From Phaeosaccion multiseriatum (lineage: Eukaryota > Protista > Ochrophyta, other classes), in contig OZ218962.1 of NCBI GenBank assembly GCA_965112735.1, positions 2,170,001 to 2,234,000 on the forward strand: 64,000 nucleotides of DNA, written 5' to 3'. Below, in pieces: positions 1 through 64,000 of the stretch. The stretch's first letter is position 1. Each line of letters opens with the position of its first letter. The notes under the pieces are model-generated. The model ran no database searches, was not told the origin of the DNA, and saw only the letters and a program-made list of their open reading frames with translations. Both the position numbers and the translations under genes were made by a program.

Positions 1-109
1 CCGCCACCCCCCCCCAATGTACTCAATAGTGCCCATCCACTGCCATCCTCCACTGCCATCCCAAGGGGGTCACCCACTGTTCATCCACTGCCATCGCCCC
101 TCTCCTCAC

Positions 110-9124
<9,015 letters not shown>

Positions 9125-9598
9125 GGTAAACTAACGACACCAAAAGAGAATTTTCTGTGGAAGCTGCAGCAGCCAACGGTAGGGAGATGTACTCGACGCG
9201 CACAGTACGTGGTGGCAATTGCTACCCACAAGGCCAGGGGGTCCTTGAGCAGCGGAGCAAATCGCCACTTTTATGTTCCTTGTGCTCTGCCTTCTTCCTC
9301 CCCCTCGCGTTGTGGGTTCGCTGCTTCCAGCTACAGCCTCCGATGCGGCGTCCCTCCTCCTCCTCCTCCTCCTCCTCTCCCCCCTTAGAAAGGGCCTGTC
9401 TCGTAGACGATTGCGCTCAGAGCGACAGCTCCATTCCCCTCTAAGGGCGGGCGAGGTTGGGCTCAGGAAATCAGTTTCAGTTTCAGCGTCGTGGCGAGAA
9501 CCCATATGCTCCTGGCTGGACATGAAGGCCCTCGTCCGCACGTGGACGACACAGTCGCAACTCTCGCCAATCCCCTTTTAGCAGCAGCAACAAGCAGG

Positions 9599-12500
9599 AT
9601 GAAGGGAACAGCAATCGTCGCGGCCGTGGGCCTCATGCTCGTGGGAAGGTAAGATATGGAAATGGGAGGATGACGAAGCATGCGCGTACGTCGTCTTTGA
9701 AGGTTGTGTCGTTGTGGCCCCTTAGGGCCCTGACCCGAGGGAGAGCGTGGGAGCTTCAAAAGGGGGGGGGAGAACAGGGAGGGGAGTCGCCCTTGCTAGC
9801 GAGAGGAGAATGATTAGTGCTCTCACCGAAGGGGGTTGGCAGCAGATCGAAGGGAGAGGAGACGGGGGTTTGCAATTTGGCAGCTTGCTTACAAGCTCTG
9901 CAATGGTGGGGAAGGAGGAGACAGTTCACATTCGGCTGAGAAGCATCATCGCAGCATCAGCTTTGGTCTTTTTGGGACATGCAGTGGGAAGCAAGTGGCG
10001 CCTGGCCGCGAGGAATGGTGCAGTTGCGTCGTCTTTGGCTCCGTACCTAAATGTTCAGCAGCTCCTGCTTTGGACCATAACCCCGTCTTGGGTGTATGGT
10101 CTTTCTTCGCCCGGCGGCACTGGCAGAGAGAGAGTCGTGGGAGAGCTTCTGCAGCACTGCTGCTTGCAATGCTCACGGAGAAGGAGGGGGCGAGGGAGAA
10201 GACTTAGGCTGCCCCTCCCTCTGCACAGGGCATTACTCTCGGGTGGAAGGGAAAGGGGAAGGGGGGGAAGGACACGACCAGCCTACTGGAGAGAGCGAAA
10301 TGTTGCGTATTTGTCCGTTGAGCACCCGTCATCACCGTCTTCTGTTCGATCCTTTAGCCCCCCGTCCCCCCCTCCTGCGTGCCTGCCTGTAGAGTCTCTC
10401 ACCCTCTCCCCCCCCCCCTCCTCCCTCTCTGTCACCTTGACCACCTTGATGCCCCCCAACAGCGATGCCTTCATGCCCCACACCGCCCTGAGCGTGCCCA
10501 AGGCCGTCGCCGCCGGAAGAGGCACCATGAAGATGCAGACAGGCAGCCCGGGAGAGCATGATGTCATGACCCTCACCAGATACATGCTTGAGCAGGTCAG
10601 TCAGTCAGTCATGGGTGTCAGACTGTCAGTCAGTGAGTCAGTCAGTCAGTTATGGATGTCAGACTGTCAGTCAGGCAGACAGTCAGTCAGTCAGTCAGTC
10701 AGTCAGTCAGTCAATCAGTCGGTCATGGGTGCTAGGCAGGCGGCCAGTCAATCGTGGGGCGCCAATGAGGCAGTTAGGCAGTAAGCCAGGCCTACCTGGA
10801 GCTGCTTGCATGCCACGACTGGGATGAGACTCCTAATCCTTTCCCTCCCTCCCTCCCTCCCTCCTCCCCTCCCCTCCCTTCCCCTCCCTTGCTGTGGTGC
10901 ATCGTATGACGTCACTCTCTCTCTCTCTCTCTCTCAGTCCATGAAGGACACCAACAACCAGGACCTTGAGGGACTCATGGGCTCCATCCAGGTCAGTCAG
11001 TTAGGATTCCAGTTAGTGCTTTTCATGCATGTTCACCCTTCAAGTGCCATCTACAAGTATATGGTATACATCACAAAGAATCGACCGCTCCATCCACTGC
11101 CATCCTCTCATTGGGTGGGTCACTTTGTTCACCCCCTTCAAGGCCTTATCTTTACCCCATCCACTGCCATCCCTCTCCCTCCCATCCACTGCCATCCTCC
11201 CTCCCTCCCTCCCTCCCTCTTAGGTGGCCTGCAAGACCATCGCCAATCTTGTGTCTAGGGCGGGTATTCAGGACCTCACCGGCGCCGCAGGAGGGGGAGG
11301 CTCCATCAACGTTCAGGTGCGTTCCTTTTTTGTGTACTAGTACTTAGTAATATGTATGTAGTACTAAAATCAAGGCGACAGAGACAGCAGCGCTCATTCA
11401 TCTAGGCAGGTGTGAGCGCTCTCCGAAAGCGTTGCATAACGGGGGTGTGCAGCACATATCAAACTAAGATTTTACAGAAGAAGTATTCTTCCTTTGCCTT
11501 GCCTTGCCTTCTGTGCCCTTTTCTTATCTTATCTTGTCTTGCCTTTTCTTACCGTATCTTATTTTACCTTTCCTTCCCTTCTCCTCCCTTCCCTTGCCTT
11601 GCCTTGCTACAATGACATACCTTGCACCTACCTACCTACCTACCTACCTACCTTCCCACCTACCCACCTACCTACCTACCCACCTACCTGCCCACCTACC
11701 TACCTCCTTCCTCCTTCTTCCTATCTACCTACCTACCTACCTACCTACCTACCTACCTACCCAACTATCTGTCCTCCGGGGGCTCGCAGGGAGAGGAGCA
11801 GAAGAAGCTCGATGTCGTCTCCAACGACGTGCTCAAGAACGCCCTGAGATACACCGGTTAGTGATACACTCACACTTGGCCGAGAAGCTCTCAAACTCAC
11901 TCGATTTATCGACTCACTCGCTCACTCACGCACTTAACTCTTATCATTCACTCCCTTACTCACTCTCTCTCACACACTCACTCATCCACTCACTCCCTCA
12001 CTCCCTCCCTCCTCCCTCCCTAACTCCCTCCCTCTCTCTTCACCTCCACTCCCTCCCTCCCCTTCCAGGCAAGCTTGGCGTTATCGCATCCGAGGAGGAG
12101 GACCACCCCGTCCTTGTGGAGGAGGCCTTCAACGCCCGTTACGTGGCGGTGTTCGACCCTCTGGACGGCTCGAGCAACATCGATGCTGCCATCTCCACTG
12201 GTACCATCTTTGGCATCTTCGAGGAGAAGGAGGCGGTGAGTGGGAAGGGAAGGGTGGGAGGAGGGAGGGAGGGAAGGGATGGAGAGGGGGGCAGAGGGAG
12301 AGAGAGTGGAGGAGAGGAGAAGAGGAGGGAGGGAGTGAGGGAGGGAGTGAAGGACAAAAGCAACCACTGAAGGTGCATCCAATGACCTATGTACCTACAA
12401 CTCACCCACCCAACAATGCCTGGCGATGTGAAAGTAAAATTCATTCATTCATTCATTCATTCGTTCATTCATTCATTCATTCGTTCGTTCATTCTTCCAT

Positions 12501-14578
12501 CCACAGTGCTTGATTGACAACGACGCCCCTATTGAGGAGGCCCAGGCCAACTGCCTCCTGAACACCCTCCAGCCGGGAGAGAACCTGGTGGCCGCAGGTG
12601 CGTGCGTGCGTGCGTGCGTGCTTGCGCTTGATTCATTTGAGTCACTGACTTTCACTGACTTCGTATAGGACCGAGTGCGAGTACTTTTTGGAGTCTTAGT
12701 GGAGCAGAACCGGGTGTCACGTAACGTCACGTAACGTACATACCCGTACCCACCAATCCGTACTCCCTCTCCCCTCCCTCCCTCTCTCTCTCCCCCCGCC
12801 TCTGTTGCTGTATCGTCTTGTCGTCTCTTCTTCTTCTCCTTCTCTTCCTCCTCCTCCTCTTCCTCCTTCCTTCCATCCTTACTTACTTCCTTCTGCTACT
12901 ACCTCCCACTGACCCACCCACGCACCCCCTCCCTCCCAGGCTACTGCATGTACTCCTCATCCACCATCCTGGTGTTCACTATGGGTGACGGCGTCAACGG
13001 TTTCACTCTGGACCCCAACATCGGAGAGTTTGTGCTCACCCACCCCAACATTCGTGTGCCCAAGAGAGGAAAGGTAAGATGCGATGCGTTGGGAGGACGT
13101 GTGTGTGTGTGTGTCTGTGTCTTTGTGTGTGGGTGTGTGTGTCTGTGTGTGCGTGTGTGTGTATCTGTGTGTGTCTTTGTGTGCGTGTGTGTGTGTGGGT
13201 GTGTGTGTGGGTGTCTGCGTGTTTGTGTGTGTGCGTGTGCGTGTGTGTTGTCCTTGTTGGTTGTATCCCCCTTCAACTGACGCCCCTACCTACCTACCTA
13301 CCTACCTGCCCACCTAAAATTGTGCCTCCAGATCTACTCCTTCAACGAGGCCAACTCTGACGATTGGGACCCCAAGCTGCAGAACTATGTCATGGCCCTC
13401 AAGAGCGGAAAGAACGAGTCCGGAGAGAGGTGGGAGAGGGAGAGGGAGAAGAGGGGGAGAGGGAGGAGGGGGGGAGGAGAGAGAGGGGACACACACACAC
13501 ACACACACACACACAGAGAGACTCCTACGCACACACATGCACACACACGCGCGTGAGGGACATGCTTTTCTCATCCTCTGCTCCGCCTTCCCCTCCTCCT
13601 CCTGCTGCCCTGCCCCTCCCCTCTCTGCCCTATCCCGTCCTGATGCACAGGTACTCTTCGAGATACATTGGCTCCATGGTCGGTGACGTGCACCGCACCC
13701 TTCTGTACGGAGGTACGTAGTCTTACGTATGAGAAGGAGAAGGAGGGTTGAGACATGCGTTTTTTTTTAAGTTCCTTCCGTGTGAGGACTCGTTTGGCAG
13801 TCTCTTCTGTAAAGTCTCTTCTTTGCTCCCTCCCCCCCCCCTCCTCCCTCTCCTCCTCCACCACCACCACCACCACCACCATCACCACCACCACCACCAT
13901 CGCTGCTCCCCACTCCTCCGTTTATCGCTTACCAACCCCCCTTCCTCTTGCCCCCAACCCCCCCCCCACCCCCCCTTACCGCCCATCCCCGTTCGACCCC
14001 ATCTACTGCCATCTAGGCATCTTTGGGTACCCCGGAGACGCCAGGAACCCCAACGGCAAGCTGCGCCTGCTGTACGAGGGAGCCCCCATGTCATTCATCG
14101 TGGAGCAGGCGGGAGGCAAGGCCACCACCGGCGTCAAGCGAGTCATGGACATTGCCCCCGAACAGGTGCGTTCGTGCTGCGTGCGTCCGTGTGCGCGTGC
14201 GTGGGTTGCCCGCGTCACGCCGCCTTGCCCTTCTGTCTGTACGCCTGTGCGTACGTCTGTCTTGTTTTTTCTTTCTGTCCGTTTGTCTGTCCTGTTCGCT
14301 AGTCTATCTCTCTGTCTGTCTTGTCTGTTTGTCTGTCTCTCTCTCTGTGTGTGTTTTGTCTATCTGTGTTTGCGTGCGATACGCCTTCCTTGCTTTGTCT
14401 GTCTGTTCCGTGTGTCCCCGAGTTGTCGTGGCTCTCCCCTCTATCCTCTTGTGCTCTCAACACGCACACACACACTCACCCACCCATTGACTTACTACCC
14501 AACCAGGTTCACCAACGGGTGCCGACCTTCCTTGGCTCTGCTGACGACGTGTCGGAGCTGGAGAAGGCCATGGCATAG
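9599..14578 (+). CDS. FBP: Plastid fructose-1,6-bisphosphatase (class I), 12 exons, ~389 aa
   Basis: Exons 9599-9648, 10463-10595, 10938-10991, 11224-11316, 11790-11856, 12069-12235, 12507-12597, 12940-13073, 13332-13429, 13651-13712, 14017-14165, 14507-14578; all GT-AG, 1170 nt in frame. Motifs [60 protein letters not shown]. Bipartite presequence [22 protein letters not shown]. Confidence 0.95.
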
Positions 14579-15230
14579 ACAAGTTGTTGCTTTTGCTTAA
14601 CATTAACAACAACAACAACAACAACAATAACAACAACAAGGGGGGGGCTTTTGCTTGACAAAACAATACACGGCACTTGTTAGACTGGGTAGACGACTTA
14701 ACTCCTTTTTATCTGTTTATTATTCATTTTAATTTCGAGAGAGGGCTTTTTACACGGACGGGGGAATGGATGGGATGCATGAATTTTAAAAATAAAATAA
14801 AACGATAAAAGGTGTTCATACATGAGAAATTACATTCGTGCTCCTATCGTGCCTTCCGTCGTCTGTACAAAGCACGATACCTTAGCTGTTTCTTGTGCGC
14901 CACGGTGTTGTGTTGCTTGGGGTCGGTATTTGGGGTCCTCTTCACCAAGGAAAACACACCGGCTCTGGACTTGAGTGGTCTTCAGAGAGACTGCGTGGTT
15001 GCGTGAGTTTGTGCGTGTGTGAGTGCGTGCGTGCATGTGTGAGAGTGAGCTGCCGAACCAAAAGTAGGCACGATTTGGTAGACGGATAGGGACTACCTCG
15101 TCGAGGGAGAGCCAGAGATGGCAGTGGATGGGGGGGGCTCAATGACTGTGTCGTACTCCTATTATATTACAAACTTACGTAATGTGACGTCGGGTCAGGG
15201 GGGCAGTCCTAACTCCTCTTTAGTTTTCAA

Positions 15231-15276
<46 letters not shown>

Positions 15277-15301
15277 ATGTCTGTCTCTCTGTCCACATGT
15301 A

Positions 15302-15334
<33 letters not shown>

Positions 15335-15705
15335 TTGAATGCCTTTTCGTTCAGCATTCAATTCTGTCTACCTGTCTGTCTTTCAGTCTCTCATCTCAAT
15401 GTCTCCATCTGTCCTTTCTATCTGTATATGTACCGTTCTCTCTTTTTTTACGTCCAATCCTCGTCTGCAATGAATAAATAATGTAAAAACCTGGGGAAAG
15501 AAAGACCCCGCCACCCGCCCGCTCGCTCTATCGAGAACCCCAGGGCCTGGAGTCATCCAAGCATCCAAGCATCCAAACATCCAAGCATCCAAGCATCCAA
15601 GCCCTGAGTAACCCCTGTGAACGAGCAGCCGCCCTCGCCAATGCTCAGCTCAGCTTAGCTCAGCTTAGCTCAAGGTTAAAGAAGGTCCCGAATTCACATG
15701 GTCGC

Positions 15706-16355
15706 TTAATCGAAGGGGGTGGTGACTTGGTTGAGTGAGTTGCCGAGCCCCTTGTTAGCGATCTTAATGTACTCTTGGATAGCGGTGACACCGTCGTTGT
15801 AAGCAGCAGTGGCCACCTCCTGTCAATCGGTCAGTCAGTCAGTCAGTCAGTCAGTCAGTCAGTCAGTCAGTCAGTCAATCGATGGATAAGTGGAATGGAT
15901 AGGGCGACAGGGAGAACCGAGAGAGGTCCAAGGGCGGAAGGCGGGGAAGGGGGACGGGGGACGGGGGACAGGAGAAGGGGGAAGGCGGAAGGAAGGATGT
16001 CAGAGAGGGGAAGCGGGGGAGGGGTGTGAAGGGCCGGGTGGGAAGGGGGGGTGATGACGGGAGAGGGAGGGAGGGACGACGAAGCTGTCAAATGTTGCAT
16101 GTTGTATACCCATATGTTGTCATGTGTTATGTCCCCTTACGTGGGGTATACGTAGTACATGTACCCAAGGGGGCTCAAAACTGGACACATGGCATGGTAA
16201 AACCCTTTCTCTTGTCCTCTCTCACACATCTGCACACAGGCGCTCTATTTCTCTCCCTCCCTCTCACACTTTCCGCCTCTCTCCCTCTCCTTCTCTCTCT
16301 TCCGTTCTCTTCTTTCTCCCTTGCTCTCTCTCCCCTTTTTTCTCCCCCCCCCCCC

Positions 16356-16388
<33 letters not shown>

Positions 16389-17695
16389 ACCCGCTCACCT
16401 TCTTGGACTTCCCTCCTAGGTCGATTTGCTTTGGCCCGAACATGCCCGTGGGTTTATCGTAGTCAGCGACTCCCTGCAAAGTCAGTGAAGCCGCCTCAAG
16501 GAGGGCAACCTGCTCCTGGAGGGCACGGACCTTGGGACTGTACAAGAAGCGGGCAGGGGAGGGGGAACGGGAGAGGGGAGAGGAGGAGGAGGAGGAGGAG
16601 GAGGAGGAGGGAGGGGGACGGGGAGGAGGAGGAGGAGGAGGAGGAGGAGGGGGAGAAGAAGGAGGAGGAGGGGAGGAGGAGAACAAGGGGAGAAAGGGAA
16701 GGAGTAGCGGAGGAGGAAGAGAACAAGAGGAGGAGGAGGAGGAGGAGGAGGAGGAGGAGGAGGAGGAGGAGGGGAGGAGAGAGGGCGATCGGAGAAGGGA
16801 GACAAGTGAGAAGAAGAGGAAGAGGAGGGCGTGCTGAACTCGAGTTGGGGTTCTCGGACCGTTACAAAGGGTAGAGAATCACTTGGGCTTGGGCCTTCGT
16901 TCCCATTGAACTGTTCATCGTACCTGCTTGCCTTGGCGGAGAACGTCTGCGGCGGGGATGGCAGTGAATGGCCAGGACAAGAAGCCAAGGACAAGAAAAA
17001 GGTCCGTCCGAAGGGCAGGGCAGGGCAACAAGGGGAGGGAGGGGAGCGCCATTGATGGAACAACGGATGGAAAGAAGGGCGTGGCGGCGGGTGTGTGTGT
17101 GAGAGAGAGAGAAGCGGGGTGGGAGAGAAAGCGGAAGGGAGGCAGCAAAGACTCATGAAGCGGAGATGGAAAAGCATCTACTCTTACTCACTCATTCACT
17201 CCCTCCCTCCTTCATCACCCACTCCCCTTCCCACTCACTTAGGCCTCCGCTCCCTCCCTAATCATCCTCTGACACTATCATCACCCACTCTGCTCCCTCC
17301 CTCCCTCCCTCCCTCCCTCCCTCGTCACCCACTCCCTCACTCCTCACCGTTGCCCATATGTTGAGAGGGTTTTTGAGCTTCCTATCGAACTCTCTGCTCT
17401 TCACACGCGAAGCCTTCAAAGCAGGGAGGGGGGTGGACGAGGGTGCGTGTGGATGCGTGTGGGTGCGTGTGTGAGTGCGTGAGTGGGATGGGAGGAGGAG
17501 AACACAAACAGCACACGACCCAAAACAGGTCACGCACGTGCGCGCACACACACACACACACACCAACTTACCTCGGGTTTCCGAGTGGAGGCGTTGTCCA
17601 CCATGGAGTCCTCCATCACAGCTGACAGGCCGGCGTAGTCCTCCTTGTCGATGAGAGCCTTGAGGTCGGTCTTGTACCAGTCCATACCCTCCTGT

Positions 17696-17742
<47 letters not shown>

Positions 17743-19740
17743 CAAATACATAAAAAAACAAAGGCATATGTGCGTGACACACACGTATGGGCGGGCACAT
17801 GCACATACACGCACACGCACATACACACATAAACACAACGCATATACACACACATACACACACACGAGCAAGAGGTAGCAGCGACAAGCTCAGACGAGCA
17901 GAGATGGCAGCGACCAGCACGTGGTGTAGGACGGGAGATGAAAGCACATGCTGTGCGATGGGAGGGCAGATTCTGCACATCTGCCCCAAGCCAGCTCAGA
18001 GGCGCCTCCCTCCCTCCCTCCCTCCCTCCCTCCTTCCCTCCCTCCCTCCCTCCTTCCCTCCCTCCCTCCCTCCCTCCCTCCCTCCCTCCCTCCCTCCCTC
18101 TGCAGGCGCTTGTCCTTCCTCTGTGGCTGGAAGTCCAGGGCGAGAAACCTCTCGCGCAGCGAACGACACGCCCCCCTTCACTCTTCCTCCTCCCTCCTCC
18201 TCCTCCTCCTCCTCATCCTCCTCTTCCTCCTCCCCCTCCTCCTCCTCCTCCTCCTCCTCCTCCCCCTCCTCCTCCTCCTCCTCCTCCTTCTCCTCCCCTC
18301 CTCCTCCTCCTCCCTCCTCCTCCTCCTCCTCCTCCTCCTCTTTCATCATGCTCCTCCTCTTAACAAGAAGTAAATGCGATAACTGAAAGTGTGCATGGGG
18401 AAAGAGCAGAGTGGTGCTGCTGGGTGTACCTCCCCCATGCTCTCATATCCCTCCACCTCTTCACAATCCACCCCGTCCGTGTACCCCCCCCCCTCCCCCC
18501 TACCCCGGCCCTGGGGTTTTGAGTTCATGCGCTGCACACTGCTCTCTGTCTGTATGTCTGTATGTCTGTCTGTCTGTCTCTCTCTCTCGTGTTTCTTTTA
18601 TCCTCCCTCTCCTGTTCTTCCCCACTCCAAGGCGCTCTCTACTTTCACACCAACCTTGATTCTTGGGGGATAAGAGCACAAACAAGAGAGGAGGGAGTGA
18701 GGGAGGGAGGGAGAGAGCAAGGGAAGCAGGAAGAGAGAAAGGGAGGGAAGAAGGAAGAGAGAAAGAGAGGGAAGGGAGTAAGCAAAGATGGGAGGCAAGG
18801 GGAGGCCACCCAACCTGCCTACAGTGGGGCTGGCCGGCCCAACGACGGCTTCTCTTGCTCACTCAGCTCACCTTGGTACGTAGCGGAAGTACGCCTTCTG
18901 GAAGGAGGCAATGGACCCGTCCTGTGATGTGGTGAGATGTGGTGTGTGGGCATGGGCATGTCGGGAAGGAGAAGGCGAAAGCACAGAAAAAGAGCGGGTC
19001 TTAGAGAGCGAAGGAGGACCCAGACAGACAGGAGGATCGCACTTGTTTGTCTAATGCCTTTCTAATCAAGTTGGACGCAGAGAGGGGGGGATTGAAAGTA
19101 AGTACTTACAGCGAAGGCTGGGGCCGTAGAAGTGGCAACTGACGCGGCGCCCACCAACGCGAGAGAGCGACCGAAGGAGCTAAGGACCTCTCGTCGGCTG
19201 CTACTACTGCTACTGGTGCTGCTGCTGACGATCTCTGTGGCTGTTGCGGCGGCTGCTGCTCTACTGCTGCTGACTCCGCCTCCCATAGACATACGTGTTG
19301 GGCCTACAAGGTTCATGTTGGGAAGGGGGGGACAGAGAGGAAATAGGCGCGAGAGTTGGCAGGAGGACAGAACAAGGCAATGGAGAGCTCTCCGCCAGCA
19401 CGTCTGCAGACAATCTTAAGCCGTGCGACCCAACAGCAGCTCGCTCCTCTGGCGTTCTTGTTGATGTTCACCGAGACCTGGAGAGAACCTGTTTTTCTTT
19501 CGTACACAAGCTTCCCTGTGCGACACCACTCAAGAGGATGCTCCAAACTGCAAGACAAGAAGAGAATACTCCATCCCCACAACCCCCCAGCAGCCATCGC
19601 AAGCAGCGCTGCGCGAAAAGCTCTCCTACGTGGTGATTGCAGTATCTCGCCGATGCACCTGCATTGAACGCTGTAAAGGCGCTGCTGCATCCCACGAGGG
19701 ATGCAATCAAAAGGCCCGTGAAGGCTCCGGTCTTCGTCAT
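15706..19740 (-). CDS. Thylakoid-lumen protein with tripartite targeting, possibly PsbQ/Psb31-like helical bundle, 9 exons, ~264 aa
   Basis: Exons 19740-19659, 19303-19110, 18921-18872, 18661-18655, 17691-17572, 17413-17348, 16946-16924, 16537-16399, 15819-15706 (795 nt, in frame). Signal peptide MTKTGAFTGLLIASLVGCSSA-F, Ser/Ala-rich transit peptide, twin-arginine signal SRREVL...APAFA, mature start DGSIASFQKAYFRYVPRIK. Family assignment is tentative. Confidence 0.75.
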
Positions 19741-20007
19741 CGTCAGCTCTTCTATTTTACTCCTATGCTGCTGCGCTGTATATCCCCCTCTGTCCTGTTC
19801 AGAGGACCCTTTCAGGGGGGGGGGTATGCTTCTTCCCCTTTCCCCCACTCCCACTGATACCCCCCCCCCCACTTCGCTCCTGCACACGTCCGTCTTTTTG
19901 GAGTCATTGTCCGTACATTTTGTTATTAATAGAGAGGAGACAAGGAGTGTGTTAGCAGTAGCAGCGACGTCGCCTCGCCTGTCTGTCTCCGTGTGTGTTG
20001 GGGAATC

Positions 20008-22886
20008 ATGAGCTTTTTCAAGCAGGCGTGGGCGGGCTACAATGCCAAGCTCAACTCTAACCCCTTGGTGGTCAAGGCGCTCACCTCCTTCACAGGCTTC
20101 ACGCTAGGCGATGTGCTCGCGCAGAAGTTCATCGACCCTGATAAGGAGTACGACCTCGCGCGAACGCTGAGACTGGGTGAGTAGCAGTGAAGCGGTGCTG
20201 GACACAGAGGATACAGCTGCCTGGGCAAAAGAGAAAGAATCTTTTCTCTCTCTATTGGGGTAATGTGTGGACAAAATCTGAGCGAAGGCGCGACTGACAG
20301 CAGCCGCTGCATAAAAAAAGTGGTGATTTGAATGCAGACGAGATAAGCTTTGAGGGGGGATTGCTCGAGGAGAAACACGTCCGGGGTGTTTTTGGGTGCC
20401 CTACGCTGACTTTCTTCGCCCTCTGATGGCCTGGCCGACTAAGGAAGCAAGGGGGGGAAGGGCTTGGTGGCAGTCCTTTGCTCGCTGCTCTTGCTCGCTG
20501 CGTCAGTGCAAGCCGGAGCGTGCTTGCTTTGGACATGGGAGACTGACGCACCCGCACACAGACCTGCGGCTTGTTTTGACAACGTGTACTCGCGTTTTAT
20601 ACCACTCATCCTTCCCGTCGCTCTCTCTATGCCCTCTGTGTCCTGCTTGCTTCCATGTCCCTCTCTCTGACTCCTGTCTTTCTTCGCTCTCTCTCTGCTA
20701 TCCCTCTCCCCCGCCCTCTCTTCCACCCTCCTTCTCTCTCCCCCCATCCCTCCCTCCCTCCCTCCCTCCCTCCATCCATCCCTCTCTCCCTCCTTCCACC
20801 CCGGTGTACAGCTTCCTTTGGTCTTCTTTTCCACGGTCCCTCTGGACACTACTTCTACGGGTGGCTGGACAAGCAAATCGTGGGTACCGGAGTGAAGCAG
20901 GTCGTGTCAAAGGTAGCCATCGACCAAGTTGTGTGGAACCCCATCTTCGGTAAGTTGCCATGAGCTGCTTCCCCTCCTTATAGAAAAGAAGGAAGAGTTT
21001 GAAGGACGAGTGGCAGAACCAAGTACTGTTGGTATCAACGCTCATTTCGTGCATATACGAAAGACGCGAGTGATGAAGCTCTACGAAGCGGTACCCTCCT
21101 AGAAGGGAAGAAACTCTCCTCCTGGTGCTGCTGCTCGTGTCTGCGAGGGACGAACGGACGCATGGCCCTTGTGGCTCTTGGGTGCTTGGGGGGTGCCGTT
21201 TGAGCCGGGACCTTGTATTCCGCCATGCAAGGCATGCTCCAAACGAACGAACGCAATGCTGAAGCCAATGAACACGTTATTGACATGCCATGCCCCCCCC
21301 CCCCTTACCTCCTCTTTCCCGTCTCCCTGCCCTTCTCTGCCCCCCCCCCCCCTCTCCTCCCTCTCAGGATGCGCGTTCTTCACCTACACCGGGCTAGCAG
21401 AAGGTCCGTGTCAGTCTTGTCTATATGCGCAGAATAGGCACGAGGAGGACCTCTCTCAGGACCAGACAAGAAGAGGATTGTGCAGACAAGAAAAGGATTG
21501 TACTCACCATATGGTACCTCCTGGCTCTTCCCTCACTCCCTCTACCCCTTCCTCCCTCCCTCCCTCCCTCCCTCTCTCCCTCCTTCCCTCCCTCCCTCCT
21601 TCCCCCCTTCTCTCCCGCTCCAGGCAAGTCGATGTCGCAGATCGGCGACAAGATCAAGGCCGACCTTCAGACTGCCGTCATGGGCTCCTGGGCTGTGTGG
21701 GTACCCGCACATACCATCAACTTCCGGTGCGTACCATTGAACCAAACCATGCACATAGATCATGGGAGATATCTCTTATTTCTCACACACACACATACGC
21801 ACACACGCACATATGCACACATGGACACACGCACACACACACACTGATGTACCCATATTCCCTTTCTCCTTACATGGCGCGCCCATCCTTCCCCATCCCG
21901 ATTTGATTGTGTCCCCATCTTGATTGTGTATCTCCTGACGCTTTTGTCCACCCTCCTCCTCCTCCTCTCCTCCTCCTCCTCCTCCTCCTCCTCCTCCTCC
22001 TCCTCCTCCTCCTCCTCCTCCTCCTCCTCCTCCTCCTCCTCCTCCTCCTCCTCCTCCTCCTCCTCCTCCTCCTCCTCCTCCTCCTCCTCCTCCTCCTTTT
22101 CCTCCTTTTCCTCCTTTTCCTCCCCGCTTCCCACAGTTTCATCCCCTCCAACCAGCGTCTGCTGTACATTAACACCATCCAAGTTGGTTACAACATCTTC
22201 CTGAGCTGTAAGTGATCCACGCCACTCTGCTGCGTGTGTGGGTGCCCCCCCCCCTCTCATTATAGATGTTTTATAGGCCTATCTATGTGTATACTCGATG
22301 TGCACAGCCCGGACACTTGCGACACGAGGCTTCAGCAGAATGGCTGCCTACCTCAGTTGCCTCCAGTGTGTGTCCTGCTTCCTTCCTTCTGTCGTTCGGG
22401 GGGGAGGGAAAGGTCTGGTGGGCGTCGAGTCGAATCGTCTTATTCCTTCACCATTTTCTCACAAACTCTCTTCCCTTCCCAATTGCTTCCCGTTCGTCCC
22501 TCCCTGCAACCCTCCTCCTCCACCTCCTCCTCCTCCTCCTCCTCCTCCTCCTCCTCCTCCTCCTTCTCCTCCTCCTCCTCCTCCTCCTCCTCCTCCTCCT
22601 CCTCGTCATCCTCCTTCTCCTCCTCCTCCTCCTCCTCCTCCTCCTCTTCCTCCTCCTCCTCCTCCTCCTCCTCCTCCTCCTCCTCCTCCTCCTCCTCTTC
22701 CTCCTCCTCCTCCTCCTCCACCACCACCACCTCCTCCTCCTCCTCCTCCTCCTCCTCCTCTTGCCCCCGACACGACACACCACAGTCCTCGCAAACAAGA
22801 GCGCAGACGCGGCGCCCGTTGAGGCCTTGGAGGATGCGGCAGACAAGGTGGCGGACAAGGTGGAGGAGGCGAAGAAGGATCTCTAA
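20008..22886 (+). CDS. Mpv17/PMP22 family membrane protein, 6 exons, ~205 aa
   Basis: Exons 20008-20176, 20812-20949, 21368-21403, 21624-21726, 22137-22207, 22786-22886 (618 nt). Motifs NPLVVKALTS, GDVLAQ, YDLARTLR, GPSGHYFYGWLD, KVAIDQVVWNP, WAVWVPAHTINFRFIP. Confidence 0.92.
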
Positions 22887-24342
22887 ACACTTTTGGTCAC
22901 CGAGGAGGAGGTGGTGAAGGAGCCCTAAACGCTTGGGTCAGAGAAAGAGAGGTCTATAGGTGATGACGATGATGATGATAAGGAGGAGGAGGAGGAGGAG
23001 GAGGAGGAGGAGGAGGAGGACGATGATGACGTCATGTTGGTGATGTTGATGTTATTGTTGTGATGATGATGATGATGATGATGATTGAAGGTTGGAGCTC
23101 TCCACACTCGGGGTCAGAGAACGAGCTCTAATCATGATGATGGCAGATGGAAGAAGGAGCTCTAGGCAAGCAAGGGAAGGGGGGGCGGTGATGGGATGGA
23201 CGAGAGAACGGGTGGGTGCGATATCGTCTTTTAGAGGAAGGGGGTGGGGGGGGGGGCGGTTTCGTCTTGGAGAGGAATTTTGGACACACCACACACATGG
23301 TGATGGTGAGGTTGTTGAAAGGCGCGTGGGCTGACGTCGGCTTGAATTGCTGACATACTGTCAGTCCGGAGCCTTGGGGGAGGGGGGGGTGGAGGGGGTC
23401 TCGTTCCGAAGCGGAGAAGGAGGGGAAGGGAGATGGTGTGCAGGGGGGAGGGGAGGGAGCAGTTACAAATATACAATATACATGACAGAAACGGAAACCA
23501 ACAATCCCATCTTTCATTTATTAGCACCACAAGTTCACCCTCACCCGCTGCCAGGCGAGGCGGTGAAATCTTCTGGGACAAGGGGGGGGGGTGCTGATCA
23601 TTAATTTTTTTTTATATCAAAAGTTAAACCAAAGTATCAATCCATCCACCACCCCCCGCACGCCATCGATCACAGACAGGAAACAGAGGAGGGCAGTTAC
23701 GCCACCCACCCTTCCCCGTCGGACCGTCGGACCAAACACATACACATACATAACAGCACGGAAACCACACCGGCTTCCAACGGATGGAGATACCATCTCG
23801 AGTCGAAGCTTCAAAATTGCTGCCCCCCCGGAGTCAGTCCCCCTCCCGCAAGGATCAATCGATCAATCATAGGAGATTACCCCGCCCTTCGCGCCGCCGG
23901 AGAGCGCACAGTCAGTGGAGAGAGTCGTGTGGTCGTTGTTGGGTCGCTCCCGACCCTCCCAGATACCCCAACAAAAAGGTAAGGCAATCAACATCCTCTC
24001 GGGGCCGACTTCCTCCATATATACTCCTTGCTTCTTCTTCCCTCGCTCCTCCTGCCATTGCTCCTGTGCTAGGCTGGCTGCCGCTGCCGCCCCCCCTTAT
24101 CTCCTCGCTCCCACGCAGCTGCTACTCATAGAGCCTTCCGCTTCTTCATGTTACAGTTACAGAAGTGTACTGACGAAGCCCTCCAGCAACGTGCGTTCCT
24201 TTTGTTTCTTTCCTTTAGCTTCGTTGGTTCGCTTCGTACCCTACAGTCTCTCACCACGACGTGGGGTGCAAAACCGCAGCGCCTCAACGATTTCCGCACC
24301 ATCTCCCCGTCGCCCACCATTGAGCCACTGCCACACCATCGC

Positions 24343-26699
24343 CTAGAACTGGGCCAGCATGATGCCCTCGGCGCCGACGCCGGGGGAGAAGGAGAAGGCG
24401 AGGCCCATGCCGTAGCCCTTCTTACCCTGCGCGAGGGCGTCGTTGTGCCTCTTGAATACACGCTCCAGCACAAACATGACGGAGGGGGAGAGCATGTTTC
24501 CGTACTCGTGCAGCACGGCCCACGAGTCCGCCGTCTGGTCCTCGGACAGGCCCAGCCCGTTCTGCGCCTCCTCGATGATGCGCCTGCCCCCCGGGTGCAC
24601 GGCCCAAAAGTCCACATCCTTCCTTTGCTTGTTGTTGCGCTGGAGGAAGCTGTCCACGTAACCGCCCATGTTCTTGGCAATGTAGTTGGGCAGGAACTTG
24701 GACAGCGTGCAGCTGATCCCGTTGGGGTTGATGGCCAGCGTGATGCCGTCCTCGGTGCCCTCCATGAGATGGCAGTGGTCGTCCACAATGCCCAGCGTAC
24801 CCTTGGGGACGGAGCTGTGCGTCTCTCCGCTCATGACTGCCGCGGCACAACCGTCGGCGAAGATGGCGTGCAGGATGGCGTCGTTGACGCTGTCCTCGAA
24901 GGTGGTGTGTACGCTGCTCAGCTCCACGCACAGCATGAGGGCGTACTTGCCCTTGTTTGTCTTGACGTAGTCGTTGGCGATGCGGAAGCCGTTCATGGCC
25001 GCTGCACAGCCCATGAAGCCGATGAGCGATCGGTCCACGCTTCGCGGCAGGCCCAGCGTGGCAATCATCTCGCAGTCGAGGCCAGGCCCCAGGAAGCCCG
25101 TGCTGCTCACCACCACCAGCTTGCTAATGTCCGACACTTCCAATCCCGCGTTGGCAATGGCTCGCCGGGCCACGTCACACACGAGAGGCACGGCCTTCTC
25201 CTTGAACTTGTCGAGGCGGGTGTTGACGGGGATGTTAAAGTCTCCCTCGGGTTTGTCTTTGCTGAAGAAGAACATGGGGTCGCCCTCCTCCGCTCTGTCG
25301 GGCGTAAAGTCGGGGACGGCAAAGTAGCGGCTGCCGATGCGGCTGTTGCCGTAGATGCGCTCCAGCACGGGCTTGACTCCCTCGCAGCCGGGCGCCTTTT
25401 GCGCGATCTTGAGGGCCTCGCCCTGTGTGCAGCGATACTGGGGGTTGCCCACCGCCATGCCCTTGATCACCGGCACCACCTTCTCCTCCTCCTTGCCCGA
25501 CATGGCAAAGGCTGCTTGGCATCGGAGGAGGGAGGGAGGGGGGGAAGAGGACGGGGAGGAGGAGGAGGAGGAGGAGGGGCGAGGGGGAGGAGGGGGAGGA
25601 GGGGGAGGAGGGGGAGGAGAGGGAGGAGGGAGAGGAGGAGGAGCGAGGGGGAGGAGGGGGAGGAGGGGGAGGGGGAGGAGAAGGGAGAAGGACGAAGGAG
25701 AGGCGGGCATGGAGTGGTAGCCAAAATAACGGAGGGAAGAGCAGCGGTGCCGGTGGGTTAGGCACGGTTGTGAAGGTCGGGCAGAGCAAGCCAGGACCCA
25801 TGTCGTACACGGATTCGTCGAGACCAAGGGGTGGGGTGAGCTTTGTGTGGTCAGTGGTAATGGTAGTGGAAGCGATGGCGTACGGAGGAGCCAACCGTAA
25901 CGGCCTCGTGCTTCCATTCGCCATTGGGTGTGGCTCGGCGTGGTACTGTACCACCAGCAAGTCCGACAACGCAACCAATCATGCTGCTCCGACTACTACC
26001 AGCTGCCCAGCATATTCTCTTTCTTCTTTCTTCCCCTTCACCCGTCCCCTTTTTTCCTTTCTATCTATCTCTTCTTGTACTGATGTCCTTTGATTCTCTC
26101 TCTCTTTTCTCGACGGGCTGTTCTAGCCCTCCCGTAGTCGCCAGTTAAGCAGACAAAGCATGCTTAGTCTGCGCATGCCTCTTAACTATGATCAGCAGTG
26201 TGCTTTCATCCACGCGTCATGATTCGGGCACCCTAGGCGCCAGACCATGCCAACTCCCCGCGCTCCCCGCCGCGTGCTTCCCACACGCAAAACACAGCCT
26301 CTGCCACAAGTCCCGTTGTGGGCTCTCTGTGCTGCTTGCCTCATTCTTGCCTCATTGCTTTTAGCCCGATCGTCCGTTATATGGCGAAGTAAGCTCCCTC
26401 CGTCCCTCCGTCTTACTTTGTGCAACTGGAACGCTCTGCTCACTTCCGACACCCACACCATTGGATACTTTCCTTTCCCCACAACCCGCCCTACACGCCA
26501 TCGCCTCTAGCCCTGCACACGGCGGTATGCTAGCCCTTTATTACCACTCAGTCAGTTCCTCTTCTTCCTCGTTATATCGCTGGTTGGCCCGCCTTCCCTC
26601 TCACTCACCGTACAGCAGCGCGATCAGGACACACAACCCGGCTACCTGCACCGGAAGCTCCCTCACGAGGGCCATAGCCTGTTCCTGCATGGTCTCCAT
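24343..26699 (-). CDS. Type III polyketide synthase copy A (brown-algal PKS1/phloroglucinol-synthase-like), 2 exons, ~419 aa
   Basis: Exon 1 26699-26609 (METMQEQAMALVRELPVQVAGLCVLIALLY, donor G|GTGAGT); exon 2 25511-24343 after pyrimidine tract and CAG acceptor, phase compatible. Catalytic triad GFMGC, AVHPGG, YGNM; C-terminal FSFSPGVGAEG. Confidence 0.93.
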
Positions 26700-26980
26700 C
26701 TCGCTCAATGTGGCCGTCTCAGCTTCAGCTGGGAGCGCGAAGAGCCAGCGTTAGGAAAGGTAGGGAGAGTAATAACCATACAAGGGCGAATTGAAAAGAC
26801 GGAATGTAACGGTGATTGTAACGGGTGATTGTAACGGCATGTAACCGCGGTTTTCCGATTTTCCATTTTCCATTTTTTCTTCTTGGGGCAGCTCCCTCCA
26901 CTATTGCAGCAGCCACGCCACAAGGACTATTGCAAGGCAGCCCATCAACCTTGTGTTGTCTCTGCGTTGGTCAGGTCACC
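26700..26980. promoter_or_regulatory. Putative bidirectional promoter between the two PKS start codons, with four TGTAAC(G/C)G repeats
   Basis: 281 bp between divergent ATGs. TGTAACGG at 26805, 26817, 26830; TGTAACCG at 26840 overlapping the palindrome AACCGCGGTT; then three TTTTCC repeats. Confidence 0.6.
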
Positions 26981-28567
26981 ATGATCGCAGTAGCAGGTGT
27001 TATGGACGCCTCCGTCGCGCTTCTCCATGAGGTGCCCGTGCAAGTAGCCCTACTTTGCCTGCTCCTGTCCGTGCTCTATGGTGAGTCACATGTGATTTGT
27101 GCGAGAAGCCGAGAGAGAGACGGGCAAGGCCTGACTGAATGTGTGTGTCATGTGAATGTCGCTAGCTCCGCCAGACAGGGTCGGCCTTCTGGCTGAAGAG
27201 GGAGGAAAAAGTAAAAAAAAAGGGGAGATCCTCATTCATGATCCATAATTTGCTCCACCTCAACAAGAAACCCCTCGCCCCTCCTCCCCCTCGCTCCTCC
27301 TTCCCCTCCTCGTCCTCGTCCTCCTCCCCCTCGTCCCTCCTCCTCCTCCTCCTCCCCGTCCTCTTCCCCCCCTCCCTCCCTCCTCCGATGCCAAGCAGCC
27401 TTTGCCATGTCGGGCAAGAAGGAGGAGAAGGTGGTGCCGGTGATCAAGGGCATGGCGGTGGGCAACCCCCAGTATCGCTGCACACAGGGCGAGGCCCTCA
27501 AGATCGCGCAAAAGGCGCCCGGCTGCGAGGGAGTCAAGCCCGTGCTGGAGCGCATCTACGGCAACAGCCGCATCGGCAGCGGCTACTTTGCCGTCCCCGA
27601 CTTTACGCCCGACAGAGCGGAGGAGGGCGACCCCATGTTCTTTTTCAGCAAAGACAAACCCGAGGGAGACTTTAACATCCCCGTCAACACCCGCCTCGAC
27701 AAGTTCAAGGAGAAGGCCGTGCCTCTCGTGTGTGACGTGGCCCGGCGAGCCATTGCCAACGCGGGATTGGAAGTGTCGGACATTAGCAAGCTGGTGGTGG
27801 TGAGCAGCACGGGCTTCCTGGGGCCTGGCCTCGACTGCGAGATGATTGCCACGCTGGGCCTGCCGCGAAGCGTGGACCGATCGCTCATCGGCTTCATGGG
27901 CTGTGCAGCGGCCATGAACGGCTTCCGCATCGCCAACGACTACGTCAAGACAAACAAGGGCAAGTACGCCCTCATGCTGTGCGTGGAGCTGAGCAGCGTA
28001 CACACCACCTTCGAGGACAGCGTCAACGACGCCATCCTGCACGCCATCTTCGCCGACGGTTGTGCCGCGGCAGTCATGAGCGGAGAGACGCACAGCTCCG
28101 TCCCCAAGGGTACGCTGGGCATTGTGGACGACCACTGCCATCTCATGGAGGGCACCGAGGACGGCATCACGCTGGCCATCAACCCCAACGGGATCAGCTG
28201 CACGCTGTCCAAGTTCCTGCCCAACTACATTGCCAAGAACATGGGCGGTTACGTGGACAGCTTCCTCCAGCGCAACAACAAGCAAAGGAAGGATGTGGAC
28301 TTTTGGGCCGTGCACCCGGGGGGCAGGCGCATCATCGAGGAGGCGCAGAACGGGCTGGGCCTGTCCGAGGACCAGACGGCGGACTCGTGGGCCGTGCTGC
28401 ACGAGTACGGAAACATGCTCTCCCCCTCCGTCATGTTTGTGCTGGAGCGTGTATTCAAGAGGCACAACGACGCCCTCGCGCAGGGTAAGAAGGGCTACGG
28501 CATGGGCCTCGCCTTCTCCTTCTCCCCCGGCGTCGGCGCCGAGGGCATCATGCTGGCCCAGTTCTAG
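26981..28567 (+). CDS. Type III polyketide synthase copy B, 2 exons, ~422 aa
   Basis: Exon 1 26981-27080 (MIAVAGVMDASVALLHEVPVQVALLCLLLSVLY, donor G|GTGAGT; alternative ATG at 27002); exon 2 27399-28567. Triad Cys 27902, His 28313, Asn 28412. Confidence 0.93.
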
Positions 28568-29313
28568 GCGATGGTGTGGCAGTGGCTCAATGGTGGGCGA
28601 GTGACACTGTTGTCGTAGCGTACATGTTGCGTATATTATTGCCCCTGCTGTGCGCCGACGATGGGGGCAACGCGCGGTATGTTATCGTCCAATCGCACGC
28701 ATTTGCGTTCGGTGGAGATGGAACGGGGATGGTTGCTTGGCAGAAAGGGAACCAACACCGAGGGTGATGATGGGAAGAAGTGGACGGAGAAGGAGGAGGT
28801 GGAAAGGGAGGAGGAGGAGGAGGAGGAGGAGGAGGAGGAGTATCGGTGCATGAAGTGCCATCACTTTTCGGGGAAGGCACCATGTGGCGCGACTTACAGC
28901 AACAAAGAATGGTGCCATGTGTTTCGTAGGGGGGCGGCGGCTAAGGGGGTAGGGGTGTGTGGCTCGCGGTAGAGGGGAAGATCCTCCACCGATGGAGCCC
29001 AGAGGAGAGGCAGGAGGGGAAGGGGTAAAAACTCTGACAGGAGGGGAAGGAGTTAAGGCCCTTTACTATAACCATAGGCGGCGTTGATCGACAGTTATAC
29101 GATGACGCACAGCACACGTAAAACACGTCTACTTATTTACGAGTATCCACTCTCTTCTAAGCAGTAGCGACCGACTGTGCGTGCTGTATAACCAACTGCT
29201 CCCGCCACGCTGCTGTATCACCAACTGTGCTGCTGTGCCGCTGGTGCTGGTGCCGGCTCGCGTCTTCCGCGTCTATAACCTCACACTACGAGCCTCCATG
29301 CCCCTCCATCCTG

Positions 29314-29500
29314 CAGACCGGCCCAGCCCAACAGAGCTGAGTCAACCCAACAGGCCGGCCCAGCCCAACAGAGCTGAGCTCAACCCAACAGACCGGCCCA
29401 GCCCAACAGAGCTGAGTCAACCCAACAGACCGGCCCAGCCCAACAGAGCTGAGTCAACCCAACAGACCGGCCCAGCCCAACAGAGCTGAGCTCAACCCAA
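29314..29500. repeat. Minisatellite, five copies of a 37/38-bp unit (cagaccggcccagcccaacagagctgag[c]tcaacccaa)
   Basis: Directly visible; intergenic between the PKS copy B and STX18 3' ends; no spacers. Confidence 0.92.
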
Positions 29501-30470
29501 CTCTTCCTTCAACCCCCGCCCGCCCGGTTATGGTTATGGGTACGCTTCGCTTCTCCCTTCCCCAGCGGAGAACAAATAGGGCACCCAGGGGGGGGGCGTT
29601 GATTTGACACGCGCGCCCACCATTTAGGGCGGCGAGAGCCGTTTCGGTTTCAGTTTCAGTTTCAGTTTCGAGCTCCAGTCCCAATTCGTTCCTCCCTAGA
29701 AGCGACACACCTCACCTCACGTCCCCGAAAAACATGCTGAAATCGCCTCCCCTGCTGGTGACCGTGCCAGCATGCGGGTGGGGTGAAGCTGTGGTGGAAC
29801 TGGACTGCTGTCTTGCCGTCCTTTGGTCCTTTGAGCCTTTCTTCTCTGCGGCAAGTCAGGCCAAGTCAAGCCAAGCCAAGTCGCTGTATCAGAGCGCAAA
29901 CCCTTTCAGGGAAGGAAGAAGGCTGTTTCGCCTCGCTTCGCCTCGCTTCCCCTTCCCCTTCCCTTCCCCTTCCCTTCCTCAACACCCATAGCGCCGCTGC
30001 TGGTTGTAGCGTCGTGCGTAGCACCATTTCCATGGGGTGGGTTTGGGTTCCAAACCTCTCCCTCCGTCATACCCAAGTTAGGAGGGAGGAGGCAGGCCGT
30101 GAGTGGGGGGGCTTCCAAGGCAGCCCGACCCCTCGTAAGAGACCCCACGACAGTCAAGTGCACAGCCGCTCGAAGCTACGGCTAGGGAGAGTCACCTCCA
30201 CTCCTCTCTCCCTCACCTCATCTCATGGCTGCGGCGGCGAGATACCTCTGCTCTCCTACCCTCTACGGCTATGGCGAGTAGCAAGTGCAGAGAGAGGAGC
30301 ATCACCTTCCCTCTCTTCTTCCCTCCTCCTCTCTTCGGTGAGTCACCTCCCCTCTTTGGGGGACGGCGCGTGACTGAGGCAACTCTTCATCACCATGAGT
30401 ATCTCCCGGTTGACTTTAGTACTCTTCCTCCTCTAATCATCTCCCCTCTCCCCTCTCCTCCTCTCTACGG

Positions 30471-30782
30471 CTACGGTGAGTAGTAGTGTAGAAAGAGGAG
30501 CATAAGACTGGCCCCGACCATGAAGCATGAGTACAACTTGCGGAAACCCCCCCTGTAGCAAGAGGTACAGAACGTGCAGGAGGGGAGGGGAGGGGAGGGG
30601 AGGGGAGGGGAGGGGAGGGGCACGCAGTAGCACGAAGGGGGACAGGCCAGGTAAGTAACAAAGAAAACAGATCATGAGAAGAGAAGGGTTATATATTCCT
30701 GAGTTCGTCAGTGAGGCGATAAAGCCTTCGCCCATAGCATTACGCTCGCAAGTACGCACGCACATATGCACGCACACACACA

Positions 30783-30826
<44 letters not shown>

Positions 30827-31227
30827 CTCACGCGTATATACGTACCCTCTCTTGATGGCCTTCTCGAGATGTTTCCCACCCTGGGAGACGGAACTTGTGG
30901 CCTGCACCGCTTGATCGTACACGAACTCCACCTGCACGCACACACACACACATAAGCACATACACACACATAAACACATACACAGGCACATCGTACCGGC
31001 AGGAAATTGGACAGGAAAAGGTGAGTGGATGGACTTCCCTTCGCACCCCCCTCCCTCCCCCCCCCCCACCCTCCCTCACTCACCTCCGCCTGCTGCTCCA
31101 CCACCTTGCTGGAGAAGAGACTCATGAGCCCGCTTATCTCCGCCATTTTGCCCTCCATCTGTCTCACATCATCGGCCTCGTTCAGCAGTGAGCTCAGCAG
31201 AGCCGAGTTCTCACTCTCCAGCACCAT

Positions 31228-31270
<43 letters not shown>

Positions 31271-32053
31271 ATCACCAACTGCTGCTGCTGTGGGGGTGGA
31301 AGTGGGGGTTGCTCTGCGGATGCTGCCTCTGTAGCTTGGATCACCTGAAGCTAGTGGTGGCGGTGGTGAGGGGGGTGGTGGTGAGGAACAAGCAAAGTAT
31401 GTGCATGTATGTAGGAGGTGTAGAAATACCATGAGGGGGTGCAACTGACAAGACGAGGCCAGCCAATCTGGATGCCAGCCAAGCTCCAGGCTACTAACTG
31501 GTTGCCCATGTGTATCTTCCCTCCCCACCCACCCCCCCACCCCGCCCTCCTTTCTCTCTCATATCTGGTGGTGGCCGTACCTGCAAACAACCGTCAGCCC
31601 CTTTCTCCCGACTACCCTACCACCTTTCAGTCGCTACTCCAAGGCACAGCTCTCTCTCTCGCTCGCTGGCTGCCCCCTGCTCACCACCCCACCGCCCATC
31701 TCTCCCTCCCTCCCTCCCTCCCTCTCCCTCCCTCTCCCTCCCTCCCTCCCTCTCCCTCCCTCTCCCTCCCTCCCTCCCTCCCTCCCTCTCCCTCCCTCTC
31801 TCCCTCCCTCCCTCCCTCCCTCCCTCCCTCCCTCCCTCCCTCCCTCCCTCCCTCCCTCCCTCCTTCCCTCCCTCCCTCCCTCTCTCCCTCCCTCCCTCCC
31901 TCCCTCCCTCCATCCATCCCTCCCTCCCTCCCTCCCTCCCTCTCCCTCCCTCCCTCCTTCCCTCACCTTTTCTTCTTCCCGCATTGCCGACTCCACTTTG
32001 CTCCCCTCCGCACTCGTAGTCTCACCACCATCTGCAGCACCCTTGCCACTACT

Positions 32054-32129
<76 letters not shown>

Positions 32130-34257
32130 GTGGTGGTGGTGGTGGTCCTGCTGCTGGGGGTGGCGGCGGTGGTGGTGCGACTGGAGCTCTTGTCTGCGGC
32201 TGTGCTTGTGAGGGTGGTAAAGTCGAAACTCTCATTATAGAAGCAGTCCATGAAGAGGGCCTCCTCCTCCTTCTCCTCGGGGCTGAGACGTTCGAACTTG
32301 CGCCGATCTTCGTCATACATACGGGGCAAACCTTTCCCTCCGCTGCTCGAACAACACCAACCATCATCGCAAGCCCCAGTAGCAACAGCAGTTGGTGATA
32401 CAGCAACAGTGAATGTCGGTGGGCAGGTGCGGGGGGTGGGGGGGCGTTACACCAGATGGCAGCAGATGAGAGAGCAACGGCCAATGAATTGAACTTAGGA
32501 GTGAGCAGTGAGGCGGGGCTCTTGTCGATGACAAAACCGCGGGGGAGGGAAAACGAAAGTCCTTGTGTTCGACTTGCGCAGCTAAAAAAAAAGGTGCATG
32601 GGGCTCACATACACATGCGCACGCACACACACACGCACGTACGCACGTACGCAAACACGCACAAGCACACGCATGCACACCACGCATGCATAGTTTCACC
32701 TCGGCAATGGCTGCTAAGGCCGTCCCCCGACACATTCCGTACCTGTCCACCGGCCCCCCGTAAAAGCGAGATTTCCGAGCCGCTGCACTCCTTTTGGGAG
32801 GCACCGCACCGCACAATCCAAACACACACACACACACATACACATACACATACAGAGAGAGAGAGAGCCCAAGCACACACGGAGAAAGGAGGAGGAGAGA
32901 GATGGAGGGAGGGGAGTGGACAGAGGAGGAGGAGGAGGAGGAGGAGGAGGAGGAGGAGGAGGAGGAGGAGGAGGAGGAGGAGGAGGAGAGAGGAGAAGGA
33001 GAGAGGAGGGAGAGCGCGTACGCGGGGGGGGGAGAGGGGGAGAGGGGGAGAGGGGGAGAGGGGGGAGGGATGGAGGTAACGACAGGGCAGGGTAGGCAGG
33101 GCAGAAGCAGGGCGAAACAAATGTCAGGTGTCAGGATGAAAAAGTAACAGTCAGGACAAGAAATTTATGTCTCTTTTTGCGATAACCAACAGCCAACAAC
33201 CGCTGACTACACCCTAAACGAAGGCTATTAACGCTCACCTGTGCCGCTCGGCCTGCAGGGCCTCGGCAAGTGACGTCACCTCTTGCAGCCTCTCAAACAG
33301 TGACGTCACCACCGCGTGCTCGTGAGCCAGACGCTGCGGCAGAGAAGAAGAGGCCGATCCGTCGCTACTGACACCGCCACCACCACCACCATCACCAACA
33401 CCACCGCCACCGCTGCTGCTGCTGTTGCTTCTCCTGTTGGTACTCTGCGGAGAGCGAGCGAGCGAGAGAAAGGAGAGAAGAGAGAGGGGAAGAAACACAC
33501 AAGAGGGAGGGGAGTGAGGGTAATCATGAACTCATTATCAAATTGAGATGTGAAATAAACGAAGTAAGGGAGGGAGGGAGGGAAGAGTGGAGGGGACGGG
33601 ACGCGAGAGGAGAGGACGGGACAGGAGGGGGGAGGGGGGGAGGGGAGAGAAGGTAAGGGGAGGGGAGGGGACCGTACTTGACTCTCAAACTGCAGCATCT
33701 GCCCGGCGACGAGGGTTTTCAGGCCCTGCACGCCTCTCGCACAAGTGGCGACGAAGCGAGCGGCCTCTCTGTCGATGGAGTCTCTGGAGGCCTCCGTCAT
33801 GGAAGAGGCCTATTTGGTTGTTGCATCAGAGGGAGGGGTGAATGAGGGGCAGAGGGGCACGAGGGGGTGAGGAGGACGATGGTAGGGCAGGGAGATTGCT
33901 GGCTCGTTGGTGAGGAATGGAAGCTCTACTGATGTGAGACCACGGGGCAAGACCTACGCTCACCAGTGAAGGAACTGCCCAATGGACGTCCATGTAGTCC
34001 GTTGCGTGCTGCCTTAGGAAGGAGCCCATTTCCGCCAGATTGGCCACCATTTCCAGCGCTTGCTGACTGAAGGGCGACAGCCGCGGTGGCCGCTTCTGCT
34101 GCCCGAGCCGGTGTGGCTCCTGAAGCTGCTGGATGCGGTCATCAAACGATGTCACCCCCCCTCCCGCAAAAGTAGAGTCCGGATCATTGGAGGCTCCTCC
34201 TGCTGCCGCCGCTTGCCGTTGCAGACAAACCTCCCACGCTCTACTCACGTCCACCAT
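30471..34257 (-). CDS. STX18: Syntaxin-18/Ufe1-like ER Qa-SNARE, multi-exon
   Basis: MTEASRDSIDREAARFVATC (syntaxin-18 N-terminal motif), AHEHAVVTSLFERL, SNARE motif ESENSALL...VRQMEGKMAEISGLMSLFSSKVVEQQAEVEFVYDQAVQATSSVSQGGKHLEKA, C-terminal TM FMVGASLMLLFLHYY with stop at 30471-30473. Confidence 0.88.
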
Positions 34258-34652
34258 TTCCTTTAAAAGATTTTTGGCTTCTCCTCCTCTAGGGGGGAAT
34301 CTGGATGGCCAACTTGAGTTCACAGCTGGCGCGACAGTTTCATTATTTTTTTCTCCTTGATCCGTACTTGCAACACTACCTCAAATCTCAATATATAGAG
34401 TAGTAGCAGCTTTTTTTACGTAGTCAGACGCAGTAATAGCTCTTAAAGAACTCTACAGCAGTTGGTAGGGCATACAGCAGCAGCAGGCAGGAGGATAAGG
34501 GAGAAGGAAAGGGGAGGGGGGGGGGGCGGGAGGATTGAAAATGGCCCAAGCAAGCTGCTTGCCTCCGTCGTCTTCCCTCTTTCCCTGTCTACTTCCACGC
34601 TAGCTGGTGGCTATTGGTGCACGCCAGAGAGAGAGGCGGGGTGGAGTCGAAT

Positions 34653-36522
34653 ATGCCAATGCATGCTGGCTCCATCTTTCTGCTGGTGCTGTGCCAAGTG
34701 TGCTACCCACTCATGGTCTTGCACCATACCCTGTGGATATACAAGAATCGGAACGTGCAAGTTGGTGAGTAGTGAAAGGAGATGTTTCAGGGGCCACGTC
34801 TGCCCTCCTCCAGCCAGCAGTGCAGTGCTCTTCTCCCTCCTCCTCGGCTCAGCATTCCCTCGGTCCCCTCCTTCCCTCCCTGCCCGCCCTGCGCCACCCT
34901 TCCGCCCTTGTGGTGCTCCGCCGTTCCCCTTCCCCTCCCCCGCCCCGTCCCTCCAGTACGATCTCGTTCTCCCGGCCTGCTTCTCGTCCAGTTCGGTAAG
35001 TCAATGCAGGACATGCTGTGACGCTCTTAGAATCCGCAACCCCATTGAAAGCACAAGCTTGCTAGATTCGTGGCAAGAATCCCCAACGAATTGCTCCCCA
35101 TGCGTGCTATGGTGTGCTACGCTTCGATCACCCTGCCCAACCCTCTCTCCTCCTCCCTACAGTCTCCCTCTCATCCCCTGTTGTATGCAAGCACCTCCCA
35201 CACCTTGCTCGATCAGGATATCTTCTGTCCTGTCCATTGTCGATGGCAGTCCATGGCAGCCCCCTGTGCCCACGTTGTAGCAGCGTATAACCTCTCCCCC
35301 CCCCCCCTCTCTTTCTCTCTCTCGCTCTCCCTCTCTCGCCCTCTCTTCTCCCTCTCTGTCTCCCTCTCTTCTCCCCCTCTCTCTCGCTCCCTCTCTCTTT
35401 CTCTCTTTCTTTCTCTCTCTCTCCGTATATCCCCCCTTATGCCCCCCCCCCCCCCCCCGCTGCCCTTGCGCAGCTTCCTTGTTTATACTCGTGACAGTAA
35501 TCTCATGGCAAGAAATTTTCTTCTATGAGGGCTGGGATTTCCCTTGCGATATCCTCACCATCGCCGGTGACATGACAACCTCCACCTTTGGTGAGTGTTC
35601 AAGTGTGACTGCTCAACGGAAGGAGAAGGGGGAATGTGAGGTGGGGGAGAGCACACATCATATGCTTACCTTATACGGGCCAACCCTCCTCCTCCTCCTC
35701 CTCCTCCTCCTCCTCCTCCTCCTCCTCCTCCCAAACAACACCATCACCACCACCACCACCACCACCACCACCACCACCAACACAATAACAACACTACGCA
35801 CCCCACACCACCCCAGTCTTGGCGCTCACGCTGAGGGCATTGAAACTGATCGTGATCACTGGGAGTAGTGAGCACCGCCTCAGGTTCAAGCACGTGCTCC
35901 GAAGGCGGTGGGCGTGGCAGGTGCTCGGGTGGATACAAGCACCTCGGCTTATAGTAACGTCCCTCTTGTCCGTGTACGTGGAAACCTCATCCGATAGGTA
36001 CGTAACTTACGTAACTTACGTAGCCTGCTCACGTGCCAGTTGCGTACTTGGGCCAGGCCTTGTGTGCCCACCTCCCTGTTGCTGTTGCTCAGCTTTTTTC
36101 TCCTCTTCTTCCCCTGCTGCTACTGATTCATATGCACACAACTCTACCCACCACATGTACCACACCACTCCACTCTACCCCGCTCCACTCCCCTCCACTC
36201 CACTCCACTCTAATCCACACCACACCACACCATGCCACACCGCATCTCACTATCCCACACACCACACAACACCACACACTCTAAACACCACTCCACTCTA
36301 CACCGCTCTCTCCCCACCATACCACACCACACTACTCCACATCCCTCCACTCTCCACACCACACCACTCCACACCACACCACACCACACATACGCCACAC
36401 ACCACCACCTTGATCAGCGCGTGCTTCTTTGCCCAGCCGTGGCGGTACCTAAGCCCGCCCCAAATCCTAGCGGTATTCATTGCTATAGGAGGAGGCATCG
36501 TGGCCGTCACACGCAATGTAAG

Positions 36523-36565
<43 letters not shown>

Positions 36566-39500
36566 GGAGGGTTCTTTAAGTTACACACACCTCTGAACCT
36601 CTTGCCATGAAGACCATCTCAACCCAGCGCGAATTGTTATTGCTTTTGTTGCCTCCAGTCAAATCATGTCAAGCGGATGAGTGATTTGCTTATCCCCCCC
36701 CCCTCTCCTCCCTTCTGTGCCCTCCTTTTCTCACCTACCCTTCATACCTTACGTACACCCTCTCTACCCTCCAATATATCCCTGAACGCCTCTATGCCTA
36801 CACGTGCTTCCTATATGCCTCTAGGATGCCCTACGCGTGGGACAGGAGCTTCTCGTGTCTCTCGGCATCATCACCTCCTTCGGTGCCGTCTTCCTATCCT
36901 TACTCATAGTGCACGAGACCATCCACCCCGTTCCTCACTTCTCACCCAGGGCCAACTTCCTCATGGCCATTCCGATTCTCATAGTGACCCACTTGAGTGG
37001 ACACCACTACGGCCGTTTGGCATGGCTGCGCAACGGGGAGACGGCAATCACCCGCTCGAGATTGCGGGCACAGCGGAGGGCGAAACACCGGTCGAAAAGA
37101 GTGGCGAACGGGTCACTGACAGGGTCAGGGCCAGGACCAGGGCCAGAGTCACAGTCGGCGCGAGGACCCGGGTCAGGGCGAGGGTCGGGCTTAGGGCAAT
37201 TGGTCGGAGTGAGCGGCGGCGGTGCTGGTGCTGCTGGCTTGAGGCTGCCTTTGGTAAAGAGGTCGAGGTGGTCAATCCTTGGGTTCTTGCCCTTCTTCGG
37301 TGCTGCACTCACAAATGGCGCAGCAGAAGCAGATGATGATGAAGAAGAGGATAGCGATGAAGAACAAGGAGGAGTAGGAGGAGCAGGAGGAGGAGGAGAG
37401 ACAGAGTCAGGCTACATACGCCCTCGCTCCATTACGAAGGACGTAATGGAGGACTGTGTGCTGGATGGGTTCTTTCAAACCTTCCTTCGCAACATGATTT
37501 GCATCGACAGCCACGTGTTCATCCGCGCCGTGCAAGAGTACAAGAAATTGTTTGCAATGGCGTTACGCTCATCAGAGGCAGCTCTTGCTGAAGCAAAGGA
37601 GGAGGAGGAGGAGGAGGAGGAGGAGGAGGAAGAGGAGGAGGAGGAGGAGGAGGAGGAGGAGGAGGAGGGGGGGGGGGAGGGGGAGGGGGAGGAGGGTGGG
37701 GACGAGGGCGGTGTCGCATCATCACCTCCTGGGCGTTGGGCTCCTGTGAAGAAGGGGGTCAGCTTTGCCCCTGGCTTTGTTGCCCCACACATTGCTGTCA
37801 CCTCTGGTAGGGCCTCTTTTGCTGCTATGCCCACAAGTAGGACGAACCCTACTCCAGCTAGTCGCACGGGCTGGCTGGGTGCAAGGAGGAGGGGACTAGG
37901 AGAAGGATTAGGAGCCAACACTAGTAGTGAAAGAGTGGGAGGGAGTGAAGGAGTGGGAGGCAGCCGCCCGCGAGGGAGTGGTACCGTGAGAGGCATGTTG
38001 AGCCGCACGCCAGCTCGAGAGCCTTCTATAGTACGCAGGCACGGGACAGTGTGCAGGAAAGTCGCGCCTGACCCCTCCCAGCCCCAGCTCAAGCCTCAGC
38101 AGTTGGTGATACAGCAGCAGCCGCAGCAGTCGGGCCTTGACGCTGTTGCTACACCATCCCACAGCGGGGGGGGCAATGGCGGTGGGGAGGTGGGGGGGGT
38201 GGGTCCAACGACAGTGATAGAGGCAACAGCAACAGCAGCGACGGACGGTGGGAGGAAGGGGATGGGAATGATGTCTCTGGCCGGGGAGAGTACAGCAAAC
38301 CTGGAGGAGAAGGAGAAGGAGGAGGAAGAGGAGGAGGAGCAGGAGGAGGAGGAGGAGGAGGAAAAGGAGGAGGAACGTCTGCCGGGTGCTCCGAAGCAAG
38401 GTGGCCATTTGAAGGGGAAGGAAGAGAGAACAGGCGCGGAGACAGATGGAGACAGCAATAAGAGCAACAACATCCAGCGCGGGGCGTCTATCACCGACAA
38501 GTCCAATGCAACAGCATTGGCGACGCCGTGCTCGGCAGAGCACGGACAACCAATACGTGCGGCCGCGGACGACAACAGCACAAGCCACCTGGTCAAGCCT
38601 GTAGCACAGAGGCAATCGAGCCGGGCGCACACACTCCAAGGTCGAAAAACGCTACTGAGTCGTGGGTCCCCGCACAGCAAGATTGGCCAAATAAAGCCAT
38701 CTCGGTCCACCGTACATGGAGCGTTATCTTCCATGCCCTCTTTCCAGGAGCTCTCCTTCGGAATGGGGCACAGTGAGCGCGGTGGTGCTGGCGCGACAAC
38801 GGTAGTAGTTGGTGATACAGCATCAAGGAGGGCGGTGGGGAAGTCGGCGCACTTTATGCCGCGATCGTTCGTTGCAAGCTTTCGTGTCTCCAAAACGATA
38901 GCCCTGCCTCAGTGGAGCGGCCTCCCGCAGCGAATACGACGACGAGGAGGAGGAGAAGGAGGAGGAGGAGGAGGAGGAGGAGGAGGAGGAGGAGGAGGAG
39001 GAGGAGGAGGAGGAGGAGGAGGAGGAGGAGGAGGAGGAGGAAGAAGAAGAAGGGGAAGATCGAAGAGTATTAGCCTTCGGTCTACCAAGACGACTACAAG
39101 CCGTCGGAGGGCCATGACTGCGAAGAACGCATTCCACAACTCTCCCTTCTTCATTCCGCTTTTTGCCCAATACGTTGAAATTTGTCGTCTCTTCCTCACG
39201 GAGGGGTCGGAGTTCGAGATTAACGTCGAAAGCCAGATGCGAAAGAGGGCAGCTCGACTTAGGGGCGACATCAGGGCCTTTCAGGAGGAGGTGGGTGTAA
39301 GGAGGGAGAGGAGGGAGGGGGGAGGGAGGGAGGGAGGGAGGGAGGGAGGGAGGGAGGGAGGGAGGGAGGGAGGGAGGGAGGGAGGGAGGGAGGGAGGGAG
39401 GGAGGGAGGGAGGGAGGGAGGGAGGGAGGGAGGGAGGGAGGGAGGGAGGGAGGGAGGGAGGGAGGGAGGGAGGGAGGGAGGGAGGGAGGGAGGGAGGGAG

Positions 39501-40897
39501 GGAGGGAGGGAGGGAGGGAGGGAGGGAGGGAGGGAGGGGAGGGGAGGGAGGGAGGGAGGGGAGGGAGGGAGGGAGGCAGGCAGGCAGGCAGTGTGCGTAA
39601 GTGAGTGAATGAGTCAGTGCGCGCGTGCGTGAGGGAGGGGGTGAGTAGAGCACGGAGTGAGTGCGTGCGTGCAAGGGACGAAGTGAAGGACGAAGTGAGT
39701 GAAGGAGGGAGGGAGTGAACGAGTGAGTGCGTGCGTGCAAGGGACGAAGTGAGGGACGAAGTGAGTGAAGGAGGGAGGGAGTGAACGAGTGAGTGAGTGA
39801 GTGAGTGAGTGAGGGAGTGAGTGAGTGAGTGAGTGAGTGAGTGAGTGAGTGAGTGAGTGAGCGAGTGAGTGAGTGAGTGAGTGAGTGAGTGAGTGGGTGA
39901 GTGGGTGAGTGAGTGAGTGAGTGAGTGGGTGAGTGAGTGAGTGAGTGAGTGAATGGGCCATCCTCTGAGCTTAAGCGGATACCTCGATGCCCAACCTGAA
40001 TCTCTGACATATCCACACTCCACACCTCAAGGGCAAAGGGACCGTAATGTTTCCACAGGTAGCACAGCATAGCCTATATGACTACATCTCCTACTCAGTT
40101 CCCCCCTTCTCCCTTACAGTATGCCTCACTCCCCCCTCTCCTCTTTACCCTTTCCTTCTCTCTGTTTGGTGTCTGTTTGGTCCGACTCACACAGGGACAC
40201 AGCGTGGAAGCTATTTTCGACCCGTGCTATGAGGAAATAGCCATCGTCCTCAACCAAAACTTCTGTAAGTCAAGTATCGTACTCCGACACCACACCACAC
40301 CACACCACACCACACCACGGGTGAGAGTTCCTGAGGCCTGCTCCTTACCTCCCCTCCCCTCCCCTCTCCCTCCCCTCCTTCCCTCCCCTCCCTGTGTGGG
40401 GGTGGATGCGTGTGAAAGTGAACAAATTCCTCTCCACTCCCCCGGTGGTGCAAGAGTTGCAGAAGCGACGCACGATGGAAGCGGAGAGGCAGAGAAAGTT
40501 GGAGGAGGATACGAAGCGCGGGGTGCAAGACAACGAGGACGAGGACGAGGAGGAGGAGGAGGCCCTGGGCGAAGCTGCAGCTTTCGTCAAGACTTTCCAA
40601 CACTTACTCGAAGAGACAAGCGATACGAGCACCACTACAGATGGCGACGATGATAGCGGGGATGAGGACGATAACACCGAAGAGGACAACAGCGACGACA
40701 GGAGGTCGAGTGGTGGCGCCGTGAAAAAAAAGAGAAAAGCAAGGAGGAGCGGTGGCGGTACGTTTGTGGGGAGGTGGGGGAGAAACGCACGCACGGCATC
40801 GTCGTTGAAGCGGGCGACTTTGTTTCTCGGAAATGTTGGTGGTGTTGGAGGCCGTGGTGGCGGGGACAGGGCGACAAGCTCAGCGGGTTCATCGTAG
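34653..40897 (+). CDS. Multi-pass transmembrane protein with a C-terminal RGS domain (7TM-RGS-like), 8 exons, ~1187 aa
   Basis: Exons 34653-34764, 34957-34995, 35474-35590, 35817-35997, 36418-36517, 36825-39290, 40195-40264, 40419-40897 (3564 nt, in frame). Hydrophobic segments with VRSRSPGLLL, FPC and DALRVGQEL. RGS elements FQTFLRNMICIDSHVFIRAVQEYK, ICRLFLTEGSEFEINV, IFDPCYEEIAIVLNQNFLNKFLST. Confidence 0.8.
39318..39951. repeat. Compound intronic microsatellite: (GAGG)n, a ~66-bp tandem duplication, then (GAGT)n
   Basis: Directly visible in intron 6 of the 7TM-RGS gene. Confidence 0.9.
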
Positions 40898-42058
40898 CCA
40901 TTTGAAACGGCGGAGAGGCAGGGGTCACACAGCTTGAAACGAGTGGCACTGTCCGTCTCCTCCACTCGCTCAGTGTCAGGGTGAGGCTGCTCACGCTCAC
41001 ACGCACGTCCATGGGGGGACAACGCCTGAGCGAGGCAGGGGTAGAGTGTAGAGTGGGGTGGGTCGCTGGGAGGGAGGGAGGGAGGGAGGTAATGCATCTA
41101 CCGTCCTCCTCCTCCTCCCCCTCCTCCTTCTCCTCCTCCTCCTCCTCCTCCTCCTCCTCCTCCTCTTTCTCATCGCCACATCCATTGGTTTGTATCGATG
41201 AGTGCAAAGCCGCAGGGACGTGTACCTAGGTAACAGTCTTTAACAACAGTGGTGTGTGTATCGTAAGTGAACACACACAATTTGAAAAAAGAAGATTACG
41301 GCCACAAAGACTCCATTGCGCAATTCCGCTTGTGTATGTATAAGTGCTTCTATTGTAAAAATGTAAAAATAAGAGAAGTCAACCAAAAGGAGGATCGTGT
41401 TGCCCTCGTCGAGACAAGTCGAATGCCGGCATCGTTGCCTCCTGCAACCTCTATCAAGTTCAGTTCTATGGCCCTGCAGCGTGTGGAGGCCTAACAAACT
41501 GAAATCCTTTCCTTACGTAAGGGCCATGCGGGTCTTTAAGGCTGTCTTGCAGCTCAGAGACCCCCCCCCCCCCCCCCCCAATTTCCTCTTCCCCGAGTTG
41601 AGCAGTTCTGGTTACGCGTAGGAAGGGGGGGAAGAGGAGTGCAACAAGACCCTCAGAATCTTTGGCAACATTAGTGGCACTGCCTGCAGCCACTCTAGCT
41701 ACAATACGCCAATCACCTTTTAGTTTTCTCCAGATGATTGTCGATGAGTGAAGCTCTCTAAAGAAATGATAATAATATTATAACATTATATTAAAGATGC
41801 ATTAGACTACATGGCCTGCTGCCTATGCTCCCTCATGAGTGGGGCCGGGAGTCGTAAGCAAAGAGCATGATATGGTGGGGTGGCTGGGAGGGAAGAAGAA
41901 GAAGCAGACCAAGAAGAGAGAACAAACTACACCGAAAAGCGCTGTCAGCCAAGAAAGAAGGGAGGGCGACTGTAGGGCCGAAGGAATGTTGCTTGGACGA
42001 GGCGAGCAAAAAGCATCCGGCGTTTTCAGGCTACTACCAGCCAGACCCCCATGCTGCC

Positions 42059-42317
42059 TCAACCCCTGATGCACTATCGCCCACATTCTCGATAGCGCGC
42101 TATCCGATAGCGGATAGCGTCGGCCCGTGACAAGGTTCTGAGGCGACCCAGGCCAGAACCTGGAACCTGGCTGGCCGGCTGACGCCGACCAGAACCTGGC
42201 TGGAACCCGGCCGGCTGGCGCCGGCCAGAACCTGGAACCCAGAACCTTGTCAGGGGCCGAATAGCGGATCGGCTGGCGCCGGCGATAGCGGATAGCGGAT
42301 AGTGCATCAGGGGTTGA
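42059..42317. mobile_element. MITE-like element, 259 bp, with perfect 20-bp TIRs and a nested second inverted-repeat pair
   Basis: tcaacccctgatgcactatc (42059-42078) pairs with gatagtgcatcaggggttga (42298-42317). Inner 21-bp pair at 42120-42140 and 42240-42260 (1 mismatch) encloses CCAGAACCTGG repeats; subterminal GATAGCG repeats. Confidence 0.75.
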
Positions 42318-42960
42318 CCATGCCAAATCCAAACTCCTTCCTCCTTCCCCCCCCGACACTTACGTAACACTTGCGTAACTCAAGTTTTGCAGGGCGGACT
42401 TTCGGTCGTTGCGCCCAAATTGGCTTGACATCCTTTCCCTCGTTTTGTGCATCTTCCTCCCTACTCAAGTGGGAGTTGTGTACGAGTGTAAACGAAAAAG
42501 AAAAATGAAGAAAAATCAGCTGAGAAAAAAAATAGAAAAAAACTGGGGAAATGAAAGGAAGAAAGAATGGAGTAGCGTCGCCAAAACTAAATCGTATCAC
42601 CAATTCCTCTCCTCCCGAAATGCTGAAATGCTACAATGATAAAAAGTACTTCGTATAGTATGATAAGGGCACAATCCAGCGTAGAGAATATAGAGCTATA
42701 ATTTGTATGCGGAGCTCTACTTGATCAGTGGGCGGAATCTGCGGCGGCTGCTACTGCTGGCGATTACGCCGTTGTAAGTTTCTCTCGCGGACCAACTGCC
42801 ACTACTGTGTTTGGGTCATCTCCAAAAACCTTACTCCCCGTTTCTCTGTGTCCCTTACCCCATTGCTTCCCTCACCCGCTTGATCGCTCTTAACTAGGGC
42901 GCTACGGGGCGGAGTAGGGGTAGAAGATCACGATCTGTGAGGGAGAAAGGAGAAAGAGAG

Positions 42961-45900
42961 ATGACGATGGAGAGTCTATTGCGTGCTGCGATCCGGGTGG
43001 TCCCCGCCCAGCGAGAGGACTATGAGGCTATGGAGAGGCACGACGACGCACACATCAAAGGCATCCCCATTACGGACGACCTGTCGCCTGAGGAATGCAC
43101 TGCCAAAGCCCTCGCTCCACTCAGAGACGCTCTCCTTCTCACCTCCTCCTCTCCTCCTTCGAGAAAGAGCGGGAGCAGCAGCTGCAAGACAGGAAATTCT
43201 AAGGGCGAGCAGGCTTCCCTCTCGTGGGAGCTGCTGGCGAAGCCGTGCTCAGCGCTGTTTGAAGAGGGGCCTGACTGCGGCCGCGAGTCCGACGAGGAGC
43301 AGGAGGAGACTGCGTACGAAGGCTGTGGTACCCTCTCCGTTCAAAAGGCGCTGCTCGTGGTGCTGTACCGGTGCCTCATGATGACAGGAGACGACGCCGG
43401 AGACGGAGGCAGGCAAGGGAGGTGAGAGTGAGATGGGAAGAGGAAGGTCGGAGGGAGTGTGAAGTGTTTCCCCCGTTGATCGGAGCATGCCAACGTTCTC
43501 CAACAGAAAGATCGGCTGAGTCCGTCTCGCTCCTCCTTCTCCTCCTTCTCCTTCTCCTCCTCCTCCTCCTCCTCCTCCTCCCCTCCTCCTTGGATAATCT
43601 GTGCCGAAAAAATAGTAGCCGCAGCAGCAGCGGGGCGTCGTCGTCTTCCTCTGCCCATCCACTGCCATCCAGCGCCTCGTGGTGTGCTGCTGAGATATAC
43701 CTGCATATTCTCGGGAGACAAGGTAAGGGGAGGGTATACAGGCACAGAGGAAGAGCAAAGCAGAGAAGAGTACGCGAAGACAAGTGTGCATTCCCACTTT
43801 GCTGGGGGGGGGGAGCAGTGATTGGACCGTTCCTCGAGCCGATATCTTCTTCTTTTATCCTTTGGGTCTGATCTGTCCCTCCTCCTCCTCCTCCTCCTTC
43901 TTCTTCTTCTTCTTCTTCTTCTTCTTCTTCTTCTTCTTCTTCTTCTTCTTCTTCTTCTTCTTCTTCTTCTTCTTCTCCTCCTCTTCCTCCTCCTTCCTCC
44001 TCCTCCTCGCCCTCCTCCTCCTCCTACTCCTCGTCCTCATCCTCCTCTTCCTCCTCCTCCTCCTCCCTCTCCTCCTCCTTCTTCTTCTTCTTCTCCCCCC
44101 CCCCCTCCTCCTCCTCCTCCTCCTCCGTGAGGTGCATCGGCCTATGGAGCCTTCCAAGCGGCTCCTTTTGGCCTCATTCTCACCAACATGTGGAACTGGA
44201 GCCGAAGTAGCGGCAGCAGCAGCACCACCAAGAGCAAGGGAAGGTGAGCATGAAGGGTACCCGCAAAGTCTCAGTCCTGTTGTTGTTGTTGTTGTCGGTG
44301 TTGGTGGTGGTGGTGGTTGTTGTTGTTGTTGTTGTTGTTGTTGCTTGTCCGCTCACGGCTTCCCCTACACTATCTGTCTCGCACCCTGTCCCTCCTCTTC
44401 CTTCTCCAATGTGTTTCATTTTCCTGCTACAACGAATTGCTTGGGCCTGGGCTTCGGGCCTGGCAGCGAGGCGGCTCCGGCAAGGCGAGGCAGCAAGAAG
44501 CGGAAACTCACAGAGGACGACGCCGATGCCCCCCCCGCTGGCGACGACGATGCGAATGCCGAACGCGACAGCGATAGTGATGAGGACAGTGGAGACGACA
44601 GTGGACAAGAGGACACTGGTGGGGTGGTTGGAGGCCCTCGGGGCAAGGCCAGCAAGAGAGGAGGAGGGGGAGGAGGGGGGGGGATGCATGAGAAGCAGTT
44701 GGTGATGCGGGCGGCAGATCTGTTGACGGCCCTCCACAGCGCTGTGAGTAGCGGTGTTACTGGCCTCACAGTTGGTGAGGTGGATGGGGAGGGGGGACAG
44801 CAGCACTCGGATCTTTTGGGCAAGTTGGCGGAGGTGCAAGTGGGGTTCCTCGTCATGGCCTTGCTCAAAGGGTGAGTGAGTGGAGAGGAGGAGCAAAAGG
44901 AGGAGGAGGAGAAGGGGCGGGGTACTCGCACTTGATAGCAGCAAGCCAAGTCATCGTCTTCTTTTCACCGGCACGCTTGATTGAATGCCTCGTCTCCCTC
45001 CCTCCCTCCCTCCTTCCTTCCTTCCCTCCTTCCCTCCTTGACCTGTCCACCTCCCTCTATGCTCATTGCCCTTTCCCTTGTGCTTGTTTGTCCCTTCAGC
45101 CACAAGACCCTCCTCTCCACCGCATCGCAGGCCATGGTATCCCTGTCCACACTGAGCTCCGGCCCCACCGGGGGAAGCGCCTCTGTCGTCCTGAACACCT
45201 TACTGCCGCTGCTCCTCATGCAGGTGCGTGCGTGTGTGTGTGCGTGTGTGTGTGCGTGCGTGCGTGTGTGTGTGCGTACGTACGTGTGTGCTTGGCTTTC
45301 AGTTACATTTTGTTTTGATCCTTTGGGTGGGGAGAGGGGTAAGGGGGGAGGGGGGTGGGGTGTGCAGGTGTGTGGGTGGGTGGGTGGTGAATGGGTGGTA
45401 TAATAAAGTAGTCCATCTCTATGTGTGTGTACGTCATCTGACTGATCTCCCACTTAACGTGATGATGGCTCAGGCGGGGAAGCCGGACGTACCTGCCAAG
45501 CCCAAGGACAGAATCAAGGTGCACCGGCAGGTCAGTGAGGGAGTGGAGGGAAGGAGTAAGTGAGTGAGGGAGTGGGTGAGAGGCGCAACCCATGATGACG
45601 TCAAAAGTGCATCTGCAATACATCCACTGCCATCCATCGTGACACGTCATGCCCCGTCCGTGCTTCCCTTACTTCCTTCCTTCCGTCCTTCCTGGAGCTG
45701 TTTGGTGCTCTCTGCGTAGCTTTCCTTTCTCACCATGGCTCTCGCTACCCTCCTCCTCCTCCTCCTCCTCCTCCTCCTCCTCCTCCTCCTCCTCCTCCTC
45801 CTCCTCCTCCTCCTCTCCTCCTCCTCCTCCTCCTCACCCGCCTCATCGTCGTCCTCCTCCTCCTCCTCCTCCTCCTCCTCCTCCTCCTTCTCCTCCTCCT

Positions 45901-48900
45901 CATCCTCCTCCTTCTCCATCAGGTGATTGTTGTGGTGTCTGCAATCTCGGAGGCTCTTGAGGAGAAGCGGAAAGCGGGAGGAGGAGGAGGAGGAGGAGGA
46001 GGAGCGGAGGAGGAGCGCATAACGGCACCACAGCCACAGCAGAAGACGACGACGAACAAGAACGGGAAGAAGACAATGAAACCGCCACGGAAGAGAGGGG
46101 AAGAGGCTGAGGATGAGTCAGGGGAGGAGGAGGATGATGATGATGACGATGATGATGACTTCATCGAAGGCTGCCCTTCAGACAAGAGCGCCACGCAAGA
46201 GAGGGAGAGCAAAGCCGGCATCAAAGAGCAACAACAAGATGGCCGAGAGGGAGGAGGAGGAGAGGGGAGAGGAGGAGGGGTGATCTACTGCCCGCTGCTG
46301 GTGTTACTGCAGCACCTGTCCGTGAAAGTGCCCGAGCGGGCAGAACTGAGAAGGCGCGTGTCCACTGCCATCGCCACCCTCCTTCCCGCCACCAGCACCG
46401 CTTCGAGACGAAGGTGAGTGAATGAGTGAGTGAGTGAGGGAGGGGGGGGTGGGAGAGAGAGAGAGGGAGTGAGTGAGGGAGTGAGTCAGCGAGATATATG
46501 CACATGGGGTACCATCTGAGTCACAGCACAAGCAGCTTCCTCTCCTTCTGTACCTGAAAAGGCCATTCTGTGATGAGAAGCTTACTCACCGTTTGCCCTC
46601 ATGCCTTTCTCTCCATGTATCCACTGCCATCCCCCCCTCCCCCCCATCCTCTGCCATCCACCAAGATACATTGCCTTCGTGGGCAAGATGGGCGTGAGTG
46701 CCAAGATCGCCCACCGGGGGTTCGCAGTCGAGGTATCGCACAAGCTCCTCCCGGAAACCTGGCTCTGGGAAGTGGAGGGGAGGGAAGAGGCAGGGACAGA
46801 GGCAGGGACTGAGGCGGAGGAGATAAGGATGTCGCATCGCCCCCTCTCGAAGAGCGATGCTGGGGCTGCTAACGGCCGTATCACCAACTGCCATAGCGGT
46901 GGAGCCGCTCTGTTCGACGTTGTGGTCCGACGTTGCGGCGACAAGGCCCCTACAGTGCGCTCCAAGGCTGTAAGTGCCCCCTCCCCCCCCACTCACACAT
47001 TCACTCACTCACTCACTCACTCACTCACTTACCCACTCACTCACTCATTCACACACTCACTCACTCATTCACACACTCACTCACTCATTCACACACTCAC
47101 TCACTCAACTCGCCCACTCACTCACTCACTGACTGACTGACCGACTTGACATTTCCACACCTCTATTCATACGTAATTCTTACGTTGATTCCTGTAAGTC
47201 AATAAAATCCCCTCCTCCATTCCCATTCCTACATGCACGCCTTTGACATCTGCCCATCCCGCCGCCTCCTACCCCCCCCGGGGTCCCTTAGGCCTCTGCC
47301 CTGTGTGGTGTGCTGCAGCTTATTACGGCAGGGGAGAGAGTGCTCTCCGCGAAGGAAAGGGAGTCGACCGCAGCAGCAGCGGCGGCAGCAGTTGGTGATA
47401 CAGAGGGTGTGGAAGAAGAGAGCGAGGAACGCTCCACGGACCGTTCTTCTTGCCCCGCCGGACTCCGCCTCATGGCCAGCCGCATGAGGTGAGCCGCCGG
47501 TCCATCCCACTGCCGTCCCTCCCTCGTTCTCTCTTCTATTTCTTTCTCTCTCTCACGCACCTGGGGGACCCCCCTCTCTCTCTCCTTCTCTTATGTCGTC
47601 TCTCCCCCTCTCTCTCCCTGCCCCCCGTTTCTCTCTCTCACTCCAATCCCCTCTCTCTCTCTCACCCTCTCTCAACTCTCTCTCTCCCTCAGCGGCGACA
47701 ACCAAGTGCTGAACACGCTCCGGCAGCGTATCCTCGACGCTAAAGCCACCGTCAGGAGAAACGCCGTGTGTGCGCTCGAAGCCCTCCTCCTGCTGCAGCG
47801 TCAGAAGAGCCTCTCGGCAGAGCAGTTGGTGGTACAGCAGCAGCCAAAGCAGCAGCAGCAGCAGCAGCAGCAGTTGGTGGTACAGGAGCGCTCCTTGTTG
47901 CCGGGGAGGGACGTGCGGTTGCTGGAAGAGCGCTGCAACGATGTGTCGCTGTCCACACGCAAGGCGGCGGTGTCGGCATTGAGCAACTTACTCCTGGCCT
48001 GCCCGATGGACGAGGTGAGGAGGGGATACGGGAGGGGAAGGGGGGGGGAGGGGAGGGAGGGAGGCACACACACATATATATATTATATATATATGTATAT
48101 GTATATATGCACGCACGCACACGCACGCACACACACACACACTCACTGACTCACACACACATACTCACTGACTCACACACTCACACACTCCCACTGCTCC
48201 ACAACCCAACCCCTCCCCCCATGCATGCGTCTGCTCTTTTCCTCTCCATTCTCCAGACGCTGCAGCTGGCCTGGGTCCGCTCTGTGCTGCCGTTGGTGAG
48301 CGATCCGGAGGCGTCCTGCCAAGCTAGGGTCGTCGATCTGTGCCAGCAGGTTGGTGATACACAACAAAGGTCAAATGACGAACTAGTTAGTCCTGTACAA
48401 CCAAACCAAAAAAATTTCCGCCTACGATATGCGATTTCATTTACATTGATTGCCATCCCTCCTGCCGGCTAGGCTTTGCTTGTTTACAACCAAAGATATA
48501 CCTAAGACTGTTATAAGGCGATGATGCCCTTCCCTGACCCGCCTTCCTTCCTCCCATCCCTCCCCCCCCACCCTTTGTGTGCTCTGCTCCACTCTACTCT
48601 GTACCCGTGTGTGTGTGCGCGTGCGTGTGTTCGTGTGTGTGTGCGTGTATGCGTGCGTGTTTGCGTGGGTGTGTGCGTGGGTGCGTGCGTGCGTGTATCC
48701 ATGGGTGTGTGCGTGTATCCACCCCATGTAGGTGATTGTCCAGCGCGTTGTGCGGTGGCATGAGGAGGCGGTGCTTCTGCCCACCGGGGGAGGCTCCAGG
48801 GGGGCTGCCAAGACGGGCAAGCGGCGGGGAAAGCAGCAGCAGCAGCATCAACAGGAGGAGTTGGTGGTACAGCAGGGAGGTGCTTCATTTGCGGTGTGGC

Positions 48901-51601
48901 GCCTGTTGAGTCTCACAACTGTCGGAGACGGGCACAAGAGTCTCAAGAAGGTGAGAAAGAGGAGGAGGAGGGGGAGGAGGAGGAGGAGGAGGAGGAGGAG
49001 GAGGAGGAGGAGGAGGGGGAGGAGGAGGAGGAAGGGAGGGAGGAGGAGGAAGGGAGGGAGGAGGAGGAGGAGGAGGGGGAGGAGGAGGAGGAAGGGAGGG
49101 AGGAGGAGGAGGAGGAGGAGGAAGTGGAGGAAGAGGAGGAGGTGGAAGAAGAGGAGGAGGAGGAGGAGGAGGAGCAGCAGCAGCAGGAGCAGCAGCAACA
49201 GGAGGAGGAGGCGGGAGAATATGAAAGGCAGAGTTGTGCCTGGAGTTGTGAGCTCAGAGAAGCTCTTGGAGTACCCTCCCGTGCAGAGGGAGGGGTGGGT
49301 GGGGAAGGGGGAGGAGGCCATCTCACACATCACACGAGGGAAGGAGAAAGGATCATCTCCTCTTGCCTTCCTCTTACGCCCCCCCCTCTTCTTGTCTTCC
49401 TCTCCTCTCCTCCCCCTCCCCCCCTCTCTCTCACAAGGCAATCTCTCTGATGATGCGACGCGGTGAGGAGAACGGCTTTGCGTCTCAACCGGTGCTCAGG
49501 GCTCTCCGAGACGCGGCGGTTCTGGCCCTCCCGGACAAGAGGAAGGGGGACAGTACCACATCCACCGCCGCAGTCACAGATGTCACAGCTGTCACAGATG
49601 GAGGTGCATCGTATCACCAACACGGCATGATGGACGAGGGTGATGATGAAGCAGACGCCACTCACGGCCATAGCGGCGAGGGAGAGGAGGAGCAGCCGCA
49701 GGGGGGGCAGTTGGTGATACAGGAGGAAGAGAAGGACGAGGAGGAGGTCGAGGGGGAGGAGGAGCTTGCCGCCTTGGGTCGGGCTCTTGCCCCTGCCGAT
49801 AAGTCCGCTGTTCGCAGAGGGGCGTGGATTCTGCTGGAGGCCTTCCTAGCTATCGTGAGTACTTGGTGGCAGTCCGTGAGCTTGCTTGATTGTCTGCTGG
49901 CCTGCTCCTTTTGCGTGCTCGCTTCCTTGCTTCGATTTTCTTGCTACCTTGACAACTTTGAGGTCTTCTTCTTCTTCTTCTTCTTCTTCTTCTTCTTCTT
50001 CTTCTTCTTCTTCTTCTTCTTCTTCTTCTTCTTCTTCTTCTTCTTCTTCTTCTTCCTTCTTCTCTCACGCGGCGCACACGCACTCGCAGTCGCGCTTCTC
50101 CCTCTTCAGAGTCCTATTGAGTCTAACAAAAGGCCCATGATTGTTATCGGGGCGGTGTGTATATCTCTCTCTTCCGGCCTTCTTTAACCCTCCGCCTCCT
50201 TTCCTTCCCTTCCCCCCTCTTCGAAGAACTCGAGTGCTCTCGGTGGTGCCAGTGCCGCAGGTGTCACCGTTGGCGACGACTGCCTGAATGCCAAGGCCAA
50301 GAAGGCAAAGGGGGGCAAGAAGCAGCAGCAGCAGCAGAAGCCAGAGTCATCATCATCAGCCTCCTCCTCTTCTTCTTCTCCCTCCTTTCCAAACGGGGCC
50401 ACTTTCGTTGTCCGGTGCTGGCATCTCATCAAAGGTATGTTGTTGCACTGTTGTTGCACTGTTGTTGCAGTGCCGTTACGTTACATTGTCTTGTGCTCTC
50501 CTGTTCCCCTGTCTCTCTCCCCATCTCTGTCTCCGCCTGTTGGACGAATGTCGTTTGTGTTCTTCCCCTTGAAACTCAACGTGCGTGTTGGTGCTCCAAC
50601 ATGTCTTACTCTCTCCTCCCCACAGGGGGCATGGTGACCGGTTCACAGATGGCGGGGCGCGAGGCAGAGGCCGCAGAGGCGGACGGACGACGCGTGTTAC
50701 AGGTGTGAGGATTGGAACTGCGGAGTGCAGAATAGAGTAGAGCAGTTGGTGATACACAGCCGAGCAGAGCAGTTGGTGATACACAGCCGAGCAGGGCAGA
50801 GAGCGCCCCCCCAATCGTCACAGAAATCCCCCCTTCTTTTACGTCTCCTCCTCCTACCTACCCACCCTCCTTCCTCTACTCGCTCCTACCCGTACACATT
50901 CACCCACCCCCTCTACCCTAACCAAACCTACGGTACTCCCCCCCCCCTCCCTCGCTCCTAACCTATACGCTTCTACGCTCCACGCCTCCACCCATATGCC
51001 TCCACCCACCCGCCCTTCCAGGTGATGGCCAGCCTGGCGGGTTCCATCCCTGCCTCCTCTGCCACTCCTCTCGCTGCTGAGCTTCTCCTCTCCCTCGAGG
51101 CCCTTCACACACCGCCCAAGACATCCGCAGCCGTCGCCAAGGCGCTTACTCAGGTACGTACGTAACCCCTTACGTGTGATATCGATATCGGCTGTGGGGT
51201 CGATACTGCGCATCGACATTGTCATCGTGGGATGATTCATGATTCCCCCTTATTTTCTTTGGGACTGAACGGAACTTTCACTTTCCCTTCAACGAACTTA
51301 CGTACGTATCTTATCTTCCACGTGCTTGTGTGTGTGTATGTGCGTGTGTGCATGCGTGTGTGCTATGTGGGCATGCGTGTGCGCGCGTGTGTGTGTGCGT
51401 ATGTGTGTGCGCGCGTGGCCATACCCCCCCCCCCACCCACCCACCCACCCACCCACCCCAGCTGTGCTTCTCCAAGGCCCCCAGCCCGGAGAGCGGCGTG
51501 AGCATGTGCGAGGAGTGGGTCAACAAAGCGCTGCCCCTGTGGGAGGGAGTCTTGCAGACCTTCGTACAGGTGGGTGCGTGCTGATGGCAGCAGATGGGTG
51601 G

Positions 51602-51632
<31 letters not shown>

Positions 51633-54600
51633 AAGATGGCAGCAGATGTGTGGAGATGGCAACAGATGGATGGAGATGACAACAGAGGTGGACATGTGTG
51701 TTGGGATGGCAGCAGAAGGGTGGAGATGTGTGTGGACATGGCATCACTATAGTCGCATTTAACCTTCTCTCCCTTCTCTCCCCACCCCACCCGCCCACCC
51801 ACCCCCCCCTACCCTCTTCCACCTCACCAAACCGACGCTCTTCATGACGTCACCCTCCCCATCTCCTTTATGACGTCACCCTCTTCCTCTCCTTTATGAC
51901 GTCACCCTCTTCCTCTCCTTTATGACGTCACCCTCTTCCTCTTCCTTCATGTCCTCCCTCCTTGTACTTTCTACCCCATGTAGGACGGCTTGGGCGGCCT
52001 GAGTGGGCATCCGGGGCTGAGCAGCTGCACCAAGAAGGGGGGCGCCTTGGAGCTGGTGGAGAGGGCGCTCTTCATCATCGGCGAGGCGGTGCGTAAGATT
52101 ACGTACTCGTACATTACCTTTTCGCCCTTCCCTCCCTTCCTCCCTTGCCCCCGGTCCCTGCCCATACACCTCCAATGCACCCCTGAACAACTAACCTCTG
52201 CCCCATATGCCTCCAACACCCCCCTATATGTTACTTCGAAGTACATATATATACATATATATACCCCATATGCCTCCAACACCCCCCTATATGTTACTTC
52301 GAAGTATATATATATTATCAATATATATATATGTATACATATGTACGTTATATGCATATAAATGGCATCCCTCCCCCCCCCTACCCATGTGCATCCCAGG
52401 TAATGGTGGGGTTTAAGGCTGACGAGGAGGGTCCAAGCAGCGGGGCCTCGGCCTCGGACGGGCCCAGAGCACCCAAGTACAAAGTGTCAGGCTCCCTCGT
52501 CAAGGTGGTGCAGGTCAGTCAGGCAGGCAGCCAGTCAGTCAGTCAGGCATATGGGCAGCCAGCCAGGCAGGCATGTGCATTGCAAGTCAGGCAGTCAGTC
52601 ATCAAGCAGCCTATCAGTCACTCAGTCAGTCAGTCAGGCAGCCAATCAATCACTCAGTCAACCAGTCAGTCAGTCAGTCAGGCAGTCAGTTATCAGACAG
52701 CCAATCAATCACTCAGTCAACCAGTTAGTCAGTCAGGCAGTCAGTTATCAGGCAGCCAATCAATCACTCAGTCAACCAGTCAGTCAGTCAGGCAGTCAGT
52801 TATCAGGCAGCCAATCAATCACTCAGTCAACCAGTCAGTCAGTCAGGCAGTCAGTTATCAGGCAGCCAATCAATCACTCAGTCAACCAGTCAGTCAGTCA
52901 GGCAGTCAGTTATCAGGCAGCCAATCAATCACTCAGTCAACCAGTTAGTCTGTCAGGCAGTCAGTTATCAGGCAGCCAATCAATCACTCAGTCAACCAGT
53001 CAGTCTGTCAGGCAGTCAGTTATCAGGCAGCCAATCAATCACTCAGTCAACCAGTTAGTCTGTCAGGCAGCCAATCAATCACTCAGTCAACCAGTCAGTC
53101 ACGCAGGCAATAAGTCAGTGCGAGCAACCACCCCCAAGCGCCACCACAAACGCCCCGTCTCTCTCCCCTCTCTCTTCTCTCCCCTCTCTCCTCTCCCCTC
53201 TCCTCTCCCTTCCCCTCCTCTCTCCCCTCTCCTCTCTCCTCTCCCCTCTCCTCTCCCTTCCCCTCCTCTCTCCTCTCCCCCCCCCCCTCCAACCTTAGGT
53301 CCTCCTGCCCCCCTTCCTGCCTGCCGGGAAGGGCAGCAAATCGGACAGAGGCCCGCCTGTGCCTGACACGGTTCGAGCGCTTGCCTTCGTCTCGCTCGGT
53401 GAGGGAGGGAGGGAGGGAGGGAGGGAGGGGGTGGGTGGGGGCGGAGCGGGGGAGCGAGCGAGCGAGGGAAAGAGGGAGGGAGTGAGGGACGCAGGATGCG
53501 GGCAGTGTGTATCCGTGGAGACAGAGAGAGACACACCCGTATCGCAGAGACAGAGGTCGGGGCCGGCTGTGTGGGTTCAATCAAGGCATGTGATCAGTTA
53601 GCAAGTTTGTAGCAGACAGATCGTCATGGCCAGCTGTGTGGGTTCAATCCATGCAAGCAGTTCAGGAAGTTTGAAGTTTGCAACGTGTGAGCTCTCATGT
53701 TTCTCTCTCTCACTTCCTCCCTCGTGCCTCCAGCCCCCTCATCTCCCCATCCCCTCACCCATCCCCTGCCATCCACTGCTCCATCCCCCCACCCGCTCCC
53801 CTCCCCATCCACTGCCATCCCTTGCCCCACAGGCAAGCTTTGCCTGGTGAATCGCTCTCTCGCCAAGAGCTCCGTAACCGTCCTCGTCAGAGAGCTCTCT
53901 ACCGCCACCAGGTCCGTACCTTCCTTACATACCTACTTACGCCTACATGTGTGCTTACGTAACATGCTTGCGTACACAGTTACGCGAGATTCGCATACTT
54001 ACAAGAGGGCACACACACACTACACTAGATGGCACTAGATGGCTTCTCTCCTTCTTTTACTTTTCTCTCCTGTCCCAGGGCCGGGGAGTAAAGAAGATAC
54101 ACCCTTCATTCATCGTGCAATCTCCTTACATATCTTTGTCCTCCTCATCCTCCTAATCCTCCTCCTCCTCCCCCTCCTCCTCCTCCTCCTCCTCCAGCGC
54201 TGCGGTGCGCAGTAACGCTCTTGTGGTGTTGGGCGACCTTTGCATCCGTTACACGGCGATGGTGGACCGTTACATTCCGGTCATGGCCATCTGTCTGCAG
54301 GTGCGTGCAGGCGTGGGTGTGTGGGGTGGTGCGTGCGTGTGAGTGGGTGCGGGCGTGTGTGCGTCACTTAGACCTCTCCTGTAGGAGGTGTTGGGTGTGT
54401 CACCTTAGCCTCTCGTCTGTCGTGCTCTTGAGGCAACAACTCTGGGCCGAGAGGATGGGGTGGGAGGATGGCAGTCGATGGAGGGGGGTGGGGGGATGGG
54501 AGTGCATGGAGGGGGAAGAGGCTCGCAATGGGGCTCCCCTGCTTAGACAAAGACCTACCTCCCTCCCTCACTGCCTCCCTCGCCGTCTTCCCTCCTCCCT

Positions 54601-55096
54601 ACCTACCTCCCTACCTCCCTCTCAACCATCAGGACGACCACCCCCTCGTGCGCCGCCACGCTATCCTCCTGGTATCACAACTCCTCCTCCAAGACTATGT
54701 CAAATGGCGAGGCCTTCTCCTGTACAGCTTCCTCGCCACCCTTGTGGATGAGGACAAGGCTATTCGTAGCCTCGGCACCTTCACGCTCACGCAGCCATTG
54801 CTCAGCAAGTGCCCCAAAATGTAAGACGCACGCACGCACCCACCCACCCACCCACCCACCCACCTACACACGCAGGCACCCATCCACCCACCCACCCACC
54901 CACCCACACATGCAGGTTTACGACGGTTTACTCCTTTGCACCTCTCATGTCCTACACTCTGTTCTAGTCATCATCCCTCCCTGTCTGTCTTTGCTTTGTC
55001 TCGTCACCTCACTTCCTCCCTGCTCTACCCCTTCCTCTCCCCTCTGTACCCGCCCATCCGCCTCCCTCTGTCCCTGCCCATATGCCTACCTGTCTA

Positions 55097-55127
<31 letters not shown>

Positions 55128-58100
55128 TCTTGCCTACCTACCTGCCTGCCTGCCTGCCTGCCTGCCCATATGCCTCCACAGCTTCACTTTGAACTTTGTG
55201 GAGTGTGTGTTCGTGCTCAACAACTACTCCGAGCACCCCATGTACGCCGCGGCCGTGGCTGTGGGGTCCGAGGCAGGAGGGGTAGTGACGATGGACGGCA
55301 TCAATCTCGCAGGGAGGGAGCCCCAGCAGGTAGGATTTTCCTGCCATCTGTGACCTGTGCTCAAGAAGCAACACGCGTAGCTCTTTCACGAACATTCGTG
55401 ACAGTGGGACCTCACCTCCCTCTCCTCCCCTTTGTCCCTCCCCACCTGCCTGTAACCTTTACTCTCCCTCCCGCCCCCCCGCTCTCTCTCCCTCCCGCCC
55501 GCCCTCCCTCCCTCGCTCCCTACATCCCCTCTCTCCCTCCCACCCTCCCTTCCCTCCTGCCCTCCCTCCCTCCCTCCCTCCCTCCCTCCCTCCCTCTAGG
55601 TTTCGAAGCGCATGTCAATCTACAGAGCCATGCTCCGCAGTATGTCGGAAGAGGGCAAGATTTCTGTAACCGCCAAACTGGCCCAGGAAGTGCTCGCTCC
55701 GGCCGTGGATGGACACCTCCCCGCCGCCGCACCTGCTCTCACCGAGGCACATCGGAGAGTAAAGGCCAAGGTCTGTCGCATGGGTTGGTTGGTTGGTTGG
55801 TCGGTTCGCCGGAATGTGTAAATAGATTGGTCGACAATACTTTCCTCAACCTCTCCCCCCCCTCCCCTGCCTCGATCCCTCCCTCCCTCCCTCCCTCCCT
55901 CCCTCCCTCCCTCCCTCCCTCCCTCCCTCCCTCCCTCCCTCCCCCCCTCCCTCCCTCCCTCTCTCCCTCCCTCCTTCCCTCCCTCCCTCCCTCCCTCCCT
56001 TGCAGGCCGAAGATGTAGTTCGAGATGCCTTCATGGTACTTTCTTGCTCCGAGCTGAGCATCGGCAAGGGGGCAGTTGGTGATACACCAGCAGGAGCAGG
56101 AGGAGGGAGCGAGGAGGAGGAGGAAGAGGGCACGGCAGGTGGAGGAGGCCTTGCTGCTGCCAAAACCAAGCTACTCGCCAACATGTCCCGCAAGTAAGAG
56201 TTTCGTTTTCTTGTACATGGCGGTTGGGTTGGGGTGGGGTCATCATCGTGGATTCCACTCCCGCTCTCTCTTCCTCCTCCTCCTCCTCCTCCTCCTCCTC
56301 CTCCCGTTTCTCATCCTCATCCTCTCTCTCTCCCTCCCTCCCTCCTCTCCTCAGACACTTGATCGAGAATGTGGTGCCCGTGCTCATCAGTCTCAAGCAC
56401 ATGCTCGAGGCCGCCCACAGCCCGCTGGTCAAGTAAGGATATTGGTAGTGTGTACACAGATGGACTTAGTCTACGATGGAACTGCCCTTGCTCGTACCAT
56501 CTCTCTGTCTCTCTCCATCTCTCCCTCTCTCTTTCTTGCCTCTCCTAGTCTCTATACTTCTGTATTTATGTCTCCCTCCCTCTCTCTCTGCCTCTCTGTG
56601 TGTATGTGTGTGTCACTGCGCGTTTGCTCACGCACGCACACACACGCACGCCAGGGAGCTAATGGGGTACTTCCGGGACTTGGTTCGAAACTACAAGGTA
56701 AGGCAATACGCAATAATGGCAACTGAAACTGAAGCTGAAACTTAGACGGGGCGTCGCCCCTAGCCTACACGGGCCCACCTTTGGCCGAATGCCTCCCCCC
56801 CCCTTCCTCTCCTCTCCCGCTCGCTCGCTCGCTTACTCACTCACTCACTCACTCACTCACGTACTCACGTACTCACCACGATACGCAAGGTATCCACGTC
56901 GCCCCCTCCCCCTCTCACACCCACGCACGCACGCCCGCACACCCACGCGCTCACCCACGCAGGGAGAGGTGAAGGAGGTGCTGGACAAAGACGCCAACCT
57001 CGCTGCGGAGATTGAGTACGACCTCAAGCTCTTCGAGAAGGAGCAGAAGGAGGAGGCCGCCCGAAGGCTGCGGGAGGAGGAGGAAGAGCGCGAGGCAGAG
57101 GAGGAGGAGGAGGAGGCGGAGGCTGCGAGGCTTGCTGTTACTGCTGCCGCCGCCGCTGCTGCTGCTGCGAAGGGTGCAGATGGAGGAGGAGGAGGAGGTG
57201 TTGGTGGTGGTGGTCTAAGTAGTATGACCCCGACGCGTGGTAGGCAGGCCGCAAAGACTCCTCTGAGAGGAGTGGGCGTGTTCGGAGGAGGACGGAGGGG
57301 CGGAGCGACCACAGGGGGAAAGCAGCAGAAGCTGAAGCAGCTCCAGCAACAGCAGCGGCGGCGCAGCAGCATGGGAGGGGGGCTGAGCAGCGGCGGAGGC
57401 GGCGGAGGTGGCTCGCTCTCGATGCACGGATTGAGCGCAGTCAAACTCCGGGCGGACTCCGAGTCGGAACGGACGGGTGGAGGTGGAGCTGCGAGGGCTC
57501 GGAGCGTTGGGCGGAGCAAGAGCTTCAGCGGCCCGGCGAGCGGACTCGGGGGCTTCGTGTCACAGCAAAGCGCGTCAAAGCAACCTCTGCGAGCCCGGAC
57601 GCCGTCGGAGGCTGTTCGAGCGGCCGTGTACCGGGGTAGTGGTGGTGGTGGGACGCCCGGCGGGGTAGGGGGAAGGCGCATAGCAGCGCTGCTGTCGGGG
57701 GTGAGCACGGGGGGAGCAGCAGCAGCAGCAGGAGGAGGAGGAGGAGGGATGTCATCGTCGCCGATGGCCAGCAGCCTCAATTTCGCCGGAGGAAGGGATG
57801 CGCACACCACCACCACAACCACCACCACCACCACCACCGACATTTGCATCCCCTCGCCACTGGCACCAACGTAAGTGGTGGTCTGTTGTCAAACATGGTG
57901 GTATTGTGTTGTCGAGCATGGATGGCAGCCAATGCTCAAAGCTTGATCTCTCAGCACAGAGTCCTTCTTTCGTTGTCTGGAGGGGTGGGGGATGGGAGAG
58001 GGGAGGGGAGGGGACAATAAGGAGAGGGGAGGGGAGGGGAGCTCTTGTGTTGCGGGCTGAGTCGGAAGTTTTCTTCTTTTTCGATTGGATCACCCCTTCG

Positions 58101-58704
58101 CCACCCTCAGAGAGAGGAATCGCTGTGCTGGTGCTGATGCTGAATGTCGACGTCGATTTGTCTCTTTCTATGCAGGCAACACCCTCGAATGCGAAGGTGG
58201 TCTGTAACCGTGGCACCCCTGGCCGCCAGTCAAGACGCAGAGGAGAACGCAGAGGAGGAGAGTGGTGATGATGGTGAGGAGGAGGAGGAGGAGGAGGAGG
58301 AGGAGGAGGAGGAGGAGGAGGAGGAGGAGACCCAAGAGGAAAACGAAATCAACGGAGAGGGCGAGGGCAAGGACGAGAACAACCCCCCCCCCAAGGTTGG
58401 GTCCCGGTCTCGTACCAAGCCCAAGCTGGCCAAGGCAAGCGAAGAGGGTCTCCAGGCTGGGCTTGACGACAACCAAGAGGAAGAGGAAGAGAGCGGAAAG
58501 AGGCGGGGCCGAGCAGCGACGAAAGGCAGAGGCAAAAAAGGCCAAAGCGGTGGGAGTAGTTTGTTGGCCAAGGGGAAGGGTAAGGGCAAGAGCGCGAGGA
58601 AGAAGCCGACAATGGAGCCCTCTGCGTCAGCAGCGCTGGCATCGGCCGTGGCGGTGGAGAGCGGCGGGGGAGGAGGAGGGAGGAGGTCCAAGCGAGCAAG
58701 CTGA
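42961..58704 (+). CDS. NCAPD3: Condensin II complex subunit D3 (HEAT-repeat protein), more than 20 exons
   Basis: [134 protein letters not shown]...[13 protein letters not shown]. Last exon 58176-58704 carries RRWSV and a charged tail. Confidence 0.92.
51843..51941. repeat. 26-bp tandem repeat, four copies, each containing the palindrome TGACGTCA (NCAPD3 intron)
   Basis: TGACGTCA at 51845, 51871, 51897, 51923. Confidence 0.88.
52635..53100. repeat. 55-bp minisatellite built from (CAGT)n sub-units, ~8 copies (NCAPD3 intron)
   Basis: TTATCA marker recurs at 52690, 52745, 52800, 52855, 52910, 52965, 53020. Confidence 0.9.
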
Positions 58705-59428
58705 GGCGAGAACGCGAGAGGAGGGGGTGGCGGTCGTGGGGCGAGAGAGAAGAAAATGACGATGACTGCCAATGGGACACTGGTGGCGCGAGTCAGCGAA
58801 GGAATGGGTCAGGAGGAGTGCGTGCGTGTGTGTGTGTATGTGTGCGTGCGCGAAGGGCAGGGCAGGGAGGGAAGCGTGAAGCAGTGGTCGCGTGGTCGCG
58901 CTCGCTTCTTCGATGGAAAAAACAAATGGAAGCAATAACGTATGAAAACACAGTAATTTTAAAAAATAATTAATACTCGATTTGCGTTAAGAGTCGTCCA
59001 AATCGCCCCGTTTTTTGGGGGTCGGGCGGCAAGGGGGAGTGCTCCTGCAGAAATGCTGAAAACTTGGGAAGAAGGGGAAAGCGATGAAAGCCGAAAGGCT
59101 ATGGAGCGACGGGCATCTCAAAGAGCTACACGAAGAGCTATAGCGCTTCTCCCAGCGTCATTTTGCTTCAAGCGTCCAAACAATGTAGTGGGGGAAATGT
59201 AGGAAAATTAAAAAGGGAATTGTTTCCTTTGCCTTTCACGGAGACAGTGGGTTAGGTAGCACGCCCACCTGAAGCGAACCAACCAACCAACTAACCAACC
59301 AAGCAACCAACCAACCAACCAAGCAAGCAAGCAAGCAGGTAAGCTCTCGCTGACACGAGAATCGGATTTTGCCTTCTTCCTTTCTGCCCTCCCGTCGCGC
59401 TCTTGTCATTCGTGGTTTTGAACTAAAT

Positions 59429-59562
59429 GAATAGATTCATGCCAATGTTCTTGAATAGATTCATGTTAATGTTCAATGTTCTTGAATAGATTCATGTCAA
59501 TGTTCTTGAATAGATTCATGTCAATGTTCAATGTTCTTGAATAGATTCATGTCAATGTTCTT
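59429..59562. repeat. 24/31-bp tandem repeat (aatgttcttgaatagattcatgtc), ~5 copies, overlapping the XYLB stop codon and 3' UTR
   Basis: Directly visible. Confidence 0.85.
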
Positions 59563-59805
59563 GCCCTTGTGTAGAGCGCCTCTGCACGTCGAGCTCAAGT
59601 TGATGATAGGCTGGCAGCATGTCTGTGTAGAGCGAGAAGGGCTCCTCCCTGCCCCTCGCCACCTCCATCAGCCCGCGCTGCTCAAAAGTCCCCACCACGC
59701 GGCTGAACGGCACAATTGGAGCCTTACTGTCGGGGCTCACCACCTCGTCCCTCCCATCTACCTCCTCGTCTATTCCTCCTCTTTCTCCTCCTCCTCCTCC
59801 TCCTC

Positions 59806-59837
<32 letters not shown>

Positions 59838-61779
59838 ATATCACCAACTGCTGCTGCTGCTGCTGCCCCTCCTCCTTGGGTGAGACACAGGTAGCCATGC
59901 TTGGCCCTTAGCGCGGCTCCGACGGCGGCCGAGTCCGATACCTCCGCCGTAAAGACGCTGACACCAAATACATCCGCCAGGACCTGGCTTGATGGAGAGA
60001 CAATATACGACCAACAGTTTCAACAGTTACAACAGTTACAGAACAGTTCAGCTCCTGCACTGACATCAAATACATCGAGATGCCAATACCTGCCCATGTC
60101 ATGCGATAGACAGAGATGATTAGGTGGGGCTTTAACTGCCATCTGCCTGCTCTGCTAAACCACGAAACAAGCTTATCGATCACTCGACCTTTCGGAGCAA
60201 TAGAAACTGAAACTGTAAACTGACCTGCATCATGTGCTTGTTCCTGCCCCCCCCCCCCGTGGCCAGCACTTTAGTGGGTCTATGGATGCCCATGTCCATG
60301 AGGCGTCTTCTCATGGACAGAAAACGGCCCTCCACCACCGCCCGAACCTCCTCCTCCTTGCTCTGTGAGGGTGGGGGTGAGTGCGGGTGTGGATGGCAGC
60401 AGAGAGCATATTATTTTCAGGATGTCGTACTAGTGAAGGGCAGGCACTCCAAGCCGGGCCTTTGATCCTATTTGCTTTCATTGCATTGACTCCCTCTCTC
60501 GCTCGCCCCCTCTCTCTCTCTCTCTCTCTCCTCTTTCTCCCACCCCTCACCGTCTTTCTCTTTCTCTCGTTCACACACCATACAGAAACACTCACACTAT
60601 ACACTACACACACAGACACATACACACACATACCCACACACTCGCACTACATACACACGCACACATACACACACTACACGCACACACACACACATACACA
60701 CACAGACACACAGACAGATACACACACACACACACAGAGAGAGAGACACACCTCAAAGGGTTTGTCAATGTCCTCTCCCTCCTTTCCGCGGCGGAAGCGT
60801 CCGGTCACCCCTATCTCCGGTGTTATCTCGGGCAAATCTAAGTACAGACCCATCTGAGGAGGAGGAGGAGGAGGAGGAGGAGGAGGAGGATGAGGATGAG
60901 GAGGAGGAGGAGGAGGAGGATGATGATGATGATGATGATGATGAGGAGGAGGAGGAGGATGAGGATGAGGAGGAGGAGGAGGAGGAGGAGGAGGAGGAGG
61001 AGGAGGAGGAGGAGGAGAAAGGAGGAGGGGGGGGAGGGGGAAGGGGAGAGAGATGAGGAGGAGAAGGAGGATGGGCAGGGGGAAGGGCGCCCCTGAAGCC
61101 AATCATCCACTACCATCCATCCCCCCGCCCTGGCTCCGAAAAGCAATACGTCAGCAAAACATAATGCATCACGTGCTATCACGTGCGAATCCGTCCCGTC
61201 CCCTCTGTCCCCTCACCCACCTTGCCACCGTTTCCCGGCGCGGAGGCCTCCAAACACGCTCCGAAGGCCTCCCAACTCCCTCCACACACCTCATCCCTCA
61301 GTCTACCGCGTGCCACGGCACCATTCTTGTACACCAGCATTGCGAAACAAGACGTGGGGTCGAGGGGGCTGACCATCACGTGGCCCTCCGTCTGGGGCCG
61401 AGGGGAGGAGGTGGTGACGCCCATGACGGTGTCTGAGGTGCCGAGGGAGACGGCGACGCAGTCTTGTCCATCCTCTGCAAGGAGGCCGAGTCCGGCGATG
61501 GAGCAGGGGTTATCGCCGCTGCCAGCTGTGACGACACAAGAGGCAGGCAGGCCGTACTTGCTGTTGTGTGTGTGTGCGTGTGTGTGTGTGTGTGTGTATG
61601 TGTGGGTGCGTGTGTGTGTACGTGTGGGTGCGTGTGTGTGTACGTGTGGGTGCGTGTGGGTGCGTGTGTGTGTACGTGTGTGTGCGTGTGTGGGTGGGTG
61701 GGCGGGTGTAGGTGTGGTAGGGAGGGGGTTTGGGCGGGGAGAAAAGAGCGAGTGTTTGTGGGGATGGGCGCAATGTATG

Positions 61780-61815
<36 letters not shown>

Positions 61816-62861
61816 AAGAGACAGAAAGGCAGAGGTAAGTAAGAGGTTATGGTACGAGAAGAGAGAGAGAGCGACAGAGTGAGAGAGGTGCAAGAGGGAA
61901 GCGTGGAGAAGGGACACAGCGCGCGATGGGAGCGGTGGAGGAGGCAGGGGAAAAGGCGTCGGACGTAGGCGCTGGGTGTGTAGTAAGGGCGAGATGATGA
62001 GCAGGGAAGGGAGACAAGGAAAAGAGGGAGGAGCGCTCGCCCACACGGGCCAGAGAAGAGGACCACGCGGATGTTGAGGGTGGGGCGAAAATCCTTTTCC
62101 TGTGGCAGCTCTCTCTCTCTCTCCTTCATGGGCGAGCTCGTACTCACTCACTCACTCACTCACTCACTCACTCACTCACTCACTCACTCACTCACTCACT
62201 CACTCACTCACTCACTTGACAAAGAAGGGACACACAGTCCCTAGAGTGGCATGCGAGTTAGCAATCTCTATCCCCAGCTTCTCCGCAAGCTCTTCCCCTG
62301 GAGTCTGCCCTCCCCCCTTGGGTGCCTGACCTCCTCCCTCGGCTGTCTGACTTCCCCCCTCGGGCCTCGCTGACGCACACCCACCGCCACGACTGCGACT
62401 ACTTGCAGCAGCACTGCATGGGTCAGTGGGCTCCTCCTCCTCCTCCTTCTCCTCCTCCTCCTCCTCCTCCTCCTTCTGCTGTATCATCAACTGCTCCTGC
62501 TGCCCTCTGTCGACAGAGCACCCCGCCAGGGCAGGGGGGTACCACTTCCGTGTGCGAATGTCCATCAAGTTCATCCCCGACGCATCGCTGCAGTCAATGG
62601 GAGCATAGTCCCCCAGAAACAGGGAGGGGAGGAAGGAGGACACCAGCGCCACCCGCTCCGTAGCCGAGTATACATCCGGCTCACAGTTGGCGATTTTCCG
62701 TATCTGCAGCCCGCTGAAACGGCAATAGGCCTTTGATCCGGTGGCGTCTGCGAGGGCTTGGGCTCCTCCGACGGAAGCCTGCAAGTGGTCGCATTCTTCT
62801 GTGGTGCTGGAGTCCGCCCAAATTGGGCTCGCTCGGCGAGAGAAGCAGCCTGAAAAACAAA

Positions 62862-62900
<39 letters not shown>

Positions 62901-63096
62901 AAAGTATAATGGGCTTGGGCGAAGATGGTGATGGGAGGGAGGGGGAGAGGGGGAGGAAGGGGGGTAAGAGTGAGGGTGAGGGTGAGGGTGATGGTGGGGG
63001 ATAGCGTGAGAGCGAAGGTGAGGGTGTGTGTGAGGGATGAGGATGAGGATGAGGGTGAGGGTGAGGGTGAGGATGAGGATGAGGGTGAGGGTGAAG

Positions 63097-63129
<33 letters not shown>

Positions 63130-63961
63130 AGGATGAGGATGAGGGTGAGGGTGAAGACTCGAGAGCGACGACGCACCCTCAAGGGCGTCTTTGAGCGTAG
63201 TGCGTTGGTCGGCTTGAACCTGCCCTTGGCCCAAGCAATGCTGCTGCTGCTGCTGCTGCCCTTGGCCTGCACAGTGCTGAAGCCTCTCTTGCAGTCGCTG
63301 GCGGGCTCCTCTCTTGGAATAAGGTGGTTACACCGCAAGGTGTCAGCGGCAGAGGAGGAGGGTCAGTTCGTTGATTGCATTGATTGGCCGTGAACTGAAG
63401 CAATAGAGAGGGCCATCATCTCAAGGTACGAAGTGGAGAGTTTGGGGCTTGACTTTGAACCTAGACCCCTCGGGAAAGGTCCCTCCTGCACTCACTCACT
63501 CGCCCACTCTCTCTCTCACTCTCGCTAACTCTCTCACTTTTGCTCTCTCTCGCACTCACTATCGCGCTCACTCACTCAATCACTGAACCACACACACACT
63601 CACTCACCTTCTCTCACTCATTCACTCACCCACTCACCTTCCAATACACCGTGCCATGCTGTTGGCCACTGAAGGAGACGGCCTTGACCTTCGGCATAAG
63701 TGGATGTCGGACCAAGCGAACGAGGCCCATATCGAGCGCGTCGAGCCACATCGTGACTGGGGAAGTTACAATTGAGAGGTCTTTGCCCGATACATGCATG
63801 CCCGCCTTCGTGTTATAGTGCGGAAGGCACTCGTCGAAGCTGACGGACTCCACTGCTTTCACCTCATAATCGCCTGCTGCAACCCCAAAGGACAGCAGAA
63901 TGATTGTGCAGCTTTGCGTGCTTAGGTCGACTCCCATGTAGACGTCATCTTCTTCCCCCAT
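59552..63961 (-). CDS. XYLB: Xylulokinase (FGGY carbohydrate kinase, eukaryotic type), multi-exon
   Basis: [118 protein letters not shown]; stop at 59552-59554. Confidence 0.93.
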
Positions 63962-64000
63962 CTTGTCAACTTGCTGCTGAATGCTACCCGATCTCTCTCC

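Follow-up and report, generated by a model that had tools for sequence, protein, structure and literature searches.

A head-to-head pair of predicted PKS1-class polyketide synthase genes with near-identical catalytic exons and diverged first exons in Phaeosaccion multiseriatum

Structure of the gene pair

The window analysed here, the whole 64,000-nucleotide stretch of Phaeosaccion multiseriatum contig OZ218962.1 between positions 2,170,001 and 2,234,000, contains a palindromic pair of genes encoding type III polyketide synthase (PKS), with near-identical catalytic exons, and the initial annotation of this pair is confirmed. The locus appears to consist of two divergently transcribed, two-exon genes of the PKS1 class, each with a short anchor exon, a phase-1 intron and a single long catalytic exon. 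The features of the two genes, referred to as left and right by their position in the window, are as follows:

24343 to 25511, minus strand: exon 2 of the left PKS1 gene, 1169 nt, with the whole catalytic domain; stop codon at 24343-24345; translation starting at the ATG at 25503 gives a type III PKS of 386 aa
25512 to 26608, minus strand: predicted intron 1 of the left gene, 1097 nt; donor GTGAGT, acceptor CAG
26609 to 26699, minus strand: predicted coding part of left exon 1, beginning with the ATG at 26699; 30 codons and one further nt, phase 1; N-terminal membrane anchor
26981 to 27080, plus strand: predicted coding part of right exon 1, beginning with the ATG at 26981; 33 codons and one further nt, phase 1; N-terminal membrane anchor
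27081 to 27398, plus strand: predicted intron 1 of the right gene, 318 nt, with a GTGAGT donor and the acceptor AG at 27397-27398, preceded 3 nt upstream by another AG in the same frame (NAGNAG)
27399 to 28567, plus strand: exon 2 of the right PKS1 gene, 1169 nt, with the whole catalytic domain; stop codon at 28565-28567

The exon 2 length of 1169 nt in both copies and the intron lengths of 1097 and 318 nt had been given correctly before. The predicted first exons, which were missed by the open reading frame scan and are needed to complete the annotation of both PKS genes, are very probably real, as judged from comparison with related sequences. Left and right exon 1 are each other's sole match in the 67-Mb genome, and both encoded peptides align with the N-termini of PKS1 orthologues and share the same anchor motif. 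Furthermore, each exon is bounded by a phase-1 GTGAGT donor that aligns with the position of intron 1 in the PKS1 genes of Hapterophycus, Choristocarpus, Phaeothamnion and Tribonema. As this phase-1 intron position is conserved in the orthologues, exon 1 is expected to be joined to exon 2 in both genes. The same two-exon layout is also found on a related metagenomic contig. Signal peptides or anchors are stated for many stramenopile PKS III proteins (10.1101/2024.02.19.579948). All similarity searches were run on the individual exons. When the exon 1 peptide was compared with solved structures no match was found, as expected for an anchor of 33 residues. The sequence of the long left intron is unique in the genome, and a transposon insertion was thus ruled out.

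Classification of the encoded enzymes

The left and right copies are 99 % identical, and the chalcone and stilbene synthase domains PF00195 (Chal_sti_synt_N) and PF02797 (Chal_sti_synt_C) were identified in both, with scores above the Pfam gathering cut-offs. In an alignment of 61 sequences that contains both copies, the columns C166, H303 and N336 do not vary, and we take these to be the Cys-His-Asn catalytic triad of the type III PKS family. The nearest solved structure to the right copy is that of Ectocarpus PKS1 (4B0N), with an end-to-end alignment (E = 1.5e-197). On sequence grounds, both genes can be assigned to the PKS1 class, and not to PKS2 or PKS3. They share with Ectocarpus PKS1 the class, the 414-aa-type architecture, the N-terminal signal anchor and the conserved Cys-His-Asn columns. 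They differ from the Ectocarpus and other brown-algal PKS1 enzymes in sequence, with an identity of only 73-76 %, and in that the catalytic region is carried in a single exon, compared to seven to ten exons in four annotated orthologues. The best protein matches overall are 73-79 % identical, and no relatives above 79 % protein identity were found in the searches. The best named match, P0011 (79 % identity), is the sequence that the Phaeoexplorer preprint lists under the name PhawePKS1A in its Table S9 (10.1101/2024.02.19.579948). A third PKS of the genome, encoded on contig 14, is only 46 % identical. The products of PKS1 enzymes differ between species (10.1101/2024.02.19.579948); the product of the two enzymes would be phloroglucinol or a pyrone. 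A look-up for independent contigs that encode exactly the same protein as the right exon 2 open reading frame returned no record.

The nearest contig, L004, shares 73 % nucleotide identity over exon 2 and contains a single PKS copy. Its upstream neighbour gene is unrelated, with no PKS similarity and an FHA-like motif recognised by eye, while its neighbouring DENN-domain gene has no match in the window. A haloperoxidase-like gene occurs approximately 37 kb from the PKS pair; the identifiable intervening open reading frames are unrelated to the pathway, and a tight PKS-haloperoxidase gene cluster was rejected.

Membrane anchors and the shared promoter region

The start codons of the two genes lie only 281 nt apart, and the sequence between them contains a cluster of short motifs:

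26700 to 26980, no strand: region between the start codons, 281 nt, the putative shared divergent promoter with the 5' UTRs
26805 to 26847, plus strand: cluster of four TGTAACSG motifs within the putative divergent promoter region

The TGTAACSG motif has nine matches in the window against 1.16 expected, a number reached in 0/100 shuffles, and four of the nine fall within these 43 nt. The sharing of one promoter region with such a motif cluster favours co-regulation of the two genes over separate programmes. Both anchors are of the same kind, as they share their motif, a hydrophobic core of 20 residues, an acidic N-terminal flank and a Lys-rich C-terminal flank, and on the charge rule the same membrane topology is predicted for both. 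Only the short tails before the anchor, of 14 and 17 residues, respectively, are unrelated in sequence. In the initial annotation the pair had been described as essentially a single enzyme that has two N-terminal addresses or patterns of expression. Two addresses are not borne out by anchors of the same kind that differ only in short tails, and two expression patterns are at odds with start codons that are separated by 281 nt and flank a single divergent promoter region with a four-fold motif cluster. The description as essentially one enzyme also falls short. Two of the differences between the copies alter the protein, at residue 5 (Glu/Lys) and residue 59 (Arg/Gly) when numbering begins with the ATG at the beginning of exon 2, and the second of these is located as follows:

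27581, plus strand: Arg/Gly difference at residue 59, with Gly in the right copy and Arg in the left copy (25329)

Residue 59 is an arginine in 60/61 aligned PKS1 sequences, the sole exception being the glycine of the right copy.

The inverted repeat and its edges

An independent repeat search of the window identified an inverted repeat of 1307 nt with 99 % identity (24310-25616 and 27294-28600). In an ungapped mirror comparison, where each position p is paired with 52910-p, the arms extend over 1265 nt and are reverse complements of one another with three mismatches. The arms and the tracts at their inner edges are:

24310 to 25574, no strand: near-perfect inverted repeat, left arm of 1265 nt (repeat family I1; mirror comparison)
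25575 to 25715, no strand: (GGA)n microsatellite, rich in purines, within intron 1 of the left gene, at the inner edge of the putatively homogenised block (repeat family D3; mirror comparison)
27256 to 27335, no strand: (TCC)n counterpart of this microsatellite within intron 1 of the right gene, at the inner edge of the putatively homogenised block (repeat search and mirror comparison)
27336 to 28600, no strand: near-perfect inverted repeat, right arm of 1265 nt (repeat search and mirror comparison)

Within each arm lie the final 63 nt of the intron, the intron-free 1169-nt exon and 33 nt past the stop codon, and the 67-Mb assembly contains two copies of the arm, both at this locus. At the outer edge the identity ends abruptly, 33 nt beyond both stop codons, while at the inner edge it fades within the intronic (GGA)n/(TCC)n tract. 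The only mismatches between the arms are those at 25267/27643, 25329/27581 and 25491/27419, the same three sites as recorded in the initial annotation, and one is silent while two are protein-changing. None of these differences is found in the outer 957 nt of the arm and all three fall within the inner 308 nt (chance p = 0.014, for a span picked post hoc). They had been placed within the 240 nt nearest the spacer; the clustering holds, but the figure does not, as they extend up to 245 nt from the start of exon 2. Beyond the inner 308 nt the divergence steps up further toward the centre, with approximately 75 nt of about 86 % identity with gaps, after which the similarity is random.

Divergence of the two copies

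The near-identical tract, including its silent and non-coding sites, adjoins homologous sequence that is far more diverged. The alignable core of exon 1 comprises 21 codons, with 13 identical residues and 36/63 identical nucleotides. The two first exons had been considered homologous but diverged, which is upheld, with 13/23 identical residues, a count that is corrected here to 13 residues over 21 codons. Silent change is extensive, with nine of the thirteen codons for the same amino acid differing between the copies. By the NG86 method, dN for exon 1 is 0.33 and dS is undefined through saturation, on only 21 alignable codons, while exon 2 has a dS of 0.0038 and a dN of 0.0022. The silent-site contrast between the exons is highly significant (Fisher's test, p = 1e-14). 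Among the non-coding sequences, the 3' ends of the introns are alignable (z = 13), whereas the 5' 900 nt of the left intron cannot be aligned to the right intron (z = 1.6, shuffle level), in agreement with the earlier description of introns alignable at the 3' end only. The promoter halves likewise have no leftover mirror homology (z = 0.1) and are no closer than shuffled sequence. Together, the sequence comparisons show a duplication that would be much older than the exon 2 block.

Origin of the near-identical block

The silent sites of exon 1 are saturated against a dS of 0.004 for exon 2, and the introns and promoter are unalignable; for these reasons an old inverted duplication, followed by non-allelic gene conversion of the exon 2 block, is the best reading of the locus and is probably correct. 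The proposal of an old inverted duplication with a homogenised catalytic exon, made in the initial annotation, is thus sustained. The pair would have been born by an old head-to-head inverted duplication of the whole gene, after which the centre, with the promoter, both first exons and the greater part of intron 1, would have diverged to saturation. The 1.27-kb block, made up of the final 63 nt of the intron, exon 2 and a 3' flank of 33 nt, would then have been copied from one arm to the other by homology-driven conversion, most likely in more than one event. There may also have been a single recent conversion followed by three mutations that cluster by chance, with a p of about 0.014 for the post hoc span. 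The inner limit of the block may be set by the variable (GGA)n microsatellite of the intron, which would interrupt homology and so act as a barrier, while its outer limit probably corresponds to the point where the original duplication ended.

Near-perfect arms could also be produced by the assembly or its polishing, either through the fold-back of one copy or where diverged arms are made alike by multi-mapped reads, and the arms, their three differences and the splice junctions are read from the assembly and from comparative inference. Such an artefact is very unlikely. The centre consists of 1761 nt of non-palindromic, unique sequence, with two different intact first exons and introns of unequal length, and this asymmetry is evidence against a fold-back chimera, which would be symmetric to a point. 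Identity ends at an intron microsatellite on one side and at a sharp breakpoint, 33 nt beyond the stop, on the other, three differences between the arms have been kept, and the contig is 3.3 Mb long in an assembly of 22 contigs, in which a structure of 4.3 kb would be expected to fit within single long reads. Palindrome centres are unstable, and the centre of a young inverted duplication might therefore have diverged fast by error-prone repair, with no need for conversion. The large length differences in the centre, such as introns of 1097 and 318 nt, are compatible with this history, but it is quite unlikely, as revision of the centre takes the form of deletions and insertions and would not yield a homologous exon that has about 43 % point differences while keeping its frame, start codon, donor, phase and anchor motif. 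In addition, dN in exon 1 is well below the saturated silent divergence, and both first exons thus appear to have long been under constraint.

Conversion with an mRNA-derived (cDNA) template, a process put forward for some cases of concerted evolution limited to exons, was considered, as the block is mostly one exon and the catalytic region is without all the introns carried by its orthologues. It is extremely improbable and was rejected on the edges of the block, which includes 63 nt of intron, a part that mature mRNA lacks, and excludes exon 1, which the mRNA contains, the opposite of what a cDNA template predicts. The arrangement could also be a functional design, in which selection keeps one catalytic module while the diverged first exons provide two membranes or expression programmes. 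Intact and apparently constrained first exons, tails that differ before the anchor, and differing introns that could carry different enhancers are in keeping with such selection. Set against these are the identical motif, core and flank charges of the anchors, with the same predicted topology, and the closeness of the start codons around one motif cluster. Furthermore, PKS1 anchors vary freely between species, and a microsatellite barrier would explain why conversion stops before exon 1 without any selection; a functional design is therefore considered unlikely. A crossover between the arms could flip the 1.76-kb centre, with its promoter, first exons and introns, without breaking either gene, so that a population could hold two isomers of the locus. 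That such flipping goes together with conversion of one catalytic module, with the diverged but constrained anchor exons and introns supplying two membrane contexts or expression programmes, is likewise improbable. Under an old duplication with later gene conversion, the outcome would be two near-identical enzymes tethered to the membrane, with a divergent promoter common to both genes probably driving their expression, and the effect would be mainly one of dosage.

Comparison with known systems

The palindromic gene pairs Hsp70Aa/Hsp70Ab and Amy-p/Amy-d of Drosophila are homogenised by ectopic gene conversion (PMC3924832), while arm-to-arm gene conversion maintains the identity of the arms in the palindromes of mammalian sex chromosomes (PMC8600007, PMC8327919, PMC8981503). 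As in the Drosophila pairs, the PKS genes are linked mirror-image paralogues with near-identical coding sequence and diverged surroundings. Unlike these pairs, the block described here stops inside the gene, in intron 1, such that one coding exon escapes; the genes are type III PKS genes of a stramenopile alga, and we infer conversion from one genome. The sex-chromosome palindromes likewise have inverted arms of more than 99 % identity around a unique spacer, but their arms range from 10 kb to megabases and contain whole genes, whereas the arms here are 1.27 kb long and the spacer is made up of the genes' own promoters, first exons and introns. In the human fetal globin pair HBG1/HBG2, conversion is reportedly bounded by a simple-sequence tract in intron 2, a finding attributed to Slightom et al. 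in 1980. The resemblance lies in a conversion tract that would end at an intronic microsatellite and in a gene that is part identical and part diverged, although the globin duplicates are in tandem and their homogenised part is 5', while the PKS pair is inverted. Expansions in PKS1 copy number have been reported, with up to five copies in Sargassum fusiforme (10.1101/2024.02.19.579948), and no paper on a head-to-head, conversion-homogenised PKS1 pair was found in the literature searched.

As a case of gene conversion the locus is clean but ordinary and involves no new mechanism. It offers a tidy example in which conversion would keep a single exon alike in the two copies of a gene and end at a microsatellite within the intron, in a relative of the brown algae, a lineage where such processes are little documented. 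The PKS1 class supplies the precursors of phlorotannins, the tannins of brown algae, in that group. The difference between the copies at an otherwise invariant arginine will matter to anyone expressing either of them.

An inverted pair of PKS1 genes

A repeat search of the window identified a single dominant inverted repeat (24310-25616 versus 27294-28600; 1307 nt, 99 %). Base-by-base mirror comparison aligned the arms over 1265 nt without gaps (24310-25574 and 27336-28600), with only three mismatches (25267/27643, 25329/27581 and 25491/27419), exactly those listed in the initial annotation. Identity of 100 % gives way to chance similarity over a few bases at 24309/28601, the outer edge, which lies 33 nt past both stop codons; at the inner edge, identity decays within a (GGA)n/(TCC)n microsatellite. 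The 67-Mb assembly of 22 contigs contains only two copies of the arm. Long trinucleotide microsatellites of TCC/GGA type lie beside the PKS pair and extend into it (22000-22830, 25520-25715, 27256-27390 and 28760-28855), and tracts of this type give fifty-five partial matches to the inner 50 nt of the arm genome-wide.

Each arm contains an uninterrupted 386-codon ORF, starting at ATG 25503 (- strand) in the left copy and 27407 (+ strand) in the right, and both ORFs incorporate two chalcone/stilbene synthase domains. An end-to-end alignment links the right ORF to Ectocarpus PKS1 as crystallised (4B0N; E = 1.5e-197), and PKS1-class proteins of Phaeothamnion, Tribonema, brown algae and an uncultured relative (73-79 % identical) are the best database matches. 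In a 61-sequence alignment, the columns C166, H303 and N336, the Cys-His-Asn triad of the type III PKS family, are invariant in both copies. A third type III PKS of this genome, on contig 14 (2030387-2031214), shares 46 % identity with the pair and probably belongs to the PKS2 class.

Predicted first exons and splicing

A short first exon was predicted upstream of each catalytic exon (exon 2), as follows.

Predicted exon boundaries of the two PKS1 genes
ATG 26981, end 27080, + strand: right exon 1, 33 codons plus 1 base, then a GTGAGT donor
27397-27398, + strand: right acceptor AG, restoring the frame three codons ahead of the ATG of the long ORF
ATG 26699, end 26609, - strand: left exon 1, 30 codons plus 1 base, then GTGAGT
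25511, - strand: start of left exon 2, at the mirrored acceptor

In a six-frame search of the whole genome, neither exon-1 peptide had any match beyond itself and the other one (E = 0.03-0.04). Both are alignable with the N-terminal anchors of orthologous PKS1 proteins and carry their motif, in which an acidic residue is followed by P/T-V-Q-V/I-A, Cys and a run rich in Leu; the Schizocladia PKS1 (Phaeoexplorer tables) has this motif too. Intron 1 is in phase 1 in four of the four annotated orthologues (Hapterophycus, Choristocarpus, Phaeothamnion and Tribonema), in all of which it coincides with the end of the hydrophobic segment and occupies an aligned position identical to that in this pair. 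A metagenomic contig encoding a related single-copy PKS (L004) has a similar layout, in which a small intron separates a short anchor exon from a catalytic exon free of introns. The two-exon models of both genes are thus well supported by reciprocal genome matches, a common motif, conserved intron position and phase, and the L004 layout, with splicing itself as a prediction.

The tandem acceptor CAAGCAG at 27394-27398 retains the reading frame with either AG, as does its mirrored counterpart in the left copy; a single Ala codon where exons 1 and 2 meet might thus be present in some transcripts and absent from others. The catalytic region forms a single exon in both copies, at 24343-25511 and 27399-28567, as well as in L004, and seven to ten exons in the four annotated orthologues; the predicted retention of the first intron alone is a 3'-biased pattern of intron loss.

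Segmental divergence and probable gene conversion

Divergence between the left and right copies by segment
Exon 2, 388 codons: dN 0.0022, dS 0.0038
Exon 1, 21 alignable codons: 13 residues identical, 9/13 of those codons differing; 36/63 nt identical; dN 0.33; NG86 dS undefined (saturated)
Silent-site contrast, exon 1 versus exon 2: Fisher p = 1e-14
Intron 5' parts: z = 1.6 versus shuffles
Last ~130 nt of introns: z = 13 versus shuffles
Two halves of the 281-nt inter-ATG region: z = 0.1 versus shuffles

The initial annotation had described homologous but diverged first exons beside near-identical second exons, and introns unalignable save at the 3' end. The values per segment bear out both descriptions, with silent sites saturated in exon 1 and a dS of 0.0038 in exon 2, and similarity between the introns concentrated in their last ~130 nt. 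From the outside inwards there are no differences in 957 nt, three in 308 nt, and ~86 % identity with gaps over ~75 nt of microsatellite, beyond which the sequences are unrelated. All three differences fall in the inner quarter (p = 0.014, for a span chosen after seeing the data).

This contrast between exon 1 and the exon 2 block supports the earlier proposal of an old inverted duplication with arm-to-arm conversion. An old inverted duplicate pair would have arisen first, with homology-driven copying, a non-allelic gene conversion, subsequently homogenising one block between the arms; the microsatellite is the likely inner barrier to conversion, and the sharp outer edge is most simply read as the original duplication breakpoint. 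Purifying selection cannot account for identity at silent and intronic sites, and a young whole-gene duplication is contradicted by homologous, intact first exons saturated at silent sites. Conversion templated by cDNA is excluded because the block includes intron sequence and omits exon 1. Together, the stepwise gradient and the clustered position of the three differences point tentatively to several events that ended at different inner points.

The initial annotation further considered the pair to be essentially one enzyme, but the copies are not strictly identical. Residue 59 (counted from the ATG at the start of exon 2) is Gly in the right copy (27581); Arg stands there in the left copy (25329) and altogether in 60 of the 61 PKS1 sequences aligned. 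Gly59 may be a recent change which conversion has neither erased nor spread, a polymorphism or a base error, and may weaken the right copy.

The Drosophila Hsp70Aa/Ab and Amy-p/Amy-d genes are classic mirror-image pairs kept alike by ectopic conversion (PMC3924832), as are sex-chromosome palindromes (PMC8600007, PMC8327919). In brown algae, PKS1 copy number varies and signal anchors are present (Phaeoexplorer preprint, 10.1101/2024.02.19.579948). A literature search for a head-to-head PKS1 pair with conversion confined to the catalytic exon found no paper.

Predicted membrane anchors and the shared upstream region

At the N-terminus of both predicted products, a short acidic tail precedes a hydrophobic core of 20 residues with one common motif, and a Lys-rich stretch follows. 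By the charge-difference rule, both copies, and likewise the orthologues, would be membrane proteins with an outward-facing N-terminus and a cytosolic catalytic domain. Given this like anchor layout, the suggestion of two N-terminal addresses finds no support. Separate expression patterns, the alternative proposed, are not likely, with the start codons of the two copies only 281 nt apart and a cluster of TGTAACSG motifs between them. Four such motifs, each in + strand orientation and 10-13 nt from the next, occur within 43 nt (26805-26847), and nine are found in the whole window against 1.16 expected. The cluster looks like one shared regulatory module, and is a candidate as such; the motif resembles a Myb-type YAACKG site.

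On the same contig, ORF fragments ~2-4 kb past the end of the window (~2000-4000 of locus L009) were recognised by eye as candidate vanadium haloperoxidase exons, ~37 kb from the right PKS1 copy. Since the identifiable intervening genes are unrelated, for example an FGGY kinase (62212-63231), this represents a loose linkage rather than a tight cluster.
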